A stretch of 56,637 nt of DNA, the filler included, from Dirinaria sp. TL-2023a (Eukaryota): NCBI GenBank assembly GCA_051941275.1. It is 3 parts of 3 records of this genome, joined end to end, with 100 filler letters (N's around TTAATTAATTAA, not from the genome) between each part and the next. Parts side by side here need not be neighbours in the genome. Positions count along the whole stretch, not along the records: positions 1 to 18,819 come from JAVEBF010000364.1; 2 more parts are not named here. One strand, written 5' to 3'. Of this stretch, positions 1-56,637 are shown one piece after another (positions within the stretch are counted from its first letter, which is position 1; every line of letters begins with the position of its first letter). The translations under genes were made by a program, and so were the position numbers. The notes beneath the pieces are model-generated. The model worked only from the letters and a program-made list of their open reading frames with translations, was not told the DNA's origin and ran no database searches.

Positions 1-29
1 TAGCTTAGCCGCGAATTTTTCTTAAGTAA

Positions 30-1417
30 ATCGAGTTCGCATCAATCTAAGATCCAGCATTGTTATTCCAACGTTATGGTCTGTACTGGTGTGCATCCTC
101 ACCCCACAGGTCCGTCCGACGATGAATGGCAATAAAAGATATCTCAGCATTTGTACGCGAGGGAACAAAGATTAAACATTTGCCGTCGTGGGCACCTCCA
201 GTTGGTAGAACAGTCTCATTGAGTGTAACACGGCCGTTGTGAGATAGAGCAGACTAGAGGCGCAGTGCTTCAACTGCTCGTGAGCGAGTCTATCCTTGAG
301 TTGACATCCTCTGAACCACGAAGACGACGACAACAACGCCGCACTTGAAGGACTGGCTTTTTTGCTGCTTATTTTCGTTGACACAGGCTTTAGAATAGTG
401 TAGCTGATTGATCTGTTTCAACGCTGGCTTGTGTCCAAATATCAGCCCTCCTGAGAATTTTGTGAAAGATATTGCATAGGAAACTTGCAGTATTATCTCG
501 TCCCGCAACCAGTATTGTAAAGAGTTCTTCTATAAGTTGTGAGTGGCCATGAGCATTTTTCTTAATTCTTCAAGAAAAATATATTTGCTAACAGCTTTGT
601 TATCAGAAGAGCTTTTCTCCATATTGATATGCTCGTTTATTGGATTAAAATTACTTTTCACGTACTGATGCAGAATTTCCACGCTCTCACAAATATCCCG
701 TTGAGAACAACCTTCCGAGAATACCCAGCGAGGTTTCTCTTCGCAGCCGAATTGAGCATGGTCGAAGATTTACACTACTCTCGGGAAAATTGTCGAACCC
801 AAGGGGCCAATAGACTCGCCGTACAACGAGCGTGTTGTGATATCAGAAGCGAGAGCAAGGAATGATGTTTTCAAGTCTACACTCGCTCCTCTGTCTTGAA
901 TTACGTTCAGCAGGTCCCTCTTACGGTTCTCGAACACTTCCAGATCACCGTAATGTGCTTTCCAGAAACTCGGATGTAGAGTTGCTCGCGCGTGACCCAT
1001 CCAGCGCGCTCTACAGTCAAAACACTCTGCCAACGAAGCGGGCGGAAAGCATTTTTTGTGGGGAGAGGTAACACCATAGTCTTTAAAATATGTTGAAAGC
1101 ATTGTTTTCAGATTATCTGGCTCGATGCTGGAGAGGATGATCGAGAACGAGGTTGGCTTTGAAAATGTGTTGCCGTACAATTTAAATAAGTGCGAAAGTC
1201 GCTCTAGATATTGCTGAGATTGAATTACCGTAAAGATGTTTCCAAAAACGTCTAAATCTAGCATGACTGACTTCTGTGAGCGCCTCGGACGCGGTCGATA
1301 TCAATCATCATGACGACTGCAGCGAGAAGCAGTTCAGGATTGAATCTTGCGGCGCAGGAGAACTAAGGTGATGCAAGCAACAATGAAGGACAGTCCATGA
1401 CTATCAGAAAATAGCAT
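30..1417 (-). pseudogene. Cytochrome P450 (CYP52-like) pseudogene
   Basis: ATG at 1417 gives a membrane anchor (MLFSDSHGLSFIVACITLVLLRRK) followed by two in-frame TGA stops. Then CYP52-type segments: IEPDNLKTMLSTYFKDYG; GHARATLHPSF; VDLKTSFLALASDITTRSLYGES; IFVPSRT..AIHRRTDLWGEDAHQYRP*RW (PERW motif with a stop). A broken heme-loop remnant NAGS*I follows. Confidence 0.8.
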
Positions 1418-3298
1418 TTCAGCTATCTAAACGAAGGTTTGGCTCCATTGCTATTGTGATCGTACGCCTGCAATCTGTGAGAATACACGTCTGTGGCGTC
1501 CGTGTTTAATTTCAAAATTGCTGCTTATAAGTGGCCGTTCGGTGAGCAGAAGCCATCGCCAATGTATTGGTACAATGGTACCGAATAAACGTGGAGAACC
1601 GCGGCCTTACTTACTACGTGAGATAGTGCAGAACATTTCACCATGAAAACTTCGACATTCGGACGTGATGAAATCACACGTTATCCATATAGAATCGGGA
1701 TAGACATTATCTATTCCAATAAGGCGGAAATACGGGGCTAGCAGAGAGCAGTATAATTGGACAGGGGAGAAACCTTGAAGAAGGCCCGAAGTGGGCTTGA
1801 ACCCATTGATGCGAAGCACCACACCCAACACCCTTCTTATCGCGGTGAGCACTACGAGCTGGTGGAGTAAACGGGGATAGTTGAAGTTAGGAAGTCTCAG
1901 GGGCGACCTCCCACAAGGCGCACTTGGAACGCTAATCGCGCTATAGATAATTTTCAGCTGTGGTCTGACTTCGCAAGAAGATGCGAGGCTAAGTAGAGCA
2001 TCGGACGCACATCAAGATTGTGAATGCCGAGTCAAAGGCGAAACCTGCAGGAGATAGAACGAGAATATGTTCGTAATCGAGAATAGTCCAGCTGCGGACT
2101 GATAGTCAAACATGGAGCAGGAGAGCGGCGTGTGCAAGAACGAAGCTTAGTACGCTTGAACGATGTGAGGCTATGCTTATCTTGCAGTTCGGACTTTTAC
2201 GTCTTTCGTCCCATTCAACTAGAAGAGCATTTTTGCCGAGGTACGAATGTACAACTCTCTCGAGAATTGTGAGCTGCACGGGCAATACCTCATTGTACGA
2301 ACGTAAATGTTACCTGATGATGACACGTCGTGGAAAAAATTTCTTTGTATCGGTTGATGCTACCACGATCCATGCGGCGTCTGCATGCTAATTGAGAGCG
2401 AAGCAGACTGCTCCGTACATGTGTGGGGGGGGGGCGGCCAAGCGACGAGAATGACTGCATTAGTGTCAATCATTAGTGTCAATTGCCTTCAGTTGCCTTA
2501 AAGTCCACGAGCACATCCATTGGCTCACCAATACGTGGAAGATTCAGAGCCCGATCACGATTCATGCTCGGGTTTTTCGTCGCTCTTTTCAAGCCGGCAG
2601 CATGAGCTCTTGTCTCGCCACGACTTGATGATCAGCGTGAAGATCAGCGTGGAAACCGGCCTGGGCCAGTCCAATTGCCGACAGGGTCGGAGATATCCAG
2701 CTAGGAGGGAAACGCGGTCCGAGTCTAGGTTAGTTAGCTGACTGCGTAGAAACGTCCATTGGTCCACTTACCTGTAAGCCTATATGCGTACATGGGGCAA
2801 CGGAGATGCTATTTGGCATCAATGGTCTTTTAAATGCGCACATGGGTAGTAGTGGCATCAATGACCCGAGTGCATATGCATGTGATCCCAGGCATCTAGG
2901 CACATCTCTCTAGCCAGGCTAGGCACCGAATTTTACTCTCATGATATGCCGCTCAACCGTGGCGTGGTTCTGCGACCATTCAGGGATGAATCGTAGTTCC
3001 CTCAGCACTTGTAACCAGGCTGCATGTATCCATAGATCGTAGAACGTCGATACAGGAACAAGGTGAAGGAGTTTGATGTACTGCTACAGTGACAGGAACT
3101 CCATTTCCTGTGTAATTTCATGGTGGGGATGGCTGATTCCCTAATGTTTGATACAGGTTGAGCATTGTGCGCAACCAAGGACACTAGAGAGCTAGCCAGC
3201 GTAGTCAACGACTCAACTTCAGTTGCTAAGAATTGCAGTATCTGTGAAAAGAGGGCGGAACAGCGACCCATCAGAGTTCTATAACGTATAGCGGCAAC

Positions 3299-4737
3299 CT
3301 AGCCCTTGCGAAATCTGCCACACTTCAAGTCGTGCCAGTCGCACCAAGGTTTAGTAAAATTACACGGTAGCGAATGGTGACATCGGGTCAACCTCTGAAT
3401 GACACACAACACTCTCAAGCTTCGAAATCGTCTGATTTCTTTGCCTGCCAGTTTTGTCATTCAGCTTGAGGTAATCGTCTCGTTGAGTTCTCAGAGCTCG
3501 AGACTTCTTCGTGTGGAGACAGGATGAAGCAATTGCCGAGATTTTGGATTTGAACTTGTCAATGGCACGTGGTATCGCAGGTAAACAGCTACATATGATG
3601 GTGCTGGTGATTTCAGCAAGTCTAAGTAGCTGTTAGAACCACTTTTTGGTGGTCTCATCGCAAATGAAGCGACGATCGACTTACGTCCAGGCACCATAAT
3701 AACCTACATACCATGTGAAGTCCGGTCTTCTGCCCCATTTCAGGAACATCGCCAGTCGTAAGATACTCGAGATGCAGCAGCTGCTCGCTCTTCAGCATTC
3801 GTTCGCCATGGCCGCTGCGATTCCAATGAAGACTTACAATATCCCACTAGCGAAAACCAATGACACTCCAACTTTTCTGGTCTGACGCATCTGTAACTTG
3901 AAAACCCAGAGAACCGGTAGAAGGAGTATCAATATGTCCGATACTATATTGAGGCCTGAAGTAACGAGACTAATTTGATAACCGCCCGTTAAGCAATGGC
4001 CAGGAAGTGTAGGGTTCCATGCCTTCGCTTGAGGCGTACATTGGAAAGCAATGACGAAGATGCCGACTGTATAATAAATGGTGTTGGTCCAGATCAAGAT
4101 TTGTATGAGGTAGAATCTTATACTTTTACTGTTGGGAACAAAGATGCGCGAGATCTGTAAAAGGATTGCAATCTTGGAGGGCAAGATGACTGCACAATAT
4201 ATGATTTCCAAGACATACAAATTCTGAAGACTTATTAGCTGGGCTTTCAAGAATAGGCCTCTGAGATCTTGACGCACCTTGCTGTATTTCAGAACATTTG
4301 ATAATGGGACATCCCATTGATGTACGCCAATGCCATTCGCCAGCGATAAAGCTACCAGAGAATTGTACACCACAAAACCAACCTTGATGAGTAATGATCA
4401 GAGTTCTGTAGCAGTGATAGAGCTATGAGCATTGATGAGGAGGGCGAAAGCCTACCCATGCAAAACAGGAAAAATCTACATATATTTAATACACATCCTA
4501 GGCAGTAGGCGCTCAATACTCACAGTCCTCTGATGCAACCGATTTAATAATGAAGAGTTTTGTGTATAACCTTAGAGCTGTAAATCCGGTAGCAAGAGCT
4601 AGGCAGATCGTCTGTAGAGCAATAATCAAGCTCTGATAGTTCTCTGGGTTCACGAAATTGGGCGTGACGCCTGGTGGGGGCCTGAGAGCTGGCAGCCTTT
4701 CAAGCGCTAATCCTGGCGGAGGTTGACCGGACGCCAT
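3299..4737 (-). CDS. PTH11-like (fungal rhodopsin-domain) integral membrane protein, no CFEM domain, about 6 exons
   Basis: N-terminal PPPGVTPNFVNP; motifs ALRLYTK, GIGVHQWDV, KIAILLQISRIF, FQCTP..KAWNP..GHC, NIVSDILILLLP, EITSTIICSCLP. GT-AG introns join ORFs 4513-4737 and 3834-4373 to downstream exons. The 3' end is approximate. Confidence 0.85.
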
Positions 4738-5639
4738 TGCGAGATGTTACTCTCTGAACAATACGACACTGCCGGCAATGTCGCTGGATTTAGCGTTTAA
4801 CTTTTGAATAAAGTCTTCCAACGTGGCTTCATCAGACCAAGTGTGAGGGGCAGAAGAGAAGAGAAGGCATATGTTGATTGAGGTGGTGAGATAGAAAGTG
4901 TAAAAACCCCGGCAATAGCCCCCACGTCAAGTCTTAAGGGTGAGTAGCAACACCTCAACGCCTAGCCTTATGTAAAGACGTATATCCTGGGACGCATTTT
5001 TTAGGTGATTATACGGTAAAGAAAGATGATCTAGAACACTTCGCTACAGCCACATGGCGGAACTGAGTTACGGTGCCTCGGAATCGAATAATGGGCGTGA
5101 CTCAGCTGATGCAGGACGAAAATCGTTGCAGTATCTGAGACCACAGCCAGTTGGATCCAATCAAACCTATCGTGCGAACCTCAAGGCCCGAGGATTTAGC
5201 GAATAAGTGGATAATCGGCGCCCGCAGTCCTACCTTCCTACTCTCGGGAAGAGTGCTCACACTTGCATGATAAGGTAATACCCCACTTGCATGAGGATCT
5301 TTGCAAACCACGTTATAACTTAAGAACGCCAAGCAATACAACCGTCAAAGAACCGCGTACATAGACTTCAAAATGCAAGCAGTGAGATTTGATTTCGGTA
5401 TAGATTTTCTCAGCAATTTTTGGTGGTGCAATGCTGAGAGAAGTAATAATAGGAGAAAAGCAATCGTTATATAATAAATTTAGATTGCAGGAAATCGTTC
5501 AACGCAATTCTCAAAAGTTCATCATCACAACAGCTGAAAATATCCTAAAGAAATATCGAGTGTCATTCTCCAGACATTGAAAGCTGTGTGCCCATTTTTT
5601 GATTCTCAATCACAGCTCCTTGTAGTGAGCGGTCAACCG

Positions 5640-6180
5640 TAAAATCTACGCTGTGTCTATTACAGCATACCCTTCGTTGTTGCGGCGGGGTTTTTTCCTT
5701 TTCTGAAGCGAATGACCCTTTATCCGCAAGTCGTGCTTGGCTTCATGAACGCATTGGGAGTAGTACCAGCGTTCCCTGCGCTGGATCGAGAACTTTTCAC
5801 TTCCTTCGATCGACCTGCCTCGGTAAGTTGCGTGATGACCGCAGTCATCGCTTGGACCGTCATCATTGACACGATATACTCATTTCAAGATCTTGGGGAT
5901 GATGTTAAGTGCGGAGTAAAGTCCATGTCTGTACCATCCCAGCAGAAGGCTAAAATCTTGCTTGGCAAATTTGCAGCAATCCTTGTCTGTGCAATGCTGG
6001 CAGTCGAGATAATGTCCAATGCGGGATCCGGGTACTTTATTCTTGTTTCGTTACGTTAATTTGTGGCTGGCGTTGTGACCAGGCTGGTTATCTGGGATGA
6101 CCCGGAATGTTGGGATGGTGGTTTCATCGTGGATGCCGCCTTGAAGGGATCTTTTCCACAGCCTCTTTTCTAATTAGCTA
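5640..6180 (+). pseudogene. UbiA/COQ2-family prenyltransferase fragment (C-terminal half only)
   Basis: FFPFLKRMTLYPQVVLGF and WTVIIDTIYSFQDLGDDVKCGVKSM match the second Asp-rich motif of the family. No N-terminal half (NDxxD motif) is visible upstream, and the ORF stops at 6059. Confidence 0.75.
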
Positions 6181-7048
6181 CATTTCACAAATACAATAGA
6201 CTTATGGGGCCTAGGCATAAGGCTTGTGGTTGACTGATAGAAATGACAAGCGTCGACTCGTCTTGAGACCGAAATCGATGTACAATAGATATGAATTACG
6301 TATGCGAGTAATGTAAATCTTCCTGATTCACAAGATCAGACCGAGACCCCGTGATAAGATCCTAACAGATTGTAGGTATCCTACCTTACTTATGGTTATA
6401 TGATGTGTATCATGTATCAGTAGATTTGATTAGCTCTTGTGGGCCCTGGAGTGACGTAACATATGTGATCGACCAGAACAATAGGGATGCTTGAAACACT
6501 GTACGAATACGCAAAAGCTGTATTTCTTCGATGCGCGAAAATGCACAAGGTAGGCGGAGAAGCTGGAGTACGCCGCTTCTCGCGAGCATCGTAGATCTAG
6601 GAAGACAGCATTCAATTCCTTCAACGATCCTTTGTCACTCGATATGCAAACCTTATTTGGAGGCTTACGATGCATGCAAGCGAAAATCATAAATGTGCAG
6701 CCTCAGAGCAAGGCAATCCAAAGCGAAAAAGGGGGGCTATGAGTGAATCAGTTGATCGCATCATGCCCATTACCCAATCGATTTTCCACTTGCTGTCGTA
6801 ACAAATGTATTTATGATTTTGCCGTCATGTTATATGAATTCTGTTTTCTTCGAAGTGACTCCTTCCATTTTTTGCTAGACGACATTCTTTGCACATTTTG
6901 TGCCGTAACCAGCAGTAGGAACGCTCCATCCTTCTTTCGAACATTTTCAAATTGAAAGGCACGTAAAGATCATTCTTGCCGGTGACAGATGTCTGCGTCC
7001 TTTCGCTTCCACTAGAGCCTTTTATCGTTGCATTTCCAATACCATTCG

Positions 7049-7420
7049 ATGGATCTAGAAACCCTCGGGGAAGTGGCTGCAAGAATACGGCAACATGTTC
7101 ACATTCGATGCCGTCACGCTACCAAAACCCCGCTTCGCGAAGTGATCGAGCAGTACACTTCAATCCGTAGTGATGAGGTCTATGCCCATGTAATGGAGAT
7201 TGTACGTTGCGCAGATTTCCGGGTACCTGCGGTCGGATTATCCTCAAAGTAGCCGTCCATACCTCGGTCCTGACTCGATTGCTGCTTACAGAGATACCGA
7301 GCATTCCAGGTGAAATGGAGATTCTTCCTATGATTGACCCGCTCAACCACTGAATCACAACAGGTATATTATCCGTTCGGGAAGGAGAGTATCCTCAATA
7401 TCGTGCTCGCTGGGTCGTGT
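7049..7420 (+). pseudogene. Remnant of a fungal SAM-dependent methyltransferase (AusD/Trt5/AdrK-like N-terminus)
   Basis: Removing two intron-like segments (gtacgt..ctgac..cag; gtgaaa..ctgaa..cag) gives REVIEQYTSIRSDEVYAHVMEI|RYRAFQ|VYYPFG. This resembles the family pattern RxLLExYSxIPxDEVxxHVxxIRxxAxxxxPYPCIG. No intact SAM-binding motif was found. Confidence 0.5.
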
Positions 7421-7964
7421 AATCCTTCGAGCTCAGGAGTCAACCTTGAAGCATACAAAGAAATTGAGAACCTTCTTATAATCTGGGACCCTCAAGTGCA
7501 GAAGCTATGTCATCTTGGCACCATTATAATAAAGAGACAACTCGAGATTAGTCACGGATTAACTTCATGAAACCATCCTAGCGGCAGGTTTACACTCGTA
7601 GATGACGTGTACCATAGGTCTTTACCACACCTGTGATCCTGATTTATGCAGACCTTTATGAGCTATCCACAACCGAGACGAAAACTTCTGGAGGCAGCAC
7701 CGTCGGATCCTTTCTTAGGATGAATCGAATATCCAGTCTTCCACTCTTGGCTGTTAAGATATGACCTGGGATCTGAAGTGGAAGTAATTTGGCAAAGATA
7801 CCAAGTTCGCAATGCCAGCAGAGTTGTGAATTGAGATTATCACCTTCAAAGGACGAGCTCCACGGTGTGAGCATGGTCCCGTTTCGGGGTGATTTAATGA
7901 ACCAAGGACGACCCAAGTGCCCATGTTAATGCGATGTAGATAAGTGGTCGAGGACTTCTGTCGT

Positions 7965-9560
7965 TCAACCCTTCCCCCTTTCCTTCTCCCTATCCCACGC
8001 CCGTCCCCCATTGCCGGTCAACCTAGCCTTCTTCCTTGCCCTTTCCTCCTCTTTGATATCCCTTGCCTTCTCTCTAGGATCAATAACCACCAATTCCTCT
8101 TCATTCTTCTTCTTCCACGTTAGATCCTTGCCCAGACGATCTTTTTCGAAGCTCAGCGCATGCGACATCCAGCTCTTATCATCCACATCCGCGCCTGATC
8201 CGCCAGCATCTGCATCCTCGGCTGCTTGCCATGACTTGCATGACTGGCAGTTGACTATGAAGTGAAGGTCGCAGACTGCTTCTTCATCTTCTTCCTTCTG
8301 CTTTCCTTCAGCATGGTTAGTGGATTTGGAGTTGCCAGGGGCAGGGGAGGACCCGGAAGCTGTTATGTCAATAGATGCGGAAGACGGTGATGTGGTAGCT
8401 GCTGCATTCTCGAGGCGGGCGCGAAAGGCATTCAATACATCCATGGTCTGTGAGTCTGTATTCCCGCCACCGCCGCCGGCTCTGCGTTTACGTCCCCGGA
8501 CAGAGGTTTCTGGGATCATAGCTTCAAGAGCGGATTTCTTGCGGTGCTCGGGTACTGGAGCGGCGACTGTCCGCTTCATTGATGCTTTCATCGCTGCGAT
8601 TTGCGCGTTAGTTCGGTCTAGCAGGCTCGATACTTTGCTGACTACTTCTGCTTCGGGTGAGCTGGGTGCGAGATGTTCTGTTTCTTCATCCTTCGGTAAT
8701 GGCAGCTGCGTATGTCGGTCTGGCTTCGCTAGGGGAGACGGCGGTGTTGGTGATCGAGGAACTTTGCGGCGAAGAGACTTGTCTGCTGGCTTTGCAGTTG
8801 GCCCCGCATCGCCATTCAAAGTTTTCGAAGACCCATTCTGCTCACTAGCGCTGACAAGCTTGGAGTTGAACTTTTCCTTTTTCATCACCGACCGCCCCTG
8901 CTCCTCCTCCACAGCCTCCTCTGCGCCGAAACTCAACAAAGCCTTTCCACCCCTTTTCTTGCCCTTCTTCTCTTTCCTATCAGCTGCCTCCTTGACCACC
9001 TCTTTGACCTTCCTCTCCGTCCTGACCATATCTTCAAAAGGGTTCACCAGTACCTGCGTGCCCGTCACTTTCGTCGGATATAATGGCCTCTCGCTTCCCT
9101 CACTTTCCAGCTCTCCCTCCCCCATCTTCATGACATTGAACATAGTATCCCCCACCACACGGCCAAACATAGTATTGCGCCCCTGTAACTCCGGTGTCGC
9201 TCCCAAGGTGATGAAAAACTGGCTGCCATTGTCATTCTTTGTGCCGCCATTTGCCATGCCCAATAAGCCCCGCCGATTATATTTGAGCCGACTGTGAAAT
9301 TCGTCGTCGAACAAGCCGCCGCGATAGATGGCTTCACCACCGGAACCGGTGCCTGTCGGGTCCCCGCCTTGAATTATGAAGGAAGGCACAAGCCGGTAGA
9401 AGATCGTGTCGTTGTAATAGCCGTCGAGGCATAGTTGGAGGAAGTTGCGCGAGGTGAGCGGCGTTTGTTTGGCGAAAAGGTCAAGGAGGATGTCCCCCGA
9501 GGTCGTGGTGAGGAGAACTTGCGCTGTGGGCTGCGGCTCGAGGTTATAGAGCGCGCTCAT
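7965..9560 (-). CDS. CWC27: Spliceosome-associated cyclophilin-type peptidyl-prolyl isomerase Cwc27
   Basis: 531-aa single-exon ORF: EPQPTA start, cyclophilin domain (RNFLQLCLDGYY, IQGGDPTGTGSGG, DEFHSRL, NGSQFFITL), C-terminal CDLHFIVNCQSC and LVVIDPREK. Confidence 0.95.
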   Translation of the reverse strand: MSALYNLEPQPTAQVLLTTTSGDILLDLFAKQTPLTSRNFLQLCLDGYYNDTIFYRLVPSFIIQGGDPTGTGSGGEAIYRGGLFDDEFHSRLKYNRRGLLGMANGGTKNDNGSQFFITLGATPELQGRNTMFGRVVGDTMFNVMKMGEGELESEGSERPLYPTKVTGTQVLVNPFEDMVRTERKVKEVVKEAADRKEKKGKKRGGKALLSFGAEEAVEEEQGRSVMKKEKFNSKLVSASEQNGSSKTLNGDAGPTAKPADKSLRRKVPRSPTPPSPLAKPDRHTQLPLPKDEETEHLAPSSPEAEVVSKVSSLLDRTNAQIAAMKASMKRTVAAPVPEHRKKSALEAMIPETSVRGRKRRAGGGGGNTDSQTMDVLNAFRARLENAAATTSPSSASIDITASGSSPAPGNSKSTNHAEGKQKEEDEEAVCDLHFIVNCQSCKSWQAAEDADAGGSGADVDDKSWMSHALSFEKDRLGKDLTWKKKNEEELVVIDPREKARDIKEEERARKKARLTGNGGRAWDREKERGKG

Positions 9561-10190
9561 GTTGAGAACAATCTAGGCTAAGATGTGAGGAGAGCTTCCT
9601 TTCCTGTGCTTGAAGCCTTCTCAATACTGACCAATGTTTAATGCATTGAGTGGAAATCGAAGTGATTTGAATGCTTGGCATATGGGAAAGATGGATTACA
9701 TGGTTCAGGGTTTTTTTAGGGTTGCTTGCGTGAATCTTCATCTGCAAAGTAAAATATACTGGTGAAATTTCTAGTTTCTACGAGTCCAAACAAATAAAAT
9801 TGTTGGAAAATTCGTGAGTCTGATATTCAACTCTAAGATTTCCGAGTCTGGCGGGAGAGAGAGGTTGGAAGTAATAATAATATCAAGAAACAGCACACAA
9901 GTAACGCCATGCAATCCAGCACCTCAATACTGACACTGCTGCTATGTTGTGAGACCAAGCGCACACGCAGCTGCCATTTGAAGTATTGGTCTCGCATCCA
10001 ACCAAGTCTCCGTGGTGAAACAAGAGGCATGATCCTCTAACGCACGCACGAGCCTCCACAAGACGTAGGATAAGTAATGTGTATGACAAATGCAACCCAT
10101 TGTCAGGTTACCGGCCCTACTCCTTTGACCGCGGTCTGGCTGCACTCCTGTCTGCAATCTGTCGTCCATCCCTCACCACCATCTCGGCAT

Positions 10191-11126
10191 CTAACAGCAT
10201 CCACCAGCCGAACCTGATTGCACGCCCTGCCCTTGCCCAACCTGCACTGTAGGCTTGTTGTTCACGGTTGTGGTACCCATTCGTTCTTTGATCTGACGGG
10301 CCATAGTCAGGAAAGCTTGTTCAACATTCGACGCGTTTTTGGCGGATGTTTCTAGGAAAGGAATGCCGAGGCTGTCGGCGAATTCCTATGGCAATATCAG
10401 TCAATGATCTTTCCTTCAAATTGCTCCTTTGGAAAGACCTACCTTTGCGACAGTATAGTCTACGACCTTCTTATCCGACATGTCACTCTTGTTGCCCACT
10501 AGCAGCTTGTTGACACCCTCGGTTGCGTAGCGGTCAATCTCTTGCAGCCACTGCTTGACATTGTTGAAGGAGTCCATGTCCGTAACATCGTAGACGACGC
10601 AAATACCATGAGCACCTCTGTAGTAAGAGGATGTGATTGTTCGGAAACGCTCTTGGCCAGCCGTATCCCACTGTACTACGTCAGCCTTGTCCTTAGAATG
10701 CCATTATGGCTTAGGTAGCGCGCACGATTTGCAGCTTTACGGTCTTGCCATCCAGTTCGATTGTCCGAATTTTCTGATCAAGTCAGCAACTCGAGTCAAG
10801 CCTGACAGCCAGAGAAATATCCTACGAAGTCAACCCCAATAGTCGAGATGTAGCTTTCCGTGTATGTGTCATCAGCAAATCGTAGTAGCAAACAAGACTT
10901 TCCCACTCCAGAGTCCCCGATCAGAAGTAGCTTAAAGAGGTAATCGTATCTGTACCGAGTCGGGCATCAGCATTGCCGCAGACCATCTCAGACTTGTTGC
11001 TTGTGGGGGGGCTTGGCTTTCAGAGAACTGAGCTATGGTGATGCAGATGCTGTACTCTAAAGGCATCGACGTCAGTCCATATCGACGACACTGCATTTTT
11101 CGAGGACCTTACTACTCTGGATTCAT
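10191..11126 (-). CDS. YPT1: Rab1/Ypt1 small GTPase (absent from the ORF track)
   Basis: Spliced translation [31 protein letters not shown]...[22 protein letters not shown]...GNKSD...ETSAK...GSAGGCC*, with a CC prenylation end. Confidence 0.97.
10950..11115 (-). other. Nested spliceosomal twin intron (stwintron), [D3,4] architecture, first intervening sequence of YPT1
   Basis: GA|gta[gtaagg...actgac...tttag]agt...gctgat...tacag|ATAC. Removing the 56-nt internal intron (11112-11057) creates GTAAGT, the donor of a 110-nt external intron. Confidence 0.85.
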
Positions 11127-11697
11127 GTTGACGAAACGAGACGGCCCTTGAATATCTTTGCGGGGATCAGTAGGTGCTCAAGGTTCGACTAGAGAACGGA
11201 ACTTCTGGCTGGTGAGAGGGTATCGAGCTTATAAGTGGCAAGGTGGATGAGGAGTGTCAAGAACGAGGTTCCTCTGGTCAGATAATCGCCCTGACGTTGT
11301 GTTTCGCGAGGCTCCCGTACAGCGGCTGATCTAGCCGCATCCGGTTAAACTTGCCAAGAGACCCAAATTCGGTCACCCCCTGATCAACTCCCGTGATCCA
11401 TTTCCGGCTCGTCAACATCACTCACCATTTTGTTGCATTATCGCAACTTCTGACTTGACTCAAATATAGATCCCATGCGAGAGTCATACCGTGGCGAGAG
11501 ACTCGTAAAAAATAACCATGGTACCTCATGATTGCTACAATCAAGTTCCTCTCGGCTCATGCTTGAATAATATGGGTACCTCTCCAGCCTATCCAAGATG
11601 TATATACACAATAATAAACTCGATTTGTTTGATAGCGTTCCATTTTATTGTCTCAAACAACCAACTGAAGCTGCTGCAGGGAGATTATCCTAAGCGC

Positions 11698-14269
11698 TCA
11701 GTATTCACTCAACCTCAGCTTCTTGCCAATAGCCTTTCTCGCATGTCCAATTGCCCTGTCACTCGGTCTCTCATCTTCTTGGCTTGCTTTAAGCGCTTGG
11801 AGGAGCATGCCTGCATCGAAAAAGCCATCTAGAGAATTTACTCAGTGCCGTTCCCTTGAAGCATGGTCAGTGGACAAGGAACACTCACACCCGCCAAGAC
11901 CTTCATCGTCGCTCTCCGCTTTGCTGTCATCAATCACCGCGTCTGCCTCTCTGATCGCTCGTCCCTGCTTGGGCGAAGTCTTCTGTAGCCTCTCTTCCGC
12001 CTCTCTTGCCCGGCTTGCTTTCATACTCTTTCCTTTGTTAACACTCCTTAAAAGCTTTCGCATTTCTAGGAGATAGGCTTCGATACTGTCCACGAATCGC
12101 TTCGTCTGCCTGTGCTTGCTGCTTGCGCAGACACTGATACTGTCGTCTTTAATGATGTAACCAAGACCGAATCCGTCGCCGGATGTAGGACCAAACCCGA
12201 AATGCCGTAGCGCAGGATTGCCGCAATTGGACGAACTGATGATGGTATTGTTAATCTTGTCCCAGCCGGAATCGGCAAAGATTGCAGGCATAGAGTGCGA
12301 GGGTACATGTGCGCTTCGCCCGGAAGGTGATCTATTCTCGTCCGCAGGCATACCAGAACTCGGCCTGCTGGGAGACCCAGGAGCACTATCGGACGTGCCG
12401 TCCCTGGGCGAAGAGTAACCGTTCGAGCTCATGCCATTGCTCGACGCAGCCTCTGCACCTTCTTCGTCCACCGCGCGCTGCCAAACACAGTACAATGCGT
12501 AGAGGTGTCTATCCTGCCCGAGAGCTTTGGCACATTCTTTCGTCAGGGCTGTGTGTCTCTGGGTTGCCTTTCGAAGGGCATCGACTTTGCGTTGAGGCGA
12601 ATTATCAGCCCAGAAGGTCTTGACGAATTCCACGCTCTCAGGCGTCACAGCACGAATAGCCTCCGTCCGCCCATGTAAGAAAACTTTAGTCATGGCCGGC
12701 TCGTAAACGTTCTCCACGCGTCCATATAACCCGTAGTAGGCAGCTTGGAAGGCCATCTGCACGAAAGCATCGGGTGAGAATCCCATCGAAGTGACGAAGT
12801 TCTTTCCGTAGCCAGCAAATTCAAGCATCTCAAACTCATTCTGCTGGATGAGATCAGCAAGTCGTGTTTCTGCGAAGCGTAAGGCGGTGCTGAGCTCAGG
12901 TAACATATCCCACTCAAGCTTGTGCGGAGTCGTGCTGACATCTCCAAAGCTATCTGGGTCTCGTTTCGCTGGATCTGGGCTGGTGGAAGTCCAAAGACTG
13001 GGAGCTTGTCCGTTTATGCTTTTCGCGAAGCGCAGTATGGTGTCGGTGTAAACGTCTGAAGCCATGCGGAGGACAGTGTGACCATCTACGCCAGTATGTT
13101 CGAAATTGATGCCTGCGCTCCCGTTCTTACAAACGATGATCTGCAATTTATCATACCAACGATTCGTACAAGTGCCTATTTGTACACCCTTAACGACTTC
13201 ACTAGTGCCGCATAACATGTTGCCACAAAGCTCTGAACCTGTCTTCGGCTCTGTATAGTCAAGGCAGAGTATGAAGAGCGCAGTGTCTACGATATTCAGA
13301 CACTCTGTGTTATTCGAATCCTCGTCGCGCGTCAAGACGTCTCTCAAGCCTGCCCAGATCTTACGGTTCTCAGTGCTTAAAACGCCAAGAGCGCCCTTGG
13401 CAGCATCCTGTATAGGAGTTTGCTCAGCATCGTCCACAATAACTTGGAGATTCAGGGCCATGTCCTTCTCAGTCATTATTAGATCGCTAGCTTCGTCCAT
13501 AGCGTCGAACCAGTAGAATTGACCCTTGCATAACACCACGATATGCTTGGACCCGGAATCTTGAGCAATATGGCAACCATTTTCTGTAGGTAGTCGAGCT
13601 GTGCCAAAGAGCCTCGAGTACTGATACATGCATAGTGGATTGCCTCGAAGTGTATCGGGTGGTAGCTCTTCTTTCCGCACCGCGCGTACGAATGAGAGCG
13701 AAGAATTGACCAGTGAAGCAGCTCGAGTGACTTGGTTGTTCCGTGCGGGCGTTGGATCGTCTTCGAGCAGGAAAAAGGGATTGAGGTTAAGAACAACAGA
13801 ATTATCGAAGTTCAGAAAGGAGTCATACCCTTAGCAGCATTAGGTGAATGCGGGTTTAAGATGCGCATTGTCTAAACTTACAGAACTGCTCGATATAACT
13901 AGTTTTCCCACTTGCGTATTTTTTCAGCCTTGATTGGAGCTCTGGCCCTTCGTTCTGGAGGAATTCTGCTACCGCTGCAGCCGTATCTGCCTGCTCTCGT
14001 CCATTTTGCAACGGCTTCAACGCATTGATGTACTTCTCACAAGTACTATCAAGTTCTGGAATGGGCAACTTCGGTAGATTATCCTGCGAAGCATAAGTGA
14101 TGCCGGGCTTGTAGTCCGGCTTGTCCGAGGCAAGAGGCTCTCGGACGGAGCGTGGATATGCTTTTTGAGAATCAGCAGGTGTGGAACGGTCGGTGTCTTT
14201 ATTCGGAGGTTGAGAGCCAGCTACGCTCTCGTTGAGGGACTTAGGCATGGTGAAAGTGCGTACTGTCAT
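11698..14269 (-). CDS. YAT1: Carnitine O-acetyltransferase (Yat1/FacC type), 3 exons
   Basis: LPKLPIPEL, NRWYDKLQIIV, catalytic FEHTGVDGH, SPDAFVQMAFQ, FLHGRTE, GFGPTSGDGFGLGY. Introns lie near 13880-13830 and 11890-11829; the protein ends KKLRLSEY*. Confidence 0.93.
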
Positions 14270-15634
14270 TGCGGGAAAGGTTTAGTAATGCATGGAAAGA
14301 AGAAACGAAAGTAGGTATTTTGAGAGGTTTCAAGACGCTTTGATAAAAGTCGTGGCAATCTTGGAGGTAACAACAAGGTACTTGGATGAGAGACGGGATT
14401 TACAATAGAAGGAGCTATGGCCGTGCGAAGGAAGAGCATGCTGGATATCAAATCCGATATCGCAAAGTGGTTGCGGTTGTTAAGAGCAGTGCCGCCCCAC
14501 CAAGTGACGCTTAGTAGCATATGAAGGGTGTAAGGAGATGCGGACTCAGGGCCAAAGGATCGAAGAAGGATCAACTTACAATATTGGTGATCTGAACCTC
14601 GTGAAGAAGAACGCTACCGCATCGCTTTTCGCCGACGGCTTCACATCGACGGCCTAGTCCGCTCACCCACGACCTAGACTTCCTAAACCCGCCTTCGAAA
14701 GTCAGACTGGAGTCCTAGACGGCGCGTTCTGAACCTGGAAATCCCATGTCTCAAGCACAAAATGCCATCTGGATTTGCCTGAACCTGCCCGGAGAATGAG
14801 GTCACGCTAATGCCCGCTTGCCGGACGAGCGGCTCTTCCGATTCCCAGGCTAAAGGTTCTCCTAGGATAGCGGACGAGAGGAGTTCTTGAAAATTGATCG
14901 CTTGATCTTGACAAGGTTGTTTCACTTTCAGGTGTGACAAGACGACGGCTATGAGGTCGGCTGATGGGTGCATAAGGTAGACACTCCACGAGACTTAGCT
15001 AAGGTAGTCTCAGTAGTAAATAGCATCATGTGATGAACATGACCAGCATCGCTGCGCCGTCTTGAGATTAGTCAGCGAATTAACTCATAATGCAATTACA
15101 AATGATCATGAAAGAATTAGGAAGCTGAGATCTATAATTCGGTATTGCGATAGATGCGCCTCCTCAGATAAACGTCACGTGAGCGTCCTCCATGTAAGCT
15201 TCCAGGAGCTCCTCAAGTGGCGTCATATGGCACCGATACTCAAGTGATAGCATGATGTCCCCTTTTAACTTGGTATCGCTATTTCATTTCTTCAATGCAG
15301 AAGAGCAGCTCCAGGAAGAAACTCAATGCTAAAATGTTCACATCATCTCGAGAGTCAGCTTGGGCGCTTTTATACGAGTTAACTTAAGGGATGAGCCAAG
15401 TGCTGGTAGAGCTGCCGGTAACCTTGGTCAAGAGATGAAGTTAGTGAATGCAAATGGAATGATCTGTATGTAGAAACCCACTTGTGCTAATATGTGGCAC
15501 AAATTCTACCCCTTTGACTGTGTGTAGCAATAACGCAGAAAGCACTGCAGCTGATTTTTACACGCTGAAATGCTCTGATCAAGCAGAAAAGGCTTTGGCA
15601 ATGACCTCTACCAGGCACATTCAATAGCTGGAGC

Positions 15635-16500
15635 TCATTGGTTCTCTCTCATCTGCCCTCCACCATTCCTTCTAGCCCCCCTCTGTGTCGTCACAGCTGG
15701 ACTGCTTCCGAATACTGAAGCTCCCAGCACGCCTGCACCGCCAGCGTTTCCAACTTCCCTAAAAGCTGTCGTGGGCAGCGCACCGTCATCACTACTCTCA
15801 TCCTCCAGATCGGTGTCGGTATGCTGATAGCTGCCGGCTTCGGGAACATCGTCATCCAGATCCCTTCCTCCACCCTCATCCGCGTAGTCCCCCTCACCCT
15901 CGTCTTCCATGCCAGGTAGCATCACGTCATCGTCAAGCTCTTGCTCATCGTCCACCCAATCCTCTGCAGCGGCATCGTCGTCATCCGCGTCCGGTACATC
16001 GTCATCTAGATCCCTCTCCAGCTCTTGCGGGCCCTCACCCATAGCCATTGCATGCTGCTCTCGTTCCAAAGCCTCCGCTTCGGCGGCGGCTTGTGCTTCG
16101 GCTAGTGCAAACTCACGCTGAGCAGCAATTTCTTGCTCCTCACGCTCCGCACGCTCGTCAGCCATGCCTTGCAGCGTTTTCGGTATTCCCGGTGGACGAA
16201 GCCACCCAGCCCCGAAGCGGCGGATGTTGGCTTTACGATTGGTGACCGCATTTTCGTCGGCGCGGAGGACAGAGAGGAGGGTACGGGTCTGAGACCGAGA
16301 GCCGTGTTGATGAGGATGGCCGTGCGCGTGGGGCCCTTGAGTGTGCTGGGAGCTGTGGGAGGGATTAGGATGGTGGATGGTTGATGATAGTGATGGGTAG
16401 TAGAGGGAATGCGCCTGGGACAGGTATCAGAAAATCTTCAGTAAGGCTACTAGATTTCTCGCACGTCTTGAGGCCACAGCGGTGGCAGCGAAGACAGCAT
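15635..16500 (-). CDS. APC15: Anaphase-promoting complex subunit Apc15/Mnd2-like, 2 exons
   Basis: MLSSLPPLWPQD|AHSLYY...RKANIRRFGAGWLRPPGIPKTLQGMADERAEREE, then an acidic tail with repeated RDLDDDVP(D/E)A. Confidence 0.85.
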
Positions 16501-17305
16501 CGTTGGATAGTAGATGGACGTCCTCGAGCTTGACAGCCGGCCTCAGCTCACGGGAGCCAGATCAACGAGGTCGTAGAATCGTTCTTGTTGCCCTGGAGAA
16601 ACGCGTCGCCAATCGATCGTATCATAAATGCTTGGCATTCGTATCTAACCGGACCCTTGGCCTCCCCTCCCCTCGGTGTCAGCATCATATCTCTCAATTC
16701 ACTCTCCCAAGCAAGAAAATGTCTGAGCACCGTTGATGGTTTGCATCGCTGAGACGACTAAAGACGCCTGGATTTAGATGTTCTTAAACAATGTCAGAGA
16801 GATTCGTCATCGATATGTCCTTGAATGAAAGCATAGCGATTTCTCTTTTCTCCACAGTTCCCACAGGCATTCTATATTCAGTGCAATAAGAAACTGGGTG
16901 CAGTGATCCTTTCTTAGATCATATACTTTGTTGAATTTTTTTTCCTCTTCTGGCTTTCATTTCTACCCCATACCCGAAAATTCTACCAGGAAAGAGCTGC
17001 TTGTGGAAGCGACTTATGTCGTTTCTCGAACCGATAATATTCGACTTGCAATGTGATTTTCATGAACTTAGCTTGCCTTTTTTTTTTTTTTTTGTTGCAC
17101 AGCAGGCGTCCAGGTTTTGTTGGGGTTTATATCCCTCAAAATACATCGCCGAGAATGGTGAACCACAGAATCAACCCCTTTTTCTTCCTCTTCCGGAAAA
17201 ATTACTCCTGGTTGGGGCCATATCCCGTGGCACAACAATGTTGAGCTCATGGTTGAGCCCGTTATTTGAGGTACTTTTAGCAATCACCGATGGACATTGA
17301 GCTGC

Positions 17306-17313
17306 TATATAAA
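17306..17313 (+). promoter_or_regulatory. Candidate TATA box of the 17484 gene
   Basis: TATATAAA about 175 nt upstream of the ATG at 17484, followed by a pyrimidine-rich leader. Confidence 0.5.
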
Positions 17314-17483
17314 GGCGTCCTTGCTCCCTCTATCGTCATCTAACCAAAGATCATAGACGCCGAAGCACTGAATTTTTGTAACTTGACTTTTACTTGCCTC
17401 GAAATCCTCCCATACTAAATATACCCTGCTCTCCCATACGCAGCACTTGCTTCTGGATCAAAACTATCTAATATCTAAGCAAC

Positions 17484-18008
17484 ATGGCTCCACCTTCACA
17501 ACCCTCCCGTGCTGCTACTGCTCCTGGAAAATGGATCGCTCCTGACTCATGGAACAATCAACCTGTCGCGATCGCCGTAATAGTCTTTGTCGTGGTCGGT
17601 GTCGTCGGCGGCCTGCTCATCTGCCATTTTCGACGACGCATATATAGTAAGCAGCGCAGCTGCCGTGAGGAATTAAATGATCTCAGAAGCGCTCACGAGA
17701 AGCTTGCCACACGCCTTCGCTGTCCGGAACGAACCTTTCCTACCGGACTAGCGTATCCTGAACCAGTTGTTACGGCGAGCAAAACCTCGACGGATGATTT
17801 CGCACCCTTCTCTAACTCGACTACCCATTATTTAGCACCAATACCTACCATCTCTCACGAAAGCAGTGCTACTCGTCGCGATGGTTCTATTAGCCGCTCA
17901 CCGCCAGGACTCAGGATATCGCCTTCCCCACCTCCACCGTCTTCTCCATCCGAGCTGTCTCCCCTGAGTCTTTCGCCGCCTGAGTTCCCTCAGACCGGCA
18001 ACACGTAG
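17484..18008 (+). CDS. Hypothetical single-pass membrane protein (174 aa)
   Basis: Good start context (caacATGg), one hydrophobic helix (VAIAVIVFVVVGVVGGLLIC) followed by HFRRR, and a Ser/Pro-rich tail. Confidence 0.6.
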   Translation: MAPPSQPSRAATAPGKWIAPDSWNNQPVAIAVIVFVVVGVVGGLLICHFRRRIYSKQRSCREELNDLRSAHEKLATRLRCPERTFPTGLAYPEPVVTASKTSTDDFAPFSNSTTHYLAPIPTISHESSATRRDGSISRSPPGLRISPSPPPPSSPSELSPLSLSPPEFPQTGNT

Positions 18009-18247
18009 CCAAACTCGGGCAATGGCTCGCGGACTTAGCTTAACATACAGGCTTCTTTGAAATATTTTTCCGGTTGAGCACCCGACGGTGGCGAGCAATG
18101 AGTATATACCATGCTCAGTCGGCCCGGTATCTTCATTACTCGCTGCGATCATTGTTGGGAAACCCATGCTTGTACTCTCGCCGCAGATGAACCTGTTAAG
18201 GCTGTCTTCTCTGTCTAACTCCAAACATCTCTCGATGGTAGCTCCAG

Positions 18248-18273
18248 TGCTGCTGCTGCTGCTGCTGCTGCTG
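18248..18273. repeat. (TGC)n microsatellite
   Basis: About 8.7 perfect TGC units. Confidence 0.9.
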
Positions 18274-18819
18274 ATCTTATGTTCGATCTTTCCGAAGACT
18301 AGTCAGAGTAGAACGATAACGATGTTCGGTGTTTACGAGTATGGAGACCTTTCATAGCAAGCGATAAAGCATAAATCATAACCCTGTTATACAGTGTCCG
18401 ATAAAATTCAGTCCTGATCAAAAGCATTTTCCATTGATCGCAAATAATACAACCAAAAAAAACAAAAATGCATTCTCACCTTCCTCCCCCCCCCCACCGC
18501 TCAGAATCTTTCCTCTCCCCCAACGTAATAACGTATCCCACAAATGCAACTGTGACTGCTTTTCCCGAGGACACTTTTATCTTTCAACTGTTCTGAACAT
18601 CTGATGCTTCATCTCTCTCTCTCTCATCAATACCCACCGACCTCACTCTCCCTCTCCTCCAACTCCTTTTTCGCTCTAACCTTCGATTTCCGCATCTTGA
18701 AACCTATCACGCAACGTATTAGCACTCACCACCAGCTCAATTTTCCTTAACGCCACCCAGTAAGCAACAATCAGAATTCTAGAAACCCCCTTCCCGCCAT
18801 CCCCGCCCCCCCCCCAAGC

Positions 18820-18919
18820 NNNNNNNNNNNNNNNNNNNNNNNNNNNNNNNNNNNNNNNNNNNNTTAATTAATTAANNNNNNNNNNNNNNNNNNNNNNNNN
18901 NNNNNNNNNNNNNNNNNNN
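18820..18919. other. Assembly gap / artificial contig linker
   Basis: 44 N + TTAATTAATTAA (stops in all six frames) + 44 N, flanked by poly-C tracts. Confidence 0.97.
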
Positions 18920-19606
18920 CCCCTCCCCTCACGCCCAACAAAAATAAATTAAAACCCAGCTTCGCGGACATTGGAACCGGCTTTCTCAAAAGAAAAAAAA
19001 AAAAACAAGGTGAAGTAGAAGGAGTACCTAGCTAGCCTACGCCAAATGCCAATAATAGAAAGTAAAAGTCATAAGATAAGAGTCGGGAAAGGAAAAGAGA
19101 GAAAAAAGGAAGGGTGGTTTTAACAAACAGTAACTAAACTCGTGCACACAACTGCAACCCATATTGTTGCCTTGATAATGGATAAGAAAAATAGAAGCCT
19201 GCTATATCCCTTGATTCATCCGGTGACAATATGTATTCGGTTAATCATGCACGTCTCTCATTTCCTGGACTTTTGCGGCTCTGATCTCAAAAACCGTGAT
19301 CCTGGAGCGGAGCGGAATAGCTATGAACGGGATACACTAACATGACTATCTATCAGTGGTGTGCTTTGGTTTTGCCAAAATCCAAGAACCTTGTACTTCT
19401 TTTCCCTATCCTTTGCATGATGCGACGTTGAGTCGTCATCGGGGTATTGGTTGGAAGCAGATATCCTCCCATCGACCAATGGCGAATCCCATTGTACTTG
19501 ACATTTTCCCCCAAGCCTTGATCTATTGTTCACCGCCTAATTGCCATGGCTCTTGGTGAACAAGTACCTTCTTCGCACTGGACAGTTTCATCGCCGTGAG
19601 ATTGAC

Positions 19607-22600
19607 CTATTGAGCAGCCTTAGCAGCGTCAGATTCCGTCAGCCCCTTCCGGATAGCCAACACGCTATCGACAATAACCGCGTCAATGCCCTCCTTGACT
19701 TGCAACTTCTATTCGTCAGCTCTTTGCCCGAAACCTCTCGACAAACATATATGCTGACCTTAACTTTGTCCGGGTCATTGTTCATCGTCCCGTAACTGAC
19801 GCAAACGAGCCCACTCTCTTTAACCACCTTCACGAGCCGTGGGCTAATGACCAAAGGCTCAGCCGCCGATACCACGCCCAGAAGATTCCATCGACTGGCA
19901 AATCTGATCGCCTCTTGTAGACTCGAGGCTCTGATGTCGCCCACTGGGCATGTACCGGCATCAGTCAGGAGAAGTATCGGGATAGACGGCTGCTTGAAAG
20001 AGAGCAACAGGCAGATGTCCGGATTGAAGGACGAGAACATGATATTGCGGGACTGTCCCAGATCGTAAACCTTGGTCAAGACGGTATCGACGAACGAGTT
20101 GAGTTCGACCGCATAGGTATCCATCTCCTGTTCCTCTGATTCATGCAGCATCGGATATTTCATTTCGATGTTGAACCCAATACTTTTCGGGAGCTTCTTC
20201 AACATCTCTTCCAAAGTCGTGAAGGGTGCCTGGATGAAGGGTCCCCGACTATTGCCCTTGTAACCCTTTTCCTTGAAATCGCGGGTATGCTTCATGCGCT
20301 CGTTCATTTCCGAGTACTCCGACTTAGGTCCACCTTCCGACATGGATCTGTGGCGCCGAGGATCTTGGACCTTGGTGGATTCGGTGTGACCATCAGAGAT
20401 TTCAGGGGATGTTGGACGAGAGGGACGAGGTGTCCGAGTATCGTTGACGTGCAGGAACTGCAGGGCTTTAGTAGTTTTCGTATGGAGTAGTTCCGGGGAG
20501 TGCTCACCTGCTCCAGGGTGAGGGTGTGCACAGGAGCGTCAATGCCAGTCTCGCTAACCAGGAAGTCGTGGTAAATTACGGGGACGTGGTCCTTCGTCAA
20601 TTGGACATCTTTCCTGCGTTAGTATAGCAACGGATGGTGCAAATTCTCGACATACCAAACTGTGCAAGATTAGCCATAATTCCGAAGCCTGGAGCTGGAG
20701 TACGCTTACCTCCACGTAAGAAGCGCCCAGGTTTGCTGCAGCAATGAACGACTACGGCACGTCAGATCATGAAACACCACAAAGGTCTAGCTGATTACCT
20801 GAATAGTATTTTCACCAAGCTGCAGAGACCTTCTGGATGCCAAGTTCTTGCCCAAGCCTTCGCAGTCATTAGGTATATCCACATCAGAGGAATGTGGTCA
20901 ATCACCTCTATGACCAATAACCATAGTCGAAGTCAGGCTCTTCCAATAAGTTTGATTCTCATTGATAGATATATTAGGGTGCGTGAAGGGCGTAATGATC
21001 AAGAAATTGAAGTTGACTGATCCAATCACTTCGAGAGTGTTAGCTGCTACAATCGGGACCGTCACGTCTCCTTGCAACGAAATCCGCTTCGAGCCAATGC
21101 TCGGTTTCACGCTGGAGAGCAGGGCAACTCCCCGTCCGACCACGTGCTGATAGTTGCCGGCATAAGTAGGCACCACATCAAAGATCAATTTGGCCTTCGT
21201 CGCATCCAATGTAGTAAATACAATAGGCTCAGTGCTAATGTTATCCTGCACTGGCAAGTCTGTAATAGAAGGCTCTCCAGTCGCACCGGTGGCGGACACG
21301 ACAACGGACAGCGCAGTATCCAGCTGTGTTGAGTGCGCATCTGTAAGCGGAATACGGTCGAGGCTTACTGCTTCGATTGCCTTCCTCGAATCCATCGTCC
21401 CAAGACTGACAAGGATCATGCTTTCTTTGGTCAGGTAGCGATGTCCAAATGTCTTGACGGGTTCAGTGGTTCGAAATGTGGCGTTGCCATTCAGTGCAGC
21501 ATTAGATGTCCTATCGGCAAGCGAAAGCACAGAAGGGGTGGTTGAAAGAGGAGGAGCTGCCGAAGAGTCCGAGTCAGATCCAGATGGTGCGGTAGTTACC
21601 TCCGCCAATGTCTTAGCTATCTCCATGTGGCCTCTGAGAGCGGCATGCTCCTTCGCAGACCATCCGGAAGTGTCAAGCCGCTCAAGGTCCGCACCCGCTG
21701 CGATGAGCGACTCCACAATCTTCAAATGGCCATCAACGCAGGCTGTGAACAGTGGCGTCCAGCCAAAGGAATGCTCGGCTACTTCTGTATTGGCCTTGCG
21801 GCCTGCATGGTGTAGGAGTGCTGCAGCGCAGTCGGCGTGCCCAAAGCGAGCGGCCACATGTAGCGCCGTTTCTCCTTGATCATCTTGATAGTCCAAATCC
21901 ACACCAGCTTCTACCAGTAGGTTGACGATGACGACGTAATTGGACTTCGTCGCCAAGGCTAGAGCATCGCTTGACTTCGACTTATGCTTCTGTATAGCGG
22001 CTCGGCGTTCTCTTAGTCCTTGCCAGTTTTCTGCACCAAGCAAGGCTTCGGTAGTCAGTGAGTGGCCTCCAAGGACACTAAGGTGGAGGGGAGTGTAGCC
22101 ATCCCCATCTTGCCAGAACGGCGCATCGATGCCGTCTTCCACCTCGAACAGACTCCAGGTGAGCATACGCGCTATGATGATCTGGCATATGATGACGAAG
22201 CCGTATTGTGCTGCGTAGTGTAATGGTATTCTGCCATAAGTGTCTCTTTCTCGGAGAGCATCTCTCTGATGCGGACGTAGCTTGTCCAAGAGGTACTGGA
22301 GTAAGATCACAGACCTGTCATCCCGTCCTAGGCCAGTGGCTCCGTCAACTTCTTTGGTGTAACACGCTTGTGGGGCTAGGATTGGAGCTGCGGCGGGAGT
22401 AATGTAGGTTGTTGCAGTGCTGGGAATACCATTGGATAGATGCACTACTTCTTCTTCGTCAACGGTCGACTTTGAACGTGTCATCGAAATCACAAGACGG
22501 TGTATGCAATTACGCTGGTTGATATCGTCTTCCTCGACCAAGCTTGGAAGCTGATCAAGCAGCTGGTCGATGCATGCCTTGGCCCTGTAGAGAATTGCTC

Positions 22601-23409
22601 GCTGTAGGAGGTTGAGCTTTAATGACGAGTGCGACGCGTCATCTCGGTTCGATGGCTCTATTTCCGCTGCAGTCAGAAGAGCCATGAGAGTCGACGAGTC
22701 GTCATTCCGCAGCGCAAAATCTAATTTCTCGACAATGCCAGTTGATAGTTTCAACGACGATTTAGACGAGACGCGGTGAAGCGAATGCGAAGAATGGGTG
22801 GAACTCCCATCGTCAGTGATCTTCAATTCCCCAAGAGCGGATAGCCAATCGTTGACGGTCTTCATTGTCTCCTGTAGAGCAACGATTGTAGCAAACTGTT
22901 TCGGGTCGACTTTTGTCTCCAAATAACGCCTCTGAGTCGATGCATTGGGGACCTTCTTGTCAAGCTTCTTCGTGATCTTGATAAATCCTCGGCGATTGAC
23001 TTCGCCATACCACTGCAGCTTTCTCAGCTGTCCCCGTAGCTCAAGCAAAGCCCCCATGAGGTCCTGAACTTCGTCTCTATCTATGTGCTTGATGTCTTTG
23101 GTGGCCGCTCCGTAACGATCTTGTAGTAGCTTCAACCGCCGAGCAGCGTCTGCGTACTTCTTGTTGTAAAAGTCGTCCACATCTTCTAGATTACGATCTA
23201 GGGAATAGAAGAAGGCTGCAAAAGATGTTAATTTCGACATGCAATAAGGGACATAAGCTGGATGTGTACGTGCCTGCAGTATCAGGAGTCCTTCCGCGTT
23301 TGACGGCTTCTGTGGCCGACTTGATAAGCTTCTTCAGAGCTTTGTATTTGATGTAATGGGTTGCCCACTCGGGCACCTGATTTCGGGGGAGGTTGCGGCC
23401 AAACTTCAT
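19607..23409 (-). CDS. GDE1: Glycerophosphodiester phosphodiesterase Gde1 (SPX-ankyrin-GDPD)
   Basis: SPX start MKFGRNLPRNQVPEW..YIKYKALKKLIK; ankyrin repeats (GRIPLHYAA, GETALHVAA, GWTPLF); GDPD motifs VIGHRG, YVEFDVQLTKD, FNIEMKY, EGIDAVIVD. Eight exons, including a 4-nt exon and a GC-AG intron. Confidence 0.95.
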
Positions 23410-24442
23410 GATGAACACAAATGGCAGGCCAAAGCCCGCTCACAGAAGAATAGCTAAACGAGTGGTGTAAAGGAATGGAAGGGAGCAATGCTTCAGAGGT
23501 AAGAGCGCAGTCGGATTTTGCAGAAAACGAAAGGTAGGCGAGGTACGGCGGACTTTGTATCTGCCATTGTAAATAACTTAAGCCTCGTGCAAGAGAGAAT
23601 TCTATGGGTGAGGAAAAATGTGCTCGAAGAGATATGTTCGCGCGCAATGCCAGGAATTGCTGAGCGTGCTGGATGCAGCGTTTCTCGTTGGACAATGGAA
23701 CTAGTGGCGGAGGCAAGAAAGAATCGCTGGATGATGTCAATTTGGTTGGGGAGCCTTGGAAATAAGCGACGAAGATGCAGAGGAGGCGGGGACATGATTT
23801 GGGAAAAGATGGAGGGAGAGCAATTGGGGTATTAAATACTTTAGGTATAAGGTAGGTAGGGACCTGGATACTTCTAGATCATTTGCTTTAGGGAAATGGG
23901 GAAGGAATTGGATTCCGCAAATCACACACAGAAAGGTACACACCGCCCGAAATCCTCATCAAATCTGATATGCAGAAACATGCACAACAACGGCTTTAGG
24001 CGAGGCAGAGCCCAATAGAGCCTCCCGCTAACGCCGCCGCCCGGGGGGTCAGCCGGGGTCACACACGCCATCGCCCTTGCCAAGCGCTTCTCCTGCACCC
24101 AGAGCGATCGAGCGTCAAGCAAGACGGGAGAAGGCAATTGCCCCGATCGGGTTCTAGTAGCAACGTACAACACTAAGGTACCAGTACCCCAACTCAGGCA
24201 CACTGAAATAATGGGACACGAAAAGAATCCTCAAGATTTGATCGGCCTTGCGAGGTTGGCGACTTACAAGTCCGGGACTTACGGCAGCGTCACAGTTAAG
24301 TAGTGGTCATCGGCAAAGCAGGCACAATTGATTGAATCATTTCATTCGCTCTACGTACATTGGATGCTATAAAGCGCCAGCATAGCCAAAAACAACACAC
24401 CCACAAGCTAATATTATGCATTGTAATGCCAGAGATTTCCAG

Positions 24443-24813
24443 AACCTGTCAGACCTCCATCGACACCCACCCAGCTCAGCCGACCGAAGCCAGACACCGA
24501 GACAGGGCCGAGATCATCACCACTCTCTCCTTCGTCGCAACCACAAGTGGAAGCGCCAAGGGGCCCTAAGGCCACGAGAGTACTAAGGCTGTTCACTCTT
24601 GGGCGCCGAGGACATCTTGGTCATCAGCCAGGTTGGAGATTCTGTGGCTTTTTTGAGAAAACCAGTGAGAGACGCATACTATAGAAATGATTCTCTAAAG
24701 CACGCAATCATGTCAGCATACATCACAATGGTAGCATAATATGTTAACGGGGGACAAAATAATAGAGAGGGCAAATGTAGGGGGTATGGGGGCTTACATG
24801 AAGTGTGGTCGAT
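24443..24813 (-). ncRNA. U3: U3 snoRNA interrupted by a 103-nt spliceosomal intron (24797-24695)
   Basis: Spliced 5' end ATCGACCACACTTCAT|AGAATCATTTCTATAG resembles the yeast U3 GAC/A'/A boxes. Then AGCCACAGAATC, box C' (TGATGA), box B (AGAGTGA), box C (TGATGATC), box D (CTGA) and a terminal stem AACCTG/CAGGTT. TATAAA lies about 30 nt upstream. Confidence 0.93.
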
Positions 24814-25103
24814 TTTTTTAAATTTTTTGGGGGTGTGGTGGGTTTATATTGGCGAGGGGCAGTGCCGGGTATCGAGCCGTGAAAATGGGATCGCGCTAAG
24901 GCACTTTCTCCGTGCAGGCTCTCATTTCTGGGACAACACCATACATTGTATCTTATAGCAAACTCTCGATTGGCCATTCGCGTGGATTACTCATTCCTAG
25001 ATTCAAGGTGTTGATCATATTTCAAGAATTGAGAACCACTTAAAACTTTCAAAGCCAATATGAATAGGATCAAAATACACATCGTTGTCCAATGCGTCTG
25101 ACC

Positions 25104-26813
25104 TCAGCCAATATATACAGGCAGCTTGCTTCCATAATGCGCACTTGGCACCCTCGCACCTTCCACCATGAAGTGGCAGCGGTGCCACAGGAAACCTTTC
25201 CACATCATCGTCAACCAAGCCTCTTCGATCACTTTAGGTACGGAGCGAAAACCTCTCGCTTCCATCTCCTTGGCAACCTTGGGAATATTATCAAAATATA
25301 TATGCGCACCCTCAGCGAGCCACCCTGGAACGCGCAACCCGTAATGGTTTCTCGCCCGCGACGGTGAAGCATTAATACGCTCAACAGCATCAGGGAAATA
25401 GTTTACCGCGAATTTAATATGTGAGTACATCAAATCTGCGTAATTGAAAGGTTGGGACATCCACTTGCCATCGCCTGACTGGCTCGATAGATTGACGAAG
25501 TACTCGGTAGCTGAATCGTGACGGCGGTGTAGATCCTCCATGAAAGCCACGTCGCGGTCATTGAGCCGTTGATTGCAGATACGGTGATCTTCCCATTGAT
25601 TGCCGTACTTCTCGCGAAGTTCTTCATACTGATGCAGAATTGACCTCGTCTGGACAGAGACTGGCTGGGATTTAGCATCCCTCTCAGCAAGGAGGTCTTT
25701 GAGCCGATTGAAAAAGACAACAAAGCCCGGCTCTTCGTGCGTCAAGCCTATAGCGAATCCAGCCGGCTGCGGTACGCGGACGAAGGATGACCCATTGACG
25801 CGAATCATAGGGGAAGCGAAGCCTATGATATCTGAGATCCCAGGTGTCCAGCCTGGATTCGCTTCCACGATTGATTTCACAGTATCGGCAGCTTGAACAT
25901 CCACGTGATTACGAAGTGTAGCCAGGACCTCAGCTTCAGTCCCAAGTTTATAGTCCGGAAGGCCGAGCCTGCTGTCTCCAGTGAGAATGCCAAAACCCAT
26001 TTTATCGGCTATGTTCGATGGAATGTATAATTCATTAATATCCTCCTGCTTGTACTCGTGAGAAACCCGTAGAGGATCCTTGATGCCGATTTGTAAAACA
26101 GTGCCCATAGATCTTACAATCGTGGAGCTGATCATATGTCCATTGCCCTCAGCTTTCATGTTGCCTTCCGAGGGATCGAACTGGTTCCAAATCATGCCCA
26201 GCCGTCGAGCTAAAATTGCAATATCCGAGATACCAACTACCGCTAGCGGTCTTACAACCTCTGGCGGCACAAAGTCCCAGGAATGTTGTTGAATCTTGAG
26301 GTCCGGTAACACAAAACCTTCGATTCTCGTCCACAAGTGTTTTTCGTTGCTTGATAACTTGACCGGCATCATTTTCCGCATGGTTTCCCCAGAGCTTACA
26401 TGTAGAGCCTCAATGAATCGAACCCACGATACCAGCTCATTTGGCCCACTGCTAGAATTTGCAGAGGGCTCGGAATAGGTCGTTTTCATTGACTCGATGG
26501 AGCCATCGAGTTGCAATCGCGGCATTGGCTGAATAGTCCGCGATATGTTGAGTCCCTGTGGATTAAACAGGTTTTCAAATTTGTATAATGAGAGTCCAAA
26601 CCACGGCGTTCTATATATTGTCTCAAAGCGCATTTCACTCCAGCGAAATTTCCGTCTGGTCAACTTGGCCCATCGGCCCATGACTGAAGGCTGACATCTC
26701 CGATACCCATCTGCCGTCGCAAGAAACTGCCCAATGACTTGACTGACCGTAGTGAGGAGGGCAACCAAAGCGATCGCAAGGGCGACGGTAGAGATTGTTG
26801 TGTCGGAGACCAT
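25104..26813 (-). CDS. Conserved Pezizomycotina protein with N-terminal TM helix, 'modin'-like family
   Basis: Single long ORF: VALAIALVALLTTVSQVIGQFLATADGYRRCQPSVMGRWA..RRKFRWSEMRFE; SWDFVPPEVVRPLA; C-terminal AWLTMMWKGFLWHRCH..SKLPVYIG. The family name is from recall only. Confidence 0.7.
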   Translation of the reverse strand: MVSDTTISTVALAIALVALLTTVSQVIGQFLATADGYRRCQPSVMGRWAKLTRRKFRWSEMRFETIYRTPWFGLSLYKFENLFNPQGLNISRTIQPMPRLQLDGSIESMKTTYSEPSANSSSGPNELVSWVRFIEALHVSSGETMRKMMPVKLSSNEKHLWTRIEGFVLPDLKIQQHSWDFVPPEVVRPLAVVGISDIAILARRLGMIWNQFDPSEGNMKAEGNGHMISSTIVRSMGTVLQIGIKDPLRVSHEYKQEDINELYIPSNIADKMGFGILTGDSRLGLPDYKLGTEAEVLATLRNHVDVQAADTVKSIVEANPGWTPGISDIIGFASPMIRVNGSSFVRVPQPAGFAIGLTHEEPGFVVFFNRLKDLLAERDAKSQPVSVQTRSILHQYEELREKYGNQWEDHRICNQRLNDRDVAFMEDLHRRHDSATEYFVNLSSQSGDGKWMSQPFNYADLMYSHIKFAVNYFPDAVERINASPSRARNHYGLRVPGWLAEGAHIYFDNIPKVAKEMEARGFRSVPKVIEEAWLTMMWKGFLWHRCHFMVEGARVPSAHYGSKLPVYIG

Positions 26814-27112
26814 ATTCTCCAGCACCGCCGTAGCGTACGACGCAATGATAAAGAAGAGAAACAGCCATCGGTGTTAGCTGAACGAGTCAAGCCTTGCCCC
26901 CATGTTGGCGGCGAGGCGGTACAGGTAGGTACTTTTAGGAAGCTTTTTAGGGCCGAGTAAGGGCTAGATTATCTTATTGCCGTCTCGGTTGTCTTAACAC
27001 CGCAGACTAAGCTCAATAGGTCATGGTGTTTAGGGTAGATTATATAGGGCAAGGATGTGGCTTCGTGCAATCCGCTTTTCGAGGCCATTGACAACCCTTA
27101 TGTACATCCAGC

Positions 27113-29989
27113 ATGGTAACTACGCGAGGTAAAAAGTCGGTGTTAACTACGGAACCTCTGCGCTCAAATGATGCGCAGCTATCATCAAAGTCAGAGTCGG
27201 AAGGTAATCTCAGGTTTTCATTCTTCCTCTTCGATACAAAAGTCTTCAGTCTACCTTACTGAATGTTGGAGACCGAAACAAGTCCCTCTTAGAATTCCAT
27301 TTAATCAGGGCTCTCAAGATCTGACCACTTGATTCTGCAGCTCAACAGCGCAAGGACGCTCCTGCATCCAACCATCACCTTCATGAGACCACTGGAACGC
27401 AGCCGAGGAAAAAGCGCCGGACAGAAGTAACTCCTGCTACTGAAGCTCAATTAGCATCTCCTAGACGGACGACTCGGAGGAAAGCTTCTCCCCTTCAAAC
27501 TCAGCCTTCAACTGCGAGTGCCTTCACATCTGCAGATTCGCTCGATTATGTGGCGATCTCGCACGACGCCCCAGTTGATCCGCAGCTCAAAACTGGAGAG
27601 GGACGATTACCAGCTGTTGGAGGGCTCTCAATACAGAAAGTAACGGAATCGGCTAGGCATAATGGGAGTGTCAGGTCATCCACGGCACAGGGTCAAGCTA
27701 TGCTGACTGGTAAATCTGGTCGTCGAGCACAGTTCAGTAGTGAAAAATTAATGGCAGTACAGAAGCCAATCCCGACCTTGCTACGGTAATATCAAACATC
27801 ATTGAGCATGGTGAGACTATCGATAGCCATTACGCAGCACACGGCCTTAATGAACTAGGCATCGTTGATACGGAGAGCTTTAGGCCTTTAGGTGCCAGTA
27901 TGCATCTCAAGACTCAAAGCCTACCTATACTCGAAAATCTTGTAAGTAGTCAAGGACACTTAGTCGTCCAACGCTCTAATCTTTTCAAGGCCATCCAAAT
28001 TTTAAACACCTTAGCAAAATCGACTTACCAAGAAGTTCTGACTATCGCTACGGATCCTGATTCCGAAGCTGGCCAAGCCTACAACACGCTCAAATCTCTG
28101 TTCGACCATACTAAGAAGGTCTACTCTATCCATGAACCATTTCTCCTACCTGGTGAATTAGGCTTTACAGACCCAGCTCACATCAATACTATCCGGAAGG
28201 CCAACCTTGCGACATTTGTGTCGAGTGTATTTGGTAGCTACGACGTCGGCTTCTATCACTTGAATGAATACTTTCTTGATACTTTCGTCGGCGACAGCAA
28301 CAGGCTTCTTAAAAGCCAAGCTCAGCTCTTCCTGGATCTGAAAACGCAAGCTTTCATTTCTGCTCAGGGGTACGGCCAGGTAGATAGGGAAAAGCTGCTC
28401 GAGGACTTGTTTCCTGCGAACCTTGAAGAACGGCTACTCGCACGGAAAGCTGGCTCTGCGTTCGTGCCTCGACAACTTGCGCCAAGCGAGACAGACTTTC
28501 TCCAGCGCGCCCGAAACCGAAGCAAAGCCTTGGCTGAAGAGTCGGAATCTGATGATCCCATGACTTTTCTAACACAGAAGTATGTGTGGGAAGACTTCCT
28601 CCGAGACATCAGCGCATATGTAAGCAGAAACTTTGAATCGCTCGTGGGAGTACCTGTACGCCTCAAATCCCGGTGCGTAAGACTATGCTTACGTATAAGT
28701 TATTCTAGATGCGTAAGCCAAGCCAGCCAGGTCGTTCAGCTTTCTACCATCCAGGGAGTAACGATGGCGCGGTGGACGAGCCCAATCAAAAGAGGCATAG
28801 TAATGGCCAGGTACATCCTGAAAGCGGACTGCAGGCACAGACCGAAGGCTCTACCAGTATCATGTATCAGGCAGAAACGCAAGATACCCGAGAACACGCA
28901 ACGGCAGCTAAGGCCGCTGAAGCTAACCAAGCTGCCAAAGCTGCCATGCAAGGATTCGGCTTCCATCAAGGCATTTCAATGCCATTTGATCACGAAGGGC
29001 CCGAGCAGCAGAACCCACTTCGCCCACAAATTAGTGTACAACAGCAGTTGGCCACACCACAGCCCTCGAACGGCATTCAACAATCTCCAATGCAGTACCC
29101 TCCGCCACCAGCCGTACAGTACCATTTCGAGCATCACCCAACGCCCCACGTGTTCTTCCACCAGGGCAACCAATTCCCTCCACACCAGAATACCCAGGCC
29201 CAACTAAATCAAACTCCTGTCGACATGAATATTCAACAGCAATTCTACGGCGACCAGCCCTCCATTCCTTTCCCTACACAGTCAGCACCCACACAAGTTC
29301 TCTATGAGCGAGCTCGTATGGCTGCGACGGCCAAAGTATCACCCAGTAATCGCCGCGCCGGCACGCCAAGTCAACGAAGGCCATGGTCTGCCGAAGAGGA
29401 GAACGCTTTGATGGCAGGTCTCGATCGTGTCAAAGGCCCTCATTGGAGTCAGATCCTTGCGATGTTCGGACCGGGCGGCACGATCAACGAAACACTGAAG
29501 GATCGTAATCAGGTCCAACTCAAAGACAAAGCTCGAAACCTGAAACTGTTCTTCCTTAAAAGTGGCATCGAGGTCCCGTACTATCTCCAATTCGTGACCG
29601 GCGAACTCAAGACGCGCGCGCCTGCCCAAGCAGCAAAGAACGAAGCTAAAGAGAGAGAGAAAGATAGTGAAGAGCGTGCGCACGTCGAGGGTGTCATGGC
29701 GTTGGCAGGTGTTCATGAGACTGCAGCAACAAGAGGGAACGAGTACAGCAATGCTGGCTTTGATCCTGTGGATGGGGGTGAACTGGGCGACCAGGAGCTC
29801 GATCTGGAGAGTGTCCAGGCCAGGATGGACGCTTTCGACGAACAGCACCAACAAGCCTATCAACCTACGACTCAGCCCCCAGCAGCTGCTGTGCTACCGA
29901 GCTACAACCACGAAGTCACGCCCGCGTTCCAAGCCATGATCGATGCTGCTGCCGCCGAGGCGGCGCGCGTTGACGCCAATGGCGGCTAG
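27113..29989 (+). CDS. TBF1: Telomere-repeat binding factor Tbf1-like (TRF domain + telobox Myb), about 5 exons
   Basis: [27 protein letters not shown], and telobox [28 protein letters not shown]...[24 protein letters not shown]. The start at 27113 (MVTTRGKK) is inferred from splice sites. Confidence 0.92.
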
Positions 29990-31133
29990 ATAACTTATTT
30001 TATTATTGCTCAGGAAAAAGGCGTTACAAAACAAAGTCTATGATTTCGCAAGCGGCTTTCATACTATGTACGATAATGCAAGGGCTTGGGTGGTTCGCTG
30101 GGAGGCGTTTTTTCAATGATAATGATGATGTGCATGCAGCGAACGATACCAACTTGCGAGCATTATTATTCGAAGCTGGGCAGATCACACAGATCACGGA
30201 TCATGATCCCCATACGTATGTAGGGAAAAAGGGCTTTGCCGAGCAGAGCAGAAACAGGCTCATCAAATATACCTTCAAAGTTACCGAGCAGTGCTACTTC
30301 ATGTATTCCTATCGGGTTTTAGTCCTCTGTTCGTTATATCATATCGCCCCCTCATATATCTCCCACCCCTCCCCTAACCACGCAGCGATGGCCCCTTCTT
30401 GACGCCTCTGTACGGGGGGAATAGCCTTACCTCTCTCTAAGTCATCAAATGTTCTAGATCGTGCCTGCTGCATACTCGATCAACTTCAGGTTTGTCTTGT
30501 AGTACAGAAAGTGTTTTGGTCTTCAATTTGCTAAGCCGGCAGATCAAAAAATTGGGGTTGCTCGGTTCTTTGGGTATGGAAGCTTAGATGCAGATTATGA
30601 AATTAGATGGGGTTATTGTGATGGGATTTTTTTTCCTGGCTTTTGGGTGTGGAGATGAGAGTTTATTCTCCTACTTCTCAAAAGGGGTGTTTGAGCTGTG
30701 TTTAATTGAATCTATTAATTTCATTTTTTTTTGTGGAGAGGAACATGACGATTTCGATGGCGCGTGTGAAAATGAGTATGGATCGGATTGGGGAGGGGGG
30801 CACAGATGTGTTATTTGGCTGGGGAAAGGAATTGCGGTTTTGGGAAGAAGATTGAATGTTCTTTCGGGGTTTGGGGGCAGGTGGAGTTGTTTTGATGTAT
30901 TTTGCTTGATTTGAGGCAGGAAATTCTGCTTTTTCATGGAATCGGTTGATGGATGCAGAAAGCGGAGGGGTGGTTTTTTTCTCTCTCTTCTGATGTGGTT
31001 TTTTCGTGATGGATACGAGTGCAGAGGAGATTACTTGTGCTTCCGCGATTCGATGCTCACAGTAGCACGTGGTGACAGAAAGAGGATATCAGAAATTTTT
31101 ATGCTCGGTGAAGTACTTAGTAATAGAATCCTG

Positions 31134-32019
31134 TTAAGCCCCGGCAGATGCAGCGCTTTGTGCCTTCCTAGCCTCGGCCTCCTTCAACATCTTCTTCTGC
31201 CGCTCTATGTCCTTCCCAAGCTCTTCAAGCTTGGCCGTCAAAGCCTTCCTACGCTTCCGAATGCACGCTCGGTACCTTGACCGTGCAGGAGGAGCCGTTT
31301 CTAGCGGATCAAGATCTACCTGTGCTTCCCCTTTCACTTTCTTAGGCCGGGCAGATCTACCTTTGGTGATGCGATACATCGGCGCGTTTCGAGCTGCTGT
31401 CGGCGCGGGTTTACTTGTAGACCGGCCGTCTGGCAGGAAACCTGCAGTAGCTGCACTAGACCAGAGGTCTGGGGGATAAACTCTGTCTGAATACGATCTG
31501 TTAGGGACATTGATGAGATTCGGAGATTCTGAAGTAAACTCACCTTCCTGTCTTCGTTTCCTCTTCCTCCGAGTGCGTAGCCGATCGTTCCGGTCCCATA
31601 TAGCCTTATTCGCTTCAGTCAATGGTTGCGAGCGCCCTTGATCGTCTTGCAGTCGTTGTGGTTGTTTATGAGCTATGTCGGAAACATCAATATCAGAAGC
31701 TGATGAGCTTCCACACGAGGAGCTTGATTTGGGAGAGCTAATAAATAACCCTATTCGAACTGTTAGCATGATCAATGGTCAGGCGGAAGTTGAGAGCCAT
31801 AATCTTGCTAGGTATTGGAGGACTGATCGGCTCTGGTTGCATTTTCTCGCGAGGTAACGGAGGACTGAGTGGCTCTGGCTGAATTCTCCTGCTAGGATGT
31901 GGAGGACTGAGTGGTTCCGGCTGAATTCTTCTGCTAAGATGTGCAGGGCTGAGCGGCTCTGGCTGTGTTCTACTGCTTGGATGTGGAGGACTGAGCGGTT
32001 CTGGTTGCATTTTCTCCAT
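31134..32019 (-). CDS. Orphan basic/Ser-Pro-rich protein, probably two exons (ORFs 31738-32019 and 31134-31775)
   Basis: Repeat-encoding ORF followed by a branch site gctaac and AG acceptors near 31765-31738. Downstream ORF has RTRRKRKRR and a coiled-coil-like end. The donor is uncertain. Confidence 0.4.
31817..32019. repeat. 42-bp coding minisatellite, about 4.8 copies
   Basis: Units start at 31817, 31859, 31901, 31943 and 31985 (ggaggactgagtggctctggctgaattctcctgctaggatgt); they encode QPEPLSPPHPSRRI-like repeats on the minus strand. Confidence 0.9.
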
Positions 32020-32597
32020 AATTAAAACTACCAGGCGGGTTATAGGATGTTATGAAAAACAACTTCTCCGGAATTGAAAGTAAGCATCAGATGAGAAACG
32101 CAACGACGACTCACTCCTTTCGCAAGGATACTCGCAACTCAAAGACCTCCCTGGATTAACTATAAAGCAGTGGTAGTTGATTTGATCATGCAAAGAGCGA
32201 TCCTGGACTGGTGAACTCGAAAAACTGGTACTCAGCTAATTAGTCCATGCTGGGTACTTCCACCTACCTTAATAACACTTTCTCGGTCTGATTAGCGCCA
32301 GTGCTAAGCGTGATCCCACTTTCACTCTTCACTACCCGGCATCGATCCAAACTTATATGAACCTCCTCTGCGCCTCGACCTTTCTTTTTTCATTTTCCTC
32401 AAATTTTTTTTTTTTTTTACCCCTGACCTACCCCCTTTTTTTTTTTTTTGTTTTTGTTTTTTTGCACTTGTAGATGTAGATTGTAGACACTTGTAGGTAA
32501 GTACATTCTTCCTGGGTAATGCACGCACAGGTTTCTGACGACTCTTAGGCTGTAGGCTGGTCTGTGGGCCACATCAAACAAACGCGGTAGCGACTGG

Positions 32598-33005
32598 TCA
32601 ATTTCTTCGGAAGTTGAACATCGCCCTGCTTGCGTTTGATGTGGCCCATGGATTAGTGTGGGCATCCGAGGGTTCGTTCGATGCTGTGGGCTCAATATTG
32701 TGGGTATCTGAGGGCTCCATTTGGCCTCTGGTCGATTTGACGAGTATCTTTTTCATACTCGATGCATGCTGTGTCATTCTGGCACTGACTATCTTCAAGG
32801 CTGCAGCTGCGAAGTAATTTTTGGAAACAATCGATGCTTGCGCATCACTTAAACTTTTTTTTTTATTTTCATCATTGGCATGCAGCTTGATCTGCAGCTC
32901 TGAAGAAGAAGGCATTGTGTATGTTGTCTTGGAGATATCCAAAGGTGCTCGATCATCTCTTTGTAGTAAACCTTCGGGGTTCCACTTTCGTTGTTCGCTC
33001 CTCAT
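32598..33005 (-). CDS. Hypothetical orphan ORF (135 aa), possibly part of a decayed gene extending to 32322
   Basis: ATG-started ORF with an internal EPSD(T/A)H repeat; no recognisable domain. Confidence 0.3.
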   Translation of the reverse strand: MRSEQRKWNPEGLLQRDDRAPLDISKTTYTMPSSSELQIKLHANDENKKKSLSDAQASIVSKNYFAAAALKIVSARMTQHASSMKKILVKSTRGQMEPSDTHNIEPTASNEPSDAHTNPWATSNASRAMFNFRRN

Positions 33006-34248
33006 GAATCTTGAACCTTAGAGTGTTACCCCCCTTATTGATGCCCGCCTAAAGTAAGATGATCAAGTTTCGACGATTAACAAATTCCCATGATCATTGC
33101 CAGTGAGCCTAAGATTGACACATCCCAAGTTCGGCACCAATGTAAAGGAAGGTTGTCACTTCGTCACCATCTACAGATTTTCAATAACCTTGCTCTCGAG
33201 TCTCGGGCTGTTACTGCTCATCTTCTACCGTCCCACCAAAAGTGATATGATCACATTGGCACTCTCGGTCGAGGTTCGCGAACTACTCTTGCACCTCGGA
33301 TTGTCACTTGCCACATTTCACTGCCCAATTAGGATTGAATCGTCACTCTCACAATGCCATTTACCTCACTTGCACACTGCATTGATGGTTACTATAGTTT
33401 TTAACTCCTTCAACGCACCAGAATCAAGATATTCCACATCGAATTGAACAATGGATCCAAACGAAGATCGCTAGGGTGAAATCGTCGAGATCTTGCCTAT
33501 GCCAAAACCCAAGAATCTCACTACACCTGAGAAACGTGCAGCGGAAAAGGCGGGTCAGATGCCAAGTGGGTGATCCCAGATTGATACGAACACATCTTTG
33601 CTGATTCAGAAACTAGATTTCAAAGCAATTGGGAACGAAGCTGTGCTTGCGGCCTTGAAGTCCAAGGCTATCCAGTTCTCCGCTCCGGAGTGAGGTCGAA
33701 TAAATAACGTCTTTAGGGGATAGATAGGGAGATGATGAATCACGGAAAGCATTGACAAAGAGTCACAGTCGATGTCCGCTACCTTTGTAGTCCAGCGCCA
33801 ATCCGTTATTACTGTTCTGTCACATTAGGAGCTGCTGGCGGGCTTAATTGCTGGTGGGCTTGGATCAGGCAGCTGCCAGAGGGGGTAGACAAAAGGAGAA
33901 CCTGCGATTGAAGCTGCCCAACGTGGAACCAATCCTACAATTAGGTTATTCTGGGAATTTCGAAAGCTTTGCGACCCTTCTCCTTTCAGCATCTAAGCCT
34001 GCGATCACACACCAAGTCGATTTCTCCGAACACCCAAAAGCCCAGACGTTGCTCAGCCCTACAAGGCGAGCCGCGTCGCCAAACGCGTCTGCAGTCCGCC
34101 TGTCCTACCCACCCTCCTATCCCACCACCGCAGACAGCACTAAGCACGACTGCAAAAACCCCTTCACGCATCGCTTCGCAATGCTAATCCCCCTGCCAAT
34201 CCTGTATTGTGCTCGGTGACGCTTTCTCCCTTCTCAACATTCAACCAA

Positions 34249-34613
34249 ATGGCCGAACCAGCACCTCCTCCCGCATCCACAAGCAGCCCCACAGTAACTC
34301 CCCTAGAACAAGAAGTGCTCGACGAGTACTCACGGCTCCTTTCAAATCTCAACAAGGTAAATTTCCCTCACCCATCCAAACGCTCTTATCGTGGGAAATA
34401 GAATGGGCTCATATGAAAGTTGTGGTTTAGCTGGCTTCGCAACTCAATTCCCTAGCCGATCGACCGACAGCCGAAGTGCTCGATGGCTTGCGCATGCTGG
34501 AGCGGAAAACGAGTCTCGTGTGTACCTTGTTGAAGGCGAGTGTTTATAGTATCGTGCTGCAGCAGCAGATTTACGGTGGTGAGGAGGAGGAGGGCGGGGA
34601 TGCTGAAAATTAG
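34249..34613 (+). CDS. DAD3: DASH/Dam1 complex subunit Dad3, 2 exons (intron 34357-34430)
   Basis: TPLEQEVLDEYSRLLSNLNK|LASQL...EVLDGLRMLERKTSLVCTLLKASVYSIVLQQQ. Confidence 0.93.
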
Positions 34614-34868
34614 TTGAGGAGGTCAAGTGTGACGGGATGCACATGGTCAGAAGAAGGTACTTTGTAAGAGATGGATAAGTGGGACGTTTGATACAGGCTG
34701 GAACCTCTCGAGCAATCAGGGCTCCTGTCGGTAGCTGAGGCGTTTTTGGTTGGAGAGGGAGATACCCAGGGATGGTAGGGGAGCAATGATGTTGTATTGA
34801 TTGAGCATGCGACGCCTACAATGTCCCTACCGCTTTCGATGCTATGTACATATATTACAGACCCAAAT

Positions 34869-36173
34869 CTAAACCGATCCTGCATAATATACCTTGCGCA
34901 CATCTATGAGCTTTCGTCCTCTTGCTCGAGCAACGTCTTCCGGTAGCTGCTGGCTTAGTAAAGCCTTGACCGTCGCTTTAACCGTATTCATGGGGTTCCT
35001 TGACCGAGAGACACGAGCTGCGATGTCAGAGATCCCGACGCATCTGCATATCTCGTAGATGATTCCCTGACACCGAAGGCCGAAACCTGTTAAGGTATAT
35101 CAGTGAGGTGCTCACAGTAACTGGAAGTCGATGCGCCTACCGGGCGTCCGCGTCATGAGCTCGACCTCAGTCCCTCCGCTCTTGCCGTGGAGATCCCCAT
35201 ATATAGTTCTTTCTTCGTACCTATGTATAGGTTGCATGCTCCGTATCGCAGCATACCTAGCGATCCTGAGCGCATCTGTACGTTTGGCAGCTTTGCCCTC
35301 TCCGATGCCCAGCAAACCCTTGCCATTGCCTGCGACAAACAAACAGTATAGCTTGTATTGCTTCCCCATCCTGGTCTGGTTGGCGACTCGGTTGGTGACC
35401 ACCGCTTTCGTCCTGAACGCTCGAATCTCGTATTCCGAGTAGCCAGTCTGCAACATCACTCTCCGCACGTCTGGATGAACATCATCCCTCTTGATGCGGT
35501 TCGCAAGACTTGGAATCACGGGAATGTTAGGCGCAAGGTAATTACGAGGGTTGCGCTCTGCTTCCTCTTTGCCAACTGTCAGCCGTTGGTTTTGTTGGAA
35601 CTTGGCGAAGTCCATCACATTTGGCTTCTCGGGCCCGTGCTTGAACCAATCGACCATATCTTCTAAAAGTTCGTCTTCGGTCTTGAATCGCTGGTTAAGA
35701 TCATAGTTCTCTTCTGGCGCGCGAATTGGTTTGTCCACGACGGGATGTATGCTGGAAAGATCGTCGAAATAGGGGAGGCCCATTCGGTCTTCGCGCACGA
35801 CTGCTTGGTCCTCCAGATCTTTAGGGTCGATGGCTGCTTCACCTGCCTCAATTGAGGCTACCTGCTCTTTGGTGTAGATATCCCGTAGCAGTGCCTTCTG
35901 TTCTTGAGTGTACGCGCTCAGCGTGTCTGCGTAGCTCAAAGTCTCTGCGTCCATTCTTATGAGGCCATTCTCCTTCTGATCCACTTCTTCTGATTCACCT
36001 TTCGCTTCTTGTGGATTCGAGTTCGCGAGAATCATATCCCTCGCTTTGATGCTCTTATGCTTGGGGGTTCGCCCATGAAGTTTTGGGGAGGTGTGCAAAT
36101 TTCGGCGCAGGCAATGCCGTGCTGGCCTTGCAAGTCCTGCAAAGACGAGTCGCAACGAATTCTGCACACTCAT
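34869..36173 (-). CDS. MRPS5: Mitochondrial small-subunit ribosomal protein S5 (uS5m), 2 exons
   Basis: Basic targeting peptide; NRVANQTRMGK, VAGNGKGLLGIGEGK, IHRYEERTIYG, PG|FGLRC, SRNPMNTVKA, KLIDVRKVYY. Confidence 0.93.
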
Positions 36174-36466
36174 CTCGAGGTGTACTTTGGCTGATCTGCT
36201 TCGCCCACCTTTCCTCCTCCTGAAAGTAGACGAAAGTGGTGGATTGCGAGGGAGCGAGCCACTGAGCCCGGCACGCCCTCGGCCCGGCCTCGGCCCGGGT
36301 CTCAGTATCAACCCCGAAAGCGGAAAGCTAGCCGAGAGAATTATTTCCTGAGCAACATTTGGGAAGATTTCCTATGTCCATGAGGTTTACAACATTCTTA
36401 TACAGAGCTGAAGTGCTCAAATTCTTCAGAAATAATTGGAAAACGATCTATAACTCTGTTCACAGT

Positions 36467-37734
36467 ATGCCCAAGCGGAAATTCGAGCATGGGTATCCAG
36501 TCAAGCGTCAGAAGACTTCTGCACTGAAGACCGCGAAAGAAGGGTCAACAGAAGAAATTCTTCGAGCAGATGTCAAGTATATGCTTTCTCAGCAAGCACA
36601 TAGACGATCGCTGGACGGGGAGTACACAATTGGAGATCAGACAGACTCGAAATTAGAATTCTCTACGCCAGAGCGATTTAGTGAAATCGATGTGGAAATA
36701 TCTGAGCTTTCCTCTACTGGTAATGGACTTGGACTAGACTCTACTTCGGATCATGTCTATGTTGTACCTTTCTCTTTACCTGGCGAGCTTGTCAAAGCAA
36801 AAGTGGTGCATTTTTCCCCCGGGGACAAATACACCTTGACCGACTTCATCTCCGTACTCAAACCCGCTGCGAACCGCAATGATTCTCTCATTAAATGTCC
36901 ATATTTTGCCAAATGTTCAGGCTGCCAGTTTCAGATGCTGTCGTATGAAGAGCAACTAGCCCACAAGAAGACCATTATCGAGAAAGCATATCGAAACTTT
37001 TCAGCTTTACCTCCTGAATTCATCCCTGCCATTGGCGATACTATAGGGTCACCTTTACAATACAATTATAGGACAAAATTAACGCCTCATTTCGACGGTC
37101 CACCGGGGACTGTGCATCGAAGGGCAAGGCAGAAAAATAAAGATAAGGTATGGACTGAAGTACCACCGATCGGCTTTATGCAGAAAGGCACGAGGAAGAC
37201 CATCGACATTGAAGAGTGTCCTATCGGAACTCATGCAGTACAATCAGGCTTGAAGCGAGAACGGCAACGCATCAAGGACGAGCTTTCCACTTTCCGAAAA
37301 GGGGCGACCATCCTACTTCGTGAAAGCACCAAGCGGATACCGCTCCCTAAAAAGGAGTGTGAAGTTTCAACGCTTTCGAAAGTAGAGCAAAGGCCAGACA
37401 ACGGGGTTTTTGATCGTTCGGGGGTGTACCGAAGCGGCAATGAAGATGTAGAGCGTGCGCCTCCTGTAGATCAAGAGAGCGCCGGAGAAGATCATTCCAC
37501 AGACCGCCAAGCATATACCGAAGAGAAATCCTGCATAACGGATTCAAACTCCACGTCGACGGAGTACGTCGACAATTATATATTTTCCAACCAAGCCGGC
37601 TCATTCTTCCAAAATAATAACTCCATCCTCCCAGAGTTCACATCGTACATCCGCTCCAACATCCTCGGCCCAAAGAAAAGCCCCGCGAGCTCCCTAACGC
37701 CGGAACCCAAGAACCCCTCCACCCACCCCTCTCC
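36467..37734 (+). CDS. TRM2: tRNA (uracil-5-)-methyltransferase Trm2, 3'-truncated by the assembly gap; start uncertain
   Basis: TRAM-like VVPFSLPGE, CPYFAKCSGCQFQ, YNYRTKLTPHFD, IDIEECPIG, GATILLRE, GSFFQNNNSILP; the ORF runs into the Ns. Confidence 0.92.
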
Positions 37735-37834
37735 NNNNNNNNNNNNNNNNNNNNNNNNNNNNNNNNNNNNNNNNNNNNTTAATTAATTAANNNNNNNNNN
37801 NNNNNNNNNNNNNNNNNNNNNNNNNNNNNNNNNN
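37735..37834. other. Assembly gap / artificial contig linker
   Basis: 44 N + TTAATTAATTAA + 44 N. The missing TRM2 C-terminus shows the true gap exceeds 100 bp. Confidence 0.97.
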
Positions 37835-38733
37835 CCCCCCCCCTCTCTCCCTATCCTCTACACACGACGATTCAAGGCTTGATTTGGAGTTGGTGTGATG
37901 GGATGGAGGGATAGCTGGCTGTTGGCATTGGCTATTTAATGTCTCTGCATGGTTTGGAGAAGTGAGGAAGGTAAGGGAGGTAGGTAGGTAGGTAGGTAGG
38001 AAATCGTGGTACCGATCTGGTATTATGAGTAGTAATAGGGTCCATGTACACACTTTGTCATTGTGAAATTCTCCAAAATTGATTGTTATAGATTACTTCG
38101 GTGGGACCAGAGATGTGATTGGTCTCGCTCCTCGTGCGATATGATGATCATCACATGAATGAATTCGGATGTGGCCATGTGTTGTTGCATGGAAAGATTG
38201 AATCGTACATTTGTGCAAGAATCAAAGTGTTTGAGTCGCTTGTTTCATTGCTTTGGCAGGCATAACATACTAATCATCGAACCGTAAGCTAAAAAGGGGT
38301 GGACAGTTCCGATCGCACAGAAGATCTCCATAACTCCTGCTGCATGAAATAAAAATTCCGCTGGTTTCGTGACATGAAGTCTGGGGCATTTCTGTTAGGT
38401 ACTTATGGTTCGCTCTTTCGTCCGCTGATCGCCATGCACGATTGCTCACCTGTGCTCCCAGAGCTATGCATAGTGCGAGCTTCATAGGGCCACATTTGGT
38501 AGCCACAAAATGTCTGGAAATGTGAGATAGAATGTCGTTGGACGACTGATGGTATTCGGTCCGGATGCTGGAAAAGCTGGCGAGTCCCCAAGCATTGGCA
38601 GCCACAGCGGAGAGAGTTACCGCAATGACCGCTATAACATGAAGCATCATCATCGATGATCGATAGTAGTCGTGCTACAGTCACCGCCGTTATGATCTAG
38701 TTCGGTAGAGCTTCTGTAGTTGCCATAAAGTCT

Positions 38734-40851
38734 TCAGAACCTCGAGGTCTGACTTCTAGCTCCTAAAACAGGTCTTGTTGTCGTTTTCGCCGAAGGCGTC
38801 GGGTTCTTCTGGCCTCCACCAATCTTCTGGAAACCCTGTAAGAGGTCTAACCCGCCAAAGTCATCGGGCTCTCCACCGAAAAGATCCAAGCCGAACAAGT
38901 CTTCCTTATCATCATCATTACAATCGTCGAGTGTCATCGACTTCGAGGGCAGTTTTTGTCGGATAGGTGAATCCTGGTAAGAGGCGTGCTGGAGAGCTTT
39001 ACTATTGAGACTGTTTCCAGTGACATCCGCGAGGATGCTGGACGTCTTGCCTATACGCTCAGCACGTGGCTTCCGGATGGATCGCCGAGCTGGCGAAGCG
39101 GAAGCTGGACGGGCGACTCCGCGACTGCCCGGATTGTCCGTAAAGATGCTGAAGCCTGGACTTAAGAAACTGCAGTGCTCATTATCGAGAATGTTGAAGG
39201 CCGGGCTAAACGGCATCTCATCCTGTGGCAAACTTGGTCCTTTGAGCGGTGAGCCGACCAGGTCTCTAATCTTGTTACGATGGTTCCGAAGGTTGGTATT
39301 TGGGGATATCGACAGAGGTGGCTTTGGTGGCAGCTTGAACGTCATGGCTGGCGTCAGAGGGGGTAGCATCAACGAGCTATCGAAGTGCCGCAGTGGCGAA
39401 GACGATATCAATTGGGGCGTTGGCGGTTCCAGCATAGACTGACTTTTAACAGGGCTAAATTCACGCGAAGAAGAGCGCATCCGGGCAATCTCTTCCTCTG
39501 CCCGTCCACGTGCGGTTTTCCGATGCTCCACTTCGTTGTCGATCCCGAAAGCGCTTCCAGGGAATCGCGGCCTCGTTGCAGATGATTCAAGGGACGACCA
39601 GTAGCCGCTGTCGTCCATAGAGGCAAGTTTACGCTTTTGTGGTACCAAATGACTGGTGGGCAGAGGCATGTCCGGGATCAGAGGCGGTGTACCCTCATGT
39701 GAGGGACGATCACGAACGATAGGTGGAGATGAGTGAATAGGTTGAGTAGGAGACGATAGCGGCAATCGACAAGGAGGCGGCATTCTGTTTGGGACATCGT
39801 GGTCATCGTCCTGCGAAGGAGCATCTGAAGCTGTTATAGTCGCGTCCGACGATGGCTCTAGAGATTCGGGTACTGAAGCGCCGCCTTGAGGCACCGGTTG
39901 GATCGGGGGAGGATACATGCTTGTGCTGGGATCACTCGAGAGTTGCGAAGAGGATTTGGCGGTGAAGGCATAGGATAATGCCGGACGACGAATGGGCTTG
40001 TCCTTGATGAATTCTGCTTCATGCCCAGCTTTGATAGCCCAGTAACTGCCTTTACCGGGATCATCCTTTGGCCGCTCCTGTTTGACGAATTTGCTGTTCA
40101 GGCTGAGGTTGTGACGGATACTGTTCTGCCAGCCGGTATCTTTCAGATTGTAGAAAGAAAATGTGTCAGAGATCCATTTATAGATCTGTGCGAGTGTGAG
40201 ACGACGAGCGGGAGCCCGTAGAATGGCCATGCCAATAAGATTAGCGTAGCTATAAGGTGGTTTGGCTCCATTATCCTCCAGTAGGGGCATACTCTCAGGG
40301 TCGGGCAAGTGCAGCGTCTGTCCTCCGGCAACCTGACACTTATTGGCTTCACTTTTGGCTGGATCTGAAAGGACGGAATTCGGCATCGTAGGATAGCCGT
40401 AACTGGGTTCTGGGAACTCGGCAAGGTTGGGGTTGTGCTCGGGTGGAGTGTTTTCCTTGTCTGTGGGCTTGGATACTGGAAATGTGGTAAAGATCGCTTT
40501 TCCGGGCTTGAGGGGCGCAATGGGCTGGTACATTGACACGGTTGGTTTCTTGGTGGGCGAATCCGTCCGAAAAGATGGCTGCTGTGGAGGTGGAAGCGAG
40601 ACATGCTTTCTGTCACCGAAGACGGGCCTGGAGGGGGAACTAGCAGGACGGCGGTTGCACTTGAGGGGAGAGCGTCCATCTGGTCTCGTCTTTGGGGGAT
40701 TTAAGACAATATCTTGACTGGTTGATGCGTCCGTAGATGAACGACCATCAGAGGAAGCAGGTCTGGCGGAATATGTTGGTAGAGGAAGATCGGAAGTATC
40801 TGAAGGAGATGGCGGATCCGGGAAGATATGGACAAATCGCGTCGGAGCCAT
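38734..40851 (-). CDS. Forkhead transcription factor (Sep1/Hcm1-like)
   Basis: KPPYSYANLIGMAILRAPARRLTLAQIYKWISDTF..GWQNSIRHNLSL..PGKGSYW; many S/T-P sites; SMDDSGY and SISPNTNLRNHR motifs. Confidence 0.93.
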   Translation of the reverse strand: MAPTRFVHIFPDPPSPSDTSDLPLPTYSARPASSDGRSSTDASTSQDIVLNPPKTRPDGRSPLKCNRRPASSPSRPVFGDRKHVSLPPPQQPSFRTDSPTKKPTVSMYQPIAPLKPGKAIFTTFPVSKPTDKENTPPEHNPNLAEFPEPSYGYPTMPNSVLSDPAKSEANKCQVAGGQTLHLPDPESMPLLEDNGAKPPYSYANLIGMAILRAPARRLTLAQIYKWISDTFSFYNLKDTGWQNSIRHNLSLNSKFVKQERPKDDPGKGSYWAIKAGHEAEFIKDKPIRRPALSYAFTAKSSSQLSSDPSTSMYPPPIQPVPQGGASVPESLEPSSDATITASDAPSQDDDHDVPNRMPPPCRLPLSSPTQPIHSSPPIVRDRPSHEGTPPLIPDMPLPTSHLVPQKRKLASMDDSGYWSSLESSATRPRFPGSAFGIDNEVEHRKTARGRAEEEIARMRSSSREFSPVKSQSMLEPPTPQLISSSPLRHFDSSLMLPPLTPAMTFKLPPKPPLSISPNTNLRNHRNKIRDLVGSPLKGPSLPQDEMPFSPAFNILDNEHCSFLSPGFSIFTDNPGSRGVARPASASPARRSIRKPRAERIGKTSSILADVTGNSLNSKALQHASYQDSPIRQKLPSKSMTLDDCNDDDKEDLFGLDLFGGEPDDFGGLDLLQGFQKIGGGQKNPTPSAKTTTRPVLGARSQTSRF

Positions 40852-41741
40852 TGCTCAAGGATGGCGACAGAGCTCTAAATGGCCGATGTGAAATCTAGAG
40901 ACGATTTGACGCGTAGACTGACAACATTGAGGATTCTTGACAGAGGTTGAGCAAAAGTTTCGCTGGCGGTCGGTTCACAGGCGGACGAGCTAGCTCATGC
41001 AAGCAATTGCGACAGAGATGTCGGGTAAGGCTTGCAGAGTCGGCGCGTAATGGAGAGCAACTGAAAGCATGGGCTACAAGCTATTCGGCAATGGTGAGAG
41101 CAGATGAAGCGAAGCAAATGCAAAGGAAAGGTTAGGAGGAGAATTGAGGTGCGAAGTTAGTGTGGTAGGGAGTGATGTTGAAGAGCGGGAGGAGGAGGAG
41201 GAGGAGGATGACGAGAGGGGGAGGGAGAGCAGGCTAGAACACTAAGAACAGCTGCCCTGCACCGCCCGAGGCTTTCCGGCTTCCTTCCCCAAGCTACCTT
41301 ATCTTTACTGCACCAGTACGAGTACACTTTACTCTTGTTCCTTATCGCGTATCAATAATCGCACAGCACTACCTGGCAGTGCTTTCTCTCTCTCTTCCCC
41401 TTAAAACTTAGATGCTTCGAGCTTGAGGAGCATAATCATGTCTACATGGATTGCTGCCGATAAACATCATCCGGTTTGTGTTACTCCATGCTAGAGTTAC
41501 CTTACCTGAGATGCCCTGGTTTCGACAATTTGGACGAGGTATGCTTGCCTCGCGTCCACGACACGTCTCTCTCCAACGGAACGCTTTCATTCGATCGTGT
41601 CTAAGCGCCGCCCAACTCACCCAGTGGAAACACACTCTCGCACCCAATCGATCAATCATCCCTTTTCATGACATCAGATACAGCGCCATCTGGGTTCTCA
41701 TTACACGTATCCATTCTTTATTATACCCCATCCTATTTTTG

Positions 41742-41774
<33 letters not shown>

Positions 41775-41874
41775 CAAAAAAAAAACCCTTTTTACCCCTG
41801 CCTAGATGCTTGCACTGTGACGCCTCGCTATGCAGACCGGTCTTTGCGCTTTCTCTGTGTCATAAGAACACCCT

Positions 41875-43842
41875 TCATGAAAACGTAAACAGGTTGGTAT
41901 GTAAGATGCTGAGCGCGCGGTCCGCATCCCGCTCCTCGATCACGCACGAGATGTTGATCTCGCTGGCTCCTGCGTGGCCCCGTCAATACCTTGGGAATTG
42001 CTCGCGATGGCGAGATTCTACGCACCTTGGGAAATCATCTCAATGTTGATGTTGTTCTCTGGAGGATTGTGAGCGTTGCCCTGACGAGGTGGAGGAGGAA
42101 GAGCTTCCATACTGCCCAAGGTAGAAAACATCTTGCCTGCAATACCAACCATGTTCTTCATCTGCTTTCCTACCAGACTGAGGATGGCCATACCATCAAT
42201 AATATCTACAGCACCATAGCGTCGGAGCTCGTCAATGGCCTGCCGAAGCTCGAGATCGACGATCTTCTTTTCATCGTCGCCACCGCCAGAGATGACCGCT
42301 GATTCGGAATGCAAAGCCATTGACACATGAACCTCCGAGGTGGATATGAGGTCGACGGAAAGCCTCCATCGGGATAGCGTCGAGAATATCCCTTCATAGA
42401 AGTCATGTAACAGCGAACGTTTGTTGGAATGAACGTTGATCACAATGATCTTGTCCTTGATTGTCACCGCCGTCGGTCGCTTAGGCTTGATGTCCCTGAG
42501 AACACTGGAGCTTCGCGTACGAAACAACGTCGGATCATGACCTGGTGTCGACTGGTAGACCTTGCTGGGATCATCGGGCAATATGATCGTCCCTGCACCT
42601 CGAGGATTCCCAACATTTTTGATACGTATCGGTATGCTAACATCCCCAATAAGTATTATTCAGCTCGACGCAATGTTGAATATTCTGTGCATTTGGTCTC
42701 ACCTAGCACGAATCACCTGTTCCATAGTAAAAGGATGTATAACTTCGGATCCGTAGAATCTGTATCAGTCAGAGATTTGTATTAGACCGAGGCCAGGAGC
42801 TTCTACATACGCAAGCTCCGCTGCTTCGGCTGGACTGATCTTTGAAAGCAACGTCGCTGTGGGTACCTTACGCGGATCCTGTGCGCTCGAACAGTCAGTC
42901 CAAAAAGCATGCGTTGGAAGTGATATCTTTAGTCTCACGGCAGTAAAAACGCCTTCTACCTCTTTCCAGATTTGCAGCTCGCGTGCACAAAGACCAACAG
43001 CGACCAGCGCGGCGCAAAGGTCAGTGTAGCCACGACCTATTTTGTTCAGCAGTCCTCCAGGAACAGGGCCAAAGTAGCCTGTCATGACAGGCACTTGATT
43101 TCCGCACGCTTCGACCTCTCGAGCCAGCGCCCCCGCTAGACGTTGGTAGAACTCCTGGTCGAGCCCATGCGGGACTTTAAATTTGATGATTCCGGACAAA
43201 TCCACGAATTTGGAGTCAACACCTCGGTCCTTGAGCAGCGCTTGCATGAAGCGGGAACTTAGATTCTCCCCTCTACTGATGACCCTGTCCGTGAAACCAG
43301 GACTCTCGCCTATCCGTTGCGCTGCTGCCAGATCCAATCTCAGCTCCAGACACTCTTGCTCAATTTCTGTCAGCAGATTCTGCACGGTCTTTTCGTCGTG
43401 TATGTATGATTTGGCCGACTCGACATGGTCCTCCTCGACGGACGAGACGATCTTTTGGTAGGCTTGCTGATCGGCATTTACGGCTTCTCGCGCGGCTCGA
43501 AGGAGTCTCCACTTCCATTAACGCCGCCTAAAAATTGTGCACAGCTTGAGCTGCTTACCTATTGGTTGTGCCTTCCAATTTCGTAATGCCACTGCGTGCG
43601 GAGCAGACCACTGCGACACGGTTTCCTCGCAAGCTCGACCTGAGCGTCTTAAGTTTTAGTCGCTTCATGTTATTGAACGTTTCCAGCGTTTGAACATACC
43701 GAATAACATTTTCCGCAATCTGATCAGCGAACTTACCCACGGACGTACCTCCGAATTTTTGTACTATCCATGCCCTTGAAATGTCATTATGCACTATACT
43801 GGAATTATTGGGATGGCCATTGACTAGGATTTGTGAGCCCAT
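41875..43842 (-). CDS. HOM3: Aspartokinase, 8 exons
   Basis: WIVQKFGGTSVGK, VVCSARS, GRGYTDLCAALVA, IWKEVEGVFTA|DPRKVP, FYGSEVIHPFTM, and ACT domains (VDLISTSEVHVS; NINIEMISQGASEINISCVI). Confidence 0.96.
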
Positions 43843-44513
43843 GACCCGTGGAGAGATCTTGCACAGCTCTTGGGCAATTGCTAAAATGCGCAAGATCTTT
43901 GTCAAAAACTGAATGGACGCATTTCATGCTTGCGAATTTTATTCGAATATCGAACGAGGTCTGCCAGATTTAATCACCTGTGTGAAAAAGCCAGCCAGGG
44001 TCCAATGACGCGGGAACCGCTAAGCTACCTATAATACGTTACGGTTACTTCGTGCCACAGGTAAAGATACAGTACTGTACTTAGATACGTGTCTAAACAG
44101 GGGTCAATACATACACATACATGTACTTAGATACCTTAGTTACCTACATGTAATCTTACTTTAAGAATTTGAAGTGATGGAAAAATCAGCAGAGGATGAA
44201 ACAGTGCATTATTTCATAGCGTCTTATCAGCGGCAATGATTCCGACTCTGTACCAATTACATAATAATGCGCAACTGAGGTAGTTTTTCAACTCAGAAGG
44301 GCCCATCGTATGAGCTCGAGGGCTGTCCAGGTACCCGTAGCACATATCGATATCAGTCCTGAGTATCGTCGCCCTATTGGTCTGCGCCTCATAAATGCAA
44401 TCAATGGTAGTAAGTGATCCCATAATACGCCTTCGCTATGCCAAACGTCAACGCTTCACGGTTCTCAAACGCCGTAGCCATCAGGGTGTGCACCCTCGCA
44501 CATCGCACTTTGT

Positions 44514-46268
44514 TTATCGACGGTACATATCCCGAGCACGTTCTCGGTCTCGGTGCAGATCTGGGCTCCTGCTTCGCCTGCGTGCTGGATCTCGAGATTC
44601 ATAGTCCCTTCGCTCGCCGTAACGTCCTCGATCAATTCGTTCGCCTTGTCTTGGATCCTCCTCCCGATCGCGGTAGCGGTTGTCCCGATTATCTCGATTC
44701 GCATAGCTCGGGATGTAAGTGTCGCGATTAGACGGCCCGTTTGCGCCAGGGTTCCTAGAGGGATGCATTGGCCAGCCTCGTGGCGGTGGAGGCTCAACCT
44801 CACCGGACCAGCCTTGTCCTGGACCAGTCCTGCCCATGTCACTCGGAGGAGGCGGACGTGGAGGCAGGCCGTGTGCATCTCTCGCCCATGCAGGCCGATG
44901 TGACGGGGGCGGCCCGGGAAGTGCTTTGCTTCTATGGTCAGGCTGAGGGGGTGGATATCTGCTGTCGTAATTATTCCGGCGAAAGTGGTTATGTGGTTGC
45001 CCATTCATGTGATTGCTGGCACCCTCACGAGGCCTTTGCTGATAATGGTTTAGGGGTGCTAATCCATGGCCAAAGTCACCGTTAGGTCCCATACCAACGG
45101 TCCCACCTGCCGGTGCAGGCGGGGGTGCCGCCTTCTGACCACGAAATTTCCTCCGATCTAGCTCGTGGGAGTCCTCGAATTGGGGTAGATTGTCAGGCTT
45201 GGCGGGCAGTGGAGGGTTCTTAAAGTAAGGATGATCGATCGCATCTATCGCATTGATTCTTTTTCGCCAGTCAAGCTTCAAAAGCTCGGTAAGAAGTGAT
45301 ATTGCAGCTGAGCCTTGCTCCCGGAAGACCTGGTGGATTGTACCGGATCTTGTTGGGAAAGTGGACATACCTTCACAGCCGGGGAGGGATGTACATCCAG
45401 GCATGTTGGCTTCTGTAGGCGAACCGACAAGATCGAATATTAGCTGGGCCTGATTCAAGTCGCTGGTACCGGCGAGGATCGGCCTTCCCTTAAACATCTC
45501 ACCAAAGACACAGCCAACGCCCCACATATCGATGGCCGTGGTATACCGGCGCAATTGTAGCAATAACTCCGGAGGTCTGTACCAGCGAGTGACGACCAGG
45601 GTAGTGTAATCTCTCGATGCCTCGCCGCCGCCTTTCCCTGGCATGGGGGGAGGATCGTCGTATGGTCGGGCGAGACCGAAGTCAGCAATTTGAAGAATTC
45701 CGCGGTTACTGATCAGAAGATTGGCCGCCTTCATATCCCGATGCAAGATTCTGTTCCCATGCAGGTAGCGAAGGCCTTCTAAGAGCTGCAACATGTAACA
45801 CTTGATCTGAGGTTCGGTGAACCGGACCGCAGGATTCTCGAGCAAGCCAGAAAGATCGTGATCCATGTACGGTGTGACCATGTGAACATGGCATTTCTTG
45901 ATCACTTCGCCTTTCTTACGCTCAACCGCAATCTCCTCCAACTTGAGGATATTCGGGTGAGAAAGCATCTTTAAGAGCTTGATTTCTCGTAGCGCAGTGA
46001 TTGGAAACCCGTCCTTCTCATTATGCAATATGATCTTCTTCAGCGCGACGGTACGCCCAGTCCGGTGCGATCGAGCTTTGTAAACTTCACCGAATGTACC
46101 TTCTCCAAGTTTGCTGATGATCTCGTAAGCCTTCAGACTCGAGCATCCGTGAAATCTTGGGCGTCCGTCGGAAGTTCTTTCTAGGGATGCTTTCGCTGAT
46201 TGAGGCTTATCACTTGATGGGCCGCCGTAGGGTGACTGAGCTCCTGCAATCTGCGCTGGACTTGCCAT
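44514..46268 (-). CDS. BUR1: Cyclin-dependent kinase Bur1/Sgv1 (CDK9 family)
   Basis: [61 protein letters not shown], and an R/D-rich tail. Confidence 0.96.
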
Positions 46269-47193
46269 GATCTCCCGGAGATGAGGGGGTGGATGTGGAA
46301 CGGGTAGTAGGTTCAGTATATGGATTTACGTAGATGTGGTTCCTAGGTGACTGGATTGAAGGGAAAGTTGTTGTTAATTGTACATGGTCGCGTAGATCGA
46401 GTACTGGAGCAGATAAAGCTCATGTTGGTACCTACACAAAGAAGGACCCGCTGCTCTGAGCAGGCAAAAGTAAGGGGCAACGATATGGATTTGGCAGAGG
46501 ATTGAACAGCACTGTATTGGTTGTGAATGAATACCTTATGCTGTCACAAGCCTTGAACTCCTGTTGTAAGATACATAAGATACTTACTTTCATTTCTGCC
46601 CTACTTCGTACTTTACGTATTAAGTATTATTCTCCTAGCTCCCGTCTTGGCACTTCGTAGCTAAACACAAAAGGACCTTAAAGTAGATAAGCGAGGTATT
46701 CTACTTCATCTACATGTACTCTGTCGTACTTCAGCGCTTCATCACATAGCTTGTGCCTATGTACAGTACAGTACATGCAGTCATATCATCCAGAGTGAAC
46801 AGAATCGGCATCGGTAAATCTCCCCGCGCTAATATCTCTGTCTATTTATATTAGTAATACATCTAACCCACATCCAACATGTCCACCAATCGCCCTCATC
46901 AACAAATTGCACCAAAACAGAAATATATGGCGTCTAGCTCAAGCACTTTTGACTTAGTGCAGAGAAGACTAGCTGCTCCGTGAGAGGTCAAGAATATGCT
47001 GGAACAATGGACTAGAGATGATGCTCATCGTACACCATATCAGTATCACGAGCGTTCATCCGCGCTCTATCATCAGGCGCCACTTTCACCAGGGCATTCT
47101 TTGCGCGCAGAGGACAGCAGTTATCGATAGACATCTCTGCGGAATAAGCCTTCACTCGAAGCCTGAGGGGGTCGCGAGGATACCAACAATGCC

Positions 47194-49503
47194 TCAATGC
47201 TGAATGGCCGTTAGAGTTGTCACAACAAGAGAATGAAATTTCTTCAAGGGGTCTTACATCCACGTCGTCCCAAGCACGGCCATGTACCTCAGCCAATTCG
47301 GTCATATTCATGACCTTGCCAGTCGTGACTGTTTTGGTTGTGAGCGCTTCAACTCGATAAGATCCACCAGCCAGTGCTATGCTCACAGTAACCTGCATGT
47401 ATTTTGGCATCGATCTCTACGCGGCTGTCTTCTGGGATCAGCTCGTCGGGGATCGGGACCCGCTCATAGATAGGGATCCCTTGTTCCACGATGGCTTCAT
47501 GCTTCATGCTATGGCTGATTAGCTCGTTCGCTCCTCAGACGCGCCCTTTTCCCTGAGAATAACATACTTTGACATACTAAGCATGCGGTCAATCTTCGTT
47601 ATGCCAAGCCAGTGAAGAATCTACCAGGCGTTACGTTAGCCCTATTGAATGGTAAGACGGAAATTGGGACTGTACATCGGGCATCAATGCTTGAAAACGC
47701 ATATCCTACAGAAAGTTATATCAATTTCAGTCTGAGTGATAGAGCTGCGGAGTAAGACCTTGACCCCAGCAATATTTTCTGTTCGCTGAAAATACTCGCT
47801 TGCACCTGTACATTAATCGTTAGGCGAAACAGAGTGAAAATTTTATTACTAGTGCGAGCCCACTCACGGTCGGTGCCTCGCTTCCCTGACAGATGTGGAA
47901 GTGAGCATTGAACAGAGAATATGTATTCTTGGAAGACATCTTACGAGCATTGTATACTAGGTATTTCGTGACTTCGCCTAATGCGCGCCCCTCTTTTCGA
48001 AAGTATATGACCACACCACTTCCACCCTGTTGTGCTTCCTTGACTGCTTCTTCAACACCGAAAATTAAATACGGCCGGCAGGTACAGATGTCAGACCCGA
48101 ATACATCGCTTCCATTGCATTCGTCATGAACCCGAAGGGCAAGGCGGACATTTGGATCCGACATCTTGGCTGGATCACCGAAACAGTAAACAGTCAGGCC
48201 GCCTATGGGAGGCAGGAAAAGCTTGATATCGCCTCGTGTTATGAGCTCAGGGAATGAGCCTCCTGTGTTTTCAAACAGCGATCTCCGTAGCGTGCCTTCA
48301 TCTGCGTACATTTCAGCAATACTTCCCAAAAGAAGTCTCTACGGGTAAGAGTTATAAATTGCTGTGTGCATACCAATGCCAAAGCGTTCAGCAACTCCAG
48401 CAAGGTACCAGACCGGCTCAACGGCGAATTTGGTGACTGCTAATTCGCCCGTTGCATTAAGACATATCTTTCCATCGGGGACGAGGCGACCATTGCGAAC
48501 GCTCTGCTCCAGTTCAGGCAGCTTCATGTGAGCTCTGGTAATTGCGATAGTTGGCCTAATATGGACGTTCTGTTCTTTTATAATATCGGCGAACAGCCAA
48601 GGACTTAAATGTCCCAAAGGATCCATTGCTACGATTTTCTTTGGGTCGGACCATTGTGGGAAGGGACCAACATTGACTGCAGGTTCTGTGTTTGTAAAGT
48701 CAGGTTTGTGGTCGAGGTCGAGGTTCTTGCTTGCTACAGCTAGCGCATGATATATGGAATACGAGCCTCCATGGGCACCGATTGCTGTGGACGGTCTTGA
48801 TTAGAGTGTTTTTCAGATCTCAAGAATGTATAAAGCTTGTCAATGTCCCAAGAAGATGCTTGAAATTCTCGATGTTCCACATGACAGCGTAGGTAACAAA
48901 AGGGATTTGCACATGGGACTTTGACTTTGCGCGATACACAGGAATGGCAGAGCGCCGGTCTCCCGCCTCCAGCGAGGTTCAAGAAAAGGCCAATTGACAT
49001 GTGAGAAACAGCGGCATACCGTTACGTCTTCGAACGGTGCTTGCGCTTCGTGAGACCACTACGGGACCTCGCCTCTTTGGGTTCGCGTGGCCCCAGTTCA
49101 TGATGATTGGATCTATACCTGATTGCCCAGGGTAAGTAGTAAGAATAATGCGTGAAGGGGCATTGGAAGCTCGAGCAATGAGCGAACGCTTTCTTTCCGG
49201 AGCATCATCTTGGTGGCCATCTACGGCCGAAAGGCTCGGTGAAGATGGAATTGGGATACTGGATTGGGAGAGCTCTTGATTAAACTTGTTGGTCGATACA
49301 AATCTTGGGTCATCCGTGGATTTATCCCATTTATTGGTTTCATTCACTTTCTGTATCGATGTATTTAAGCTAACTTTGCTTTCGAGAGCTTCGACGGCAG
49401 CAGAAAGCGATCGGTAGTCTTGTTGAATAGTCTTCAAGGTGTCTTGGATCTGTTCAAGTGCGGCGAAGTGGCGGTCAACTGGCTCTAAGCCTTGGCCTGC
49501 CAT
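47194..49503 (-). CDS. URC1: GTP cyclohydrolase II-like protein of the Urc1/Urg1 family (uracil catabolism), 9 exons
   Basis: RIILTTYPGQ, RRN|AIGAHGGSYSIYHALAVA, IRPTIAITRAH, VEPVWYL, RVHDECNGSDVFGSDICTCRPYL, RKEGRALGEVTKYLVYNARKRG, DMRFQALMPD, VEIDAKIHAGY. Confidence 0.9.
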
Positions 49504-49920
49504 CGAGCCAGCCTACTAGACAAGTCTCTGGTTTAAGAGTCTGTTAGAGTCAGACGGTTTGGAGGGAGGCTCTAAACTTCAATTCGAGATCTTTCGAGAT
49601 CTTGGTCAAGATTTGAAGAAGAGATCAGGCGCAGGATTAGGATCGATGAAAGGCATCTAGGTGAGGCTTACTACCTATACCTACTCCGGAATACCTTACT
49701 TGGTAAGGTAAGGTAAAGTAAGGTGAGGCACATGCGGGAACTATTTCAAGCTAGGTAAGGTACAGTAGGTACCTTACCTTTTTTGGCTTGCTCGCACATG
49801 TTTGATGCAGCGCTCTCGGTTACGCTTGCTGATCCGGTCCACGCAAGACAAGGACCTCTTTTGTCCGTCACCTCAGTGCTCGACATTGCCGTTACAACCT
49901 CGAATTCAGGACAGCCCATA

Positions 49921-50440
49921 ATGGTGCGTACCGCTGCCAGCTCACTTCGAACGCTTCGCGCAGCTTGCTGATCAATTTCCAGGGCAAGCGCAAGAAGTCG
50001 TCGCGAAAGCCCCAGGGCCCAAAGAAGGCATGTTCAGCTACCAAGGCAGTAATCCCTCACTGTACTAACAGGAACGGTACAGAGAGAGCCACTTGCAACA
50101 ACTTTCCCGTGCCTGTTCTGCAACCACGAGAATTCCGTCTCTGTGAAGCTCGACAAAAAGGGCGGTATCGGGGAGCTATCGTGCAAAGTATGCGGGCAGT
50201 CATTTCAAAGCGGAATAAACTGTAAGATGGATTGCCTTTTCGCGCGCGAATTATGCTCCATGAAAATGCGGAGGTTACTAAATCTGTCCAGATCTGTCCG
50301 CCGCAGTAGATGTTTACTCCGATTGGATTGACGCTTGCGATTCAGTTGCCAAAGAAGGGGGAGAACCTGACGAGGGATTGGACGCTTACGGAGATGTGGG
50401 CGGTGGTGGAATGCGTGGCGATGCTTCTGAGATGCAGTAA
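49921..50440 (+). CDS. ELF1: Transcription elongation factor Elf1, 4 exons
   Basis: [62 protein letters not shown]. The first coding exon is the ATG only, and intron 2 is GC-AG. Confidence 0.95.
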
Positions 50441-50757
50441 AGAGCAAGATGTGTAGTCGTCAAACTCAATGCATTTCGGAATTTGCCGAATGCGGCGAAT
50501 ATTATATCATTCATTCAAACATGTAGTTCGAACTTGCTCGCTGCGATGCGAGACCATCACCTTTGAGACTCAGGAAAGTCCCTCCAAGCAGTGCTCCTTC
50601 CAGACCCAAGCTGAAAAAGTCAACGACTGTGGAGGAAATGATGCAGAATCATCATTCGTGGTAACCCGATGGCAAGCAAGACCATGGAAGTTATCAAATG
50701 CTTGGCAACATCAGGTAACTTCGGTTGACACAAGCAGATTCCATCGAGCTTATGAGC

Positions 50758-51668
<911 letters not shown>

Positions 51669-52690
51669 CCTGCTACTCAAGTGTGATAGCTGAAGGAAGC
51701 AGAAAAATCACAGCGATGTTCTGAGCAATCTCTTACATGCTCTCTGCACCAACCATAACTAGAGCCCTGCTAAAGTGATCACGTGCCATCAACTTCCAAG
51801 ATCTTGATCCTAGTAAGCCTCCAAGTTCGATCAAGATCTGGGATGATCCCGAGAGCGCGAAGCACAACACAATTAAGTCAGCCGCCGATATGACAAGTAC
51901 GTGTCAATCGGTGCGCTGTACGCAAATATCTTAACTCTCTTTTCAGTCGAGTACAAGACCCTGCTTAAGGCGCGAGGCGAAAGCGGAGTCACGTCCCGCG
52001 GTTACCAGATAAATGAGTACCTTAAGGTAAGGTACGTCACCTACTTCAGCTTTATGTAAGATATTACCTTAGGTCTCAGTATCTTACCTGGGTATCTTAC
52101 TGTAAAGCCAGGCTCACTTAGAGCTCTTGTGAGGTGGCTCAAATGCTTACTTGACTTCTACCTTACCTTAGGTACATGATATCGGCAAATCTCAACCCAA
52201 CAATTTATGAGAGATGAGTGTAGGGTGAGGGCGCCGACCAAGATACCTTACCTGACCCTCTGCAAGTACCTAGGTAGGTGCTGTACATGCCGTAATAATG
52301 TACAGTATCCAAGTAAGATATTTAGCCGAGGTACCTTACCTACCTTAAGGTAGTGTCTTTGCCTTTATCCGAGCTAGCCCAGCTTGGCAGCTAAAGTAAG
52401 GTAAAGCCGCAATACCTTAGGTAAGCTACCTGGTTTTGTTGGTCTACCTCGGCCATACTCTACCTTACTTTATACTTCATACCCTGTAATTTGTTCCTCT
52501 TCCTCCAGGCGTCTTGCTTGAAGCTACACTCGCGGCTCCTGGCAGACACTGGACTCTACTCTTCATCCCTAAAGCCATTCAGTACCTATCATCCACTGAC
52601 CGTCTTGAAATAAACATGCCTCTGATCTTGATCTGACTTTATCTCCTACCTTACTCAATCACATCAACCCACTGTACCACTTCTTGCCCT

Positions 52691-55600
52691 ATGACGGTTA
52701 CCGCGACGATGCAGCCTCGCCGAAGAGCTGCGACATATGGAAAATCTTCGCGCAAACCGGTCTCAGACTTTGCTCAGTCGGCAACTGACGTATTCGCCCA
52801 AATCTCACATCTAGATGGGCACACACGAGCTGGACCCTCACCTGTACGCGATCAAGTGCCGAAGAGCAGTACATTTGAGGCGAAGCAGGCATTTGAACCA
52901 CAGATTCCAAGGTATCCTGCAGCGAGCCTCGATCGAATACTGTACAGTCCGGTTGAAGCAGTAGACTGCACAGAAGCAAACTCGAGCTCTACATCAGCCC
53001 GTCCCAATGGCATGTACGATGTTCCCTCTTCTGATGATAGCTTCGAGGGGAAACGACATGGACAGGTCATTCCAAGGAGGAAAAGGCGGAAGATCACACC
53101 AAAAATTGGGCCGCACGTAGCCTCAAATGGCGAAAAGCTTACTCCAACTCCAGTGTACCATAAAGCGCAGCATGGGCTTGCGCCTCAGAAGCCGGTAGAA
53201 AACAGGGCCGCTGTGCAAAAGAATGCGGCGGGAAACTATCGTAGTCGTGATGTGCCAGAACACGCCAGCTGCTCGCTCAAGATTCCACAGCCACGATACT
53301 CTCTCAAGCAATCCCTGTCGCCAGATGATCTATTAAAACCATCGAAGTCCCCCGGTAAAGCTCCTTCGAAGACTGTCAGATCACACAAGGCACCTACAAA
53401 ATCGCATCCGTCATCCAATGTTATGGCCGATCGAACCCTACCATCGAGGGGATCCAATGCAGACCTTATCATGTCCTCCTTAGCAGAGAAACCACATCAG
53501 GCGAGCAAGCGGACAACATCGGATGCGCCGAATAGATCGATGAACAACCCAAATCACCCGCGCGGACCGAGCGAAGTAGCTGAGCCGCTCACGCCTCCAA
53601 AACAGTCAAGACCAACGTCCCGTGTCACAACACCTCATCAACGAGCTGTGTGGGGCCTACTTCTATCAGGCGGAACTAGCGAAGAAAGCCCCAGTTGTCT
53701 GGACCTTCCGAAATTAAGGCTATCGGATGCTGAAAACCCTTCTCCTGCTAAGGCTTGGACCAAAACCGTCCTTACTTCATACCAAGACCTCAGAGGTGTG
53801 GCAGACGTTCCTCGCCGAAGAAGGATCGTTGACACGCTGCAAGACCAAGCATCAGAGCCCGACGGTGGAGAGATCATTTCTGGTGACGCATTTGGTAGCG
53901 ATGCAGACCACTCTCATAAAGCCGATGATCCTGGCAAGCGTAAAACACCCTCTGAAGGAGATTTCCATATGCAAGACCAATCAAGCAATGAGGATGTACG
54001 AGACGCGACATCAGTTTCCATAAATCAGCAAGGGCGTAGCACAATCCATTCAGCGCCCAAACTACAAGGGAGCGGTCTAATGGTGACATATGCTCGCCAA
54101 AGATCTTATCTCACGGAAAGTGATTTTAGTCAAACCGCAAATTACGATGAAATAGAACCACAGCCTTTGGCTGCCAAAAGAAGTAACAGAAGAATAGGAT
54201 TGCAAGATACTTTGCCACATTTCCAATCCGTTCAAAACGAGAAAGAGGAGACTGAGATGCCTGGCGATTCGCAAGCGGCTCCGCTCAGGAGCATCCACGA
54301 ATTAAGGGAGGCAGGTGGCAATGTACGTTTGCTCAGCGAAATCGACGCCATACTTGATGACATTGAGGATCATAGCTCTTCTATTTCGCTAAAGCGGACT
54401 AGACTGTTAGAGCTTGCAAAGAGACTCGAAGAAGCTCCTGTTCGACGGCTAGTCGCCGAGAACGAATTCGGTCCGCGCCTTTCAATATCCCTAAGTCAAG
54501 ACAGTGACCCGATTCTTAAGACTCTCTTCGCAGCAGCAGTACTAAATCTCGTCTGTGGATCTGAGTCAGCTCTCGTCATTTGTCATCTTAGCAGTCCACC
54601 TGTAGTCGAAGTGCTTGTGCAGCTTCTGAAGGTGGACAAGAGTATCGATTCTATAGCCAAAGCTCGTGAGCTCAACATGTCCAAGGCTGCACGACTCGAA
54701 TTAAGAGAGTATTGTGGGGGCCTGTGCAAATCAAACATATGGAGAGCAGGGTGTCCGGCATTTATAACTCCTCGTGTACTTGCCCTGCAGTGTTTGGAAT
54801 ATTTGATTCGTCAGGCACGAGAAATGGGCAAATCCGATCGGATTCTGCAGCAGCACGCTATCGAAGAGATAGTAGAGCTGCTTAAGGCTCCTGTATCTGG
54901 CTATCCTTCGCCACCGTGTGAAACTCCGAATACAGCATTACGGCTTGCAGTTTCCATTCTAGAATCTTGCACGATCGCTCTTCAACCCCACGAAGAACGA
55001 GACTTCTGTACCAAGACAACGTTGGAGCCGATAGCGAGCCTTTTGGCTTCGATGGATAGCTGCTTTGATTCTGTTCCAGAAACGTTGCGAGCGCTAACGC
55101 TTCGACTGTACCTCAACCTTACGAATAATAGCCCAGATGTTTGTGACATTTTTTCTAGGCCAAATGTATTAAGGTCTATCTTCAACCTGGTCATCTCGCA
55201 TTTTGAGCATGCCTCATACGATCCGGCTTCAGAAAATTTGAGGCTAGACACACTCATTCTTGCTTTGGGGTCATTGATCAATCTTGTAGAGTGGAACGGC
55301 ACCGTCCCAAAGCTCATGATGGAGCTCGAACACGAAAGCTCGAGCTTCTTAGAGCACTTCGTCAGACTGTTCCAATTGAATGTCTCCAAAACCGCTGAAG
55401 TACGTAAGAGAGGACCTACCTAGCTAAACATTGCTGACTGGACCAGGCCTTGTCGGAGGAAGAGACTGGCACCAACGTTGCATTCGGCTACCTAGCGGTG
55501 CTCCTCAGCTATATCTGTACCAATCAGATTGCAAGGGTTTATGTCTGCTCCCGATTAGAAAGGGGTAACCTGGACCAACTCCTTGGAGCAGTCAAAGAGT

Positions 55601-55719
55601 TTCTCCAATACCACAATAAAATTGACAGGGAGATATACGATAGTGGTGGAGATGTAGATCCTACAGCTGCCTTCTCCAGTCGGTTGCAGGGCGTTGTCGA
55701 CAGGCTCGGAGGCAATTAG
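52691..55719 (+). CDS. WPL1: Cohesin release factor Wapl/Wpl1-like, 2 exons (intron 55400-55446)
   Basis: N-terminal RRRAATYGK; RRRIVDTL; VTYARQRSYL; LRSIHELREAG; helical WAPL domain (LRLYLNLTNNS, ILALGSLINLVE); exon 2 NVAFGYLAVLLSY. Confidence 0.88.
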
Positions 55720-56561
55720 GGGTCAATTTACTGTAGTATGCAAGCTGTGTGAGGTCACCAAGATGAGCAAGGACACTACTTTGCGCTGTCAAGGGATGTC
55801 AATTTAGGTCGATCTGCACTTTGACACCTGGTGACATATGTCTGGTTGCATCATGATCTTGTCGCCAACACACGAGAGCTTTGATCAAATTTCTTGCCAG
55901 GGCGAATTGCGCTGCACCTATTGACTCGAGTCGCGTTGGCGCTCCAACGATGTTTCGTGTGACATGCTAGGGCGTGCGCCGATAGGACACTGTCAAGTGC
56001 ACATGGCTGACCGGTAAAGGCCTGTGCTGATGAAAATTGAAAGAAAAAATCCTCAAGCGACGACCGGATCTGGCTGCTTTCAATATTATGCGCTGGACCC
56101 TGCCATAGTTGTACGAGTCAGGTTGGCTAGTAGTGTAGATTGGGTTGTTAGATTGCAGTGATAATCAAGTATTTTCCAGGTAATGGGTATTGCCGACAAA
56201 GCCACACCGCTCCTCTCGCCCACCCGGCAACAACCCCTTGATCAGCAAAGACCTTTTCAGGTATATATTCGCCTCCTGTTTGTACGTCCCCCAATGCCGC
56301 ACGTAGGTGTAGAAAGGTATTTAATGGAAAGGGAAGTAACTAATTTACCATCCCTTCCCCTGCCCTTCCTCCTACCACTTACCTCAAACGAACTTCCTGT
56401 GCCCGGAAGTCAAACAGCCATTACGTAAAGCTCCCTTGCGATCCCCCTTCCCAGTTCCAGGGCAACATCCGACTTTATACTTCTTTTACTCACGGCCGTT
56501 GCCAAACGACTGCAATTTGGGCTAGACGCGCAAGAGATCAGATCGCGGGATCGGCCAAAAG

Positions 56562-56637
56562 ATGCCGGCGCCTCCGAAGCAGAGGAAGATGGCCATTGTT
56601 GGCAGCCGAGCGGTTGGTAAGGGTTGCCGTGCATAAA
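56562..56637 (+). CDS. RHB1: Rheb small GTPase, first exon (56562-56616); the gene runs off the window
   Basis: MPAPPKQRKMAIVGSRAVG followed by donor gtaagg. Arg in the P-loop (GSRxVGK) is diagnostic of Rheb. Not in the ORF track. Confidence 0.88.

Follow-up and report, generated by a model that had tools for sequence, protein, structure and literature searches.

The first intron of the YPT1/Rab1 gene of Dirinaria sp. TL-2023a (assembly GCA_051941275.1) is very probably a conserved, donor-disrupted stwintron of the [D3,4] type, in which a complete U2 intron of 56 nt appears to lie between the third and fourth nucleotides of the donor of an outer intron. The gene is found on the minus strand (11126..10191) of the window, by which is meant the whole 56,637-nt stretch of DNA that was analysed, and its open reading frames give a Rab1/YPT1 GTPase of 201 residues in five exons. 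Exon 4 matches the Pfam Ras family (E 2e-28), and the last exon shows 100% identity to proteins named Rab-1A or ypt1 by their sources, mostly from lichen-forming and other Pezizomycotina fungi; the product has the Ras-family fold and YPT1 orthology that mark a Rab1/YPT1 small GTPase. Of the flanking genes, both on the minus strand, one (7968-9572) encodes a prolyl isomerase of the cyclophilin type whose charged tail is long (Pfam PF00160, E 1e-41), and the other (11845-13830) a choline/carnitine O-acyltransferase (PF00755, E 8e-159). The parts of the gene are as follows, with the evidence for each in brackets.

10191..11126, minus strand, YPT1/Rab1 coding sequence, 5 exons, 201 codons plus stop (open reading frames; RNA contigs skip all four introns)
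11116..11126, minus strand, coding part of exon 1, 11 nt, ATG AAT CCA GA, that is ATGAATCCAGA (sequence)
10950..11115, minus strand, whole intervening sequence of 166 nt, the proposed [D3,4] stwintron (RNA contigs join 10949 to 11116)
11113..11115, minus strand, GTA, proposed nucleotides 1-3 of the outer donor (sequence)
11057..11112, minus strand, proposed inner intron, 56 nt (the sole valid inner unit under the published grammar)
11107..11112, minus strand, inner donor GTAAGG (sequence; the same hexamer is the homology-defined donor of intron 4 in locus L080)
11071..11076, minus strand, inner branch-point element ACTGAC (11 nt ahead of the inner acceptor)
11057..11059, minus strand, inner acceptor TAG (sequence)
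11054..11056, minus strand, AGT, proposed nucleotides 4-6 of the outer donor (would meet GTA when the inner intron is removed)
10966..10971, minus strand, outer branch-point element GCTGAT (13 nt before CAG; fits DYTRAY(4,24)HAG)
10950..10952, minus strand, outer acceptor CAG (sequence and RNA contigs)
10826..10949, minus strand, exon 2, A TAC GAT TAC ... GTT GAC TTC (open reading frame and RNA contigs)
10774..10825, minus strand, intron 2, 52 nt, donor GTAGGA (RNA contigs and donor table)
10726-10773, minus strand, exon 3, 48 nt (present in RNA contigs)
10671..10725, minus strand, intron 3, 55 nt, donor GTGCGC (RNA contigs and donor table)
10386..10442, minus strand, intron 4, 57 nt, donor GTAGGT (sequence, RNA contigs and donor table)

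Exon 1 runs from an ATG at 11126-11124 to a final GA at 11117-11116, and exon 2 opens with ATACGATTAC from 10949, directly after the outer CAG. Read without splicing, exon 1 gives MNPE and then a TAG stop (GAG TAG), so the intron must begin after the GA. RNA data came from four small RNA-seq runs with a lichen metagenome label, all from one sample in one study, whose assembled contigs were aligned over window positions 10100..11300. Contigs of all four runs from this sample contain the junction 11116/10949, a skip of 166 nt with GT..AG ends on the minus strand; the exons are joined as GA/A, and all 166 nt are missing from the mature mRNA. The predicted mature junction is therefore real. A 1053-nt contig and its counterparts skip all four introns and are 95-99% like the window, and thus come from a close relative and not from the same strain. 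The 5' UTR reaches at least to 11248, the contigs being unbroken over 11116..11248. In a second RNA contig, of lower depth and from a more distant organism, a different exon 1 (ATGAATCCGGA) is joined to exon 2 at the same place. The initial annotation had identified the gene as YPT1/Rab1, which was confirmed, and predicted the 11116/10949 junction, which is present in the four runs of this one sample; its coordinates and letters are all present on the minus strand, and its description of a weak genomic donor GTAGTA, a complete 56-nt inner intron and a regenerated GTAAGT agreed with a check of the sequence.

The same RNA contigs bear on the suggestion that the gene start has been misread, the true start lying elsewhere and the "intron" being 5' UTR or an annotation artefact. 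Most database models of the gene do have other N-termini, as this account would expect, but it is refuted by the 1053-nt contig, which spans the 5' UTR, ATGAATCCAGA, the junction and every later exon. Transcript-like contigs make up 70 of the 82 loci in all, with ATGAAYCCNGAR directly followed by TAYGAYTA and exon 1 joined to exon 2, and these too speak against a misread start, which we consider extremely improbable. Among 80 clustered database models with the exon-2 peptide, only nine start with MNPEYDYLFK, a count that is biased because correct models collapse into few clusters; this suggests that annotation pipelines routinely fail at YPT1 intron 1. Most such models (among P0001-P0177) read ...R-YDYLFK, from inside intron 1, and in many, fusion with an aminopeptidase gene upstream gives a length of more than 1000 aa. 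The closest named model, P0001 (185 aa), is missing exon 3, whose 48 nt encode 16 residues and are included in the RNA contigs. Among P0045, P0109, P0169 and P0154, the Cudoniella, Aureobasidium and Hirsutella models start with MNPEV..., and one Pyricularia model starts with MNPEYF... Such starts imply GA-G-GT... or GA-GTAYTT... after exon 1, that is, different 5' ends in some lineages; they might reflect an intron shifted by 1 nt or a start resembling [D1,2], or else be artefacts of gene prediction.

With the YPT1 start in place, the genomic sequence at the 5' end of intron 1 is GTAGTA, with T at +5 instead of G. The text of the stwintron papers gives the donor consensus of Pezizomycotina as GURWGY (PMC7138796, PMC6616335), and donors are described in one passage as "strictly biased at positions 1, 2 and 5" (PMC9024468). 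GTAGTA mismatches this consensus at +4, +5 and +6, and it follows an exon whose last base is A instead of G. GTAAGG, which overlaps it, fits the consensus at +1 to +5, and GTAAGT, made by removing 56 nt, is a perfect consensus donor. For comparison, introns 2-4 of the same gene were collected from six lineages (n = 17), with ends set by the conserved protein and not by motifs. G was found at +5 in 16 of these 17 donors versus none of the four genomic intron 1 donors (Fisher p = 8e-4), all four of which have T. Intron 1 is also long, at 166-235 nt versus 52-90 nt (median 57) for the other 17 introns, and the proposed inner and outer units are nearer to normal intron size than is the whole; the 56-nt inner unit in the window is close to the other introns of its gene (52, 55 and 57 nt). 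Both GTAAGG and GTACGT, proposed as inner donors, are present among the 17 comparison donors. The inner donors are imperfect, GTAAGG having G at +6 and GTACGT and GTACGA having C at +4, and the strict published motif GTRWGH therefore misses those of all four lineages; the window's case is recovered only by a relaxed GTRNGN grammar. A naive finder that joins open reading frames across introns was also run over the window, and was discarded because it gave mostly false junctions (21 "unique" candidates, three with G at +5).

The layout of intron 1 follows that of known donor-disrupted stwintrons. Under the published search grammar, a branch element DYTRAY is followed after 4-24 nt by HAG, in an intron of at least 42 nt (text of PMC6616335). 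The inner unit has each of these parts and a donor, and so reads as a complete U2 intron, with the G at donor +6 falling outside the strict GTRWGH. It lies within the 6-nt donor of the outer intron and breaks it between nucleotides 3 and 4. When the inner unit is excised in silico, GTA and AGT meet as GTAAGT, the donor of a canonical outer intron of 110 nt (3+107) that continues to GCTGAT, 13 nt and CAG. The intervening sequence is gone from the mature mRNA at the predicted junction, in one sample from a relative 95-99% alike. The authors who curate stwintrons also look for the same stwintron to be predictable at the same position in orthologues, as set out in the text of PMC6616335; this was found in L022/L023, L029 and L031/L032, the further lineages described below, and L019 has a plain 31-nt intron there. 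Because the interruption follows nucleotide 3, the case does not belong to the published types [D1,2], [D2,3], [D4,5] or [D5,6], and with its hexamer split 3+3 it differs from the sensu lato types [D6,7] and [D7,8], in which the outer hexamer is intact.

Other ways of dividing the intron were considered. None of the alternative registrations of the inner unit gives GT..AG ends. A GCAG is found about 20 nt past the inner donor (11090-11112, minus strand), followed by TGTCGT, and would also rebuild a donor, GTATGT; this unit would be far below the 42-nt minimum, and the match is taken as coincidence. Tandem alternative donors 3 nt apart were rejected, since the downstream donor gives GAG TAA and not an in-frame product, and no such mRNA is found among the 82 loci. 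No Rfam families are found in intron 1, and its fold is no stabler than that of shuffled sequences (z = 0.29).

As a [D3,4] stwintron, intron 1 would be removed by two ordered reactions. At the 5' end, U1 would have just one good target, the GTAAGG that begins 3 nt into the intervening sequence. By intron definition, this donor would pair with the nearest ACTGAC, 11 nt and TAG, and the 56 nt would be removed first. This first ligation would unite GTA and AGT into a canonical GTAAGT right after exon 1, and a second standard U2 reaction would then take out the remaining 110 nt by way of GCTGAT, 13 nt and CAG.

The same nesting was found in other lineages by scanning metagenomes with P0001, the named protein model closest to the window, as the query; the best 80 of 525 hits were analysed. 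An intron is present at this codon in nine of these 80 loci, most others being intronless transcript contigs. The 5' end of intron 1 is readable in six of the nine, and these represent three lineages beyond the window: L022/L023, which are near-identical (7 differences in 179 nt), L029, and L031/L032, which are identical. All of them open with GA|GTR GTACGN. The published grammar, with WGH required after the acceptor, gives exactly one valid inner 3' site per intron in all four lineages.

Window: ACTGAC, 11 nt, TAG, then AGTACA; inner 56 nt, outer 110 nt; rebuilt donor GTAAGT
L022: ACTGAC, 11 nt, CAG, then AGTGTA; inner 89 nt, outer 90 nt; rebuilt donor GTAAGT
L029: GCTAAC, 10 nt, CAG, then TGTCTC; inner 99 nt, outer 136 nt; rebuilt donor GTATGT
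L031: GCTGAC, 10 nt, CAG, then AGTGTG; inner 102 nt, outer 84 nt; rebuilt donor GTGAGT

Thus, in the window and among the best 80 of 525 hits, GTR, an inner intron and WGT are found at the same codon in four of four independent Pezizomycotina-type lineages with a readable 5' end, and in all four the branch element stands 10-11 nt before the inner acceptor. In L022/L023, a TAG that follows the branch element by 4 nt, the published minimum spacing, precedes the CAG required by the model. The interiors of the four introns are unalignable, and only their ends align, so the splice signals have not been kept by mere sequence inertia.

The lineages were placed by their nearest named relatives. For the window, the closest named model belongs to a species of Lecanoromycetidae, which agrees with the RNA runs being labelled as lichen. 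In L029, the hypervariable tail has its nearest matches among Sordariales proteins (Rhypophila 95%, Cercophora 88%), and the PABA-synthase gene next to L031 is nearest to Pleosporales (Plenodomus 80%). L022 is Pezizomycotina-like and otherwise unplaced, its nearest names, on weak grounds, being Botryosphaeriales. On the basis of these relatives, the nesting spans at least three classes. The arrangement would be old; lineages whose nearest relatives are in Sordariales and Pleosporales, and one further Pezizomycotina lineage that is unplaced, all have the split donor GTR|WGT at this codon. A more distant and GC-rich (62%) fungal lineage, L019, whose protein is 87% identical to Pezizomycotina YPT1s, has a plain 31-nt intron at the same codon (L019:1967-2009; GTAAGC ... 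GCTAAT ... CAG) and no other YPT1 intron, which fits a simple intron preceding the nested one.

Three further loci are uninformative on the nesting. In the RNA contig L016, 279 nt or more of intron 1 are retained without its 5' end, and there is no clear inner site. L012 (1-155), which lacks intron 2, starts 4 nt before CAG|AGTACT, 150 nt upstream of exon 2; the CAG/AGTACT resembles the expected inner acceptor and outer donor half, but the contig is cut off at this point. In L080, just 36 nt upstream are present. A search of a prokaryote genome collection with a degenerate exon-2 pattern returned two short contaminant cDNA-like contigs with no introns.

How often such a layout would arise by chance was estimated with dinucleotide-shuffled interiors (20000 each), in which a valid inner 3' site with WGH appeared in 6.9% for the window, 8.8% for L022, 2.5% for L029 and 4.0% for L031. 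The product of the four figures is about 6e-6, a fair joint value only insofar as the interiors are independent. Over the whole window, the relaxed [D3,4] grammar gave two matches versus a mean of 0.22 in 100 shuffles, so a single motif match is weak evidence. The YPT1 case stands above chance because its match falls on exon ends confirmed by RNA and is seen again in three other lineages. The second grammar match is at 49450-49674 on the minus strand (GTA GTAAGC ... CAG); its 3' end lies inside an open reading frame starting MAGQGLEPV..., and it was rejected as a further [D3,4] stwintron, being probably a chance match. Palindromic runs (aaggtaaggtacc / ccttacctta) are found just upstream of that match (~49680-49790).

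A rival reading is one-step excision, in which a single long intron is cut at GTAGTA, U1 being possibly anchored on GTAAGG with cleavage 3 nt upstream, and the outer branch point and CAG are used while the inner ones are ignored or fortuitous. The final junction alone was observed in RNA, a valid inner 3' site does turn up in 2.5-8.8% of shuffled interiors, and the text of a 2025 paper reports occasional single-step removal of nearly a whole [D1,2] stwintron (PMC12403724). No intermediate lacking only the inner intron is present in the RNA contigs or the 82 loci, where assembly into contigs drops rare, transient forms. Against these points, one-step excision demands that the spliceosome bypass a perfect ACTGAC...TAG placed at the usual intron length of this genome. 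It also leaves unexplained why T stands at +5 in all four lineages when 16 of 17 other donors have G, and why, despite unalignable interiors, each of the four keeps an AG with WGT after it and a branch element 10-11 nt ahead of it. We regard it as unlikely, and favor the two-step removal of a [D3,4] stwintron.

The nested structure is probably trapped in evolutionary terms, as judged from what simple changes would do to the transcript. Repair of the genomic donor by T5->G (GTAGGA, like intron 2) would kill the inner GT and leave the inner 3' site as the nearest partner, with a dead product. If the inner donor paired with the outer acceptor, GTA would stay in the mRNA and create GAG TAA, a stop after codon 4. 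The latter pairing is the basis of another proposal, that both routes are used, with two-step splicing productive, the inner-donor/outer-acceptor mRNA stopping after MNPE, and the balance between them tuning YPT1 output. An analogous "missplicing" from inner donor to outer acceptor has been described for [D1,2] stwintrons in the text of the 2025 paper (PMC12403724), and the premature stop follows directly from the letters of intron 1. No such misspliced form is present among the 82 loci or in the RNA contigs, a weak objection since assembled contigs would drop it. It seems very unlikely that both routes operate in this way at YPT1. With regard to how the proposed [D3,4] stwintron arose, the doubled GTA GTA looks like a 3-nt donor duplication, and fits the origin by partial donor duplication, "stwintronisation", that was proposed by the authors of the Lipomyces work in the text of PMC7138796.

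Demonstrated stwintron types, as given in the text of the main papers, are [D1,2], [D2,3], [D4,5], [D5,6], [A2,3] and, sensu lato, [D6,7] and [D7,8] (PMC5639578, PMC7138796, PMC12403724). The 2025 paper states in its text that nearly all known stwintrons are [D1,2] (PMC12403724), and the published genome screens among those examined targeted, by their text, [D1,2] and [D5,6]. The type [D3,4] is absent from the type lists in the body of the stwintron papers examined (PMC5639578, PMC7138796, PMC12403724), and the text of four stwintron papers has nothing relevant on an interruption between the third and fourth nucleotides. YPT1, Rab, GTPase and GTP-binding have no mention in the body of the main stwintron papers, and full-text matching of stwintron together with GTPase gave only one general review from 2014. 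The initial annotation had named [D1,2], [D2,3] and [D5,6], correctly, in a list that omitted [D4,5], [D6,7], [D7,8] and [A2,3], which are also in print. Its suggestion that [D3,4] may be undescribed accords with the type lists in the body of the stwintron papers examined, and the conservation of gta[...]agt that it proposed as a check is seen as GTR, an inner intron and WGT at the same codon in all four readable Pezizomycotina-type lineages.

These observations lead to a broader proposal, to which we give about an even chance. Intron 1 of YPT1/Rab1 would be the first [D3,4] stwintron, the sole donor-disrupted type missing from the published series, and among the oldest stwintrons. It would have been fixed in an essential gene before the split of Lecanoromycetes, Dothideomycetes and Sordariomycetes, and kept since then because every single-mutation exit gives a dead transcript. 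The N-terminus of YPT1 would be misannotated in very many fungal genomes, and inner-donor/outer-acceptor pairing could act as a brake on expression. In nature, the pairing of fungal splice sites by intron definition is seen most clearly in stwintrons, which also serve as models of intron gain and loss. A [D3,4] case, if true, completes the donor series. Its host, YPT1, is essential, is present as a single copy, is highly expressed and can be aligned universally, so a simple TBLASTN search would suffice to follow the birth and any losses of the stwintron throughout the whole subphylum. Combined with the Lipomyces model, as presented in the text of PMC7138796, the case would illustrate concretely how a stwintron can originate by a 3-nt donor duplication (GTA GTA). 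The unexpected point is the cross-class conservation of nesting in an essential gene.

Among known systems, the closest are the [D2,3] stwintron of bioDA and the [D4,5] stwintron of a reticulon-like gene in Lipomyces lipofer, in which, as described in the text of the two papers, an inner U2 intron lies inside the outer 6-nt donor and two consecutive standard reactions follow, the first ligation rebuilding the donor (PMC5639578, PMC7138796). The proposed break in YPT1, between donor nucleotides 3 and 4, is one place off either of these, and the host gene differs; the bioDA and L. lipofer intermediates have been sequenced, whereas the YPT1 intermediate is predicted from sequence alone. The [D5,6] stwintron of rtnA (reticulon-like) is likewise donor-disrupted, in a ubiquitous gene, and kept across Pezizomycotina classes. 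It differs in donor position, and the breadth seen for YPT1 is four lineages, of which three could be placed, near Lecanoromycetes, Sordariales and Pleosporales. [D1,2] stwintrons share the class and the logic, and automatic annotation fails there, according to the text of PMC5587772, as it seemingly does at YPT1. In contrast to the YPT1 case, which starts with GTRGT and appears as a single old locus, [D1,2] stwintrons start with GGT and can multiply as "sister" copies; no sequence-similar copies of YPT1 intron 1 are present within the window. The Lipomyces [D6,7] and [D7,8] stwintrons also have two donors close together at the 5' end, but with an intact outer donor they can be spliced in one step, while the outer donor of YPT1 would be split. 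In the recursive splicing of long animal introns, the first ligation joins the upstream exon to an AG|GTAAGT ratchet point, which regenerates a 5' splice site and leads to stepwise removal of the intron. YPT1 intron 1 would share both the regenerated 5' splice site and the stepwise removal, but recursive splicing at a ratchet point was rejected as an account of it because exon 1 would take no part in the first step, which, as read from the intron's letters, unites two intronic pieces that form the two halves of the donor. Finally, the group II/III twintrons of Euglena plastids share the concept of an intron within an intron and an obligatory order of removal (text of PMC7138796); these are self-splicing ribozyme introns, whereas the YPT1 case would be spliceosomal.
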